NCBI GenBank assembly: GCA_965240325.2 | Contig: OZ251222.1 | Coordinates: 2,790,001 to 2,854,000, forward strand | Source: Rebecca billardiae RCC1528 | Lineage: Eukaryota > Protista > Haptophyta | Direction of reading: 5' to 3' | DNA: 64,000 nucleotides | Shown here: positions 1 through 64,000 of the stretch, one piece after another | Layout: each line of letters starts with the position of its first letter | Numbering within the stretch: position 1 is the stretch's first letter | Made by a program: the position numbers and the translations under genes | Notes under the pieces: model-generated | The model's input: the letters and a program-made list of their open reading frames with translations, nothing else | Database searches by the model: none | Told to the model about the DNA's origin: nothing

Positions 1-130
1 CCGCTCCCGCCGTCCCGCGGCGCACAGGGGAGGAACTCGCGAATAAAAAGTCGTCGCGCGAAAAGCAGCCGAAAAAACTCCAGGCCGCCCCGTGCCGAGC
101 GACGCGACGCGCGATATATCAAGAATCAAG

Positions 131-673
131 ATGGCCAGCATGCGCGCCGCGCTTCGGCCATCACTCTCTGCCGCACGGCGGCTCATCCCCGCGTGGGGCA
201 TGGCGGGTTCACCGATGGGCTTCTCGTCTAGCGCAGCACATCCAATACGAGCCAAGCTCTACTTCTCGCAGGCGCTCGTCATCCAACCCGAGATGCCTGA
301 GCCGGACGGCGGCACGAAGCAGCACGAGAAGGTGGTGATGCGCGTCGATGTCGACGAGCTCGGGCTCACGCCCGAGCAGCTGGAGAGGCTCACCACCGTC
401 GCCGGGCCGCGTTTCAACGAGGAGACGCGCACTCTCACCCTCGTCGGCCGAGTGCACGAAGAGGCCGCTGCGAACAAGGCACTCGTGCGCGAACAGCTAG
501 CCCTGCTCATCGACGACGCTGTTGCGAATTGCGGCGGCGGGAGTGGGATTGCCGCGGAGAGCGAGGATATGAGTGCGGCGCCTGGAGTGCCGACAGACTC
601 GCCGCCGTCGGCGCCGGGCGCCGACAGCGGAAACGACATGCGTAGTATTGACCCGGACACGCGTAAGCCGTGA
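131..673 (+). CDS. Mitochondrial small-subunit ribosomal protein mS35 (MRP-S28/Rsm24 family)
   Basis: Arg/Ala/Ser-rich presequence from ATG 131; core HEKVVMRVDVDELGLTPEQLERLTTVAGPRFNEETRTLTLVGRVHEEAAANKALVREQLALLIDDA matches the MRP-S28 domain pattern. Confidence 0.75.
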   Translation: MASMRAALRPSLSAARRLIPAWGMAGSPMGFSSSAAHPIRAKLYFSQALVIQPEMPEPDGGTKQHEKVVMRVDVDELGLTPEQLERLTTVAGPRFNEETRTLTLVGRVHEEAAANKALVREQLALLIDDAVANCGGGSGIAAESEDMSAAPGVPTDSPPSAPGADSGNDMRSIDPDTRKP

Positions 674-1105
674 CTCGGAGGAGGTGCGGCCCTTTGATCG
701 GTGCGCAAGCCGGGATCCGGGAAGGCTCGGTCTGACGTCCGACTGTGTGAGTCAACCTGGAACCAAACCGAGCGAAGTCGTAAGTACACGTATGCTAGTA
801 GTCCTATCATATAATAAATCAGCAGTGCGCACTGATCACATTCAGTCGTAGCCGCCCGCAGCTAGTCCGAACCGTCTGATCGGGATCGATATCCGCGAGA
901 CTCCGGCGAGTGACCGCGACGGACACGGTCACGGTCCTCGGCTGCTCACATCGATGAGTCTGTCTGACACTCTGAGTCTGACACCGGCCACCGGAACTCC
1001 AAACTGCGGGAGCGGCGTCTGCGGCATTCTGCGACTCTGCGGGGACACTCGTCACTCGGTCAGACTCACTCACAGGACTCGCGCGATGTCCAGCGCCATA
1101 ATTTA

Positions 1106-2818
1106 GGGGGGCCAAACCGCTCATTTAAAAAAGAAAATCAAAGCCGCGGCGCATTTTCGCTCCTCCCTCGGCCTTTTAGGGTGGCGCGGAGCCTTTTTCT
1201 CGGACCCCGCTCGAAAATCGAGCTCCGACGCGTTCGGGCGCTCAGAGCTCGGTTCCGCTCCAGCACGAGCGGCCGGAGGCAGTGGACCGCCGCGCGCTCG
1301 CGTCCCATGATACGCCGAGATGGTCTCGGGAGCGCGCGCGCGTGACGCTGGTGGGCGCTTCTGACCCTTGTCTTTGCGCCACCAGCGGCTCACCACCCGG
1401 TTCTTGGCCACCTCGCGCCGTGCGCGGCGCGCGTCGGCCGGCTTGAATTGCTGCGCTGCGTACGCCCGTCACGCTACCCCTCCTTGTGGCTCAAGATCAA
1501 CTCGCCCCGGCGAGATCGATGCTCGCCCCAGGTGTTCATGTGTATCCGTGGATGCCCAGCTCGCCTAACCTGCCCTGCTGCGCCGGAATCGCCGTCAGCA
1601 GACCGGCGCGAGCTCGCGCGCAACACCTCCGCGGAGCCCGCAACTGTCATGTTCCGCTCGTAGGGCCCGTGTTTGCACCTGCCGTGGCACTTGCGATGGT
1701 CAGCACGTTGGGTATGGGTCACGCGTGCCCCCAGATGGCGTCGGGGCGCCTCCCATTCGCCTCTCAGGACGTCGCGGACGTGCTCGCAGGCACCGGTTGG
1801 CTCATTCGACAGGTCCGACGTGCACTCGACCGTGCCTACAAGCGCGCCCCTGTGACGCGCATGCCTGCAGAAGCAGACGCAGATGGGCCTCAATGCACCG
1901 TGGTGCGCCCAAGACCGGCGGGAGCGTCAGAGACCGTCTCAATCTTGACACCTTGCACACGCCGGCGCTTGCCATTGGGCTCCGCGCAGCCAGTCAGGAG
2001 CGCCGAACAGCGCCGGATCAGCCTCTGTAGGCCGAATATCCGCCCCAACGCCCAGAAATAGCGCGGAACAGGGTAGGGCGTACATATATGGACCGATCCT
2101 ATGCAGCCTGGTTTGGTGCAGAGACGCCAGCCACCACCTGGAGCAGGCGTTTGCTGCCGAATCGCATGCTCGGCACTGTGCCGCACTGCGACGACGACAG
2201 ATTTGACCTGCCTCGTAGGTCTCGGCCATGGAGCGGTGACGGTTGGCTCGAGTGACGTTAAACCTTGATTATGACCGAGAGTACTCCCGGGCTGAGGACA
2301 TGGGGCCGGTGCTTTGGGTCTACTATGTCTGCAATACGCCGTACGCATGGCCGTATACACAGTCTGAAAACGTATCTCGCGGCTCGAGATCAGACGAGAC
2401 TGTATTCATCAGCATGGCGTCTATATACACGGTGGGTATGTAACGACCAGTGGCTTCCGGGAAACTACGTGTTTGACAGCCTGCCAGTACACAGCCTATA
2501 TCGCATGTTGGGACCTGCTGCTGCTGGGGACCCAGAACGATCTCGCCGAGATGCTCTATCAAAGTGAAGTCGACATGGTCTATATGTCACAAATAAGACA
2601 GCCGTTACATGCCGTTTCCAATAAGTTCAGGCTCATTCTAATAACTAAATATGCTAGCCGTTACGCCCTATATTCAGGGTATGTGAACCTGATTTTTTTA
2701 CTTGGCTGGCCCAGACCCCTCCAGAGGGCATATGATCCAGCCCCAATTCAGCGCTAAACACTCGCTAGGACCAGCGCTCGTAGCCGTCAGTCACGTCACA
2801 GTGCCACTTTGGCCCCCC
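1106..2818. mobile_element. Candidate non-autonomous DNA transposon (GGGGGGCCAAA terminal inverted repeats, TA flanks)
   Basis: ttaggggggccaaa at 1103-1116 is the exact reverse complement of tttggcccccctaa at 2808-2821; the pair brackets a gene-free interval; no transposase recognised. Confidence 0.35.
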
Positions 2819-2978
2819 TAATATGGGCCATATGTCGTCTTGCACGTACGTACTCAAATTGCTCACGGCCGTGGGGCGCCCGTCACCCGTGCGCTCAGAA
2901 CGGCATTGCTATCATCATCATCATCATCATTGTCATATGTATTATTGATGCAGTCATCGACATCGTCAGTCTCAGGAA

Positions 2979-5900
2979 TCAGGACGCAGCGCTTTGGTAG
3001 AGGCGTGGCCCACCTATGGCGGCAATGTCGTCAAGCCGCCGTTTGCGTTCCCGCCGGGCCAGCAGCACGGCAACCGCCGCCAAGCCCAAGCAGCAGCACA
3101 ACACGACGACTCCCACGACGATGCCGGCCACGCCACCGGCTCCGAGCTCACTGTTGAGGCCCCCGACAATGCCGCCGTTGCCGCCATCGTCGTCATCGTC
3201 GTCATCATCGTCATCGTCGTCATCGCCGCTGCTCCCACTGTCACTCGAACTGCCACTCGATGAGCCGGAGGTAGCTGTGCCGTCATCCTGCACGATCGGG
3301 TCGTACCACGCTGACGAGCTGAACTTGTCGAAGCGCAGCGTAATCACATACTTGGTGGAGCCGGAGAGGGCAAGTTGGGGATAGCCAGTCGGCATCGTCG
3401 CCCAGGCACCATCCAGCTTCGCCACGTTCGAGACCACCATCGCTGCGCCGTTGCCCAGCGAGTATGTGTTGTTCGCAATCGGCGTCAGATCGAGCGTCTC
3501 GCCAGCCTTGGACGTCACCTCGATGCCGACGTCCAAGAAGTCGCCGACGCCGCCCTGGCACGGATTGCCGCTCTCGCCAGCGCAGAACGGCCAGTTGAGG
3601 ACCTGCGGGCGCAGGCGCAGGCGCAGGCGCAGGGCGCGTGACACGGCTCAGCTCTGCGCACCACACAAGTCATAGTCGCACGCGCAGGCGCAAACACACC
3701 TCGACGTTGAACTTGAGCGTGCCGGTGGTCACTGTGTACGACTCAGACGGCGTGGGCGTGATCGTGCCATTCTCTGAGAAGATCAGCGCAGTGATGCGCA
3801 GGTCCGCCGCGTCGTTGACCAGCTTCACCGTGAAGTCGATGGCATTCGCCGCCACGCCAGACACGTTCGTGGCGTACATGGAACCAAACGTGAAGTCCGT
3901 GTTCGCAAACGTGTTGCGCGAGTGCTTGCCGTCGTTCGGACCGGACTGGCCCACGCGGTCGCCGTTCGAGGCGCGCTCGGTGATGCTCGACATCGTCACC
4001 TGCACCTTGTCGTCGTCCGACGCATCCGACGAGCCATACACCATCTTGCCAGACTGACCGAGGATCTGGACGGTGTTCACCGGCTCCGACGAGTCCACAG
4101 GTGTCGGGGGAGTGAGCTGCTGAGTGGTGGGTGATGGCGGCGGCGGCGAGCTTGGCGGTGGAGGTGGGGGTGGCGGACTAGGCGGCGGACTCGGCGAGGG
4201 CGATGGAGGCGGCGGGCTCGGCGGCGGGACCGGTGGCGCCCCAACCTCCTCTACAATATCCTGTACGATGGGGTCGTACAGCGCGGACGCGCTGAACTTG
4301 TCGAAGCGCAGCGTCAGCTCGTACTTGGATGAGCCAGACAGCGACAGCTCCGGGTAGCCAGACGGCATCGTCGTCCACGTGCCGTCCAACCGAGCAGCGT
4401 CCGACACGATCAGCTCGGCGCCGTCACCGAGCGAGTACTTGTTCGCCTCGATCGGCGTGAGGCTGAGGCTCTCACCTCCCTTGGATTTGATCTCAATGCC
4501 GATGTCGAGGAACTCGCCAGTCTCGCCCTTGCACGGGTTGCCGCTCTCGCCAGCGCAGAACGGCCAGTTCAGCACCTGCACGCGCAAGCGCGTCGACACG
4601 CATGCACGCGGCGCGCGGGGTGAGACACGGGTCAGTCAGGGCGCACACGTACGCACCGTGCAAACGCGCATGCTCGGGGCGCGCACCTCGACGTTGAACT
4701 TGAGCGTGCCCTCGCTCACGTTGTACGCCTCCGAAGGGGTCGGGTAGATCGTGCCGCTCTCCGTGAAGATCAGCGCAGTGATGCGCAGGTCAGCGGTGTC
4801 GTCGACCAGCTTCACATCAAAGTCGATGGCGCTCGCCGCCACGCCGGAGACGTTGGTGGCATACACGCTGCCGAATGTGAAGTCCGTGTTCGCAAACGTG
4901 TTGCGCGAGTGCTTGCCGTCGTTCGGACCAGACTGGCCGACAGTGTCGCCGTTCGAGGCGCGCTCGGTGATGCTCGACATCGTCACCTGCACCTTGTCGT
5001 CGTCCGAGCCACCCGAGGTGCCGTACACCATCTTGCCAGAGCGGCCCAGGATGCGCACCCTGTAGTCGGAGGAAGACAGGTCACGCTCGTCACCAGATGG
5101 CGACGGTGGTGGTGGGCTGGGCGGGGGCACAGGCGGCGGCGGTGGGCTCGGAGGCGGGCTCGGTGGCGGCGGTGGCGGCGGCGGGCTGGGCGGCGGGCTC
5201 GGCGGCGGCGGGGGAGGCGGCGGGCTCGGCGGTGGGCTGGGCGGCGGTGGTGGCGGCGGCGGGCTCGGCGGCGGGGTCGGCGGCGTGCTCGCAGTGCCCA
5301 CGTCCTGCACGATGGGGTCGTACAGCGCGGACGCGCTGAACTTGTCGAAGCGCAGCGTCAGCTCGTACTTGGATGAGCCAGACAGCGACAGCTCCGGGTA
5401 GCCAGACGGCATCGTCGTCCACGTGCCGTCCAGCCGAGCAGCGTCCGACACGATCAGCTCGGCGCCCTCACCGAGCGAGTACTTGTTCGCCTCGATCGGC
5501 GTGAGGCTGAGGCTCTCACCTCCTTTGGACTTGATCTCAATGCCGATGTCGAGGAACTCGCCAGTCTCGCCCTTGCACGGGTTGCCGCTCTCGCCAGCGC
5601 AGAACGGCCAGTTCAGCACCTGCACGCGCAAGCGCGTCGACACGCATGCACACGGCGCGCGGGGTGAGACACTGGTCAGTCAGGGCGCACACGTACGCAC
5701 CGTGCGGGCGCGCATGCTCGGGGCGCGCACCTCGACGTTGAACTTGAGCGTGCCCTCGCTCACGTTGTACGCCTCCGAAGGGGTCGGGTAGATCGTGCCG
5801 CTCTCCGTGAAGATCAGCGCAGTGATGCGCAGGTCAGCGGTGTCGTCGACCAGCTTCACATCAAAGTCGATGGCGCTCGCCGCCACGCCGGAGACGTTGG

Positions 5901-8900
5901 TGGCATACACGCTGCCGAATGTGAAGTCCGTGTTCGCAAACGTGTTGCGCGAGTGCTTGCCGTCGTTCGGACCAGACTGGCCGACAGTGTCGCCGTTCGA
6001 GGCGCGCTCGGTGATGCTCGACATCGTCACCTGCACCTTGTCGTCGTCCGAGCCACCCGAGGTGCCGTACACCATCTTGCCGGAGCGGCCCAGGATGCGC
6101 ACCCTGTAGTCGGAGGAAGACAGGTCACGCTCGTCACCAGATGGCGACGGTGGTGGTGGGCTGGGCGGGGGCACAGGCGGCGGCGGTGGGCTCGGAGGCG
6201 GGCTCGGTGGCGGCGGTGGCGGCGGCGGGCTGGGCGGCGGGCTCGGCGGCGGCGGGGGAGGCGGCGGGCTCGGCGGTGGGCTGGGCGGCGGTGGTGGCGG
6301 CGGCGGGCTCGGCGGCGGGGTCGGCGGCGTGCTCGCAGTGCCCACGTCCTGCACAATGGGGTCGTACAGCGCGGACGCGCTGAACTTGTCGAAGCGCAGC
6401 GTCAGCTCGTACTTGGATGAGCCAGACAGCGACAGCTCCGGGTAGCCAGACGGCATCGTCGTCCACGTGCCGTCCAACCGAGCAGCGTCCGACACGATCA
6501 GCTCGGCGCCCTCACCGAGCGAGTACTTGTTCGCCTCGATCGGCGTGAGGCTGAGGCTCTCGTTGCCCTTCGACTTCACCTCGATGCCAATGTCGAGGAA
6601 CTCGCCAGTCTCGCCCTGGCACGGGTTGCCGCTCTCGCCAGCGCAGAACGGCCAGTTCAGCACCTGCACGCGCAAGCGCGTCGACACGCATGCACGCACG
6701 CGGCGCGCGGGGTGAGACACTGGTCAGTCAGGGCGCACACGTACGCACCGTGCAAACGCGCATGCTCGGGGCGCGCACCTCGACGTTGAACTTGAGCGTG
6801 CCCTCGCTCACGTTGTACGCCTCCGACGGGGTCGGGTAGATCGTGCCGCTCTCCGTGAAGATCAGCGCAGTGATGCGCAGGTCAGCGGTGTCGTCGACCA
6901 GCTTCACATCAAAGTCGATGGCGCTCGCGTTCACGCCGGACACGTTCGTGGCGTACACCTCGCCGAACGTGAAGTCCGTGCTCGCAAACGTGTTGCGCGA
7001 GTGCTTGCCGTCGTTCGGACCGGACTGGCCCACGCGGTCGCCGTTCGAGGCGCGCTCGGTGATGCTCGACATCGTCACCTGCACCTTGTCGTCGTCCGAG
7101 CCACCCGAGGTGCCGTACACCATCTTGCCAGAGCGGCCCAAGACGCGCACGTTGAACTCGGACGCCGAAAGCGCACGGTCGTCCACCGGAGACGGCGGCG
7201 GCGGCGGCGGGCTCGGCGGCGGGCTCGGCGGCGGCGGCGGTGGCGGGATCGGTGGCGGGCTCGGCGGAGGTGGTGGTGGGGCCGGCGGCGGAGGGCTCGG
7301 CGGCGGGGTCGGCGGCGTGCTCGCAGTGCCCACGTCCTGCACGACCGGGTCGTACAGCGCGGACGCGCTGAACTTGTCGAAGCGCAGCGTCAGCTCGTAC
7401 TTGGATGAGCCAGACAGCGACAGCTCCGGGTAGCCAGACGGCATCGTCGTCCACGTGCCGTCCAGCCGAGCAGCGTCCGACACGATCAGCTCGGCGCCCT
7501 CACCGAGCGAGTACTTGTTCGCCTCGATCGGCGTGAGGCTGAGGCTCTCGTTGCCCTTCGACTTCACCTCGATGCCAATGTCGAGGAACTCGCCAGTCTC
7601 GCCCTGGCACGGGTTGCCGCTCTCGCCAGCGCAGAACGGCCAGTTCAGCACCTGCACGCGCAAGCGCGTCGACACGCATGCACGCGGCGCGCGGGGTGAG
7701 ACACGGGTCAGTCAGGGCGCACACCTACGCACCGTGCGGGCGCGCATGCTCGGGGCGCGCACCTCGACGTTGAACTTGAGCGTGCCCTCGCTCACGTTGT
7801 ACGCCTCCGAAGGGGTCGGGTAGATCGTGCCGCTCTCAGTAAAGATCAGCGCAGTGATGCGCAGGTCAGCGGTGTCGTCGACCAGCTTCACATCAAAGTC
7901 GATGGCGCTTGCCGCCACGCCGGACACGTTCGTGGCGTACACCTCGCCGAGCGTGAAGTCCGTGCTCGCAAACGTGTTGCGCGAGTGCTTGCCGTCGTTC
8001 GGACCGGACTGGCCCACGCGGTCGCCGTTCGAGGCGCGCTCGGTGATGCTCGACATCGTCACCTGCACCTTGTCGTCGTCCGAGCCACCCGAGGTGCCGT
8101 ACACCATCTTGCCAGAGCGGCCCAAGACGCGCACGTTGAACTCGGACGCCGAAAGCGCACGGTCGTCCACCGGAGACGGCGGCGGCGGCGGCGGGCTCGG
8201 CGGCGGGCTCGGCGGCGGCGGCGGTGGCGGGCTCGGTGGCGGGCTCGGCGGAGGTGGTGGTGGGGCCGGCGGCGGCGGGCTCGGCGGCGGGGTCGGCGGC
8301 GTGCTCGCAGTGCCCACGTCCTGCACGACCGGGTCGTACAGCGCGGACGCGCTGAACTTGTCGAAGCGCAGCGTCAGCTCGTACTTGGATGAGCCAGACA
8401 GCGACAGCTCCGGGTAGCCAGACGGCATCGTCGTCCACGTGCCGTCCAGCCGAGCAGCGTCCGACACGATCAGCTCGGCGCCCTCACCGAGCGAGTACTT
8501 GTTCGCCTCGATCGGCGTGAGGCTGAGGCTCTCGTTGCCCTTCGACTTCACCTCGATGCCAATGTCGAGGAACTCGCCAGTCTCGCCCTGGCACGGGTTG
8601 CCGCTCTCGCCAGCGCAGAACGGCCAGTTCAGCACCTGCACGCGCAAGCGCGTCGACACGCATGCACGCGGCGCGCGGGGTTAGACACTGGTCAGTCAGG
8701 GCGCACACGTACGCACCGTGCGGGCGCGCATGCTCGGGGCGCGCACCTCGACGTTGAACTTGAGCGTGCCCTCGCTCACGTTGTACGCCTCCGAAGGGGT
8801 CGGGTAGATCGTGCCGCTCTCCGTGAAGATCAGCGCAGTGATGCGCAGGTCAGCGGTGTCGTCGACCAGCTTCACATCAAAGTCGATGGCGCTCGCGTTC

Positions 8901-11900
8901 ACGCCGGACACGTTCGTGGCGTACACCTCGCCGAACGTGAAGTCCGTGCTCGCAAACGTGTTGCGCGAGTGCTTGCCGTCGTTCGGACCGGACTGGCCCA
9001 CGCGGTCGCCGTTCGAGGCGCGCTCGGTGATGCTCGACATCGTCACCTGCACCTTGTCGTCGTCCGAGCCACCCGAGGTGCCGTACACCATCTTGCCAGA
9101 GCGGCCCAAGACGCGCACGTTGAACTCGGACGCCGAAAGCGCACGGTCGTCCACCGGAGACGGCGGCGGCGGCGGCGGGCTCGGCGGCGGGCTCGGCGGC
9201 GGCGGCGGCGGCGGGCTCGGTGGCGGGCTCGGCGGAGGTGGTGGTGGGGCCGGCGGCGGCGGGCTCGGCGGCGGGGTCGGCGGCGTGCTCGCAGTGCCCA
9301 CGTCCTGCACGACCGGGTCGTACAGCGCGGACGCGCTGAACTTGTCGAAGCGCAGCGTCAGCTCGTACTTGGATGAGCCAGACAGCGACAGCTCCGGGTA
9401 GCCAGACGGCATCGTCGTCCACGTGCCGTCCAGCCGAGCAGCGTCCGACACGATCAGCTCGGCGCCCTCACCGAGCGAGTACTTGTTCGCCTCGATCGGC
9501 GTGAGGCTGAGGCTCTCGTTGCCCTTCGACTTCACCTCGATGCCAATGTCGAGGAACTCGCCAGTCTCGCCCTGGCACGGGTTGCCGCTCTCGCCAGCGC
9601 AGAACGGCCAGTTCAGCACCTGCACGCGCAAGCGCGTCGACACGCATGCACGCGGCGCGCGGGGTTAGACACTGGTCAGTCAGGGCGCACACGTACGCAC
9701 CGTGCGGGCGCGCATGCTCGGGGCGCGCACCTCGACGTTGAACTTGAGCGTGCCCTCGCTCACGTTGTACGCCTCCGAAGGGGTCGGGTAGATCGTGCCG
9801 CTCTCCGTGAAGATCAGCGCAGTGATGCGCAGGTCAGCGGTGTCGTCGACCAGCTTCACATCAAAGTCGATGGCGCTCGCGTTCACGCCGGACACGTTCG
9901 TGGCGTACACCTCGCCGAACGTGAAGTCCGTGCTCGCAAACGTGTTGCGCGAGTGCTTGCCGTCGTTCGGACCGGACTGGCCCACGCGGTCGCCGTTCGA
10001 GGCGCGCTCGGTGATGCTCGACATCGTCACCTGCACCTTGTCGTCGTCCGAGCCACCCGAGGTGCCGTACACCATCTTGCCAGAGCGGCCCAAGACGCGC
10101 ACGTTGAACTCGGACGCCGAAAGCGCACGGTCGTCCACCGGAGACGGCGGCGGCGGCGGCGGGCTCGGCGGCGGGCTCGGCGGCGGCGGCGGCGGCGGGC
10201 TCGGTGGCGGGCTCGGCGGAGGTGGTGGTGGGGCCGGCGGCGGCAGGCTCGGCGGCGGGGTCGGCGGCGTGCTCGCAGTGCCCACGTCCTGCACGACCGG
10301 GTCGTACAGCGCGGACGCGCTGAACTTGTCGAAGCGCAGCGTCAGCTCGTACTTGGATGAGCCAGACAGCGACAGCTCCGGGTAGCCAGACGGCATCGTC
10401 GTCCACGTGCCGTCCAGCCGAGCAGCGTCCGACACGATCAGCTCGGCGCCCTCACCGAGCGAGTACTTGTTCGCCTCGATCGGCGTGAGGCTGAGGCTCT
10501 CGTTGCCCTTCGACTTCACCTCGATGCCGATGTCGAGGAACTCGCCAGTCTCGCCCTTGCACGGGTTGCCGCTCTCGCCAGCGCAGAACGGCCAGTTCAG
10601 CACCTGCACGCGCAAGCGCGTCGACACGCATGCACGCGGCGCGCGGGGTGAGACACTGGTCAGTCAGGGCGCACACGTACGCACCGTGCGGGCGCGCATG
10701 CTCGGGGCGCGCACCTCGACGTTGAACTTGAGCGTGCCCTCGCTCACGTTGTACGCCTCCGAAGGGGTCGGGTAGATCGTGCCGCTCTCCGTGAAGATCA
10801 GCGCAGTGATGCGCAGGTCAGCGGTGTCGTCGACCAGCTTCACATCAAAGTCGATGGCGCTCGCGTTCACGCCGGACACGTTCGTGGCGTACACCTCGCC
10901 GAACGTGAAGTCCGTGCTCGCAAACGTGTTGCGCGAGTGCTTGCCGTCGTTCGGACCGGACTGGCCCACGCGGTCGCCGTTCGAGGCGCGCTCGGTGATG
11001 CTCGACATCGTCACCTGCACCTTGTCGTCGTCCGAGCCACCCGAGGTGCCGTACACCATCTTGCCAGAGCGGCCCAAGACGCGCACGTTGAACTCGGACG
11101 CCGAAAGCGCACGGTCGTCCACCGGAGACGGCGGCGGCGGCGGCGGGCTCGGCGGCGGGCTCGGCGGCGGCGGCGGCGGCGGGCTCGGTGGCGGGCTCGG
11201 CGGAGGTGGTGGTGGGGCCGGCGGCGGCAGGCTCGGCGGCGGGGTCGGCGGCGTGCTCGCAGTGCCCACGTCCTGCACGACCGGGTCGTACAGCGCGGAC
11301 GCGCTGAACTTGTCGAAGCGCAGCGTCAGCTCGTACTTGGATGAGCCAGACAGCGACAGCTCCGGGTAGCCAGACGGCATCGTCGTCCACGTGCCGTCCA
11401 GCCGAGCAGCGTCCGACACGATCAGCTCGGCGCCCTCACCGAGCGAGTACTTGTTCGCCTCGATCGGCGTGAGGCTGAGGCTCTCGTTGCCCTTCGACTT
11501 CACCTCGATGCCGATGTCGAGGAACTCGCCAGTCTCGCCCTTGCACGGGTTGCCGCTCTCGCCAGCGCAGAACGGCCAGTTCAGCACCTGCACGCGCAAG
11601 CGCGTCGACACGCATGCACGCGGCGCGCGGGGTGAGACACTGGTCAGTCAGGGCGCACACGTACGCACCGTGCGGGCGCGCATGCTCGGGGCGCGCACCT
11701 CGACGTTGAACTTGAGCGTGCCCTCGCTCACGTTGTACGCCTCCGAAGGGGTCGGGTAGATCGTGCCGCTCTCCGTGAAGATCAGCGCAGTGATGCGCAG
11801 GTCAGCGGTGTCGTCGACCAGCTTCACATCAAAGTCGATGGCGCTCGCGTTCACGCCGGACACGTTCGTGGCGTACACCTCGCCGAACGTGAAGTCCGTG

Positions 11901-12154
11901 CTCGCAAACGTGTTGCGCGAGTGCTTGCCGTCGTTCGGACCGGACTGGCCCACGCGGTCGCCGTTCGAGGCGCGCTCGGTGATGCTCGACATCGTCACCT
12001 GCACCTTGTCGTCGTCCGAGCCACCCGAGGTGCCGTACACCATCTTGCCAGACTGCCCGAGGACTCGGACGCTGAGCTCTGACGAGGACAGTTCGCGCTC
12101 ATCCGCCGCTGCGAGCGCAGCCAAGGCCGCTACGACGAGGGCAGCACATCTCAT
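2979..12154 (-). CDS. Giant type-I membrane protein (~2728 aa): signal peptide, 9 tandem SAARP/CARP4-like domains, Ser-Pro linkers, poly-Asp stalk, TM helix, short tail
   Basis: Start MRCAALVVAALAALAAA at 12154. Nine phase-0 GT-AG introns: 11588-11698, 10604-10714, 9620-9730, 8636-8746, 7652-7762, 6664-6778, 5620-5730, 4576-4686, 3603-3699. Splicing joins GTLKFNVE|VLNWPFC and gives 8187 nt, divisible by 3. C-terminus has D13, then GVAGIVVGVVVLCCCLGLAAVAVLLA, then RRERKRR. Confidence 0.9.
3290..12110 (-). repeat. Intragenic tandem array of nine ~1-kb units (domain, intron and Pro-rich linker)
   Basis: Intron donor spacing is 984 bp five times, then 1048, 1044 and 987; near-identical sequence including eight of the nine introns. 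Confidence 0.97.
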
Positions 12155-12818
12155 GATGCGTGTCGGACCGCGCCCTCTGGCCACGCGGCGGGCTTTGGGT
12201 TGCTCAGGCCTTCACCAGTCGACAGTCGATGCGGGCGCCGGTCGTGGTGCTGCGGGTGTATTAATCAAGCCCTTGATGAGTGATGACCCAACAACGCTTG
12301 ACCTAGTTGGTTGATCTGATTGGTTTTTGCGTGTATCCTAGTGATGGTTGTGTGGTTGAGTGGCGGGTTTATGAGCGGCGGGCGGCTACTGGGCGCTGGT
12401 GCCGAATCACGAGTCACGTCTATTTTTATCGCACGAACCGGTCACACAATGAGGAAAATTGGAAATTCTCCTCGATTCCCCTTTCCCGTCCCGTTCATTC
12501 CTATTTGCTCGACCCACCATGTCATTGGTTAACTCGCCTGCGCACCGTGCTGCAGGCGACACAGGTCCAAGGGCCATGACAGGTCACACTGCTACAGCGC
12601 GGCACGCGCGTCTAGTACGGCACCTATTTCAGGCTCATGTCCCGTGACATTGACAATGGCGTCTCTGTCACAAAGATCTCGAGTATCACACCATCTGGGC
12701 CACTCTGGGCTCTGGCGGCAGGGCTCTTGCGAGTGAGCCGTGGCGCGCCCGTGGCCGTGCTGCTCGCAACCAAGTGCACTGTTGCGTCCGGGTGACCGAG
12801 CGCTCGGACCGTCACTCG

Positions 12819-14833
12819 TCAGTTGTTGCTCAAAGCTGTCGCCGAGACGAAGCTGCCGACGCATCGCACGGCGTCTGTGCACGTGCGGAGGTGCTCGAGC
12901 GTCTGCTTGAGCCCCTCTTCGCTCGAGTGGCCGCCACATTCGGCAAAGAAGCACACCTCTGTGCCACCGCCCATCGGGTCCGGGTACGGGTGAATGTTCT
13001 CGACGTTGACGCCGCGCTGCGTGAACACCTCGAGCACGCGCGCGAGGGTGCCCGCGGTGTGAGGCACCTGGAAATAGAGCAGGCTCCGGTCCTGGGACGG
13101 GGCAGGGGCGCGGCGCGGGGGGAGGGGGGCTTGAGAGGCGGGTGCGGCGGCACACGCGAGGCGATCGTCTTCGCGCGCGCGCGCACCATCCCCGTGGCGA
13201 GCGCCTGCGGCGAGGACGAGACGACCAGGAATCGTGAGAAGGCGTAGGCGGGGCGGGGCACATTCTCCGCGAGCACGGTCGCGCTGAGCGCCTCCGCGTC
13301 GACGCGCGAGCACAGGACGGCCGCCTGCGTGGCGGGGCGGCGCGCGGCGCGCGGTCGTGCCGGCGTGGCTGAGCGCATGTGCAGCGCGGCCTGCGCGCGG
13401 CGCTGGGCTGGTGCACGCGAGACCGGGCGCGGGACGGGTGGCGGCCGAGGGCGAGCGCGTGCCGCTGCCTCACCGTGGCGTCGGCGAGCACGTCGGCCGC
13501 AGCCGCGTGCGCGGGCAGCCCCGCCACCTGCGCCTCGGGCACGGTGGACGACAGCCACTCCTCCAGGTGGGCGAGGCGCGGCAGTGGGCCGTACACCTTG
13601 CGCACCGCGGACAGCGGCCCGGCCGACCTGCTCACCAGCAGCAGCGGCTCGTCGGCCACGAGCACGTCCGCGCACACGTGCAGCTCGGCGGTGGCGAGCC
13701 GGTGGAACGTGGGTACGTCCAGCACGCCCATCGCGTCGGTGAGGGGCACGACGGCGTAGCGCGCCTGAGGGCGGGCGGCGTGGAGTCGGCGGCCGGTCAG
13801 CGCCGCGTGGGGGGGAGGGAAGCGCGCGCACGCGCGCGAGACGACGCGCAGCCGCGCCGCGCGCAGAGGGCCGCGCGCGCTCGGAGCGCCGCGCGCACAC
13901 CTTCCCCGAGAGCACCGTCGCGAGCGCGGCCGAGACGCCGGTGCACGGCACGTGCGTCACGGCCTGCGCCAGGCCGGGCGCGGGGGCTTTGGAGCTGAAG
14001 TGCGCCTCGGCGGCGCGGCGGCTGCGCGCGTCCGCGTGCGCCACGTGGCATCCGCCCAGCCGCTCGAGCAGGTACAGCACCTCGACTTCCTTGGTGAGCG
14101 GGATGATGTGGTCGCGGTACAGCGCCACAATCAGCTCGGGGTCGACCTTGTACGCGGGCTGCGTGGAGCGCTCGCCGGGGGCGCCCTCGATGTCCTGGCC
14201 GTACGCCGACGCCTTCGCGTGCACGCGCCGCAGCAGCTTCGCCTCCACCGCCGCGTTGGTGAGCAGCTCCATGATGCCGTCCGCGTCGCGCGCCTGTATC
14301 AGCCGCGTGTACTCTTCGGGCTGCGAGCGGAACTTGGACTCGGCGACGAACTTGCCGTAGTGGATGCGCTTCGACAGAGCCTGGAGCACGGTGATGTCGC
14401 AGAGCGTCGCAGAGCCGTACTGCGTGTCGTCGCCTGGCGGGCACACCGACGGCACGATGCGCGTGAGGTAGATCGCCTTGATCTGGTCGTTGACGTTGAT
14501 TGCGTTCGGATGGAGCACGACCGAGGTGGGGAGCGTGTCGAGGGACGGCGCGGGCAGCTTGGAGGGGAAGAAGGCGTGCTCCTCGGGCGCGGTGTAACGC
14601 CGCACGCTCGCGTGCAGCCGCTCGTGCTCGAGCAGCATGTGGTCGAGGAACGTGCGCACCGAGTCGTTCAGCACCTTGGTGAACGCCGGGTGGTTGAGCT
14701 CGGAGGTGGCGGCGTTTTGGCAGAACTGCGCGCGCTCAATTAGCGCGAAGATGATCGTCTCTTCCTGGCGGATGAGCGACGAGCGGATCTGGTCGAGGTC
14801 GAGCATGCCGCTGCCGTCACCTGGGGAAGGCAT
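12819..14833 (-). CDS. Eukaryote-type (Aro7/AroQ) chorismate mutase fused to a divergent prephenate dehydratase and ACT domain
   Basis: CM motifs IRSSLIRQEETIIFALIERAQF, RRYTAPEEHAFF, LQALSKRIHYGKFVAESKF, IIPLTKEVEVLYLL. Introns 13765-13900, 13325-13473 and 13092-13186 link in frame to PDT-like (YAVVP, SRFLVV) and ACT (AGTLARVLEVFTQRGVNV) regions. An in-frame stop lies just upstream of ATG 14833. Confidence 0.88.
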
Positions 14834-15769
14834 GGCAACCGCGATGGCGCGATTCGCCGGGCGTCAGGCCGCCATCGACGGGAAGGAATTGAGTCGTGAC
14901 GCCTGTCCGATGACGCAGCACGTGGCTGCCCAGCCGCCGCCCGGCCGGTTGTTATTGATTTAATTAAAACGGCCCGCCATAAGAGACGCACACAGGTCCT
15001 AGGCAGAACAGTGACGACGGTGGGGCGAGGACGACGGGCGCTGGCGCGCCGCGAGGCGGCCGCAGCCCTTGTCCAGGCCTCGCAGGCGGACGGGTGAACG
15101 CGCGAATCATCCGTTCACATCATTCATCAATCTTCCGACGCGGCGCTGCCCGCTCGGCGCTCGGGCACGCGCTCGCCGTTATAATTTAGTGTTTAAGTAT
15201 ATAGCTAGTCGCTAGCTAGTATAAGCTGCTACCAGTCGCAGCGCCCGCGGCTAGTGGCGTAAAGCCCGTAGTTCGTAACTATACTCGTCGGATCACAGTA
15301 TCGTCATCATGTATAACTTGTAGTAGTAACATGGCATCAGCACTTCATCATCCATGGGCGGTGCAAGACAGGCCGGGGCCGTAACAGACGGTACTACTCA
15401 GGCAGCCGGGGCGTCAATACGATTCACGACGATCTGCTCGCCTGCCTGAGCTGTGTGCGTCTCTTATTCAGCTGATGATTGGTAGTAAACTGATGTACCG
15501 TGTATTGTACAATCGTGCTCAGCCAGCAGCCTCTCGGCCCGCAGTAGTGCGCGCACTTGCCTCGCCACTGCGTCTGCTGGCACGCCGTGGATGAAGATGA
15601 TCCATATTGCGGATTTGTGGTGCCCCAGCAGCCTTGATGCATCCCACGCCGGTGGCATCGCAAGTCGGGGCGAGGGCATCGCGCCAACGCTGCCTTCGCG
15701 CGTTCTCGCTCATCAGCCGATCGCGATGGTTGAACGCTGCAACGGCCGTGATGAGATGGGGGGCGACAC

Positions 15770-17104
15770 TCACGCTGCGGTGCTGGCGTCAATGGCATCG
15801 GGCGCGTCAGGCCCGTCCTCCGCCGGCATCTCGTCCACCACGTCGGCCGCGTCAGCCTGGGTGAGAGCGCGCCACTCGCGGGCGGGCATGGAGAAGGAGT
15901 GCTCGGGCGCAGGGAACTGGCCAGCGTCCACCTCAGCCACGTACTGCAGCAGCGCGCGCTCGGCAATCGCGCCGAGCGCAGCGTACCGCCTGGAGAACTT
16001 GGGCTGGAAGCGGTCGTACAGGCCGAGCAGGTCGTGCATGACCTGCACCTGGCCGCTCGTGCCCACGCCGGCGCCGATGCCGATGGTCGGCACCTCGAGG
16101 CGCTGCGTGACGAGCGCGGCCACCTCCGCCGGTACGCACTCGAGCACGACGGCAAAGCAGCCCGCGTGCTGCAGTGCGAGCGCGTCCTCGAGCAGCTCGC
16201 GCGCGGCATGCGCCGTCTTGCCCTGGACGCGGTACCCGCCCAATACGGCGTGCGTCTGCGGCGTGAGCCCGACGTGGCCCATCACGGCGATCCCCGCGTC
16301 CGCCAGCGCGCGCACCTGCGGCAGCACGCGCCGACCACCCTCGAGCTTGACTGCGTCCGCGCCCGCCTCCTTCAGAAGGCGCGTGCTGTTGCGCAGCGCG
16401 TCGCCCTCGCCGAGGTACGAGCCGAAGGGGAGGTCGACGACCATGAAGGCGTGCGGCGCGCCGCGCCGCGCCGCCTTCGCGTGGTGCACCATCTCGCACA
16501 TCGTCACGGGCGTCGTCGAGTCGTACCCCAGGACCACCATCCCGAGGGAGTCGCCGACGAGAACGACGTCGACGCCCGCGCGCTCCGCGAGCTGCGCGGA
16601 GGGGTAGTCGTACGCCGTGACGACGGAGATCGGCTTGGAGGCCTCGTACTTGTTGAAGAGCTGGCGAACGGTCGTCTTGACCGGCTGCGCCGGCGATGCC
16701 GCCCCTCCGGACGCGTCGATGCTCGGCACGCCCGGCGGGCCATTCTCTGGCGCGGGCAGCGGCACGTGTGAATCGCCCGTGCCTGCGGAGCCTGTGTACA
16801 AGCCGCGGGCGTGGGGCGGCGTAGGCAGCATCGGAGATGCCAGCGGCCCCAATGTCTTCCACGTCAGCCCCCGAAGAGCGCCCGGCGCAGCATGAGCCTT
16901 CTTCGGCGCGGATGCATGCCAGCCCGCAATGAAGAGGCTGTGCGCGCGCGGCCAGCGCTTGAAGTAGCTCGCTACGTTGGACGGCGATGAGACGGGCAGT
17001 CCAGGCATCGTCGACGCACGAGCCACCTTGTACCCGCTACGCCCGATGGGCCGGATGACTGCCACGATGGCCGCGAGCGGCCGCGCCGCCATCGGAGCGA
17101 CCAT
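15770..17104 (-). CDS. panB: 3-methyl-2-oxobutanoate hydroxymethyltransferase (ketopantoate hydroxymethyltransferase), probable mitochondrial presequence
   Basis: TAYDYPSA, LVGDSLGMV, DLPFGSY, AVKLEGG, GHVGLTPQ, PTIGIGAG, GQVQVMHDLLG; start codon uncertain (17104, 17092 or downstream). Confidence 0.93.
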   Translation of the reverse strand: MVAPMAARPLAAIVAVIRPIGRSGYKVARASTMPGLPVSSPSNVASYFKRWPRAHSLFIAGWHASAPKKAHAAPGALRGLTWKTLGPLASPMLPTPPHARGLYTGSAGTGDSHVPLPAPENGPPGVPSIDASGGAASPAQPVKTTVRQLFNKYEASKPISVVTAYDYPSAQLAERAGVDVVLVGDSLGMVVLGYDSTTPVTMCEMVHHAKAARRGAPHAFMVVDLPFGSYLGEGDALRNSTRLLKEAGADAVKLEGGRRVLPQVRALADAGIAVMGHVGLTPQTHAVLGGYRVQGKTAHAARELLEDALALQHAGCFAVVLECVPAEVAALVTQRLEVPTIGIGAGVGTSGQVQVMHDLLGLYDRFQPKFSRRYAALGAIAERALLQYVAEVDAGQFPAPEHSFSMPAREWRALTQADAADVVDEMPAEDGPDAPDAIDASTAA

Positions 17105-17246
17105 CCGCCGCTCCGTGGACGCGCACCTGGACACAGCCTGCTGACCACCTGCGGCCGGGCCAATGACGATGCCAGAATGATGCGGCCGCCGAATCTCAAA
17201 TCTCGACGTCAGGAAATCACCTCGAGCCCGTCCGTGCACGCCGGCG

Positions 17247-18776
17247 ATGGGGGCCGTCCGCACGCCGCCGTCGCACGCGAGCGTGCACGCGGTGCAGCTC
17301 GATTCGCTCCTCTCGCTGGCGCAGAGCGAAGCTACCGGCGTCAGCAACTGCGCGCAGACACCATCAGCAGCCAGCTCTGCGCCTGCCGCACTCGACACAC
17401 TCGCCGTGTTCGCTTGTGGCGTGCTTGTCCAGGTGAGCGCAGTCGGCTTGCAGGCGCTGGCAGCGCGCAGAGGCGGCGAGGTGCTCGCCCAGACGAGTGC
17501 CGTGATCTGGATGGTATTCGACACCCTTGCCACCATGTCCCTCGTTCGCCTCGCCGTTCCCCCGGCATATCGCAACTGTGCCGCAGGGTGGGGAGCGTGC
17601 TGCCTCTGTGGCGCCATGCTTGTCTCGTGGTACGAGCGACCGTCCGCGATGCTGGCGTACGTATACCATCCGCTTCTCCTGCTCGCAACGGTATTCCCAC
17701 CATCGATACGGCTCCCAGGCGCCACCCGCGAGGGCTCATCCGCGCGCGAGCGCGACCTGCTCGCCCGCGTGCTGTTGCTATGGCTTGCGCTCTACTTCCT
17801 CACCTCGCCGTTGCTGTCGATCGTGGTGATGCTCGGCGACGCGCTGGTGCGCCGCTTCACAAGCATGCCGTCGACGGCGCTGCTCCCGCTGCTGCTGAAC
17901 ATCGCCCGAAGCTTTGCAAGTGCCGTGCTCCGGCCAGTCGCGCGAGCACTCGACTCGCGCTGCTCAAGAGCAGAAGCAGCTGCCACTGCCGTGCGGCCCA
18001 GGTCCGCACACAGCTCTGAGCCCCTGCGTGCCGCGCCGAATCCTGTCTTCCTGCTCGCGGCCATGCTTGCCAACGGCACGGTCTACTTGGGCGCGGGCAC
18101 GCAGCTCTATGCAAACTATCCCGGCACGGGCCAGTGCGCTGTGCTCGCGACATCGCACATCGTGCAGCTCTGGCTGAAGTGGGGCGTGCGCGGCTCGCGT
18201 GCGCTCTGGCAGCGCGCGTCACAAACGGTGAGGCCACGTGCGCTGCGCGACCTGATCCTCTCGCCCGCGTTGACTTTCGAGGAGCATGCGGAGGGCATGC
18301 ACGCCGAGTTCATCATCGACGCATGCGTGCGCGCCGGGCTCTGGGTGTGCTACTTCTGCCGCCGCTACTTGCTCCACGACTTCTACATGTACAGCTGCTA
18401 CGAGATGGCGGCAGAGGCCGGCATGCTGGAAGACGGCGCGCTCGCGATGGGCACCTGTGCGCGCGTGCTGAGCATGGCGACGCAGTGGACGTGGATGGCG
18501 GCCGCGGTCGACTTGGTGACGTCCGCTCTGATCTGGCGCGCTGTTTATGCCGACGCGCCGAACAGCATGGCCCCTCCCGGCCTGGCCTCTCTCTTGCGCA
18601 GGCGCGCCGGGCTGGCATTCGCTATATTTGGGTTCGCTCTGTGTTCGCTGAACTTCCCGCTGAACGACGCGCTCGTTGGTCGCGGGGCCTCGCTGGCCAA
18701 AAAGGAGGTCGTGCCAGGGCTGATGCCCAGGGTGGGCCCTGGGCCACTACTGCTCTCTAGCATCATCTCTGAGTAG
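17247..18776 (+). CDS. Uncharacterised multi-pass membrane protein (509 aa)
   Basis: Uninterrupted ORF with roughly 9-11 hydrophobic segments and protein-like composition; divergent from panB. Confidence 0.65.
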   Translation: MGAVRTPPSHASVHAVQLDSLLSLAQSEATGVSNCAQTPSAASSAPAALDTLAVFACGVLVQVSAVGLQALAARRGGEVLAQTSAVIWMVFDTLATMSLVRLAVPPAYRNCAAGWGACCLCGAMLVSWYERPSAMLAYVYHPLLLLATVFPPSIRLPGATREGSSARERDLLARVLLLWLALYFLTSPLLSIVVMLGDALVRRFTSMPSTALLPLLLNIARSFASAVLRPVARALDSRCSRAEAAATAVRPRSAHSSEPLRAAPNPVFLLAAMLANGTVYLGAGTQLYANYPGTGQCAVLATSHIVQLWLKWGVRGSRALWQRASQTVRPRALRDLILSPALTFEEHAEGMHAEFIIDACVRAGLWVCYFCRRYLLHDFYMYSCYEMAAEAGMLEDGALAMGTCARVLSMATQWTWMAAAVDLVTSALIWRAVYADAPNSMAPPGLASLLRRRAGLAFAIFGFALCSLNFPLNDALVGRGASLAKKEVVPGLMPRVGPGPLLLSSIISE

Positions 18777-19477
18777 TGGCGCGCGGAGTCGTGTCACTAG
18801 TGACGGTCAGGCGGTGCCACCACGTCCACGGCCCGCGCCGGCGCCCGCGGTCCTGACCGCGCCTGATGCGGGCAGATGGCGATGCCGGATGCGGCATCCA
18901 GTGACACTGTCACACTGACAGTGTAACTGTGACTAGTGGCGCGGGACGGTGGGCTAATTGGCTGACTACATCACCGTACTCAGCAGGCAGTTACTAGTTA
19001 GCAGTACACGCGGACCGGATTACATCGACCACTTAATTCGATCTGACCGTTGATTGAATTGAACTATTATAAGAACTCTTTGCCAGCGTCCCGCCACTGC
19101 GCGGCGGAGAAGCAGTGTACTACTAGTTAGCAGAAGTTGGCGTCAATCACGCCAGAACCAACTGTATCATAGTCTCAGTAGTGTCAGCTCTAAGTAGTAA
19201 GTTCAAAGTGTCAGCAGGCATCATGATCATCGCCAGCCGATCCGGGAGCCAGCCCGGACCAGCGCCCCCACCGTCAGGCGGCGGAGATTTCATCTCCTGT
19301 GAGTTCCGTCGGCGCACAGATGTGACGCGAAGTCGCGACTCGCGAACGGCCGCGTCACAACGCATCACCGTCAGCCAGCCCTCAATCACCGGCAAGGCAA
19401 GATCGGCACGCATTCCGGCGGCGCGCGCGCACACACCACCGACACACACCCCTCCCGCCCATTGCATTCTCTAAGCC

Positions 19478-20596
19478 ATGATGCTCGGGCTGATGGCTAT
19501 TGCCGCTCTGGCAAGCGTGGGGGAGGTCCTTGAGGATTTTGCGCCCATCGAGGTGATCGACGAGAGCTTCCTTGATATCGTCGACCCAGCCGCGCGTCTC
19601 ACACGCGTTGCGTGGCTGGATGGCGCGCGCACGGAGGGCCCGGCATGGGTCTGGGAGATTGGAGCGCTGTCTTTTACGACGGGTAACTGCCCGACTGACG
19701 GCGACTGGGACGACACGTACATCGCGGGTGCGGGTGGGAAGGTGCATCCCGGCGGTTCGCAGCCCATGCTGCGCCACTCCAACCACTCGAATGGGCAGAC
19801 GATCGACTTCACCGGGCTGGGCATTTACGTGTGCGAGACGACCGGGCGACAAGTGAGTCTCATCCGGCTAGATGAGCACGGCCGGACGATTGCGTATAAG
19901 ACCGTCGTGAACAACTACCGTGGCACGCCGCTCAACTCGCCCAATGACGTCGTCGTCAAGTCGGACGGCTCCCTGTGGTTCACAGACCCGAGCTATGGCT
20001 GCATCCAGTTCCCGGAGCAGAAGTGCTCGCTTCCCGGGAACGTGTACCGCTTTGACCCGAAGACGGCTGAGCTCACGCTCGTCTACACCGGTCTGGACAA
20101 GCCGAACGGCCTCGCGTTCAGCCTGAACGAAGAGAAGCTGTACGTGACCGACTCTGGCGCGATGCACGCAGACTTTGACCCGTCGCGGCCGCACGAGGTG
20201 CTCGAGTTCGACGTGCGCGGGGACGGCGCGGATAGCGCGCTGGTGAACAAGCGGGTGTTCGCCGACATCACGCCGGGGATCCCCGACGGCCTCAAGATCG
20301 ACGGCTGGGGCAACGTGTACGTCGCGGCCGGCGATGGCGTTCAGGTCTTCAACCCGGAGGGCGTGCTGCTCGGCAAGATCCACACGCCGCCCTACCCGTC
20401 CAAGTTTGCGAGCCTGACCGCGCCGTACGGGCAGTGCTCCAACCTGGAGACAGGTGGTGCGCTGGGCACACCGCCATCACCGCATTACCTCCGCCACGTC
20501 TTCTACATCGCCGCAGGCCCGGGCCTCTACTCGATCACGCTCAAGTCCGCCGGTGGCAGTCGGCCCCAACCCAACCCGCCATCCGGCCTGCAGTGA
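19478..20596 (+). CDS. Secreted SMP-30/gluconolactonase family beta-propeller
   Basis: Signal peptide MMLGLMAIAALASVG; motifs TEGPAW, SNGQT, LNSPNDVVVKSDGSLWFTDPSYG, KPNGLAFS, PDGLKIDGWGNVY. Confidence 0.92.
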   Translation: MMLGLMAIAALASVGEVLEDFAPIEVIDESFLDIVDPAARLTRVAWLDGARTEGPAWVWEIGALSFTTGNCPTDGDWDDTYIAGAGGKVHPGGSQPMLRHSNHSNGQTIDFTGLGIYVCETTGRQVSLIRLDEHGRTIAYKTVVNNYRGTPLNSPNDVVVKSDGSLWFTDPSYGCIQFPEQKCSLPGNVYRFDPKTAELTLVYTGLDKPNGLAFSLNEEKLYVTDSGAMHADFDPSRPHEVLEFDVRGDGADSALVNKRVFADITPGIPDGLKIDGWGNVYVAAGDGVQVFNPEGVLLGKIHTPPYPSKFASLTAPYGQCSNLETGGALGTPPSPHYLRHVFYIAAGPGLYSITLKSAGGSRPQPNPPSGLQ

Positions 20597-20802
20597 CAAA
20601 GCCGGATCTCAAGAGGGGCTCGACGTGATTAGCAGTAGGCACGATCGGAGGAGGGCAACTTGAAGGTCCGGACGCTTAACTCAGGCCCGGTGGCATCTGG
20701 CCCCATCTGCCAGCTCTCGATCCTGCCACATGTGACATGTTCACATGAGCGCCCTCCTCGCTCCGCACCGGGGCCATCTCAGAGGCATCTCAGTCTCACC
20801 AG

Positions 20803-21702
20803 TCAGTCACGGTCATCGTCATACTCGTGCGCTGCTGCACCGCGGCGCACGGCGTTGGCCACCTTGGAACGCGCTGAGTTGGTAGCATACTTGCGGATGT
20901 GCTCAAGGTAGCGCTCCTTCTCCGGCACCGTGGAGGCCACCGCGGGCAGGGCGAGCATGCGCTCCAACCAGCGATGATAGTGCTCGAGCTCACCGTCGCG
21001 AGGGATGATGAACTCATCGCCACGGTAGTGCGGGAAAACGTAGAACCGGTAGGCCCAGGGCACGAGTGCAATGTCCACCAGCGACACGTGCTCACCGCAG
21101 AAGAACGGCTGGTCCCCAAGCTCTCGTGCAAACGTGCGCAAAGATGCCACGAGCCCGTCGAATGCCTCCTTCTGCTCGGCGCGGGTTTGCTTGCACAGGA
21201 CCGAGTAGTACGGCGAGCAGCACTTTGCATTCGCCCACGACGCCCAGACTCGCGCACGCGCACGGTCGATGGGGTCTGGCGGCATCAGCGGGGAAGCTGA
21301 GGAGCCGCGGCTGCGAGCGATTTCATCCACAAACTCGACTGTGACCAGGCTCTCCTGGACTGATCTTCCCGAGTGCGGGTCGAGCAGCGTTGGGACCATC
21401 CCAGCTGGGTTGGCGGCAAGCAGCTCTTCGCTCTTCCAATGGTACGCCGCCTCTTCGGTGCGCCCGTCTTCGCCGACTGTCGACGCGCGGACCTCCCACC
21501 CAAGCGCCTCCACCCAATCGTACCGCAGCTTGTGGTGCTCCAGCGCAATCGTGCAGCGCTGCGCGAACGGGCAAAACCAGGCACTGAAGTAGCGCAGGGT
21601 GTCGGCAGTCGCGTGAGGTGATACCGAGCTGGACGTCGTGGACAGCGCACGACCGGCTGCCAACCGGGAGTACCCCGCCGCCATGCGCATCGCCGTCATC
21701 AT
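20803..21702 (-). CDS. Cys-type glutathione S-transferase (omega/lambda-like), with N-terminal presequence
   Basis: FSAWFCPFAQR active-site motif, NPAGMVPTL, QESLV, SLVDIALVPW; start chosen at MMTAMR. Confidence 0.9.
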   Translation of the reverse strand: MMTAMRMAAGYSRLAAGRALSTTSSSVSPHATADTLRYFSAWFCPFAQRCTIALEHHKLRYDWVEALGWEVRASTVGEDGRTEEAAYHWKSEELLAANPAGMVPTLLDPHSGRSVQESLVTVEFVDEIARSRGSSASPLMPPDPIDRARARVWASWANAKCCSPYYSVLCKQTRAEQKEAFDGLVASLRTFARELGDQPFFCGEHVSLVDIALVPWAYRFYVFPHYRGDEFIIPRDGELEHYHRWLERMLALPAVASTVPEKERYLEHIRKYATNSARSKVANAVRRGAAAHEYDDDRD

Positions 21703-22174
21703 CAGCGTCGTCACCGCCTCCGATGCAGCAGGCGATGCGCGCGCACAGGTTTGACGCGCCGGACGGCCGATGAATCGATGATGATTATTTTCTGCGCTGA
21801 TGCTTACAGTATTGTTTTTTTTTCGCGCACCCTCGTCGGCTCCCGAAAGCCGAGTAGGGATGACGATGACAGATGATCGCGCTGCCGCAGCGCGCAGTCG
21901 CAGAGCCACCCGGTGCAGGACTCAGACGAACCGGACAACGCCCCTCAGGCGGCGCAGGGGTAGCTAGCACATCATGCCGTGACCTCGTCACTAGAGCAGT
22001 CATCACACCACCGGGACAGCGAGTAAGACGCCACCGCCTGGCGCCGAGCGTCGCCGGCACTGTTGTCACAGTGTGCTGTGACGGCCCGTGTTCCGACTCC
22101 GAGCGTCACGACCGTCCGGCTTCCGTCGACCGTCGACCCTGAGAGACCTGATCGGACTGGTGTGTGAGCGGCTG

Positions 22175-24330
22175 TCACAAGTATTCACTCGCCTTGAACG
22201 CCTTGTGCAGCCGCCCCGCCACCTCCTTCACCAGCACCGCCTTGTCAGTGTCCATCAGCCGCTCGACCACCTTGGTCAGCTCGTACTGCACGACCAGCTT
22301 CTTGGGCGCGCGGTGCTGCTCGTAGATGGAGGTGAGCATGCGCAGCAGCGTCACGCGAATCACGGGCGTGGGGTGAGAGAGCCGGAGCACCAGCTTGGGC
22401 ACGAACTGCGACTCGCCGAGCGCCTGGTTGATCCGCGCGCTCGCGCTCAGGATCTTCCTCAGCGAGTCCAGAAGGTTCTCAAACGTGGCCGGCGTCTGCG
22501 TGTCCAGCACCTCCACCAGCCGCCTGATGCCCTCCGGCTTCTCCAGCACCGCCTCCACCTGTGTGCGCGCACGCGCGCGCGCGCCGCGGTTGCGGATGGG
22601 CGCGGCGCAGATGAGAGAACGGGCACGCCGGCGCGCGGCGGGGGCGGGGTGGGCGACGGCCGAGGGCTCGCGCGGCGCGCCCCACCTTTCGCGGCTCGTC
22701 CGCCAGCCACGCCGCCAGAGCCTCGAGCGCATCGTCTCTCCACGCCTCCTGCGTGAGGAGCTCCAGGTAGAAGCCCGCGCCTGCGCAGCGCGGAGCGAAG
22801 CGCGCAGGGGTGGGCGTGCGCGCGTGAGTCCGCGCTGCGCGCGCGCGCACGCCGCGGCAGCGTGCGCAGGGCCGCCGCGGCCGCGCCCGGGCGCACGCGC
22901 GCGCGGCCGCACCTGAGTGCTTCCACAGCTCGGTGCGCGAGCGCTTGGACGCGCGCGCAATGTCGCACAGCATGGGCAGCGCCACGTGCTTGAGCTGGGT
23001 CGAGCGGAGCACGGCGTCCTGCAGGTGCGGCACGATGCCCCTCGAGGGCGGGCACACGACCGCCTGCTCCTGCCGCAGCCGGTTGAGCTTGCACAGGTGA
23101 TACAAGGACAGCAGCACCTGTCCGCGCATCTCCACGGCGAACGGCGCGCCGTCGCGCACGCCGTCGAGGAGGAAGACGAGCGTGACGACGGCGCCGGCGC
23201 GCTGCAGCGCCTCGACGTGGGAGGACGGCCCCATGCTCAGGTTGCGCACGCACTTGAGCACCGTGAGGATCGTCTGCGGCTCGAAGCGCGTCGCCTCCTG
23301 CAGCGCGAGCACCACGTCCTGCAGCACGGGCAGCATGCCGCGCGCCACCGTCTCGTCCGCGTGCGAGAACAGGAGCAGCATGTCCGCCGCCTGCGAGACC
23401 ATGTAGTCGTGCGTGGTCGCGTCGTCGCCCTGCCAGCCGCCGCCCATGTGCAGCACGCGCGCGAGGCGCACGATCGCGCCCTGCGCGTGCAGCAGCCGGC
23501 AGAAGTCGGAGCGCGGCGCGCGCCACGAGCGCATCTGGAAGAGGCACCAGATGGAATCGACCGCGAGCATCGTCTGCTGCCGCCGGTCGGGCAGCTCGGG
23601 CTCGACGAGGTTGACGAGCACGGGGAGCGCGTCGGAGGCGACGAGCATCGCGAGCGTCGCCGGGCCCGCGCGGCACATCGTGTTCACGAACTGCGCCACC
23701 TGCAGCAGCACCGCCGAGCCCACGCCCGCCACGGACGCAAACGAGACGACCGCCGGCACCGCGCCGAGCAGGCAGAGGTTCTCGCACATGTACCGCGCGC
23801 CCGAGGCGGCGAGCAGGTTGCACAGCCGGAGGAGCGGCTCGAGCAGCGGCTGCTGCTGCGCGGGCGGGAGCAGCGCCGCCTGCTGCAGCAGCTCGACCAC
23901 GGGCATCAGCCCGTGCTCGTGCGTGAACTCCGCCGCGAGCTGCGGCCGCTGCTGCAGCATCGAGATGGCCTGCCGCACGGCCGGCACGACGTCCACGCGC
24001 AGCGGGTCGGCCGTGAGCGCGCCGATCACGCTGCGCACGTCGGCGCGTCGGGATTCCATCTCGCGCTCGTGCAGCGCCATCTCGCCGTGCTCGCGCGCGG
24101 GCTCGACCGACGCGAAGTAGTCCGTGAGCCCGTCCGGCGATTCGAGGTGCCAGGTGGTCGCGCGCCGCGCGTCCAGGCGCGCCTGCCAGTCGCGCGCGCG
24201 CCGCGCCGAGGGCCGATCGGTCGCGCTGCGCGGCTGCGAGCCCGCCACGCTCGACCGAGCGGAGGTTGGCAGCCACAGCCCCGCGGCGCCGCTGCCCGGC
24301 CCGCCACCCCCGCCACCGCCACCGCCGCCG

Positions 24331-24361
<31 letters not shown>

Positions 24362-26344
24362 CGGCCTCGGCCGCTCCGCCGGGCTCGTCCGCCTCCTCCA
24401 GCCCTGCGAGCAGCGCCGAGTAGTTGTCATCCGCGGGCCTCTCCACGTACGGCTCAAGCCGCCTGCCGAGCTCGTCGACGCGCGAGTCGCCGAGGCCGAG
24501 CCCGCTGTGCGTCACGCCGAGGAACGAGTTCGCGCGGTCGCGGTCCACCCGCCGGCTGCCCGCCGGCGAGAGCGGCGAGCGCGTCATCGCGATCATCGCG
24601 GCCGCGCGCTCCGCAGGCGTCATGTCGATCAGCACCTTGGGCGGCTCCGTCGAGCTGCGGGGCAGCTGGCCGGGCGCGTCCCCGCTCGGGTGGGCGCTGC
24701 CGCCGTTCGAGCTCGCGCTCCCGACCGTCCCAGCCATCGCCGCCGCCACGCTCTTCTCCTCGAGCACGCTCGAGCCCGAGCTGCCCATCCGCGCCGTCGC
24801 GAGCTCGGCGGGCTGCGCGCCTCGCTCGGCGCTCGCAGGCGTGAGCATGAGTCGCGGCCGGAGCGAGTCGGAGACCGGGCCCGGCGCGGCGCTCAGCGGC
24901 GTCGGCACGTTGTCCGAGAGGCTCGATGCGCGCTTGAGCCCGTCCCCCGGGCCGCCGCCGCCGCTGTCGCTGCCGAGCGGGCTGCGCAGGTCGCCCGTGC
25001 TGAGCGCGCCCGCCAGCCGCGCGCGCACGGCCAGCTCGTCCGCGCCCGCGCCGCCCAGCTCCCTGCTCGCCGCGCTCGACGGGAAGTGCGGCGAGTCCCC
25101 CGCTTTCTGCATCGTGCGCTCGAGCAGCTCGACGTCGAAGGCGACCTGCTCGCCGCGCACGGTGACGTTGAGCCCGCCAAGCGTCGCCGCGCGCGAGGTG
25201 GGCGAGAGCATCTGCAGCTGCACCGTCGAGTCCTTTGCCTTCTCAAAGCGCTCGCGCGCCTCCTCCGCCTGCCCCTCCTGAAGCATGCGCATGGCGTCCG
25301 AGACGATCGCGTCCGGCCGCTCGCCGAGGTCGCCGAGCAGCGTGGAGCGGCGCGAGCCCGGCGCGTCGTTCTCGCCGCCCTCGTACGCCGAGGCGATCGC
25401 CTCCTTCGTCGACGTGATCCAGGGGTGCGACGAGATCTGCACCGCGGTCGGCCGCAGCTCGGGCGTCTTCTCAAAGCACTTGAGGCAGAACGCGCGCAGC
25501 CCGTCGGAGATGTCGGACGGCAGCGGCGGGTGCACGTCCTGCACGATGCGCCAGAGCGCGGACATCGGCGCCAGGTCGAAGTACGGCGGCTCGCCCGTGA
25601 GCAGCTCGATGCACGTGCAGCCCAGCGACCAGATGTCCGACGCAGTCGTGAAGCCGCTCATCTGGATGATCTCGGGCGCCATCCAGTACGGCGTGCCCAC
25701 GACCGAGTTGGAGCGGTTGGCGTCGTCGTTGACCTTGGCGGCGACGCCAAAGTCGGCGAGCTTGACCGTGCCCTCCTTCGTGATCAGGATGTTCGCGCCC
25801 TTAATGTCCCGGTGGATCACGCCCTGCTCGTGCAGGTACGCGAGCCCGTCGAGCACCTGCGAGATGTAGATGCCCACCAGCTGCTCGGGGAACGAGCCAA
25901 ACTTCTTGAGGATGGACTGGAGCGAGCCGTTCTCGACGTACTCGAGGACGATGTAGAGCGAGTCCTTTGTCGTGATCGTCTCGATGTAGTTCACAATGTT
26001 CGGGTGCTTGAGCAGCTTCATCAGCTCGACCTCGCTTGCGAGCGCGGCAACGTCGTCCTTGGACATCCCGCTCGTCGACATCTGCTTGATCGCGACAAAC
26101 TCGCCAGTCTCGACACGCAGCGCCTTGAAGACGCGCGCCGAGCTGCCACGCCCCAGCTCGTCGCCAGGCGCCTGCGCGCGCGGCGGCGCGCGTTCGCGCA
26201 CCCGCCGCAGGGCGAACGCGCCAACCAGGCGTGAGATGCGGCCCGAGGCCAGACTGCGCGCGCACGCGCGCGCGCAAGGGGCAAGCCGCTTGCGCGTACG
26301 TATTTGCCGATCATCTTCTCCTTCTGCCGCCCCATCCTCAGCAT
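22175..26344 (-). CDS. Cdc15/Cdc7(S. pombe)/SepH/MAP3K-epsilon-like Ser/Thr kinase with C-terminal ARM-like region
   Basis: Exon 1 MLRMGRQKEKMIGKY splices to APGDELGRGSSARV; VAIK, HRDIKGANIL, DFG, VVGTPYWMAPE; C-terminal LYHLCKLNRLRQEQA, ALPMLCDIA, ALEALAAWL. Introns near 26172-26299, 22781-22912 and 22559-22684 (boundaries approximate). Confidence 0.88.
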
Positions 26345-26851
26345 GGTTGCTCGGAACCTGCCGCCCCGGGGCGGGGGCGGCCTCGCACACCGGAGCGCGC
26401 GCGCTCAGCCAGGCAGCCGTCAAGGCGCTGCCACCGCCCCCTTCTCAGCCAAGGCGATTTCAGGATGGCGGCGCGCAAGCGTGCCGTGTCGATGGGTGCT
26501 TGGGCCTGAATCGCACACAGCTCATCAGGCAGGCGAGATTGACGCCCGCTACAGTATGGCTTTGAATACCGCAGTCAGTAGCTACCTGCCCCACTAGCTA
26601 CTCTTCGGATGACTAGCTTAGGGGCACTGATCACGGCTACGGCGGCGGAACTAATGCAGCCGCGCAGATCGATCAGTAAACGCGCGGTCGTAATTCGGCA
26701 TGTATAGTCAGCCGCAGCCTCGCCCTCCGGCTCCGCCAGGGCGGCCCTGCACTCACCCGCAGTCGCCGGGCGCCGCGGGGGGCGCCGGGCCGCGCCGGCA
26801 GCCTGCGCGCCGCTTGCGCGTGCCTGCCGGGCGGCCGCCGGGCTCCGAAGC

Positions 26852-28947
26852 TCAGCGCCTCATGTGCTCATCCTTCACGAGCGACCACGCCAGGCCGAAG
26901 CCCACGCACGCCAGCACCACACCCACGCCCACCCCCGAGTAGTACACAAGCTTACCCTCGTCCACAAGCACCGCGAATACAAAGGTGAGCGTCAGCCCAA
27001 CCACAGCGTAGCAGTGCGCCGCCGAGAAGACCATCTCGCCGTAGCTCGAGCCCGAGCGGTCGACGCCCTCCTTGGTGAGCATGTGCCCGAGGACCGCAAA
27101 CACAATGGCGCCGCTGATGATGAAGCCGGCCCCCACGCCCCGCTGTCAGGCGCAGCGGTGCGCGCGCGCGGCGGGGCACATCGCAACGGCGCCATCCGCA
27201 CGTGAGACGCGTGTGTCTGGGCACGCGCGCACGCGCGCGCGCAAGGAGCTGGGCGGGGCGGGGCGCAGGCGCATCACGCGCGCGCTCCGCACCGTCACGT
27301 CAAACGCCGAGGCAGCCGCGACGCAGCCAGCGAAGAAGCACGCGACGGCGACCGCAAGCGCGGTCACGAGCACGTTGGAGCGCGTGCGCCGACCGCCCGG
27401 CTTGCTCCGCAAGAAGCGCACAAAGTTGGCGAGCACGAGCGCGCCCAGCAGCCCGACGCCCGACGCCCACAGCGCGACGCCCGCGTCGTACACCTTGAGC
27501 TGCGCCTCGCTCGCGGCCGTGTAGAAGCCGAGCACCACGTACGGCGCGTCTTCGCGCGGCCGCGCCTTGCCGAGCGAGACGTCGAGCTCGGCGTGCAGAG
27601 CGAGCGGCCATCGGCCCGGGCTGAGGCTCGAGGGCGGCTCGAACTCCGGGAGGCGCACCTCCGCGCTGCGGGCGGCGCGCGCGCGCAGAGGGCGGCGGGA
27701 GCGCGGCCGGTCGGGGGCGTGGGCGCGCGCGCGCCGGCGGCAGCGGGCCCGCGGCGCGCGCGGGGCGCGTGGGCGCGCGGTGTCGCCGCAGCCCCGCACC
27801 GGTCCATGTCCTCCTCTGCAACCATCGGCTCGCCCGATTCCGAGTCGCCCTGGTCGTTGCGCGTGCGCGTGCGCGAGGAGCGGCGGTGCACGGCGGTGCC
27901 GAGCAGCAGGCCAGCGGGCACCGCACCGGCGCGCCGGCTGCCGTACGGCGTGCCGACTGCGCTCTGCCGGTAGGAGCGCGCCCAGCCGGACGCCGAGCCC
28001 GTGCTGGCCGTGCGGCCGGCGGTCGCGCTGCGCCTGCCAGCGGTGTATGTGCTGCCGCCGCCGCCCCCGCTCGTGCGCGACACGCCCCCGCTGCCGCCGC
28101 TGCTGCCGCCGCTGCTGCCGCCGCCGCCGCTGCTGCCGCCGCTGCCGCCGGCCTTGAGCAAGGTGCGCTCGGTCTGAGGCGCCACGTCCGGGTGTGCCAC
28201 AGCCGCGAGCTGACGGCGCGCCCGTGGCGCCGTCACGTCTGAGGTGGCCGACACGAGCTGCGTGCCCTGCGCGTCCTCGAGCCGCCAGCTGATGTCAACG
28301 CTCGCCCCAGAGGTGACGTACATGACGAGGTGGTACTGCCTATGGGGCAGAAACGAGGCGGCGTTCGCGCCGATCGCCCACGACTGGCTCTTTGATTGTG
28401 CTGAGCCAGCGGGGCAGGTCGTGCCTGCGCCCTCGTAGTGGCCAACCCAGTGCGAGCAGTTGGAAGCCTTGTTCGCACAGCACGTCGAGGCCTCCCAGAG
28501 CGTGAACGTCTCCGCCGGCCGATGGCTCTCCTGCATCGCCTTGCCCGTCACGATCAGCACGAAGCTGAGCACGAGCAGGCACCACGAGACGGGCATCGAT
28601 CGGCAGAGGAATCGTGCCGAGGATTCGGGCTTGTCCTCGGCCAGTCCCAGAGGCGGGTGCGCTCCCTCCGGATCGGCACGCTCCGCGTAGGGCGGCGAGT
28701 AGATGCGCGCAACGGGGGGCTCGCTCGCCTTTCCAGCGCCGGGCTCCATGTACGCCGCGCCCGCCACGCCCACGGCGCCCAGCTCAAGGCCCTTGGGAGC
28801 TGGCGGCGCGCTCGGGGCGCCGAATGGCAACCCACCCGCGGGGCTGGCACTATCGGCTGGCACCGCCATCGGGCGCGGTTCCTCGCCGTTGGGGAGACCC
28901 GCGTCCGATGTGCCGTCGAAACCGTCGCCGCCCGCGCGCTCCGCCAT
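26852..28947 (-). CDS. Uncharacterised membrane protein (N-terminal TM, Gly/Ser-rich lumenal domain, ~5 C-terminal TMs)
   Basis: Three ORF pieces join in frame through GT-AG introns 27666-27799 and 27143-27292. Confidence 0.65.
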
Positions 28948-29155
28948 GTTGTCCTGCTGCCGCGCGGCTTGCCCCTCCGCCTTCCGCCTCTACAGCTGGG
29001 AAAGAAGCCGCCAGAGAAAGCCGTTGACGGTTACATTCCCTTACATACTGGTTCCGGGTGCGGGTGCCTTGATCGCCGGACTGCCTTGCGCCCTGGTCCC
29101 GCCTCGCCTCGTCTTTCGAGAAGAGGGGAGGAGCACCCGGCTGCGTGCGCGCTTG

Positions 29156-29623
29156 ATGACGATGGCAAAGGCCGTGTCGTTCCTCGTGCTCGCGTGTGCC
29201 GCTGGCGCGCACGCGTTCGCCGGGGGCCCGCGCGTGGGCCTGGGCGGCAGTGTGCTGATGCGCAGCTCTCGGCTGTCCTCGGCAACCACCGCGCGGCGTG
29301 CCACGATGGATGGGTCTGAGTCCCCGGCGGCAGAGCAGTCGCTGCCGCCTCTCCCGCCACTTCCCGAGCTCAACGACGTGGAGCTGGCTGAGCAGATCAG
29401 GGACCTGGATGCGCTGACGGACAAGTGGCGTGGCGAGTCAGATCAGGAGGCATTCGACAACGCGCAGCTCCTTGGCTTCTGCGAGCAGGCTGAGACGATC
29501 AACGGCCGCTTCGCGATGTTCTTCTTTGTGACGGGCCTTTTCACCGAGGTCTACACTGGGCAGACCGTGCCCGAGCAGGTGGTGACCATGCTCGAGGTCG
29601 CGGGCGTCTTGCCGCCGTCATAA
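29156..29623 (+). CDS. Plastid one-helix light-harvesting-like protein (OHP/HLIP/LIL family)
   Basis: Bipartite targeting peptide ...CAAGAHA-FA (ASAFAP-like) with a Ser/Arg transit peptide; LHC motif GFCEQAETINGRFAMFFF. Confidence 0.88.
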   Translation: MTMAKAVSFLVLACAAGAHAFAGGPRVGLGGSVLMRSSRLSSATTARRATMDGSESPAAEQSLPPLPPLPELNDVELAEQIRDLDALTDKWRGESDQEAFDNAQLLGFCEQAETINGRFAMFFFVTGLFTEVYTGQTVPEQVVTMLEVAGVLPPS

Positions 29624-30121
29624 ACCCTGCCGATCAACACTGCAATGGCTCCGCCGTGCTCGCTCTCGTCGGGCACGAGGCAGCCGACGCCCCGATGTCT
29701 TGGCACCGACAGGCCATGTCTCCGTTTGGAGACTGGCCGCTCACAGCGTTCCCACCCTTCACCAGGATTGGCACCCTCCACGCTAACTGAGGCCATCGCT
29801 CGTCAATCACGCACGGCGACCATGCGGACCGCGCACGGGCTTCATCCGTGTTGCCGCCTGACGGCTGACAACCTGATTTGGAGCCCGCCAAGTTGTGCTT
29901 CCGCCCGCCCCGGGGTCCGATGCCTCACAGTGGCAGGTCAGACGTTGATGCGCGTGGCGAGTCCCCGTCTCCGAGGACGAGTTACCCCGCCGTTATTATA
30001 TTAGCGCACTACGGTCCGAGCGTATTGACCCCGCGGCGCCGACGAGCTGATGAGCCATGAGGCATATTCGATATATCGAATAAGATTTCAATCACTTGCC
30101 ATCCTGTTACTGTAGTCAATT

Positions 30122-30162
30122 ATACCATTGACGAATTAATTGAATTAATTCGTCAATGGTAT
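30122..30162. repeat. Perfect inverted repeat, 20-bp arms, 1-nt spacer
   Basis: ataccattgacgaattaatt-g-aattaattcgtcaatggtat. Confidence 0.95.
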
Positions 30163-30416
30163 TCAGACATTTCATTTTCAGTGCGCGCGGGCAGTCCGGA
30201 CTCCGGTCACCGTAACCGTTCACGTGGATGGCGTAGTTATATTTATGAGACCGTGTGTCCGTTAGGCGTTAGCTGGCAACGCAGCTCATCGTCCAGCTCA
30301 CTCATGGCGGCCCGGAGATCGTCACTAGTGACGTCGTCAGTTGTCCGCAGCGCGCCTTGGCAGAGTTATATTAGGACAGAGAATTTATACTTAAAGACAT
30401 GTATATAATAAATTAT

Positions 30417-30438
30417 GAGAGAGAGAGAGAGAGAGAGA
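30417..30438. repeat. (GA)n microsatellite
   Basis: Direct reading. Confidence 0.9.
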
Positions 30439-31088
30439 TATCGCATATGTCTATATGGAGACAAATAACCGCCTAGACTACTGACGCCCTAGACCGCTGA
30501 CAATTAATTACGGTCCGGGCGGGCCGCGGCGGGCGCGGTCCTAGCTAGCAGATCTGGATTGAGGATTCGGCTCCGTGACCGGACTGACTGACCGCTATCG
30601 CGGAGTCCGGCCTTCGCAGGGCTGCCGACCGACTCACCGACCCAATGACGCTTATGATTCGTCGGATCTTGATGCGGCTGTCGGTGACTCGGTTAACTCG
30701 GTCCCGCTGACCGGACGTCCGGAGGCGGCGCGCCGCGCGGGCGGGCCGGGGGCGCGCCGGCCGGGACGCCCACGCGGAGCGAGGCGGGGGCGCTCTGCCC
30801 CGGACTCGGACCCGGAGGCCGATTGCGGCAGGAGTTTTCGTCATGGCATTATTGGAATCGTGCATGGACAACAGTATACAGTCGTAGCTGCGTTAGCGCC
30901 GCGGCCGTCCGTCCAAAAGCGGCCGCGCGGGCCACGGGTACTCCGTAGTTCGTACAGTACGACTGTGTGATTGTGTGAACGGTAAATTATATTAGTACTA
31001 ACTGTAAGTCTAGCTACGACCGTACTGTTTTAGGCGTACCGACTACAGGCAACAGCTGAGTCGCGGGCAGTCTAATAAAGCTGTCACG

Positions 31089-31220
<132 letters not shown>

Positions 31221-31777
31221 AGAAAGTGAGACTTGATCTATTGTCATCTGGCCTAGATCGAAAGTGAGACTAGCGATCGGCTGGTTCGCAATCCCGATGA
31301 ACAGACCGTAGCATACAGACTACGTACAGTAGTCACACTGATATGAATGAAGTCGTAGTGGGAGCTAGGGCCTAGGAGTGCATCCGGCGTGGCGCACGCG
31401 GCACCAACCACGCACACAGCATTTACCACACCCGATACTCTCACGACTTACGACTAACTAGTCGTAACTCCTAGGACTCCGAAGATGATGCTGATGATGA
31501 GGCGTCGGCACGCAGCGTATACTACTGAATATGCGTATATATATATACTGTACGTACTACTGCTGATGTCGTTTCTAAAAGACGATCAAGATGACGCGAC
31601 CGCCGCCGAGTCGTGAGACCGAGTCGGCGAGTCTGAGACGTGAGCGCCAGAGCGCCCGGCCCCCACGGGCCCACGGCCCCCGGGCCCGGCGGATTCGGAT
31701 GCAGACGCATCGCATCAGCATCATCGTCATCAGCAGTATCTGCTTCGCGTCGGCGTCGTCGTCGCACGCGCGTCTCG

Positions 31778-32620
31778 CTACTCCTGGTTGGGCCGGCTGA
31801 TTGGGCCTAGCAACTCAGGCTTGGACCCGCGTTGGACGTAGTACTCGCGTCCGAACACGATCCGCATGGCATTCCTGAGCCACGTGCCGTCGTTGGCCCT
31901 GGAGACCTGAGTGCAAACGAGCTTCGCGAGCACGGGGAACAGAATGCTGAGCGTTCGCAGGAGCGCGTCGATCAGCGGCGACGGCCGGGACTCGTGACCA
32001 CGCGTGGTGCCCCTGGCGCCTTGCAGGTGGGCGAGCGCGGATGAGCGGGCATCGTCGGCGTGCGCCAGCTTGAACTGGGCGGCCCGCCGATGGATCGCCT
32101 CGCCGCGGGTGTGAGCGCTCGCGTGCAGGACATCGCTGTGCATCAGCACGGCGAGCCCTCCCCCTGGGGCGCGAATGACCTCGGGAGCCGTCCACACGAA
32201 GGGCCACGTGCGATGTGAGCCGACGCACACGGAGAGCGCAGGCCCGCTCATCTCGTACACCAGCAGGGTGTACACCGGATGATGGAGGCCGAGGTCGTTT
32301 GGAGACGAGGTCGTGTCGCGATGGAAGGTTGGGATGGACCCCCCATCGATCTCGTAGGTGTAGTTGAGCATCTCGTACGCCTGCCCGAGATGCCGCAAGG
32401 CCATGTTGATCGCCTGGGATCTCGACTGGGCTGTCGTTTCATTCTTGGCTTCACCAAACACGACCATGCCATCTCGGGCGAGGGTGAGACGCCTCGCCTC
32501 CCAAGGCTCCAGCTCTCGCTCGCGCGTGAAGACCACGCAGTAGCACATTGCCAGTGCGATCGCGACCGCAATCCTGGACACGCGTTTATGCGTCAACGTC
32601 CGTCGAAACGATGAGGACAT
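31778..32620 (-). CDS. Membrane-anchored PhyH-like Fe(II)/2-oxoglutarate dioxygenase
   Basis: N-terminal TM (IAVAIALAMCYCVVF); HxD motif TFHRD, LSVCVGSH, distal His LMHSDVLHAS, RRAAQF. Confidence 0.7.
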   Translation of the reverse strand: MSSSFRRTLTHKRVSRIAVAIALAMCYCVVFTRERELEPWEARRLTLARDGMVVFGEAKNETTAQSRSQAINMALRHLGQAYEMLNYTYEIDGGSIPTFHRDTTSSPNDLGLHHPVYTLLVYEMSGPALSVCVGSHRTWPFVWTAPEVIRAPGGGLAVLMHSDVLHASAHTRGEAIHRRAAQFKLAHADDARSSALAHLQGARGTTRGHESRPSPLIDALLRTLSILFPVLAKLVCTQVSRANDGTWLRNAMRIVFGREYYVQRGSKPELLGPISRPNQE

Positions 32621-33464
32621 GGAGACGACGCGGCCGGCTTGTGGTCTGGGGCGCCGGCCAGTTCCGTGGGTGCCGAACGTGTCTCCGCGATTCTGAGCTC
32701 GAATACTGTGATACGTATGCTGGCCTGAAAATGGTGCTCAGAATTGATACTGTATCCAAGACTCCGTTGTGTATTATCGAGCTCCTTCGCGTGCGCAGAT
32801 CCCACGTACCGTATGAGCAATTATACATACTGAATGCGGGTGTCCGAAGGGTGCCCGACAATTGTTGGCCCGGGACCGGGAGGCCAGCGCCAGCGCCCAC
32901 GGCACGGCGCGCAACGGGACGAGGCATGCGGCCGACTTGTCGCTTGTGCGGCGGCGGTGCGGTGCTCAGGTGGCGAAGGGAGAGGGTGGTACTCCGCTCT
33001 GCGCCGCGTGCCGGCCACTTGTCGTTTCCTCCGCTCCTAGGGCCTGCGCGCGTCCATGCCGCCTTGCAGTGAAGCCTTGCAAGCACACGATGATGCGCAC
33101 CCCGGCTGGAGGCGAGTGTGTGTCGTCGCGCGACACGGTGGTCACTGCACGCGAGCGTTTCGTGGCTAGGAAGTTGCATGCCGTACGCGCACTCTGCCGC
33201 CTGCGCGCCGGCGCTCTTGAGCTGCCAGTCAGTCAAGCACACCGCGCACAGGATGACCAGCCAGGTCCAGGTGATTTCTCCCGCTGCCATCCTCGCAGCC
33301 AGCCAGCCGCCGCCAAGGCGGAAGCCAAGTGCGCCGGGACGTGACATGAGCCTACTCAGTCGGAGTGCCGGTTAAACAAGCCAACAAATGCATATATAAG
33401 TTAACTACTCCGTGCCGCGTGCGGCGGACTGACAGAGTCAGAGTGCGGCAGACTCACTGAGTTA

Positions 33465-33908
33465 CAGTTTATATTATTTGTTTTAACGTGCTTAAGGCTC
33501 TTGGTGGCAGGTTGCCGCGCCATCCTTCATCGCACGCTCTCCGAAGAGAGACCTAGGCTGTCCGACTCTACACTGCTGTGTAGAGCCGGACAGGCTAAGA
33601 GAGGCTACCTGGAAACTGGTTTGAACCGGCCATGACCACTCACCACAGTGTCTGGCCACTGTACTCTCGAGGTGGCTGGGATACAACATCCAGGTGCAGC
33701 ACCCTCCCCGTGTGGTGTCAGAGCGCGCTCCAGAGCGCGTGCCTCCGAGCGCGGGGCGGCCGCTTGCTGCAATGGCCGCCTCGATGAGGTGCGGCAACGC
33801 GCCCCTCACCTGCCTGCGCCGGTCTGTTTTGTGGCGGTGTCTTTGTGCAGTGTTGGATGGCGTCAATCACGCCTTAACCAAGTGTGCACGTTAAAACATA
33901 GTAAACTG
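33465..33908. mobile_element. Candidate Tc1/mariner-pogo-type MITE (~444 bp)
   Basis: TA|CAGTTTA...TGTTTTAACGTGC-TTAAGGC (33463-33498) is inverted at GCCTTAA...GCACGTTAAAACA..TAAACTG|TA (33871-33910); CAG termini with TA duplication. Confidence 0.55.
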
Positions 33909-34394
33909 TAGTATTGCCTATTGAGTATTGGGCCCATTGGCCAAGTCAATTAGTCAATTAGAATTTTAAGATTACTCTGATTACTAATCGGTCGCGGGCA
34001 TCATCGTGTGGAAAGCCTCCGGCGCCCGGACAGCCGCTCGCGAGGCGAGGCGAGGCTTAGCGAGGCGGAGCCGTCAGCGGCGGCCCGCGGGCGCGGAGTC
34101 ACGACTGAGCGGTGAGTGGGTGACCCGCGCCCGAGCCCTGACGACGGGATCCGGTCGCGTGCTGTCGCAGGGCGCCAGGGCGGGGCGCGGTACAGACAGT
34201 ACGTCGGCGCCGCCTCACTGATGCCACATGGCGCCAGGCCCGAGTGCCGCCGCCGACCCGGAATCGTCGCAGTGATCGATCTGCAGACCTCCTCCAGCTC
34301 GGCGTGCAGGCTCAGGATGACGCTCGTCATAGCTCGTACGTCACCCAGTGAACTGTCTGCGTGGCGCGGGATGGGCTGACGGCAGAGTCTGACG

Positions 34395-35318
34395 TCAGCC
34401 CACCATGTACCAGCAACGCACGCCGCCTGCGCTCACCTCCTTGAGCCGTTGTACGTGGCGCATGATGGACATGATGTTCTTGCCCGTCGCGTCTTGCTTC
34501 ACCAGACGCGCCCCCTTGCAGTCCTCCTCCGAGATGAAGAGCAGGCCCTTGAGCCGAGGGTGCTCGAGCTCGAGCTGCTTGTAAGCAGCCTGCTGCTTCT
34601 TCTGCTCGGCACTCAGCGATCGGGTCGGCGCGCGCAGCACCTCGTACTTGTGCGTGAAAACCTCGTACACCTCGTCCACCGCAGAGTTCATCTTCTCGAG
34701 GGAGAGGCGCGAGCGCATGTACGCGGGCGCCGAATTGAGCTCGTCAGTCGTGAGGTAGGCGATCGGTGGCACCGACACTGCCTTCTTGGCCTTCGGCGGC
34801 TGCTCGGACGAGCTGGGCGAGGTGCCGGGCCTCGACGGCGGCGGTGCGGGCGCGTGCCCGGCGGAGACATTCGCGGACGTCGGCGCCTCGCTCAACGGTG
34901 CGCGTGCGCGCTCGCTGTGCGGAGCCCGGCCGGGCGCGGCCGTCGACGCGGCCGTGACGCTCGAGGTGCTGCGTTGCGCAGCGCGCTCGCTCGCGATGCG
35001 CGCGTCACCCGGGAGGTGTGCCGGGAGGCGAGTCTGCATGGCCTGCGCGCGGGCCGCTTGCAGATGCGCCGCATGGCCCAGCGCCTTTGCGCTCTCGATC
35101 GCTCGCCTTTCGTCTGCGATGACGGTCCGCACAGCGTGCACATCGTTCTCGACCGCGCGCAAGTGCGCGTCGAGGGTGGCGAGGATGTCCGCCGCGTCGG
35201 CGTCCTGGTCGGACGTGCGCAATAGGACGAGGGTCTTGAGAGTGCGCAGCCGATGGTCGAACTCCTGCACGAGCGCCTTGAAAGAGCCGTCGTCGCCCGC
35301 GCGTGGCGGCGCCCCCAT
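34395..35318 (-). CDS. SKA1: Spindle and kinetochore-associated protein 1, copy 1
   Basis: N-terminal coiled coil; C-terminal microtubule-binding domain LTTDELNSAPAYMRSRLSLEKMN...KY...FISEED...TGKNIMSIMRHVQRLKE. Confidence 0.88.
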   Translation of the reverse strand: MGAPPRAGDDGSFKALVQEFDHRLRTLKTLVLLRTSDQDADAADILATLDAHLRAVENDVHAVRTVIADERRAIESAKALGHAAHLQAARAQAMQTRLPAHLPGDARIASERAAQRSTSSVTAASTAAPGRAPHSERARAPLSEAPTSANVSAGHAPAPPPSRPGTSPSSSEQPPKAKKAVSVPPIAYLTTDELNSAPAYMRSRLSLEKMNSAVDEVYEVFTHKYEVLRAPTRSLSAEQKKQQAAYKQLELEHPRLKGLLFISEEDCKGARLVKQDATGKNIMSIMRHVQRLKEVSAGGVRCWYMVG

Positions 35319-35861
35319 CTTTCGAACGCGCTTGCTTCTTGAGCGGTCGCCGCCTCACCGGTCGTTGGAGTACTTGTCCGGGTGCGCGCAGCTTGGGTTC
35401 GGCGGTCCGCCGGCCAAGGCCCATGGTAGCGTGCTAACTATAGTAGTATGAGCCTAGTACTGAGTACTGACTACTGACTAAGACTGGAGCCCTACAGAGA
35501 CTATTATTCGAAGACGAGGCAAGGTGCAGACTGAATCATGAATCACATCCTGACGATTGGGCACGAGTCCGAGCTGAGGCCGATTCCGAGTGCAGGCCCG
35601 AGCCCTGACGACGGGATCCGGTCGCGTGCTGTCGCAGGGCGCCAGGGCGGGGCGCGGTACAGACAGTACGTCGGCGCCGCCTCACTGATGCCACATGGCG
35701 CCAGGCCCGAGTGCCGCCGCCGACCCGGAATCGTCGCAGTGATCGATCTGCAGACCTCCTCCAGCTCGGCGTGCAGGCTCAGGATGACGCTCGTCATAGC
35801 TCGTACGTCACCCAGTGAACTGTCTGCGTGGCGCGGGATGGGCTGACGGCAGAGTCTGACG

Positions 35862-36785
35862 TCAGCCCACCATGTACCAGCAACGCACGCCGCCTGCGCT
35901 CACCTCCTTGAGCCGTTGTACGTGGCGCATGATGGACATGATGTTCTTGCCCGTCGCGTCTTGCTTCACCAGACGCGCCCCCTTGCAGTCCTCCTCCGAG
36001 ATGAAGAGCAGGCCCTTGAGCCGAGGGTGCTCGAGCTCGAGCTGCTTGTAAGCAGCCTGCTGCTTCTTCTGCTCGGCACTCAGCGATCGGGTCGGCGCGC
36101 GCAGCACCTCGTACTTGTGCGTGAAAACCTCGTACACCTCGTCCACCGCAGAGTTCATCTTCTCGAGGGAGAGGCGCGAGCGCATGTACGCGGGCGCCGA
36201 ATTGAGCTCGTCAGTCGTGAGGTAGGCGATCGGTGGCACCGACACTGCCTTCTTGGCCTTCGGCGGCTGCTCGGACGAGCTGGGCGAGGTGCCGGGCCTC
36301 GACGGCGGCGGTGCGGGCGCGTGCCCGGCGGAGACATTCGCGGACGTCGGCGCCTCGCTCAACGGTGCGCGTGCGCGCTCGCTGTGCGGAGCCCGGCCGG
36401 GCGCGGCCGTCGACGCGGCCGTGACGCTCGAGGTGCTGCGTTGCGCAGCGCGCTCGCTCGCGATGCGCGCGTCACCCGGGAGGTGTGCCGGGAGGCGAGT
36501 CTGCATGGCCTGCGCGCGGGCCGCTTGCAGATGCGCCGCATGGCCCAGCGCCTTTGCGCTCTCGATCGCTCGCCTTTCGTCTGCGATGACGGTCCGCACA
36601 GCGTGCACATCGTTCTCGACCGCGCGCAAGTGCGCGTCGAGGGTGGCGAGGATGTCCGCCGCGTCGGCGTCCTGGTCGGACGTGCGCAATAGGACGAGGG
36701 TCTTGAGAGTGCGCAGCCGATGGTCGAACTCCTGCACGAGCGCCTTGAAAGAGCCGTCGTCGCCCGCGCGTGGCGGCGCCCCCAT
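35862..36785 (-). CDS. SKA1: Spindle and kinetochore-associated protein 1, copy 2
   Basis: Translation identical to copy 1; offset 1467 bp. Confidence 0.88.
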   Translation of the reverse strand: MGAPPRAGDDGSFKALVQEFDHRLRTLKTLVLLRTSDQDADAADILATLDAHLRAVENDVHAVRTVIADERRAIESAKALGHAAHLQAARAQAMQTRLPAHLPGDARIASERAAQRSTSSVTAASTAAPGRAPHSERARAPLSEAPTSANVSAGHAPAPPPSRPGTSPSSSEQPPKAKKAVSVPPIAYLTTDELNSAPAYMRSRLSLEKMNSAVDEVYEVFTHKYEVLRAPTRSLSAEQKKQQAAYKQLELEHPRLKGLLFISEEDCKGARLVKQDATGKNIMSIMRHVQRLKEVSAGGVRCWYMVG

Positions 36786-38637
36786 CTTTCGAACGCGCTT
36801 GCTTCTTGAGCGGTCGCCGCCTCACCGGTCGTTGGAGTACTTGTCCGGGTGCGCGCAGCTTGGGTTCGGCGGTCCGCCGGCCAAGGCCCATGGTAGCGTG
36901 CTAACTATTCTGGTGAACACAGCTTTAAACAATTTTAATTCGTGAGAAAGCCCTGGGAGACCCAGCTCCGACCCCCTTTAATTGGGTGTCACCTACTGCT
37001 GTCCCAAGTAATACCGGAGTAGGAATACGAAGAATGAGGCCTCAAACGTTTTTTGATTAGGCACGCCTCGGGAATCGAGAACGCACTTGGTTAATTTTTG
37101 CGCCAATTAAGGCACGCCTCGGGAATCGAAGCGAATGTGGTTAATTTTTGCGCGCGCCGCATAGAGATGTCGTTGCGATTCCCACAAATCTGGCGGCGAT
37201 CTTAGCGGTACCCCCTTACCCAGTTCATACCGCCTATACAATACGGTAACGGTACGGAAAGCGCCTGCCATTTTGCCGGACGACGCCGCCACGCCGGGTC
37301 CCCGGTCGCTCGGAGGGGCGTCGTCACATCGTGAGTCGTGACTTTGGCCGCCATCTCCAAACACGTCGCGCGCTGGGACGCGCGCGTCGCCGGGCTGCGC
37401 GCGCTGGAACTGCGCGACGAGCCGTTTGCGGACCTGGCGCGCCTCGCCGTGCACCCGCACGAGGCCACGCGCCCCGGCGCGCGCGCGCCCGCGGCCTCGC
37501 ACCCAAACTGCGAGACGCCGGCAGCGCTCGACGCGTGCCTCGCGCAGCTGCGCGCGCGGCTGGCGAGCACGCTGAACGGCGTGGACGAGGCGCGCAACGC
37601 GGAGCGCCGCGAGGGTCACGCCGCGCGTCGAGCCGCCCCGCGCGCGGCGCGCGAGGCCGCCGCGACCGACGCGGTCGCGCGCCATCTGGGTGTCCGGCGG
37701 CAGCAGCGCGCACGACGTGCGGAAAACCCCACGGAGCTGCAGTTGCTGCACGACTACCACGCGTCGATGGCCGACGCGCGCACGCACGGCGTGATCGGTG
37801 CGTGCCGTTGCCGTGCCGCCTGCCCGAGCGGCCGTGCGCAGCGACGAGCCTCGGTGGGCCTTGCAGAAGAGTGCCGCGCTGCCGCGCCTGGCTACTGGCT
37901 AAATCGCACGCGCGACGCGCGCGAAGACGCGGCAGCCCGGATGATACCGTTAGTCAGCGCTGAACGGCCAACTCGTCACATCGTCGTCGGGTCTGCCGGC
38001 CCTGGCAAGCTTCTCCGTCGGGTCCTAGACGCGCTGTGTTCGACCAGCCCCACCGGGAAAAGGCCGCTAGGCCCCCGCTGTTTAGTAGTATGAGCCTAGT
38101 ACTGAGTACTGACTACTGACTAAGACTGGAGCCCTACAGAGACTATTATTCGAAGACGAGGCAAGGTGCAGACTGAATCATGAATCACATCCTGACGATT
38201 GGGCACGAGTCCGAGCTGAGGCCGATTCCGAGTGCAGGCCCGAGGCCGCGCACGGCCGCACGCGGGTCCGAACCTAAACCTAACTCGAGGGCCGTATGCG
38301 GTATCGGGTCTGCGCGGCGGCGCGGCGGCCCGCGGCCGCGGCGTCCGGCGCAGACCGTCCACGGCGTCCACAGTCCACGCGGCAACGCTGGCCGCATCTG
38401 ACGAGCGCGATCGGATGCCAGTGACGTCGAGGCTGAGGGCTGACAGTGGCTTCGACGCCGGAAGCCCGACCCAGCCCCACGGGCATGCTGATGACATGGT
38501 GCGCTTGCAGCGCCGTGTCTCGTACTCTCGTGCGAAGGTGAGCCGCAAAGGCAACCGTTGATTGTCATCCCGCGGGTGGCCCCAGTGCGGAGTGCCAGCC
38601 AGTCGTTCCGGGAAGCAACATACAGCGCAGCACTGAG

Positions 38638-41376
38638 TCAGCACATCCCATTCCCGACGCCCGACGCCGAGTAGCCGACGCCGATCGCCAGCCCCAGCAG
38701 CACGGCTGCCACCAGCATCGTCACAACGGTGCGCACGCGGAAGTTCTCGCCCATGCCGCCAGCGCGCCCGTCAGCTCCCTTGCCGCTGCCGTAGAAGGAG
38801 CCGTGGCTGCCGCGGCCACTCGAGCGCCGGGGCTCGTGGCTCCCGACGAACAGGTGCACCGGCTGCGCTGGCGCCGGTGGCGCGTCGGAGCGCCCGCCGC
38901 CCGCGCCCCCGCCGGACCCCGAGGCCTCGGCCGTGGTGCCGCCGCTGGCCGAGCGCGCCTTGGTCGCCCCCTCGAGCAACTCGGCCACGCGCGTGTTGAA
39001 CGCGTCGAGCGTGATGAAAGCGGACTCGATGAATGACATCCTGCGGCGGGGCGCGGCGGGGCGGGCGGGCCACGAGGGCCGCCGGTGGCGGGGGCAGGGT
39101 GCGGGCAGCCGTGAGCGCGGAACGCGCCGGTTGGCGAGCGCGTGAGCGAGCGTCGGGCCCGCGCCGGCCCCGCGGGCGGCGCTCACATCTTCTCGTAGTC
39201 TTCCGCCTGGAAGCACTTGCAGCCGCGCGCGTCAAAGCGGCGCAGGGTCGCCTCGTCGAAGCCTTCAAGCATCTGCATCTCAACCTGCGTCCCGCCCATC
39301 TGCGTGTAGCAGAAGAGCTCGACGACGCACCAGCTGCGCAGACGGGTCGGCGCGTCGCGGCGCCGCGGCGCGCGGCTCGTGAGCCCGCGCCCGCCTCGCG
39401 CCCACCGCGCGCGCGCGGACGGTGCACGCATGCGCGCGCACAGGCGCTCAAGATAGGTCGGGCCGGCAAAGATGAGCAGCGTGCTGCACGAGGCGAGGTA
39501 GTACGGCAGGTTGGCCAGGTCGGAGGTGATGTCCGTTTGGCTGCAGCCGCGCGCGCGCGCGCACGCACACCGCGTCGCGCGCGCACCGCGCGCACGCGTG
39601 AGCGCTGCGCGCGGCGGGCACGAGCGCACGCGCGCGGGCCGGCCAGCCCACGCCGCGCCTGCGCGACGCGTCGCGCGGGCACGCTCGCGCGCACTCGATG
39701 CAGCACTTGTCCAGCCAGACGATGGGCTCGCGCCCGTTCTTGCGCACAAACTCAGCGCGCCACGCCATCAGCGCAGCCCACTTGCCCGGCGCGTCGTCGT
39801 GCCAGCTGCGGCGCGGCGCAGGAGCAGCAGGGACCGGGCGCGGGGCGCCGTGGCGCTGGCGCTCAGCCCAGGGCCAGAGGCCGTGGGCGCTGTGCGCGCG
39901 CCGTGGGGCGTCGGCGAGCGGGGCGCGCGCTCGCTCGCGCGCCGGGCGCGGCAGGCCGCACCTGTGCGAGACGAACGCATCGATCAGCCCCACCTTCGCC
40001 GGCTGGCTCCGCGCGTACAGCATGCCCACGGCGCCCTCGCGCTGGCTGAACTCGTCCACGGTCAGCCGGTCGAGCGTGACGGCGCGCATGCGAGCCGCCG
40101 CCTGCTTCATCACGCGGCGCGCCTCGGCGGCCGGGTCCGCGTCCTGGACGGCCGTGTCGCCCTCGGCGGCGGAGATGAGGTCGGCGATGGCCGCGGCGGC
40201 GGCGACGTCGCCGTTCACGCGCGAGGCGAGCTTGCGCTGCAGCCACCGCCGCCAGCGCTGCACGACGCACACGAGGCCGAGCAGCCCGAGCTCCACCGCC
40301 ACCACCAGCACGAGGAAGCCGCCGGAGCGCGTCGTCCACTCCGGGTGCATGAGCAGGCACGCGCTCAGGATGAGCCCGGCGCACGCGTGCGCGAGGTAGA
40401 GCACGCCAGTGGCGCCCCACAGCCGCGAGAGCAGCGCGCGCTGCTTCGACTGCACCCGCTCGGCGCGCGCCACCGCCGCGCTCGCGTCGCCCTCCCCGCC
40501 GCAGCAGCAGCCGCCGGCGCACGCGCAGCAGCCGGCGCACGGCGTCGTGCGCGCGGCAAAGTAGGCGAGGGTCGGGAGCGAGATGACCATGAAGGCCGCG
40601 TGGCCGAAGACGAGGCGCGCCTCGGCGCACGAGTCGATCAGGTGGCGCACCGGCGAGCTCGAGTGGAAGACGCCCACGACGAAGAGTTCGCCGAGCACGA
40701 CCAGCGCGGCGGTCGCGGAGACCGTGTGACCGACCAGCCGCGTCGCCGTGCGATCGATCGGCTGCAGCACCAGCAGCACGGACGGCATGGCGAACGGCAC
40801 GAGCGGGGCGTATGCCGCGAAGAGCGGGAGCGTCTCGAATATCCCGAGCGCGCGCCAGGCGACGAGGAGGCAGCCCAGCAGCGTGCCGAGCAGCAGGGCC
40901 GTGGCGATGCGTGGCGTGCCCACGAGCCAGCGGCGCCGGTTGGCCACCTTGCGCGCACGCGTGAGCTTGTCCTGGATCGACATCTCGCGGCCCCGCCCAG
41001 ATGAGCCACGCCGCGCGCCCGCGCCAGACGCCGGACCGGCATGCGGCGGGCCGGCGTGCGGCGGGCCGGCCGGCGCTGGGCTAGAAGAAGTGCTTGGAAT
41101 TGGCGCAACGGCGTCTGCTTCATGGGCGGACGCACGAGGCGACGCCGGCTCGGCGTCGCCCGCCGCGGCGGAGAGCGGGGTGTACATGAGCACGACGCGC
41201 TCGCCCGGCTTTGCGCCCGGGAGGTCCGCTTGGATCGTCTGGCCGTCCGGTGTGGTCGCGATCACGCGCGGCTTTGGGCCGCGCGCATCGTTCGGCACGA
41301 CGATGGTGATGCTGCTCTGCTGCACGACGCCGGGTGACGGCGGTGCGGCGCTTGAAGCGGCCTCGGCACTCGACAT
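38638..41376 (-). CDS. Multi-pass membrane protein with a TIR-like domain and C-terminal TM
   Basis: About 6 TMs, then a spliced domain DAFVSHSWHDD...WLDKCCIDQ...LPYYLASC...GPTYLERLWCVVELF...IESAFITLDAFNTRV. Introns 39806-39961, 39541-39694, 39334-39441 and 39041-39186 all restore the frame. Confidence 0.82.
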
Positions 41377-42072
41377 GCGGCTGGTCGCGCGTGGGTGCGC
41401 GATGAAGCTCTCGAAGGGTGCTCTGCTTGTGTCAGACTGGCTGAAGCGCAGTGTGGCCTCGGCGTCGGGAGGCGCGAGCCCGGCACGGGCGGGTTGAGCC
41501 GAGCGCGAGGCGGTCGTCCTCTGACGAAGATTTCAATTGATGAATTGAGACGACCATTCGTGAGTGTCCCAGCTTTCACGGGTGGCGCACGCTGATTGGT
41601 TGACGCATGCCACGGAATTGCACTCAATTACTCAACGGATGATTCATGTTGTGGGCTTGACGAGGCAAAGAAATAAATGGACGAGGCGTCGTGAGTTCGC
41701 AGAAGGCATCAGAATTCACAAACCTGCATTTCCACGTTTTCAGTCGCACGACGGAAGCTTTTTGGAACTTGCCCATGGGTCGGGCGGGGCTCCGCGTCCT
41801 CCCGGCCGTGCATGCAGGGCTGGCAGCTCCTCAATGCCGTGCTGGCGATATGGCGTCGGACTCTCACTTGACACTTCGGTGTCAGACTGAGGAGTGTGGG
41901 CCCGGACGACCGCACCTGCACCGCACCGCACGCACAGACTGTCCGCTGCCTCCGCCACCAGTTGCTGACGACCGAGACTCGATGGAATCCCCGCCGCCGT
42001 AGAAACTCTTACGGGCACCTTCTCTGTACTGGCGGACTCACGCTGTCGAGCACTGACGAAAGGGCGTCCATT

Positions 42073-42972
42073 TCAGTCGGGCGATCCCAGTGCCTCGTCT
42101 TCGTCGTCGTGTAGTTCGGTCAGGTCCGCAAAGTAGCGCCGCACGGCGTCAGGCCCGACGGCGTGGCAGCCCGACAGCTCGATGCTCTGAAGCTCCGCGC
42201 ACTGCGCGGCCAGCGCGCGCAGCGCTTCCAAGGAGAACGCAGCGGCGGTGCACGACACGTTGAGGTCACGCAGCCGGGGACACCCTGCCCCAAATGCGGC
42301 GAGCGCGGCATCGCTCAGCCGGACACACCCGCACAGGCTGAGCCGCTCGAGGGCGGGGCACAGCCGTGCGAGCACCGCGGCTGCGCTGTCGTCCACAGCT
42401 GCCCGCCACGGGTAGACGTCCAACGAGCGCGCGCCGGCGAGGTGCGCGCTCACCGCCGCCGCCCACGCACGGCTGACGCGCCGGAGACGAAGCAGGTCGA
42501 CGATGGGGAACGCAGCCGCGCTCACCACCGCGGCGACACAGTCCGGCGGCAGCTGCGCCCAGGACACTGCCGAGGGCACGTCCTCTGCGAGGCCAGTCGT
42601 GCGAAGCAGGCGCGCAAGACCTGATGCCGTGTTGAGCGTGTGCACGAAGAACGTGCCGTCCCCTGAGCGCTTGTGGTAGGATACGAGCCCGCCGCCGCCA
42701 CACAGCGAGAGCACCGTGCACGGGTCGTCCCCGGGCAGTGGCGCGGTGTCGTGCGTCACCTCTGCGACGACGGCATCCGCGCAGACTCCGGCGCGCTCAG
42801 CCAGCGCGCGCGGAGGGAGAGGCGCCAGAGGCGACTTGCCCTTGAGCACGTACCGACCGGGGCAGTTGTGCAGCGGCGTCCACGGCGCAAGGCCCCAGAC
42901 GAGCTCGAGGGGCGCGCCACCATCGCCTGCAAACTCGCCGTCGCCTACGAACGAGACGTCGTCGCCCGCCAT
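42073..42972 (-). CDS. Uncharacterised N-terminal domain fused to F-box and cysteine-containing LRRs (FBXL-like)
   Basis: F-box WAQLPPDCVAAVV...DLLRLRRVSRAW; LRRs CPALERLSLCGCVRLSD, CPRLRDLNVSC, CAELQSIELSGC. Confidence 0.78.
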   Translation of the reverse strand: MAGDDVSFVGDGEFAGDGGAPLELVWGLAPWTPLHNCPGRYVLKGKSPLAPLPPRALAERAGVCADAVVAEVTHDTAPLPGDDPCTVLSLCGGGGLVSYHKRSGDGTFFVHTLNTASGLARLLRTTGLAEDVPSAVSWAQLPPDCVAAVVSAAAFPIVDLLRLRRVSRAWAAAVSAHLAGARSLDVYPWRAAVDDSAAAVLARLCPALERLSLCGCVRLSDAALAAFGAGCPRLRDLNVSCTAAAFSLEALRALAAQCAELQSIELSGCHAVGPDAVRRYFADLTELHDDEDEALGSPD

Positions 42973-43447
42973 GCTGAGAATCCACGCGACGGCGGGGCTG
43001 AAAGCGAGCGCCAGGCGAGCCGCGCCGTTGCGTTGTGGCCCCCCCGACGCCCACCGTCGACTTCGAGCACCTCCAGCGTCGCGTCAGCGAGCACCTCCAG
43101 ACGGCGCTCGGCCTGTGCAGCGCCGCCTTGCCGCGCTACACTTGACCTGCAGTAGCTCGGGCTCGACGGCCAGGTTGCTGCTAGTGTCGCATCGGCACGA
43201 GCTCCGCGCGTCGCCTGATCAGGTCGTGCAACTTGAGCCACCGCTCCGACCTCCATCGTGCCCGACTGATGGCAGGTCTATTTTCGGTTGTCTTCACTCG
43301 AGCGCGGTGCTCCAGGGCGCGCGGGACCGTGCCCAGAACCGGCGCGACGCGCATGCCGGAGGGATGACGGGCGGGCACGGCATCACCCCTCGCGCGCGCT
43401 CGCGCGCCGTGCGGAAACGGCGGCCCATGCGCGCCGAGTCATTCACC

Positions 43448-44716
43448 ATGATGGCACCCCGCCGGCAGGCGCAGACGGACGAGATCCTGCTGCTCGGCGG
43501 CTACGGCGGCGTGGGGCGTGCGCTCGCGCGACGACTCCTGGAGGAGACGGAGTGCAGGCTCGCCATCGCCGGCCGGCATGCCGGCCGGGCGATCAATTTT
43601 GCCCACGTGCTGGCAAACGAGTATCCCGACCGCCACATCCGCGCCATCGGCCGCGCCGTGGACGCTGCCGACCGCGCGAGCCTCAAGCACGCCATGCATG
43701 GCATCCAGCTGATGGTTGTCACCGCGCCGGTCCCGGAGCACATCGCCAGCGTGGTGGAGGTGGCGATCGACTCGGACGTGGATGTCATCGACATCCTCGC
43801 CTCCTCCGACATCGTCGACTCGCTCGAGCCGCTGCGCAAGCGCATCCTCGACGCGCAGCGCGTGGTGCTGACGCAGGCCGGTTTCCACCCAGGGCTGGTG
43901 GCTCCCCTGCTGCGGCACGCGTCGCGCCGGTTGGGGCGCGTGGTCGAGGCGCGGGTCGTCGTGGCGAGTGCGGCGCCCTTCGAGCAGCCGTCCTCCGCCC
44001 GCGAGGTCGCGCACGAGGTCGGCGTGAACGGCGCGCGCGTGCTTGACGAGAGCCGGTGGCGGCCCGCGCGACCTGGCGACGTGCTCCAAGTCGCCTTTGA
44101 TCCGCCGTTTGGCAGCCGCGCGTGCTACCCGATGCGCATGCGGGAGGTGGAGCACCTCGACACGGAGATCGCGGGGCTGGAGAGACTAGGCGTCTTCGCC
44201 GCGGGCTTCAACTGGCTCGTCGACCACTTCGTGCGGCCATTCGCCGTGCTCGCGCACAGGGTGGTCGGCGCGCGCGCCGTCGGCTGCGTCGCGCACCTGC
44301 TGCACTGGGGCGTGCAGCGCTTCTCGCCGACGGACGTGCGCGGCATGGAGATGCGCGTGCAGGTCGCGGGCGAGCGGTCGGGCGAGCCCGCCGCGTACGA
44401 GCTCACCATGTCGCACGACGACGCGTACGACTTCACCGCCGTCGCGGTGGCCACGTGCGTGCTCCAGTACCTCGATGGCACACTCACGCGGAGGCTGGGC
44501 ATGCGGCTGATGGGCATCGCGCTCGTGCCCGCCACGGCTCTGGAGGACATGCGCAGAATGGGCGTCTCGGTGAGGGAGGAGCGTTTTCCGGGAGTGGCGC
44601 ACGTGGCGGACATCCCCACGGACCCGTCGCTGCGGAAAGCGCCCCGCCCAGCCCGCAACTACTCCGGGCTCCTGGCGACGACGCCATCGTCCCGATCACT
44701 GCCAATAATATACTGA
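43448..44716 (+). CDS. Saccharopine dehydrogenase-like NAD(P)-dependent oxidoreductase
   Basis: Rossmann motif ILLLGGYGGVG, AIAGR, QAGFHPGL; intronless; start could be 43427. Confidence 0.82.
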   Translation: MMAPRRQAQTDEILLLGGYGGVGRALARRLLEETECRLAIAGRHAGRAINFAHVLANEYPDRHIRAIGRAVDAADRASLKHAMHGIQLMVVTAPVPEHIASVVEVAIDSDVDVIDILASSDIVDSLEPLRKRILDAQRVVLTQAGFHPGLVAPLLRHASRRLGRVVEARVVVASAAPFEQPSSAREVAHEVGVNGARVLDESRWRPARPGDVLQVAFDPPFGSRACYPMRMREVEHLDTEIAGLERLGVFAAGFNWLVDHFVRPFAVLAHRVVGARAVGCVAHLLHWGVQRFSPTDVRGMEMRVQVAGERSGEPAAYELTMSHDDAYDFTAVAVATCVLQYLDGTLTRRLGMRLMGIALVPATALEDMRRMGVSVREERFPGVAHVADIPTDPSLRKAPRPARNYSGLLATTPSSRSLPIIY

Positions 44717-45425
44717 GACGACCGGACCACGGACACGGTCTGTCGGGCACGGCCACGCGATCGGCCACGCTCGACGCTCGTGCGGCGTGACTGATGACGA
44801 GCATCAGAGCGCACTACGACTGTGACGCATCAGTCTCTAAATGGCACTGCGTCAGCGTGCTAATCCGGACCGTCAGTCATTCTGGAGACGACATCGTCAG
44901 GCATTAATTAAGTGTCAGAGTGCCTTAGCCCGCTTACGCCTTACTGGCGTTTCGATTCAGCCTTACTAATACTAAGTAGACCTAAGTTACCGGTGGCGGT
45001 TACCGAGCCCGTTACCGAGAATACAGTCGTAGACAGTATATATAGTAGTTACCGCGGCCTTACGCCCTTACCGCTTACGGCTTAATGTAACGGATTCTGC
45101 CGTTACGGATCTCAATATATATATATATATTATATATTCTCATCGGCCAGCACTCATCATATTATGGCCGATGAGACTGAATACGACGCATATAGCCCTG
45201 TATATGCGTCGTATGTACTACGCCAACGACGGTGACGGGCTGGCCAGGGCCCCCTAAGCTAGCTAGAGGCTGAAGCCTGGCCGCAGCGGCAAAGACCTCT
45301 CTCGGCCCGCTGGGCCGGCCAGTTCCGCCGTAGCCGTAGGCGTAGCCGTAGGCGTGGCTGTGCACGAAAACACGATGCCATCGGATCTGCTGCTCGCCGC
45401 GTCAGACGCACCTGGTCTTCGGCGC

Positions 45426-46858
45426 TCATTTCCGGGCAGCCGTCGCGAGGGTGACCAGCGCGAGGGCGGCCAGTGCGCCGGTCAGGAAGGCGCCCCCGAT
45501 CATCGCCGCAGATGGCGGGTTGCGTGGCCGCTCGCGCGTCTCGGTGGTCCCGGTCATCGTGGCGGTCGGCTTGCTGGCGACCTTGACACTCGTGGGGAAG
45601 TAGAAGCCAGTCTGCTTGGACACGTCCCCGAGCGCGTCGACGGTGAGGTCGTCGACGTAGAACTGCGCCCATGGCTTGCCGAACACGATCTCGTCGTGCG
45701 GGATGTCGAACTCCTTGAGCTGCGTCAACGTGGTTGCGCCAATGTCGGCGACGACGGCGTTCACGTTGCCCTTGTGCGAGCGCATCCGGCGCGAGGACGT
45801 GATGATGATGTAGTGCCCCTGCTCCTTGAGCTCGCGCACGAGCTCGATGTTCTCCGGCATCGGCAGGCACGTCGTGTAGTCCCCGGGCATGCGCGGCGAG
45901 GTGACCAGCGTGTTGTCCAGGTCGAAGCAGAAGCGCATCTTGCTCACCTCCGGCCACGACGTGCAGAAGCCCTGCACCTGCGCGGGCGTGCCGAGCACGT
46001 GGAAGTCGGCGGTCTGCAGCCGCAGCGGCGCGAAGGGCTCGCCGGCGTCGAGCATGCGCTTGATCACGCCCGACGTGTAGTACTCGCCCACCTGATCCTG
46101 CGAGAGCTGCGTCGAGCCCGAGGCGAGCAGCTTGTCACACTCGGCGAGGAGGGCGGTGCCCGACGCGAAGCAGTAGCAGCCCGAGTTGGCGTGGTCGGAG
46201 ATCTTGACCTTCTCCTTCACGTCGGCGATGAGCCCGGTGTTGGGCGAGATCGTGATGTACGAGTAGATCGGCTTGGGGTCGAAGTCGTCGAAGTAGAACA
46301 CGGCGTTGTGCCCGTTGGCCGCCGCCGCGCGGTACGTCGAGACAATGTCAGCCGTGTAGAAGGTGTCGCCGTCGCACAGCATGACCGGACGCTTCCGGTC
46401 CTTCGCGGGGAGGGCCTTCAGCCCGAGGAGCACCGTCTCGGCCGCGCCGCGCGTCGGGCCGGCGAGCTCGACGCGGCGCAGGTTGGGGTACTTGTCCGTG
46501 ATCAGCGGCCAGTACTTGGCCTTGAGGAAGCTCGGGTCGTACACGATGACCAGCTCATCGCTCGGCCCGATGCACAGGTTGTCGAGGACCCACAGCAGCA
46601 TCGGCTTGCCGAGCACGTTGATGAACGGCTTCGGCCGCGTGTAGCCCTGCAAGCCCAGTGCCAGGGCCAGAATGTGCCGCGCGCGCGAGAGCGTGCATCA
46701 GCGTCGGCGTGATGGTTGCAAGTCGATGAGGGCTGCGCGCACAGCGCATGGAGAGGGGGCAGCGCGGGGCGCGCGGCGCACACCTCCTTCTGGAATCGGC
46801 TCCCGACACCGCCGAGCGGAATCATGATGGTGAGGCCCGTCTCCGATGCGGACGCCAT
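45426..46858 (-). CDS. Sugar nucleotidyltransferase fused to a HAD IIIC (EcbF/BcbF-like) phosphatase, with C-terminal TM anchor
   Basis: IMIPLGGVGSRFQKE|GYTRPKPFINVLGKPM across intron 46647-46783; TRGAAET, LGTPAQV; HAD FDLDNTL, SSRRM, FGKPWAQFYVDD. Confidence 0.88.
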
Positions 46859-47069
46859 GTTCGCTTCGGCGAGCGTGGAGTCGGCGGCGGGTCTGATCTG
46901 CCTGCCACTTCTTGCGGCTCGGCTCGCCCGCGCGGCAAGGACGGCCGAGCCGCCAAAAAAGCTGCTGAATCACGGGCGGCGGCCGCGATGACGCCATCAT
47001 TGTGCATGCGGCGAATAAAAACTAAAAAGTCGTCGTCAGCCGGCCGTCATCACGATCGCGTCCGTCGCC

Positions 47070-47957
47070 ATGCCGCTCGCGCTGATGGCACCGCTGGCGG
47101 CGGCCCTCGTGACATGCAGAACGTCGTGGCCCACCGCCGTCCCGCAACCAACGAGCGTGCACAGGTCGGCGCTGCTGCGCGCGTCTCCCCTGCACTGCCG
47201 CCCAAAAGTCTCGGTCAGGATGACGGAGGGCGAGAGCGCGGAGCTTCCCGCCGGCGACGAGGAGCTGGTCGAGGGCGGCAAGCTCACGGTCGCGGAGGCC
47301 GAGGAGATTGGGAACCTGGTGGCGGACGACGAGTACCTCGGGCTCGGCATGGAAATCGCCGAGCTCGTGCGCATCTCCATCAAGGAGGAGCTCAAGACCT
47401 CGCTCAGGGACTTCATCGGGAAGGACGAGTACAAGATCGGGGACATCAGCAAGGAGCTGGACTCGAGGATCAAGGACGAGGTGGCGAAGATGCGCTCGAA
47501 GGAGGAGTACGAGCTGGGCGACCTGACCCTCGCCGTGGACGCGATGGCCCGCGAGTACACCGCCGAGCTCACGGGCAAGCCCGACGCCGACCTAGCCGAC
47601 CTGTCGATCGAGATTGACAAGCGCGTGAAGGGCGCGGTCATGAACTTCACGGGCAAGGACACGTACACTCCGGGCGACCTCTCGACTGAGATCGACCAGC
47701 GCGTCAAGGATCAGATCATGCGCTTCACGGGGAAGGAGACGTACGAATTTGGCGATCTCTCGCGCGAGCTCAACGAGCGGCGCAAGGGCTGGATGCGCGA
47801 CTACCTCGGCAAGGACCCGTCGCAGTACGAGTTTGGCGACCTCACCAAGGCAGCCGTGTCCAAGTTCACGGGCAAGTCCGACTACGCCTTTGGAGACGTC
47901 ACCAAGGCGGCGATCGGCAAGCTGTTCGGTCCCCGCAAGCGGTCGCGCGACGCGTGA
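47070..47957 (+). CDS. Probably plastid-targeted protein with seven (F)TGKxxYxFGD(L/I) repeats
   Basis: Signal-like then transit-like N-terminus; repeats GKDEYKIGDI, EEYELGDL, GKPDADLADL, FTGKDTYTPGDL, FTGKETYEFGDL, SQYEFGDL, FTGKSDYAFGDV. Confidence 0.78.
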   Translation: MPLALMAPLAAALVTCRTSWPTAVPQPTSVHRSALLRASPLHCRPKVSVRMTEGESAELPAGDEELVEGGKLTVAEAEEIGNLVADDEYLGLGMEIAELVRISIKEELKTSLRDFIGKDEYKIGDISKELDSRIKDEVAKMRSKEEYELGDLTLAVDAMAREYTAELTGKPDADLADLSIEIDKRVKGAVMNFTGKDTYTPGDLSTEIDQRVKDQIMRFTGKETYEFGDLSRELNERRKGWMRDYLGKDPSQYEFGDLTKAAVSKFTGKSDYAFGDVTKAAIGKLFGPRKRSRDA

Positions 47958-48325
47958 AGATGGCCCGGGTCCGCGATCCTGCCGCGCGGTGCGACTGTCA
48001 GTCCTCAGTGTTCATTATCACCGCTGTCAAAGTGGAAGTGCCCCGTCGGGAGCGGCGGTGTCGTTGGCGTCCGAATCAATCAGGCCAGCAGTAGAGAGTC
48101 GTCTCGTTATGTTTGCACGGTGCTCCCGACGGCGGCGGAAGCGGGCCCCCTGCCTTCGACAGTCGCCGGCACCAACATTTTAAAATGGCAATTTCGGAAG
48201 CAGAAATCCACGACCCGAAATTCCTGCCACGGATTTCGTCATCGCCATTTTCAATTTCGGCACCGGAGCGATATATATATGTGCATGTTGAAACGGTCAT
48301 CGTCGTTTGAGACGAGCGAACTAAG

Positions 48326-51140
48326 ATGGCGTCCGCCGCGCCCAGTCTCGTGCGCGGAGAGGTGGTGGTGATCTTTGGTAGCGGCGCCGCGGCGGACGGC
48401 AGCCGTGCGCGCGTGAGCAAGTGCATCGGTGATCGTGTCGTGCTCGCGCCGGGCAGCGCGATCCGCGAGGTCGGGCTCGACCGTGTGCTCGCGCTGCCGC
48501 TCGCGCCCAGCTCGGAGCGGTACTTCAACGAGCACAAGCTCGGCTTCGACACGCGCGTGGGCGACGGCTTCGTCGACCGGCCGGATGGTGGATGCGCGTG
48601 CGCTGCCCTTGCCGGAGGCTCTCGTATGCCGCCCGCCAGACGCGGCCGTCGACCGCGAGGTGCTTTTGGTCGACGCGCGCGTCGACAAGTGCCTACGCGA
48701 TCGCGTCGAGCGAGCACGCGCGGAGCTGCAGCCAATCACGGACAAGCGCGATCGCATCAAGCAGCTGGGGTCGCTCGTGTCCACGTGGCTCGGGGGCTTG
48801 CCGCGTGACCTCGACGAGAAGTGCGAGCGCGAGATCAACACGCTCGTGCAGGCGAAGGGCTCGATGCTCGTGCCGCTCGGCGACATCTCGCACGGCGTGT
48901 GCCGGCACCGCGCGCTGCTCTTCAAGGTGCTGTGCGACAAGGTGGGCATCGAGTGCGCGCTGGTGCGCGGCGACTTGTCGGGGACCAAGTCCGCTGGGGC
49001 GCACGCGTGGAACGTGGTGCACGTCTACGGCAGCGCCTACATCGTCGACTTCATGGACAAGCCGGGCGAGATCTACCAGCGCGAGGACAACAAGAAGGGC
49101 CGCGCGCGCTACTGCCTGCTTGCCGAGCGCGGGGCTGACGACGCTGAGGAGCGCGGCGACGGCAGCATCCAGAGCTTGCCCGCACCATCGCTGCGCCCGC
49201 AGTGGCACGTGCGCTCGAGCGACGTCGTGTACGAGCGCCGCCGCGCGGACGGCGCCAAGGTGCTGCTTGGCAGCGGCAGCTCGGGGCGTGTGTACGCGGG
49301 CCGGCTGAAGGTGGCGCAGCCCATCGCGATCAAGCGGCTGAACGCCGCCGGCGCCGATGCCCGCACCGAGTTTGAGCGCGAGGTGGCGATTCTGCACCAG
49401 CTGCGCCACCCGCACATCGTGCTCTTCTACGGCGCGTGCGGAGACGACCCGGACAACTTGATCATCGTCACCGAGCGCATGCACGGCGGCAGCCTGAACG
49501 ACGCGCTCGAGAAGGACGCGGAGCGCGTGGCCTGGGCGGCCGCGGGTGCGCGCATCGCGCTGCACGTGGCGTACGCGCTGCACTACCTGCACACGCTCGA
49601 GCCGCCCGTGGTGCACTACGACGTCAAGCCGGAGAACGTGCTCCTCATCGAGGACTACAGCCTGGCCAAGCTCGCAGACGTGGGGCAGGCGCGCTCCAAG
49701 ATGGGCTCGCGCGTGACGGCGCGCGGCCACACGCCGGCATATGCCGCGCCGGAGGTGAAGGCTGGGCGCAGGGCGAACGAGAAGGCAGACATCTACAGCT
49801 TCGGCGTGCTCGTCGAGGAGCTGCTCACGCAGCAGCAGCCGAGCGGACGGGCGCGGCCCCGGCTGCCAGACGAGACGCCCGCGGAAGTGCGTGAGCTGGC
49901 GAAGAGCTGCCTTAAGAAGGCCGCGCTCCGCCCGAGCGCCTCCGACCTCGTGGTCACGCTCGAGGGCGCAGCTGCGGAAGCCGCACGAGCCGCTGCTGCT
50001 GTGCGCACGGAGGCAACGCTGCCCAGCGCGTCCGAGCCCCAGATGGAGTGCGAGGGCGCTGACGACGGAGCTGGCGCAGAGATGGAGCCTGCTGCTGCGG
50101 TGGCGGCGCCCGCCGCTCCACGCATGGCTGCACAGCCGTTGCCGCCCAAGCCGCCCGCTGCGGTGGCAACAGGGCCCGCTGCAGCTGCTGTGCCCGGAGA
50201 AGTAGAACTGGAAGCGATGAGCGGGACGGAGCTGTGCACGGCCATCCGCACCGCCTTGGCTCCGGCTGCAGCCGAGTGCGCGCTGAGAGCGGCTGCGGCG
50301 CGGTGGTGGTCCAGGCGTGATGCCGCTGAGGCGGGCGCGCTCGGCGCGGTGGTGGGCGCGATGGGCGCGCACACGGCGCACGCGGGCGTGCAGGAGCAGG
50401 CGTGCGGGGCGCTGAGCAACATCTGCGATGGCGACGCGCGCAGGCAGCAGGCGGCCGAGGCGGGCGCGCTCGGAGTGGTGGTGGGCGCGATGGCCGCGCA
50501 CACGGCGCGCGCGGGCGTGCAGGAGCAGGCGTGCACGGCGCTGCTCAACATCTGCGGTGGCGACGATGCGGCTGTCGACGCGCGCGCGCAGCAGGCGGCC
50601 GAGGCGGGCGCGCTCGGTGCGGTGGTGGGCGCGATGGCCGCGCACACGGCACACGCAGGCGTGCAGGAGCACGCGTGCTGGGCGCTAATCAACATCTGCG
50701 GTGGCGACGATGCGGCTGGCGATGCGCGCAGGCAGCAGGCGGCCGAGGCGGGCGCGCTCGGCGCAGTGGTGGGCGCGATGGGCGCGCACACGTCGGATGC
50801 GGGCGTGCAGGAGAAGGCGTGCTGGGCGCTGCTCAACATCTGCGATGGCGACAACGCGGCGGGCCAGAGGCGTAAGCAGCAGGCGGCCAAGGCAGGCGCG
50901 CTGCGCGCGGTGGTGAGCGCAATGGGCGCGCACGCGGCGCACGCGGGCGTGCAGCAGCAGGCGTGCTGGGCGCTGCTCAACATCTGCGATGGCGACAACG
51001 CGGCGGGCCGGAGGCGTAAGCAGCAGGCAGCAGCGGCGGGCGCGCGTGCAGTGATGCTCATCGCTGCGCAGGAGGCACACCGCACCTCCAGAGGGATCCA
51101 GTACGTGACAGACAGGGTGCTGAGGGACCTGCCGCAGTGA
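48326..51140 (+). CDS. EDR1/CTR1-domain TKL kinase with C-terminal armadillo repeats (frame break near 48580-48640)
   Basis: EDR1 motifs SERYF...GDGFVD, REVLLVD, GVCRHRALLFKVLCD, HAWNVV; kinase GSGSSG, AIK, HYDVKPEN, LADVG, YAAPE; about five AAEAGALGAVVGAM...GVQEQAC.AL.NIC repeats. Confidence 0.82.
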
Positions 51141-51339
51141 GCCAGTGATGACGGTACTCCTTGTCCCCGTCCTTTTGATGATGATATGGCAGCCAGCATC
51201 AGCCTACTGCTCCGACGCGCGCCTGAGGCTGAGTGCCCTGAGTTAATAGTCGTTATGCCCGAGCAGCAGCTGACTACTGAGCCGCTAGTGATTTCGTCAG
51301 TTGATGACAGCAGTAGTCAAGGCGCTGCCCAGCACTCAG

Positions 51340-52055
51340 AACTCTGATGCTCTCGTTCTGCCTGTCGCCAAACTCGCGGCTGATGGCCAGCGCACGCCTG
51401 CTCCAGGGCCTCCATCTGCTAACCGCGCAACGTGGTTGGTCGTCCCCGCCGCCCGCGCGGACCGCGCCGGATCACCGCGTGGTCACCGGCACAGCGACCG
51501 CGCCAGACACCGGCCAAGGAGGGTCGCCGAGTCCGAGTCCGGCCGATGGCACGGCACGGTGGCCCTGCCGACCCGCGGACCCGCCGCGCCCGCCTCCGAC
51601 CCCGCCGCCGCTCGCTGGCGTCGCGGGTGCGGGACCGTCACCAACACCCGCGGCGCCCGGCCGCCCGGGCCGGCCCAGCGACCGCCTGCGCAGCGCCGCT
51701 TCCATATTGCATTGTGCTGCTGGCCGGCTGGCGCTGGCCGTCACGGGAGGGCGGGACCGTCGTGGTGGACATCATGGACGCCGCTGCGTGGGACGAGGCG
51801 CTCTGGCTCAGGGCGTGGCGCATGCGTACGCACTGCACGCCGATTCGGCTGCTGGAGGGTGCGTAGTCGCGCGTCGCGCGCGCGTCTCGATCGTGGGCGA
51901 CGACCCGCCCGACCCATATATCTGCTGCCACGCAGCACACGGGCAGTCCGCCCGCGCCTGATGCGCATTGCGTTGTATTTATGTAATATAATAGATCTGC
52001 TCACTCGCTCAGGTGCAACGCCAGCGGCAGCAACGCGCGTGCGCGCGCTGCCCAC
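51340..52055. pseudogene. Decayed copy of the TPR-CHAT 5' end, the bidirectional promoter and GAPVD1-like exon 1/intron 1
   Basis: Aligns by eye with 54890-55317 (gcctgctccagggcctccat; atggacgccgc.gcgtggga; gggcag.ccgcccgc.cctgatg), with many small insertions. Confidence 0.8.
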
Positions 52056-52198
52056 GCAATAACTGTCGCTACCTGCCCCTGGACGATGGTCCGCCGCCTT
52101 CGTCGGACGAGCAGGCTGAGCGCTGAGCCGCAGACCTAGCAGCATACAGTACACGATCTTGTCCAGCTATAAATGTCAGCAGCAGTGTCTCAGTCTCG

Positions 52199-54940
52199 TC
52201 AGATGGACGGAGCTCCGAACACGACAAATGGCGCCCAGTGGCGGATGTGGAACACGGCACGTTCTGAGCCGTCGTCATCGTCGCACTTGGTCTTATGAAG
52301 CAGCTCGCGCAAAGTTGCTCGCATCAAGTCTGCAACATCCAAATGCGCGTCGCCGCCAACTTCCGCCGGTTGGAGGCTCCCAGCCAGCCGCCCATACAGC
52401 TCCTCCATCATGTAGCAGGTCTTCCTGTCACTGACGGGCCACAGCGAGGCGATGAGCGTGCTGCAGCCCGCGGAGAGGAAGGCGCGCGAGATGCCGATCA
52501 GCCCCTCCGAGCGCAGCTCGCCGCGGAACGTGTCGCACGCGCTTAGCACCATGAGCTGCATCTCTCGCAGGTCGAGAGACTCCACGTCCACCATCCCCAG
52601 CATCGCCTCGTCGTAGCTGGAGCCAGCCAGGTGCAGGCCTGTCGGCGAGCCGTGCACGGCCAGGTGCACAAAGTGTGCGCGCGCGAGGTGCTCCATGAGC
52701 GCTGGCTTCGTCACCTGCTCGCCCTTCAGCAGCGTCACCTCCAGCTTGCTCGCCACGGCCGCCCCCGAGTCCAAGAGCTGGCTTCTCACGGCGCGCGCCT
52801 CGGTGTGCGCTTTGCGAAGATCGTCCAGCGCCTCGCCCACCACGTCGCCCACGGCGAGCTGCTTCGAGAGTCGCTGCCGGTCGGCAGGCTCGAGGTCACA
52901 CACCACCTTCCGTGCGCCGCCGTCGACCGCCTTCGCCTCCACCCACACGCACCAGTCGCTGTCATCGTGCACGCACCAGCCTCTGTCACCGCGCACGCCT
53001 CGCCTCGCCTCCTCCACGTCCTCCTCGGTCTCCAGCCGCCACGGCAGCTCGTAGCCGGAGTAGTCTCTCACGCCTGCGACGAGGGCGCGCTGCACGGAGT
53101 CGTCCTGCGCGCGGGCGGCGCGGCTGGCCGCCCGGTGCTCCTCGAGCTGCAAAAGTGCGCCAACCGAAGGCGCGACGCTCAAGGCGTGGCGCTCGACCAG
53201 GTACTTGCCCTCAGCGTCGAGCAGCGCGGCAAACGGCAGCGCGTGCAGGGGGCCATCTGGCAGCAGCACGAGCCTCTCGCGCCCCATCAGCGCCTGTGCC
53301 AGCGGCTCGACGAGCAGCTCGTGACACCGCCGCAGCAGCACCTTCGCCTCCGCATCGGCGGCATCTCGATCAACGCGGCGGCGCTTCCCCCTCGTTTCCG
53401 CCATCGCTATCCGTACGGAGGCCCGGATGCAGGGCTCACAGGGCTCACCAGCGGCGCTGTCCTCGGTGTAGCCTGTTGCACCTTTCGAATGGCCGCTGCG
53501 GCTGAGGATCGCGTCGCGCGTGTCAGCCACGAGTGCACCCACCGACTGCTCGCGCAGCTCGAGCATGTGCAGCTGCGGCGCCAATCGCGGGTCTGGTCGG
53601 ACCACCCACGCCAAGATGCTCGACTCGGTCACCTGCGAGAAGAGCACGAGGCACGCTCGATGGCGCACAGCGTACTCGCGCATCTGCTGCCACGAGGGTG
53701 CCTGCGGCAGCGCGCGCGAGGGGCTTGCGTTCGTATTGGAGCTGCTCGATGGCTGCTGCCAATGCTGGCGCGCGAGCAGCAGCGCGAGCGAGCGGGCGCG
53801 GCTGCGCTCAGCCGCCTCGAGCGCCTCTGCGTCCCTCCCTCCCTCCACGAGCGCACGCTGCAGGCCATTGGAGGCCACGACTGGCAGGTGGGTGTCCCCA
53901 AACGAGACGCGCGCCTGATCGGAGTCCAGAGCGGCCCACAGCGCGTCGTACACGGACAGAGCTGCCTCGCACTTCTCGACTGCGGGCGTGTACTGCCCGA
54001 GGCTGAAGTACGCGTTTCCAAGGTTGCCCAGGTGGTTGCCTTCGCCCCTCCTGTCGCCAATCTCGCGGCTGATGGCCAGCGCCTGCTCGTAGTAATCGAT
54101 GGCACGCGAGTATTGCCCGAGGCTCCTGTAGCAGTTGCCCAGGTTGCCCAGCGCGTTGCCCTTGCCCGGCCTGTCGTTAATCTCACGGCTGACGGCCAGC
54201 GCCTGCGCGTACTGCTCGATGGCTGGCTGATACTGCCCGAGGCTGAAGTACGCATTGGCCAGATTACCCATGAGCTGGCCAACAACCCGCGTGTTGCCAA
54301 TCTCACTGCTGATGGTCAGCGCCTGCTCGTAGTAATCGATGGCGGCCGTGTACTGCCCTAGGCTGCTGTACGCGTTGCCCAGGTTGCCCAGGAGCGGGCC
54401 CACGACCTGCCTGTCGCCAATCTCATGGCTGATGTCCAGCGCGTGCGCGTACTGCTCGATGGCGAGCTGATACTGCCCGAGGCTGAAATACGCGTCGCCC
54501 AGGTTGCTCAGGCGGTTGCCCTCGCACTCCCTGTCGCCAATGGCGCGGCTGATGGCCAGCGCCTGCTTCAGAAAGCCGATGGCGAGCTCGTAATGCCCGA
54601 GGAAGAGGTGCGCGCAGCCGAGGTTGCCCAGCACTCTGCTCTCGTTCTGCCTGTCCTGAATCTCGCGGCTGATGACCAACGCCTTCTCATGGTACTTGAT
54701 GGCGACCTCGAACTCCCCAAGGCTGTCATATGCTCTGCCCAGACTGCCCAGGATGATGACCTTGGCCTGCCTGTCGCCAATCTCATTGCTGATGGTCAGC
54801 GCCTTCTCGTAGTACTCGATGGCGCGCGTGTACTGCCCGAGGCTGTCATATGCACTGCCTAGGTGGACCAGCGCGCGGCCTGCGCCCCGCGTGTCGCCAA
54901 TCGCGCGGCTGTCGGCCAGCGCCTGCTCCAGGGCCTCCAT
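52199..54940 (-). CDS. TPR-CHAT protein (TTC28-like; caspase-like CHAT peptidase)
   Basis: Eight 40-aa TPRs at 120-bp period; AERSRARSL, LPDGPLHALPFAAL, catalytic His HLAVHG and Cys LSACDT, SLWPVSD, WAPFVVFG. Confidence 0.92.
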   Translation of the reverse strand: MEALEQALADSRAIGDTRGAGRALVHLGSAYDSLGQYTRAIEYYEKALTISNEIGDRQAKVIILGSLGRAYDSLGEFEVAIKYHEKALVISREIQDRQNESRVLGNLGCAHLFLGHYELAIGFLKQALAISRAIGDRECEGNRLSNLGDAYFSLGQYQLAIEQYAHALDISHEIGDRQVVGPLLGNLGNAYSSLGQYTAAIDYYEQALTISSEIGNTRVVGQLMGNLANAYFSLGQYQPAIEQYAQALAVSREINDRPGKGNALGNLGNCYRSLGQYSRAIDYYEQALAISREIGDRRGEGNHLGNLGNAYFSLGQYTPAVEKCEAALSVYDALWAALDSDQARVSFGDTHLPVVASNGLQRALVEGGRDAEALEAAERSRARSLALLLARQHWQQPSSSSNTNASPSRALPQAPSWQQMREYAVRHRACLVLFSQVTESSILAWVVRPDPRLAPQLHMLELREQSVGALVADTRDAILSRSGHSKGATGYTEDSAAGEPCEPCIRASVRIAMAETRGKRRRVDRDAADAEAKVLLRRCHELLVEPLAQALMGRERLVLLPDGPLHALPFAALLDAEGKYLVERHALSVAPSVGALLQLEEHRAASRAARAQDDSVQRALVAGVRDYSGYELPWRLETEEDVEEARRGVRGDRGWCVHDDSDWCVWVEAKAVDGGARKVVCDLEPADRQRLSKQLAVGDVVGEALDDLRKAHTEARAVRSQLLDSGAAVASKLEVTLLKGEQVTKPALMEHLARAHFVHLAVHGSPTGLHLAGSSYDEAMLGMVDVESLDLREMQLMVLSACDTFRGELRSEGLIGISRAFLSAGCSTLIASLWPVSDRKTCYMMEELYGRLAGSLQPAEVGGDAHLDVADLMRATLRELLHKTKCDDDDGSERAVFHIRHWAPFVVFGAPSI

Positions 54941-55107
54941 CCGTGAACCGCGCACCGTGGTTGGTCGCCGGCGCGCACCGCGACGTGGTCGCAGTCGCTT
55001 CACTCACGGCCCGGCTGTCCGGTGGGCCGCTGCCGGAGCTCCGCCCGCTGCGCACACGTGCGGCTGGCTTGGGCGCGGCAAGGGTGCGCGGGACCGTCCT
55101 GGATACC

Positions 55108-56863
55108 ATGGACGCCGCCGCGTGGGAGGCGCTCTGGCGCCGGGCGCGGCGTGTGCACGCCGAGCGGCTGGAGGGTGCGTCGCGTCGCGCGCGCGTCTCC
55201 ATCGTGGGCAATGAGCCGCCCGACCCATCCGCTGCCACACACACGGGCAGCCCGCCCGCACCTGATGTTTGATGTGATCTCACTCGCTCTGGTGCGCGCG
55301 CGCGCGCGCGCGCGCAGAGGACGGGCGGATCCAGCGCTGCCGCGCCGAGCTGAACGAGCTCGAGGCCACTGCATCTGAGCTGAGCGAGCGGCTGCAGGCG
55401 ATGCGCGCCGCGCGCGCGGCGCGCGACGCCGACGCGCGGCCGGCGGGTGCGGTGCCGGCCACGCTGCGGCCCCTGCAGCTGCCGCTCGGCGCGTTGCTGT
55501 CGCTCCTCCGCGCGGACAGCGCGTACGTCGTCGAGCTGGTCGCGGCAGGCGGCGGCCTCGACGCCGACGTGCGCTGCCACGGCGACGACGAGCCCGAGCT
55601 CCTCGACGCGCTCGCGCGCTGTCTGCTCGGCTGCCCGTGGCACCCGGAGGACGCGGCCGCGACGCTGTCTCTCGTCGAGGCGCTGGTGGAGGCGCGGCTC
55701 GAGCGCGCGGCGGGCGGCGAGGCGGCGGAGGCGTCGGAGCCCGATGCGCTGCGCACCGCGCTCGTGCCCGAGCGCTGCTTCGTCGGCCGCCTCCTCGCCG
55801 CCCTCCTCGGCGCCGCGCCGGGCGGCGAGGGCTGGCTCGCGGCGGTGTGCTCGGAGCAAGTCGAGGCGATCGTGGGCGGCGCGGGCGCGGAGCCGGGGCT
55901 GGTGCACGACCCGGCGGGCGCGTACGCGCAGCTCGAGCCGAGCGCGCGCGGCGCCGTCGACGCGGACGTCGCCTCCGGCGCGAGCCCCAGCGCGGCGGAG
56001 CACCCGGCGGTGCTCGGCGCGCTCGCGCGCCGCAGCGCCGCGCTCGAGCTGGCGTGTGAGGCGGTGCTGGGCGCGATGGGTGCGCACGCGCGCGCGCTGC
56101 CCGCGCTCGTGGCGCAGGCGGCGCGGCGCGCGCTCGAGGCGTGCGAGCGGCGCGGGCTTGGCGCGCGTGCCGCGCGCGCCGTGTGCACGCAGCTCGTCGT
56201 GCACTGCTACCTCGCCCCCGCTCTCGCGCAGCCCGAGGCTGCCGGCCTGCTCGGCGCTGGCCAGCTCGCCGCGGCCGACGCGGCGGGCGGCTCGGCGGCG
56301 GCCGGGGCGAGCGTGAGCCTCCGTGCGCTCGCGCACGCGGTGTGCACGCTGTGCGCGCGCGCGGCGGACGCGCCGCCCGCCTGCACGCCCGAGCACGCCG
56401 GCGCAGCCCTCGCGTCGGCCGACGAGGCAGCGGCCGCCTCACCGGCCGCGGCCGCGCTCTCGAGTGACGACGACGCGGCCCTTGCGCGCGCACTGGGAGT
56501 GTCGGCAGAGCGCGCGGCAGCGCTGCGCGGCTGCGCGGGGCGCGCGCTGGCGTGCGTGCTCGACGCGCTCGGCGCGCCCCCCGCCGACCCCGCCTCTCCG
56601 CGCGCCCTCGCGCCCATCGGCGCGCGGCCCGCGCCCGCGCCGTGGCCGCCCTTCGAGTGTCGGGTGCGGCTGGGGCCTTTGCACGCGCGGCTGCTGCTGC
56701 GGCTGTGCTCTGCGCACGCCGAGTCGCTGTGCAGCGTGCCGGGCTCGTGGCAGCTGGTCGAGGTGCTGCGCGCGCTCGGCGAGCAGGAGCAGCGCGCACG
56801 CTCGCCCGTCGGCGCGGCGGGTGCCCGCGGGGCCGGCATCGCCGGTGCCGGCAGCTGCGGCGG

Positions 56864-56925
<62 letters not shown>

Positions 56926-58207
56926 ATGCGCCCTTCCTGCTGGCCGTGGGCGAGCGGGCGATCGAGGAGTGGCAGGCGGCGACGGACGACGCGCGCGCGG
57001 AGGCGCTGGGCGAGCCGAGCGCGCCGCCCGCGCTCCGCCCGACCGCCTCTGCCGGCGGCCAGTCCGACACATCCGCTGCCGCCGAGGGCTTGGCGGAGGG
57101 CTCGGCGGCACTCGGCGCGGACGGCGGCGCGGACGGCGATGGCGGCGGTGGCGAGGCCGCCGACGCGGCGGAGGCGCGCGCGAGCGCGTGGCTCGCGCGC
57201 GCGGCGGCGTGGCTCGTGGCCGTGCTCCCGCGCGCGCCGGTGCACGCCGCCGCCGCGCGCGTTGCCGGCCGGCGCGGCGGCGCGCCGCCCGCCGCGAGCG
57301 GCCGCGATGACGACGGCGGCCTGTCTGCGGTTTTGGCTGCACTGCGCGCGCACGGCGCGGGCGCGCGCGCGCTCGAGCGGTGGGGGCTGGACGCGCAGGT
57401 GCAGGAGTGCCGCGGCGCGCTGCGCCGCTGGCGCCGGCTGCGCACCGCCGCGCACGCCGCCGAGCTGCTCGACGCCGTCAGCGCGCGCCTCGCCACGCTG
57501 GAGGCGCGCACGCGCGAGCGCGGCGCCGCGCGCGCCGCGGCCGAGGCGGAGCGCGAATGCGCGCGCGCGCACGTGCGCGCGCTGCGCGAGCTGCGCGCGC
57601 TCGCCGAGGCGAGCGCGCGGCGCGCGGCGCTGCCGGCGGCGGCGCAGCCCGCGAGCGGCGTCGCGGGCACGCCCGCTCGGCGCGACGGCGGCTCGTCACG
57701 ACGCGGCTCGGGCTCCGGGCTTGCCGCCGCGGCGCTCGCAGCGCTGAGCCCGTCGTCGGCCGGCGGCGGCGGCGGCGCGTCACGGGCGCACGAGACGCGC
57801 GCGCACCGCGCGGAGGCGCGCGGCGCCGCGGCGGCGGTGGTGGCCGAGCTCCGCCGCGCGCACTCCGCCGACTCCCTCTGGGCCCACCTCGGCGCGCCCG
57901 CGCGGCTGCGCACGGCCGCGCACGCGAGCGCGCCTGTTTTTGAGGCGGCGCTGCGCGAGGCCGCGGCAGTCGAGGCGTGGGCGGACGGCGACGCGCGCGC
58001 GCAGACGCTCGCGGCGCTCGCGGCGCGCGCGTGCGCCGCGCTCGACGCCGCGCTGCGCGCGGACGGCGTCGCGCTGCCCGCCGAGACAGCCGTCCGCTCG
58101 CTCGTCCCCGTCCTTGCCTGGTGCCTGGCGCGCGCCGCGGCGCCGCGGCGGGGTCTGCCGAGCGCGTGGGTGGATGCCGCGCTGGACGGCGCGGCGCAGG
58201 GTGTCGG

Positions 58208-58245
<38 letters not shown>

Positions 58246-58282
58246 GGCAGAACCCGCCGTCCGGCCTTGCCGAGGCCGAGGC

Positions 58283-58318
<36 letters not shown>

Positions 58319-61300
58319 CGGCGGTGGCGGTGCTGCGGCGGTGGCAGCGGGCGCGGCCTCCGCCCCCGCCGCCGCCGCTGCCGATGGCGACGGCTCGCAG
58401 CCCACGGCCGATGCGGACGCGCCGCGCACTGGCGGCGGTGCCCAGGTGCCGCCTGCGCTGGCAGGCGTCTCCACGGGCGCGGCGACGGACGCCGCGGACA
58501 CTGCCGCCGGCGCAGCCGCCGCCCCAGCCAGCGCCAAGACCGCCGTGGGCGCGGACGCTGCCGCTGGGCGGGTGACCGGCTCTGCGGGCGCGGCCGCGCA
58601 CTCCACGGCCGGCGCGGCCGCTGCGCCGAGCGCGGACCGGCTGATGTGCCTCGCGGTGGTGCACCTGCTCCAGCCGCCCGCGCACCGCCCGGCCGGGAGC
58701 GAGCCGCACGACGACCCCTCGCCACCGCCGCCGCCGCGCAGCCCGCCCTCCGCCCTCGCGGCCGCGGCGGCCCGGTCGGAGCAGCGAGCGTCGCCGCATG
58801 GGGTGAGCGTGGCGGCGGCGGCGGCTGTGGCGGCCGAGGGCGCGGCGAGCGCAGAGGAGCTCGCCGAGCTGCGCGCGCGCGCGCGGGAGCAGCTGGGCGC
58901 CATCACGCACGCGCACCTCGCGCTCAAGGCCGAGCAGGACGGCGCGTGCGCGCAGGCGCTCGCGGCGCGCCGCGCGCGAGAGTGCGCGCGCGCGCTCGGC
59001 CGCGCGCTCGAGCTCGCGGCAGCCGGCGCGGCGGAGCTGGCGGGCGGCGGCGCGGGGGGCGGCGTTGCGGACGCGGTGGAGGGCGATGCCGCCGGCGCGA
59101 CGGACGGCGGCGGGCTGCGCACGCACCCGCGGCACGAGCAGTACGCGCGCTGGCTCGCCTCGCTCCGCGCCGAGCCGCGCGCGCTCGCGGCCGCGCTCGT
59201 GAGTACAGGGCTGGCGGACGGCCGCGCGCCCGCGCTCGCCGAGGCGGTGGCGGAGCGCGCGCTGGGCCGCTCGCTGTTCGGGTGCGCGCGGTGGCACGCG
59301 TCCGACGCGCGCGCGCTCGTCGAGTTCGGCGCGTCGCTCGCCACCGAGCTGCTGCGCCGCCAGCTGGATCGGCGATGGGCGCACGGCGCGGCGCCGCCCG
59401 CCCGGCCGGGCGTGTGCCCGGCGGTGCCGGCGCGCGCGCAGCTGCAGGCGGCGCGGTCGATGCTGGCGAGCGCGCCGTTCGCGGCGCGGCTGCTGCAGCA
59501 CCTCGCGCACACCGCCCTCACCGCCGGCGCGGACGGCGCGGCGGGCGCCGCGTGGCTGCCCTCCGCGCTGCCGGCCGCGCGCGCGCTCGCTTCGCGCTCG
59601 GCCGCGGCCGCGTGCGCGCACCCTCCGCTGCTCGTCGACGCGCTGGCGTGCTACGAGGCGCTGGACGAGGCGGAGCGCGGCCGCGTGGACGCGGCGGTGG
59701 AGCGCGGTGAGTGCGAGTCGATCGCCGACTCGGACGAGGTCTCCCTCGCGCTCTCCGCGCGCTCGACCGCGCTGTGCGCCGCGTGTGAGTCCGTACTCCG
59801 CGCGCTGTGCGCACGCGCGTCTCGGATGCCGCCGCTGCTGCGGGCTCTGGTGGCGCGCGTGTTCGCGGGGTCGCGCGCGCTCGGGCTGGGCACGCGCGCG
59901 GCGCGGCTCGCGTGCGCGCAGCTCCTCGTGCAGTGCGTGCTCACGCCCGCCGTGCGCGCGCCCGAGGCGTGGGGTCTCTCCCCGAGCCACGCGCGCGTGA
60001 GCGGCCGCGCGCGGCGTGACCTGGCTGCACTCGCGATCGCGCTCGAGCTGCTCACGTGCAGCGAGGAGGACGAGGAGGAGGAGGAGGAGGAGGGCGTGGG
60101 CGCGGAGGGCGCGCCGACGACGCGTGCCGACGCGCCCGCGCCCGCCGACGCCGCCGGCGCGCCGCCCGCGCCCCCGCGCGCGCAGCTCGCGCCGCTGCGG
60201 CGCGCGCGCACGCAGCACGCCGTGTTGGCGTTCCTGACGCCTCAGCTGATCGCACTCGGGCGGGAGGCGAGAGAGGCGCTGGCGTCGGCGGGCGGGAGCC
60301 TCGCGCTGCCGCAGCGCGCCGCCGACGGGGGCGACGGCGGCGGCGACGAGGGCGAAGACGGCGCAGACGACGGCGGCGCGGCCGTCGCGCGGCGCGCGCT
60401 CGACGACGCGTGCGCACCGCTCGCCCGCTCCGCCGGCGCGCACCGCGGCGCGGCCGAGGCGGAGGGCGAGCCCTGGGGCACAGGCGCCGAGCCACCGGCC
60501 GCGCACGCTCGCGCCGCGCTCGAGCTCGTCGCCCTCGACGCGCGAGAGCTCGGCCTCCTCGAGTCGCTCGCGTCGAGCTCCGAGCCGGCCGGGCTGGGTC
60601 GGGCGCTGGCGGAGCGGGGCCTGGGCGCGGCCGCAGCCGCCGGCGGGGCGGCGGGCGGCGCGGACGGGCGCGCGGCGGTGGAGGCGCCGAGCGGGCCGGC
60701 GGCCGTGTACGTGTTCGTGCTCGGCGGCGACGGTGGCGTCGGCCCCGCCGCCGATCGCGCCGCGCGCCTCGCCCAGCAGCCCTCGGCAGCGCCAACGCCG
60801 CCGCCGCCCAAGGCCGCATCCGCAACCGTCGCCCAGCACACGGCCCGGCTGGCTTATCATGAGGCGCTTAGGCAGCCGGACGCGCTGCTCGGAGGCACGC
60901 GCTCGTTCGCGGACGAGGCGCGCGCGTGCGCGCTCGGCGCGCTGGCGCTCGGCGCGTGGGACCGCGCCGCGCAGCTGCGCGCGCTCGGCGCGGCTGTCGA
61001 CGGCCCGGCCGAGGCGCGCGCGGACGCTGGCGGCGGCGCGGCGCGCGAGGCGGGCGGCGCGGCCGCCGCGCGCGCTCGCGAGGCGGCGGTGCTGCGCGCA
61101 GTGCTCGCGCAGGCGGCGGCGCACGCGTCGCCTGCCGCGCTCGCGCGCCGCGCGGCCGCGCTGCGCGAGGCTCGCGCGCGCGCGCACGCCGAGGCGCAGG
61201 CCCTCGCCGACGAAGGTAGCCGGCTCGCCGCCGCGCTCGGCGCGCTCGCCGCCGCCGAATGCCTCGGGCGCGCGAGCGCGCTCGAGCCGAGCGGCGCGGC

Positions 61301-64000
61301 CGCGCAGCGCGTGTGCGCCGCGCTGCTCGGCGCGCGTGAGGCCTCGCGCCGCGCGTGCGCCGGCGCGCTGCCACGCGCCGAGCCGATGCCGTGCCACTGC
61401 CACGCGCCGATGGAGGCCCACTGCCCGCCGTGCGCGGCCGGTCTCGCACCCTTCCGCGAGAGCGTCGACGCTGCCGTCGGCGCGGCGACGCCGGCCGCGC
61501 CGCCCGCGCCGCTAAGCCGCTGGGCGTCGCACAGCGGCGGCAGCGCCGAGGCGCAGCTCGAGGGCGCGCTGCGCCGCGCCGCGGCCGATGCGCTCGCGGC
61601 CGCCCTGCTCCCCGCGCCCCTCAGCGCGCCGCACGCGCTCGACGCCCGCTTCGACGCGCACACGCGCGCGCTGCACGGCGCGGCGCGCGCGCGCCGGCTG
61701 CGCGGCTCAGACCTGGGTCTCGACGCGGCCGTTGGCGCGGGGTGCGACGCGGCGCTGTTCACGGGGGCGCGCGCCGCGCTGCGCCTCCTGCCCGCGCGGC
61801 CGCTCCCCTCCGACAAGCTCCGAGCCCTCCTGCGCGCGTGGGACGCGACCCTCGGCGTGCTCGGCGCGCTGCGCGCCGCGCCGTCCGCCGATGATTTCAT
61901 CCCGACTTTCGTCCTCGTGCTCATCCGAGCGCGCGTGCCCGGCTGCCTGGCGCACGTGACGCTCGCGGCGAACTGGGCGGCGCGGAGCGAGGCCGAGCTG
62001 ATGTGGCTGTGCCACACGCTCGCCGCGCTCAGCGCCCTCGGCAGCCTGCACCCTCGCGGCGGCGGCGCCCGCCTCGACGAGACCGTGTGGCGGGAGCTAA
62101 GCACGGCAGCGGACGCGGTGCGCGCGGCGCGCGAGGCGGCGGCCGCGCCGTCAGGGCACGAGCTGCTCGCCGCGCCGAGCGCGGGCGCGGAGGGCGGCGG
62201 GGCCGAGGGGTGCGACGATGGCTGGGCGAGCAGCGACGGCGGCGGCGATGACGACGACGGCTCCGGCCCCGATGGATCGGAGGCCGAGGCGGAGGCGGAG
62301 GAGGAGGCGGCGAGGGCGGGGTTGCAGCCGCCGCCAGGCACGCGCGCCGGGCGCGCCGCATCGGAGTGGTGGTCTGACGCGGAGCTGCGCGGCAGTGCGC
62401 TCGCTGCGCCCGCCGCGCCTGCGCCGCCATGCACCGCGGCGGCCGACGTGACCAGCGCGCCGACCGCTGCGCAGCCCGCCCCTGCGCGCGCGGGCGCGCG
62501 CGCGCACGGCGGCGGCGGCGCGCACGGCGCGGCGGCGACGACGCCGGCGGCGCACACCGGGGCAGCGACGGGGCTGGCGGCGGCGCTCTTCGGCGCGCGC
62601 CCGCCTCGCGCAGGGCCGCAGCACCGCAGCCCGCCGGGCGCGATCTCCGCGGCCGCTGCAGCCGCCGGAGGCGCGGACGCACCGAGTGCTAGCGCGGGCG
62701 CAGCGAGCACGGCCCAGCCGCCGGCGCGCGCGAGTGCCCCTCTGCCGCCGATCGCGCCCGCAACGGTCCTCAGCGCTGCCTCGGGGCCGCCCCGCGCGGC
62801 GGCGGGCACGGCGGCCGCGGGCGAGCACGGCGCGCGCACGAGCGCCACGCACGCACGCGCGGCCGGTGCGCGGCCCGCTGAGCCCGCCGCCGCGGCCGCG
62901 GCACCGCCGCCGCCGCCGAGCACACCCGCTGCGTGCCAGATTGCATCTGAGGTACGCGAGATTGCACCCGAGATCCAAGTCGCCGACCAGCTGGCGGCTA
63001 TGGGCTTCGCTCGAGACGCGGCCGTGGCGGCGTGCGCCCAGCTCGGGCCGGAGGCGAGCGTGGACGCAGCGCTCGAGCTCTTGCTCGCCGCCACCGCTTC
63101 CGCCGACACGGAAGCCGCGCACTCCGACGGCGGGGCCACGCCTCGCTCTGTGCCCGCCGCGGCGCCAGCGGACGACGCGCCGGCGGTTGGCTGGCGGGCT
63201 GCGAGGAGCGGCAGCTCTCCCGGGTGTGGTGGGGCTCACGCGGCCCGGCCGCACAGCGCCGCGTCGAGCGCGGCCGTGCCCGCGCGCACGCTCGCGCCCG
63301 ATGCGCCGCACCATGACCTCTTCGGCTTGCTCTCGCCAGACCCTGTCTCCTCTGGGCCGGCCGCGCACACGGCTGGCGGCGCGAGCGGCGCTGTTGCAGA
63401 GGCCGCGGCAGCGCTGCCGGGCGACGCGCAGCCATCCGCTCTGGAGGCCGCAGCGGGCGATGGCGGCGGTGGGCCGCCGGGCTGTGCACTCGGCGTGCAC
63501 TCGCATCCCGCCGACGCCCAGCCCCTCGCCTCAGCCGTCACCGCCGACGAGCTTGAGGCTCTGTTCGGAGGCGGCACGGCCGCGCCGCCGCCGCCGCCGC
63601 CGAGCGGCGCTCTGAGCGGCGGCGCAGCGCGCGCCGTGCCAACTTTGGCGGCGGCAGCGGGCGCGGGCGGCGCGCTGATCGGCGGTCTGGACGCGCCCTT
63701 CGGAGCGGGGACAGCGCCGCAGCCCGCGAGCGCGCACGCCGTGCCCGCCGCCGAGGCGGCCGAGAGCGACGACCCAACCACTTCCGCCCGCGTCCGCCTC
63801 CTGACGGCCATGGGCTTTGGTCGGGCGGAGGCGCTCCGCGCGCTCGCGCTCGCGTCCGGGGACGAGTCGGCGGCCGTGCAGCTGCTCCTCGACGGCACCG
63901 TCGCCGCGCTCGCCGAGGATGGCGACGGCGCGTCGCCTGACGGCGGGGCAGCCGGTCTCGGCACCTCGCCGCGCCCCCCAGCGCACGCCCAGCCTGGGCA
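55108..64000 (+). CDS. Giant GAPVD1/RME-6-like protein: two RasGAP-like regions, VPS9 domain and two UBA domains (3' end outside the window)
   Basis: Exon 1 is 55108-55174; intron 55175-55317; then an apparently continuous frame, absent from the ORF track presumably because it has no stop in the window. All domains I checked share that frame: VPS9 (PSDKL...SADDFIPTFVLVLIRA, ~61800-62050), UBA (QLAAMGF at 63000, LLTAMGF at 63810), RasGAP-like (LTPAVRAPEAWGL...ARRDLAALA, ~59940-60040). Confidence 0.8.
56865..56924 (+). repeat. (GGCGCG)n coding hexamer repeat (Gly-Ala)
   Basis: Direct reading. Confidence 0.9.

What the first reader, a model, noticed from the sequence alone, without database searches (positions are those of the whole stretch)
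2979..12154. Cell-surface protein built from nine coral-skeleton SAARP/CARP-like domains in an alga
Seen: a signal peptide, nine ~240-aa domains with a conserved Cys pair (WPFCAGESGNPC) and N-glycosylation sequons, SPPPP linkers, D13, a TM helix and a short tail. From memory, the domain tracks coral skeletal aspartic acid-rich proteins (Acropora SAARP1/acidic SOMP, Stylophora CARP4/5) along its whole length: VRVLGQSGKM, SITE...GDRVG, KHS..TF...F.F, LIF.E.GTI, GTLKFNVEVLNWPFC, GEFLD..I..KSK, MP.GYP, LRF.KF....YDP. Coral SAARPs have a single domain. Inference: this is a multivalent, extended glycoprotein for scale or matrix scaffolding or Ca2+ binding. It could point to a pre-biomineralisation role for the SAARP fold, especially if the host does not calcify.
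Basis: partly seen in the sequence, partly recalled or inferred. Interest (0 to 1): 0.9.

Follow-up and report, generated by a model that had tools for sequence, protein, structure and literature searches.

The report
Nine-domain SAARP-like algal surface protein
A haptophyte alga that probably does not calcify encodes a 2,728-residue membrane-anchored glycoprotein made of nine copies of the beta-sandwich domain at the core of the coral skeleton's acidic proteins, so this domain is a widespread eukaryotic surface module rather than an animal biomineralisation invention.

Summary
A minus-strand gene (12154..2979) has ten exons and nine GT..AG introns. It encodes a signal peptide, nine ~240-aa domains, eight Pro/Ser-rich linkers, a D13 run, one TM helix and a short tail.

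The recalled SAARP/CARP likeness is real. A profile of the algal domain finds 493 protein clusters. These include Actinia "skeletal aspartic acid-rich protein 2-like" (E 3e-27) and the oyster protein XP_011442506 (E 5e-25). Takeuchi et al. 2016 align that oyster protein with Acropora SAARP1-3, acidic SOMP and Stylophora CARP4/5.

The alga lacks the family's acidic hallmark. It has no Asp-rich inserts inside the domain, so it resembles the non-acidic homologues.

No Pfam model covers the domain. A confident model of a 43%-identical homologue is a galactose-mutarotase-like supersandwich. Its closest solved structure is the lysosomal glycoprotein GLMP (Z 16.9).

The nearest labelled relative is a transcript from the pavlovophyte Exanthemachrysis. 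Labelled animal members form a separate clade.

The function is inferred: an extended, glycosylated surface or matrix scaffold. No RNA data were available.

First readers of this scan also noted a six-domain and a three-domain paralogue elsewhere in this genome. I did not test those.

The parts
2979..12154 (-). Whole coding region: 10 exons and 9 introns, giving a 2,728-aa type I membrane glycoprotein
   Evidence: Gene model built from the ORFs and the sequence. Nine family-HMM hits in the spliced product.
11699..12154 (-). Exon 1: signal peptide (nt 12154-12104, aa 1-17) and the N-half of domain 1
   Evidence: The sequence has a hydrophobic h-region followed by AAA|DE.
10715..11587 (-). Exon 2: C-half of domain 1, a 61-aa Pro/Ser linker and the N-half of domain 2. 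It is the first of five ~984-bp tandem units that are 98.5-99.9% identical, introns included.
9731..10603 (-). Exon 3: C-half of domain 2, linker, N-half of domain 3
8747..9619 (-). Exon 4: C-half of domain 3, linker, N-half of domain 4
7763..8635 (-). Exon 5: C-half of domain 4, linker, N-half of domain 5
6779..7651 (-). Exon 6: C-half of domain 5, linker, N-half of domain 6
5731..6663 (-). Exon 7: C-half of domain 6, a longer 81-aa linker and the N-half of domain 7. It belongs to a 1,044-bp unit that is 98.2% identical to the next unit.
4687..5619 (-). Exon 8: C-half of domain 7, an 81-aa linker, N-half of domain 8
3700..4575 (-). Exon 9: C-half of domain 8, a 62-aa linker and the N-half of the divergent membrane-proximal domain 9, which is 78% identical to the other domains
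2979..3602 (-). Exon 10: C-half of domain 9, a Ser/Gly-rich stretch, D13 (nt 3224-3186), a TM helix (nt 3134-3057), a 25-aa basic cytoplasmic tail and the stop codon (2981-2979)
11588..11698 (-). Intron 1 (111 nt, GT..AG, with an in-frame TGA). Near-identical introns lie at 10604-10714, 9620-9730, 8636-8746, 7652-7762, 6664-6778 (115 nt), 5620-5730 and 4576-4686. A divergent 97-nt intron lies at 3603-3699.
   Evidence: The spliced junction KFNVE|VLNWPFC aligns without a gap to a transcript-derived homologue from Exanthemachrysis, which reads KFNIEVDNWPFC.

Best explanation
This is an intact nuclear gene of a GC-rich haptophyte, probably a pavlovophyte. It encodes a type I membrane glycoprotein whose ectodomain is a string of nine beads on stiff spacers.

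Shown:
- Each bead is a ~240-residue all-beta supersandwich with one conserved Cys pair.
- The bead is homologous to the non-acidic core domain of coral SAARP1-3, CARP4/5 and acidic SOMP, and to their non-acidic relatives in sea anemones, jellyfish and bivalves.
- The array arose inside this gene by recent tandem duplication of a unit made of half-domain, linker, half-domain and intron.

Inferred:
- The protein is anchored in the plasma membrane or a secretory-compartment membrane. Fully stretched, it could reach on the order of 200 nm.
- It is heavily N-glycosylated, and probably O-glycosylated on the Ser-Pro rods.
- It presents nine equivalent ligand-binding faces. The ligand is most likely a glycan or another component of the cell covering. 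This guess rests on the fold, which is that of GLMP and of the non-catalytic domains of many glycosidases and polysaccharide lyases.
- It would therefore act as a multivalent scaffold, adhesion or protective-coat protein of the cell surface.
- The D13 run next to the membrane gives some low-affinity cation binding. The protein is not a mineral-nucleating acidic protein of the coral kind.
For: - Gene model and anatomy.
- Nine family-HMM hits at i-E about 1e-73 each.
- Family size: 493 homologous clusters at E<=1e-3 and 258 at E<=1e-10.
- Named members: Actinia 'skeletal aspartic acid-rich protein 2-like', C. gigas 'skeletal aspartic acid-rich protein 2' XP_011442506, Mytilus, Potamilus, Saccostrea, Dreissena, Sanderia and Symbiodinium.
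- Full-length BLASTP alignments at 30-40% identity.
- XP_011442506 is aligned with SAARP1-3, acidic SOMP and CARP4/5 in S21 Fig of PMC4890752.
- Structure: an AF2 model of homologue P0029 (43% identical to domain 1) has pLDDT 88. Its best solved match is the GLMP luminal domain 6nyq_C at Z 16.9, rmsd 3.1 A over 217 residues. Galactose-mutarotase-like domains follow at Z 11-12.8.
- About 40% of the complete relatives fetched also end in a hydrophobic C-terminal segment. Adi-SAARP2 and Adi-SAARP3 have C-terminal TM domains.
- The window's domains form one clade (support 100) inside a clade that holds an Exanthemachrysis gayraliae transcript.
- The tandem units are 98.5-99.9% identical, introns included.
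Against: - No expression data: no RNA run was listed, and the reads laid were two short DNA-like contigs.
- Neither a ligand nor a location has been shown.
- The structure was predicted for a homologue, not for the window's own domain. An intron splits each domain, so no reference exists for a whole one.
- A shared fold does not show carbohydrate binding; GLMP itself acts through protein contacts.
- The copy number of near-identical 984-bp repeats could be mis-assembled.
- The host's identity and non-calcifying habit rest on the nearest labelled relative and on unchecked notes of this scan.
Confidence: 0.6

Rival explanations
1. It is a calcium or mineral-handling matrix protein. The mildly acidic domains (pI 4.4, 14% D+E) and the D13 run would concentrate Ca2+ or control mineral or scale deposition. 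This would be the function proposed for coral SAARPs and CARPs.
For: - Homology to the SAARP/CARP4 core.
- Domain pI of 4.4 and D+E of 14.3%, close to the 14.5% / pI<4.5 cut-off used for 'acidic' coral skeletal proteins.
- The D13 run.
- A short acidic loop (SDDD) sits where coral SAARP1 carries its first Asp-rich insert. This is a by-eye comparison.
Against: - The Asp-rich inserts held to be responsible for mineral interaction are absent.
- Published work treats the acidic regions as a coral-specific addition to a non-acidic domain that is also present in non-calcifiers.
- The nearest labelled relative is a pavlovophyte, a group not known to calcify (general knowledge).
- The family is large and occurs in many non-mineralising contexts.
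Confidence: 0.12
2. It has a GLMP-like role. The membrane-proximal domain together with the TM helix would pair with a polytopic membrane transporter, or would form a protease-resistant glycan shield. The eight distal domains would be a later extension of that shield.
For: - The GLMP luminal domain is the best structural match. It stands about 4 Z units above all others: Z 16.9 against 12.8 or less.
- The topology is the same: signal peptide, one glycosylated supersandwich, a C-terminal TM helix and a short tail.
- GLMP is the accessory subunit of the transporter MFSD1.
- Domain 9 is the oldest and most divergent copy.
Against: - No sequence-level link: none of the 55 relatives hits any Pfam family consistently, and a profile search of PDB sequences does not find GLMP.
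- GLMP has a single domain and lies close to the membrane, whereas this protein puts eight domains on long rods far from it.
- No partner gene is evident.
Confidence: 0.15
3. It is a silent or mis-assembled tandem array: a gene relic, or an assembly artefact that inflates the repeat number, with no full-length product.
For: - No transcript evidence could be obtained.
- The units are up to 99.9% identical, a situation in which assemblers err.
Against: - All ten exons are open and in phase.
- All nine splice sites are canonical and identically placed.
- The two Cys and the family's conserved motifs are intact in all nine copies.
- The units differ by scattered substitutions and fall into three length classes, as expected of a real array.
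- Relatives are transcribed in other protists, as MMETSP transcripts show.
Confidence: 0.05

Closest known systems
Coral SAARP1/2/3, acidic SOMP (Acropora) and CARP4/5 (Stylophora)
   Same: - The core domain is the same from end to end. The shared motifs are GxSGK, KHS..F, G.E/GT.KFN, W.FC...C, GE(F/Y)LD..I..KSK, MP.G(F/Y)P and (R)F.KF....(Y)DP.
- Both are secreted.
- Some members (SAARP2, SAARP3) also have a C-terminal TM anchor.
- The coral core is predicted to be a beta-sandwich.
   Different: - Coral proteins have one domain, interrupted by two long Asp-rich inserts (about 20% Asp), and are occluded in aragonite.
- The alga has nine uninterrupted domains (7% Asp), Pro/Ser rods between them, and a single D13 run outside the domains.
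Non-acidic SAARP-like proteins of non-calcifying cnidarians and of bivalves (for example C. gigas XP_011442506, Actinia XP_031565543, and the two-domain proteins of Mytilus, Saccostrea, Potamilus and Dreissena)
   Same: - The domains are uninterrupted and non-acidic.
- Identity to the algal domain is 31-41% over 243-256 aa.
- They are secreted.
- Two-domain tandem forms exist.
   Different: - They have one or two domains with short linkers, against nine on long polyproline rods.
- They are animal proteins, against a haptophyte one, and they sit in a separate clade of the tree.
- Their function is also unknown.
GLMP (glycosylated lysosomal membrane protein, PDB 6NYQ / 8R8Q)
   Same: - It is the best solved structural match: Z 16.9, rmsd 3.1 A over 217 residues.
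- Both are type I membrane proteins with a heavily N-glycosylated supersandwich next to a single TM helix.
   Different: - Identity is 12%, and no sequence or profile signal links them.
- GLMP has a single domain, is lysosomal and works as the partner of MFSD1.
Galactose-mutarotase-like supersandwich domains of glycoside hydrolases, phosphorylases and polysaccharide lyases
   Same: Same fold class: Z 11-12.8 over 170-190 residues.
   Different: Those domains are accessory parts of enzymes. There is no catalytic domain here and no sequence similarity.
Hydroxyproline-rich glycoprotein / extensin-type Ser-Pro rods
   Same: 42 SPPP+ motifs in eight 61-81-aa linkers that are 50-63% Pro.
   Different: The linkers lack the Tyr cross-linking motifs of extensins, with only two Tyr in all linkers. 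Hydroxylation and glycosylation were not tested.

Membership tests
SAARP/CARP4-5/acidic SOMP conserved-domain family (broad sense, including non-acidic homologues) | Significant full-length similarity to the conserved non-acidic region defined in Takeuchi et al. 2016, S21 Fig | tested here: met
   - The profile from the window hits P0076/P0177 (XP_011442506, a row of S21 Fig) at E 4.8e-25 and Actinia SAARP2-like at E 3.4e-27.
- BLASTP gives 34% identity over 245 aa and 32% over 243 aa.
- The reverse HMM hits nine domains at about 1e-73 each.
- A direct alignment to a coral SAARP was not run, because its sequence exists only as text in a supplement. By eye, the motifs match along the whole domain.
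SAARP/CARP4-5/acidic SOMP conserved-domain family (broad sense, including non-acidic homologues) | Conserved W.FC...C cysteine pair and a secretory signal | tested here: met
   There are two Cys per domain in all nine copies. These positions are nearly invariant among 55 relatives. A signal peptide is present.
Coral acidic skeletal proteins in the strict sense (SAARP/CARP) | Two Asp-rich regions intercalated in the domain, with overall Asp about 20% (CARPs: more than 28% D+E) | tested here: not met
   Asp is 7.4% in the domain and 6.9% in the whole protein. D+E is 14% in the domains. There is no intradomain acidic insert, and the only run is D13 outside the domains.
Coral acidic skeletal proteins in the strict sense (SAARP/CARP) | Occlusion in, or action on, a CaCO3 biomineral | not testable with these tools
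   This needs proteomics and biochemistry. The nearest labelled relative is from a pavlovophyte. That pavlovophytes do not calcify is general knowledge, not tested here.
GLMP / NCU-G1 family | Sequence or profile membership (Pfam NCU-G1) | tested here: not met
   The window's pieces and the 55 relatives give no such Pfam hit. A profile search of PDB sequences does not find GLMP.
GLMP / NCU-G1 family | Luminal or extracellular supersandwich fold next to a single TM helix | tested here: met
   6nyq_C matches at Z 16.9, rmsd 3.1 A over 217 residues, and 8r8q_B matches including the TM helix. This was done on the model of a 43%-identical homologue, not on the window's own domain.
Extensin-type HRGP | Ser-Pro(3-5) repeats together with Tyr cross-linking motifs | tested here: inconclusive
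   SPPP+ motifs are abundant (42), but the linkers hold only two Tyr. Hydroxylation is not testable here.

The most novel reading that the evidence does not exclude
The SAARP/CARP4 core may be an ancient, pan-eukaryotic, GLMP-related supersandwich surface module that predates animals. In non-calcifying haptophytes it would be multiplied on polyproline rods as a glycan-binding scaffold of the organic cell covering. Corals would later have turned the same module into a mineral-binding protein by expanding two surface loops into poly-Asp inserts. One of those loops already carries a short SDDD patch in the alga.
Probability: 0.3. Interest if true: 0.7.

Novelty: new variant of a known kind. Interest (0 to 1): 0.55.

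Why it matters
The papers I could read place the origin of the SAARP/CARP core in non-calcifying anthozoans or 'a metazoan ancestor'. In the searchable library I found no report of it outside animals.

This gene and its relatives add four points:
- The domain is a large family without a Pfam model. It occurs in haptophytes and dinoflagellates as well as in animals.
- Its fold is the GLMP / galactose-mutarotase-like supersandwich, not an Ig or FN3 sandwich.
- The coral acidic regions are loop insertions into an old extracellular module.
- A culturable alga offers a nine-fold, acid-free version of the domain in which its original function can be studied.

For algal biology, the gene is a candidate major surface or scale-associated glycoprotein.

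Tried and rejected
- Pfam scans of the exon translations gave nothing significant. Across 55 relatives no family recurred; a single member gave a weak hit to ComC_SSD, a supersandwich domain.
- Sequence and profile searches of PDB chains returned only linker noise and chance hits.
- Word-indexed protein search with the C-half of the domain found nothing. With the family alignment it was swamped by candidates (21 hits). With the Actinia protein it gave 5 hits and no coral entry. Real coral SAARP/CARP sequences were therefore never obtained as tool objects.
- The direct alga-to-coral alignment was left out, because the coral sequence exists only as text in a supplement and long strings may not be typed. 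The link rests on XP_011442506 being in the published alignment and on NCBI's names.
- ESM Atlas search by features gave no usable hit.
- Atlas search by shape gave unnamed archaeal clusters at TM 0.55-0.60 and GH65-type N-terminal domains. This is fold-level similarity only.
- RNA evidence: no RNA run was listed. Laying the one holder gave two short, low-depth contigs, one of which covers part of intron 1, so it is DNA-like and says nothing about splicing.
- The acid-richest hits were looked up in the hope of finding corals, but none carried a name.
- Further paralogues in this window: none. Only the nine domains of this gene match.
- One broad paper search was badly framed and gave nothing useful.
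- The second structure job was not used. An intron splits every domain of the window and the tools take no read-through of a stop, so a whole domain of the window has no reference.
Full report
**1. What is in the sequence**

ORF listing on the minus strand between 2979 and 12184 shows ten long ORF pieces. Each ends in ..GTLKFNVEV followed by a short junk tail and a stop. Each next piece resumes, after a junk start, with ..VLNWPFCAGESGNPC...

Reading the DNA gives a canonical GT directly after ..AAC GTC GAG and an AG directly before GTG CTG AAC TGG. A script that joins these sites yields one open frame from the ATG at 12154 to a stop ending at 2979. It has ten exons and nine introns of 111, 111, 111, 111, 111, 115, 111, 111 and 97 nt, and the product is 2,728 aa.

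The eight 111/115-nt introns carry the in-frame TGA that ends each ORF piece, and the 115- and 97-nt introns would also shift the frame, so a continuous product needs splicing.

The product has these parts:
- a signal peptide, aa 1-17;
- nine domains, whose 230-aa cores each have exactly two Cys and 2-4 N-X-S/T sequons (30 sequons in total);
- eight linkers of 61-81 aa that are 50-63% Pro, with 42 SPPP+ motifs;
- a Ser/Gly stretch and a D13 run at aa 2648-2660;
- a 26-residue TM helix at aa 2678-2703;
- a 25-residue basic tail.

**2. The array is young**

Domains 1-6 are 98-100% identical to each other. Domains 7 and 8 are 99.6% identical to each other and about 96% to the first six. The membrane-proximal domain 9 is only 78% identical to the rest.

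At the DNA level the repeating unit is half-domain, linker, half-domain and intron. It is 984 bp long (988 and 1,044 bp in variants) and 98.5-99.9% identical among units 2-6, introns included.

In a tree of the family, the window's domains form one clade with support 100. The multiplication therefore happened inside this gene, by tandem duplication or homogenisation.

**3. Is it a SAARP/CARP-like domain?**

Pfam and PDB sequence searches were blank, and the word-indexed protein search found nothing.

I then built an alignment in which the Pro-rich linker columns fall out of the profile (A1). I searched 1.84 billion cluster representatives with HMMER. The result was 493 clusters at E<=1e-3, 258 at E<=1e-10 and 35 at E<=1e-30.

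Most hits are ~300-aa secreted proteins with one domain. Exact look-ups gave names for some:
- P0058 is 'skeletal aspartic acid-rich protein 2-like' of the sea anemone Actinia tenebrosa (E 3.4e-27).
- The P0076 cluster holds 'skeletal aspartic acid-rich protein 2' of Crassostrea gigas, XP_011442506 (E 4.8e-25).
- P0003, P0004, P0006 and P0151 are two-domain proteins of Mytilus, Potamilus, Saccostrea and Dreissena.
- P0005 is from the jellyfish Sanderia.
- P0164 is from Symbiodinium microadriaticum.

BLASTP of the spliced domain 1 aligns end to end:

| Target | Identity | Aligned length |
|---|---|---|
| Mytilus | 40% | 247 aa |
| XP_011442506 | 34% | 245 aa |
| Actinia | 32% | 243 aa |
| Symbiodinium | 30% | 244 aa |

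A natural-order HMM built only from 55 foreign relatives (A2) finds nine full domains in the spliced protein, at i-E 1e-72 to 1e-78.

The link to the coral proteins proper comes from the literature. Takeuchi et al. [quoted passage not shown] Their S21 Fig aligns Adi/Ami SAARP1-3, acidic SOMP and Spi CARP4/5 with, among others, Cgi_011442506. That is the very protein my profile hit.

The Adi-SAARP1 sequence printed in their supplementary table shows, by eye, the same motifs in the same order as the algal domain. The motifs run G.GK.....HS..SF, G.ETF.V..GTVKFNI..SNW.FC, GEYLD.NIKFKSK, MPFGFP and KF....IDP.

I could not run this last alignment with a tool, because the coral sequence has no reference. 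It is therefore the one inferred link in the chain.

**4. What it is not**

SAARPs and CARPs are defined as acidic. They have about 20% Asp, or more than 28% D+E, with two Asp-rich regions intercalated between non-acidic regions.

The algal domains have 7.4% Asp and 14% D+E, with pI 4.4 and no internal acidic insert. The only acidic run is D13, outside the domains and next to the membrane.

The protein therefore belongs with the non-acidic homologues. These are the 'NS' clades of Conci et al. 2019, who argue like Takeuchi et al. that the acidic regions are a secondary, coral-specific addition. By eye, coral acidic region 1 sits in the loop where the alga has ..SGGSDDDK.., and region 2 sits in the loop after ..KSKG...

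**5. Fold**

An AlphaFold2 model of P0029, built with the 55-row alignment, is confident: mean pLDDT 88, with the core above 95. P0029 is 43% identical to domain 1 over 250 aa. The model is all-beta with about 20 strands, and it has a signal peptide and a C-terminal helix.

Structure searches gave the following:
- Foldseek's best solved matches are GLMP, in 8r8q_B and 6nyq_C, at E about 4e-5 and probability 1.00.
- VIA-align gives the GLMP luminal domain Z 16.9, rmsd 3.1 A over 217 residues. This is about 4 Z units above the next group.
- The next group, at Z 11-12.8, is the galactose-mutarotase-like supersandwich domains of GH97, GH38, GH65 and GH94 enzymes, polysaccharide lyases, aldose epimerases, copper amine oxidase and YidC.

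The GLMP paper itself describes that domain as a beta-sandwich similar to a domain of cellodextrin phosphorylase.

A 2026 preprint describes the CARP4/SAARP1 core as a 5+7-stranded sandwich 'resembling Ig or FN3'. My result places the family more precisely in the supersandwich class, with GLMP as the closest solved structure.

No sequence or profile signal to GLMP was found, so homology with GLMP remains open.

**6. Distribution and host**

In the FastTree tree of 182 domains, the window's clade lies within an 18-row clade with support 97. That clade contains two MMETSP transcripts and metagenomic proteins. One of the transcripts is from MMETSP1464, which is Exanthemachrysis gayraliae RCC1523. 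I take this to be a pavlovophyte haptophyte, from my own knowledge.

All labelled animal sequences except one Dreissena domain fall in a separate 46-row clade. The tree is unrooted and most rows are unlabelled, so it shows cohesion of groups, not direction.

Earlier notes of this scan call the genome a very GC-rich pavlovophyte related to Diacronema. Those notes are unchecked, but my nearest labelled relative is consistent with them. Pavlovophytes are not known to calcify (general knowledge).

Among the 232 family proteins fetched, 192 have one domain, 38 have two, one has three and this one has nine. Fragmentary metagenomic gene models could hide longer ones. First readers noted a six-domain and a three-domain paralogue elsewhere in this genome, which I did not test.

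**7. Expression**

No RNA run could be listed for either end of the gene. The one run that holds part of the 5' end gave two short, low-depth contigs, one of which includes intron sequence, so it is DNA-like.

Support for the splice model is therefore comparative:
- The nine sites are identical and canonical.
- The frame is intact only after splicing.
- The junction KFNVE|VLNWPFC matches, without a gap, transcript-derived and animal homologues such as KFNIEVDNWPFC in Exanthemachrysis.

**8. How it most likely works**

Shown: a type I membrane topology, nine equivalent supersandwich modules, rigid Pro-rich spacers, many sequons, and one poly-Asp run near the membrane.

Inferred: the protein is an extended, heavily glycosylated 'beads on a string'. 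Taking 3.1 A per residue for polyproline II, the 529 linker residues give about 160 nm, and the nine ~5-nm domains bring the total to roughly 200 nm.

It would display nine copies of one binding surface. The supersandwich fold is used as a glycan-contacting or protein-docking accessory domain in glycosidases, in lyases and in GLMP. Many family members are membrane-anchored or secreted. The most economical reading is therefore a multivalent scaffold, adhesion or coat protein of the cell covering.

Rivals are a Ca2+ or mineral-handling role, a GLMP-like transporter-partner or shield role, and a silent or mis-assembled array. They are listed with their tests.

**9. Novelty**

The domain family and its presence in non-calcifying cnidarians and in bivalves are published. 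Its presence outside animals, its supersandwich / GLMP-like fold and a nine-fold polyproline-spaced architecture were not found in the searchable literature. That library is incomplete.

I rate this a new variant of a known kind, of moderate to good interest. It moves the origin of a flagship coral 'biomineralisation' domain outside animals and offers an acid-free model for studying its ancestral function. However, the function here is still unknown and expression is unproven.

Noticed in passing
Model m310a761fd96d (homologue P0029) against PDB 6nyq_C / 8r8q_B: The SAARP-type domain's closest solved structure is the luminal domain of the lysosomal glycoprotein GLMP (Z 16.9, about 4 units above all other supersandwich domains). 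Both also share the topology of signal peptide, sandwich and TM helix. This may be a remote superfamily link, which I did not find mentioned in the papers read.
   Followed up: partly
P0162 (436 aa) and P0107 (420 aa), hits: Some relatives fuse the SAARP-like domain to other modules. P0162 carries a precomputed PF01079 hit (Hint, the hedgehog-type autoprocessing domain). P0107 carries PF00200 (disintegrin). This suggests the domain is a shuffled extracellular module in protists.
   Followed up: no
ESM Atlas fold search: The nearest Atlas shapes (TM 0.55-0.60 over 200-222 residues) are unnamed protein clusters of Bathyarchaeota and Thorarchaeota. They have no Pfam family, and whether they are related is unknown.
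   Followed up: no
L001:131-1138 (JGI metagenome contig) and L002: One well-supported subclade of the family (P0155-P0163 and neighbours) is known only from metagenome contigs. The one gene whose DNA was fetched (P0161) is a single uninterrupted reading frame. The organisms behind this subclade were not identified.
   Followed up: partly
window 2895-2945: A short (GAT/ATC)n microsatellite lies just downstream of the stop codon, in the presumed 3' UTR.
   Followed up: no
window 12830-14833 (minus strand): The upstream neighbour is a long ORF that another first-reader note calls a chorismate mutase fused to a degenerate prephenate dehydratase-ACT. It lies about 700 bp from this gene's start and shows no evident functional link.
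   Followed up: no
P0191 (UniRef K1QJ08, Magallana gigas, 1,072 aa): A public oyster gene model named '60S ribosomal protein L26' contains two SAARP-like domains. It is probably a fused or mis-named gene model.
   Followed up: no
same genome, other windows (notes s1-350585, s1-360743, s1-360692): First readers report a six-domain and a three-domain SAARP-like gene, and another agent reports a giant Ser-Pro-rod surface protein. Surface proteins built from modules on polyproline rods therefore seem to be a theme of this genome.
   Followed up: no
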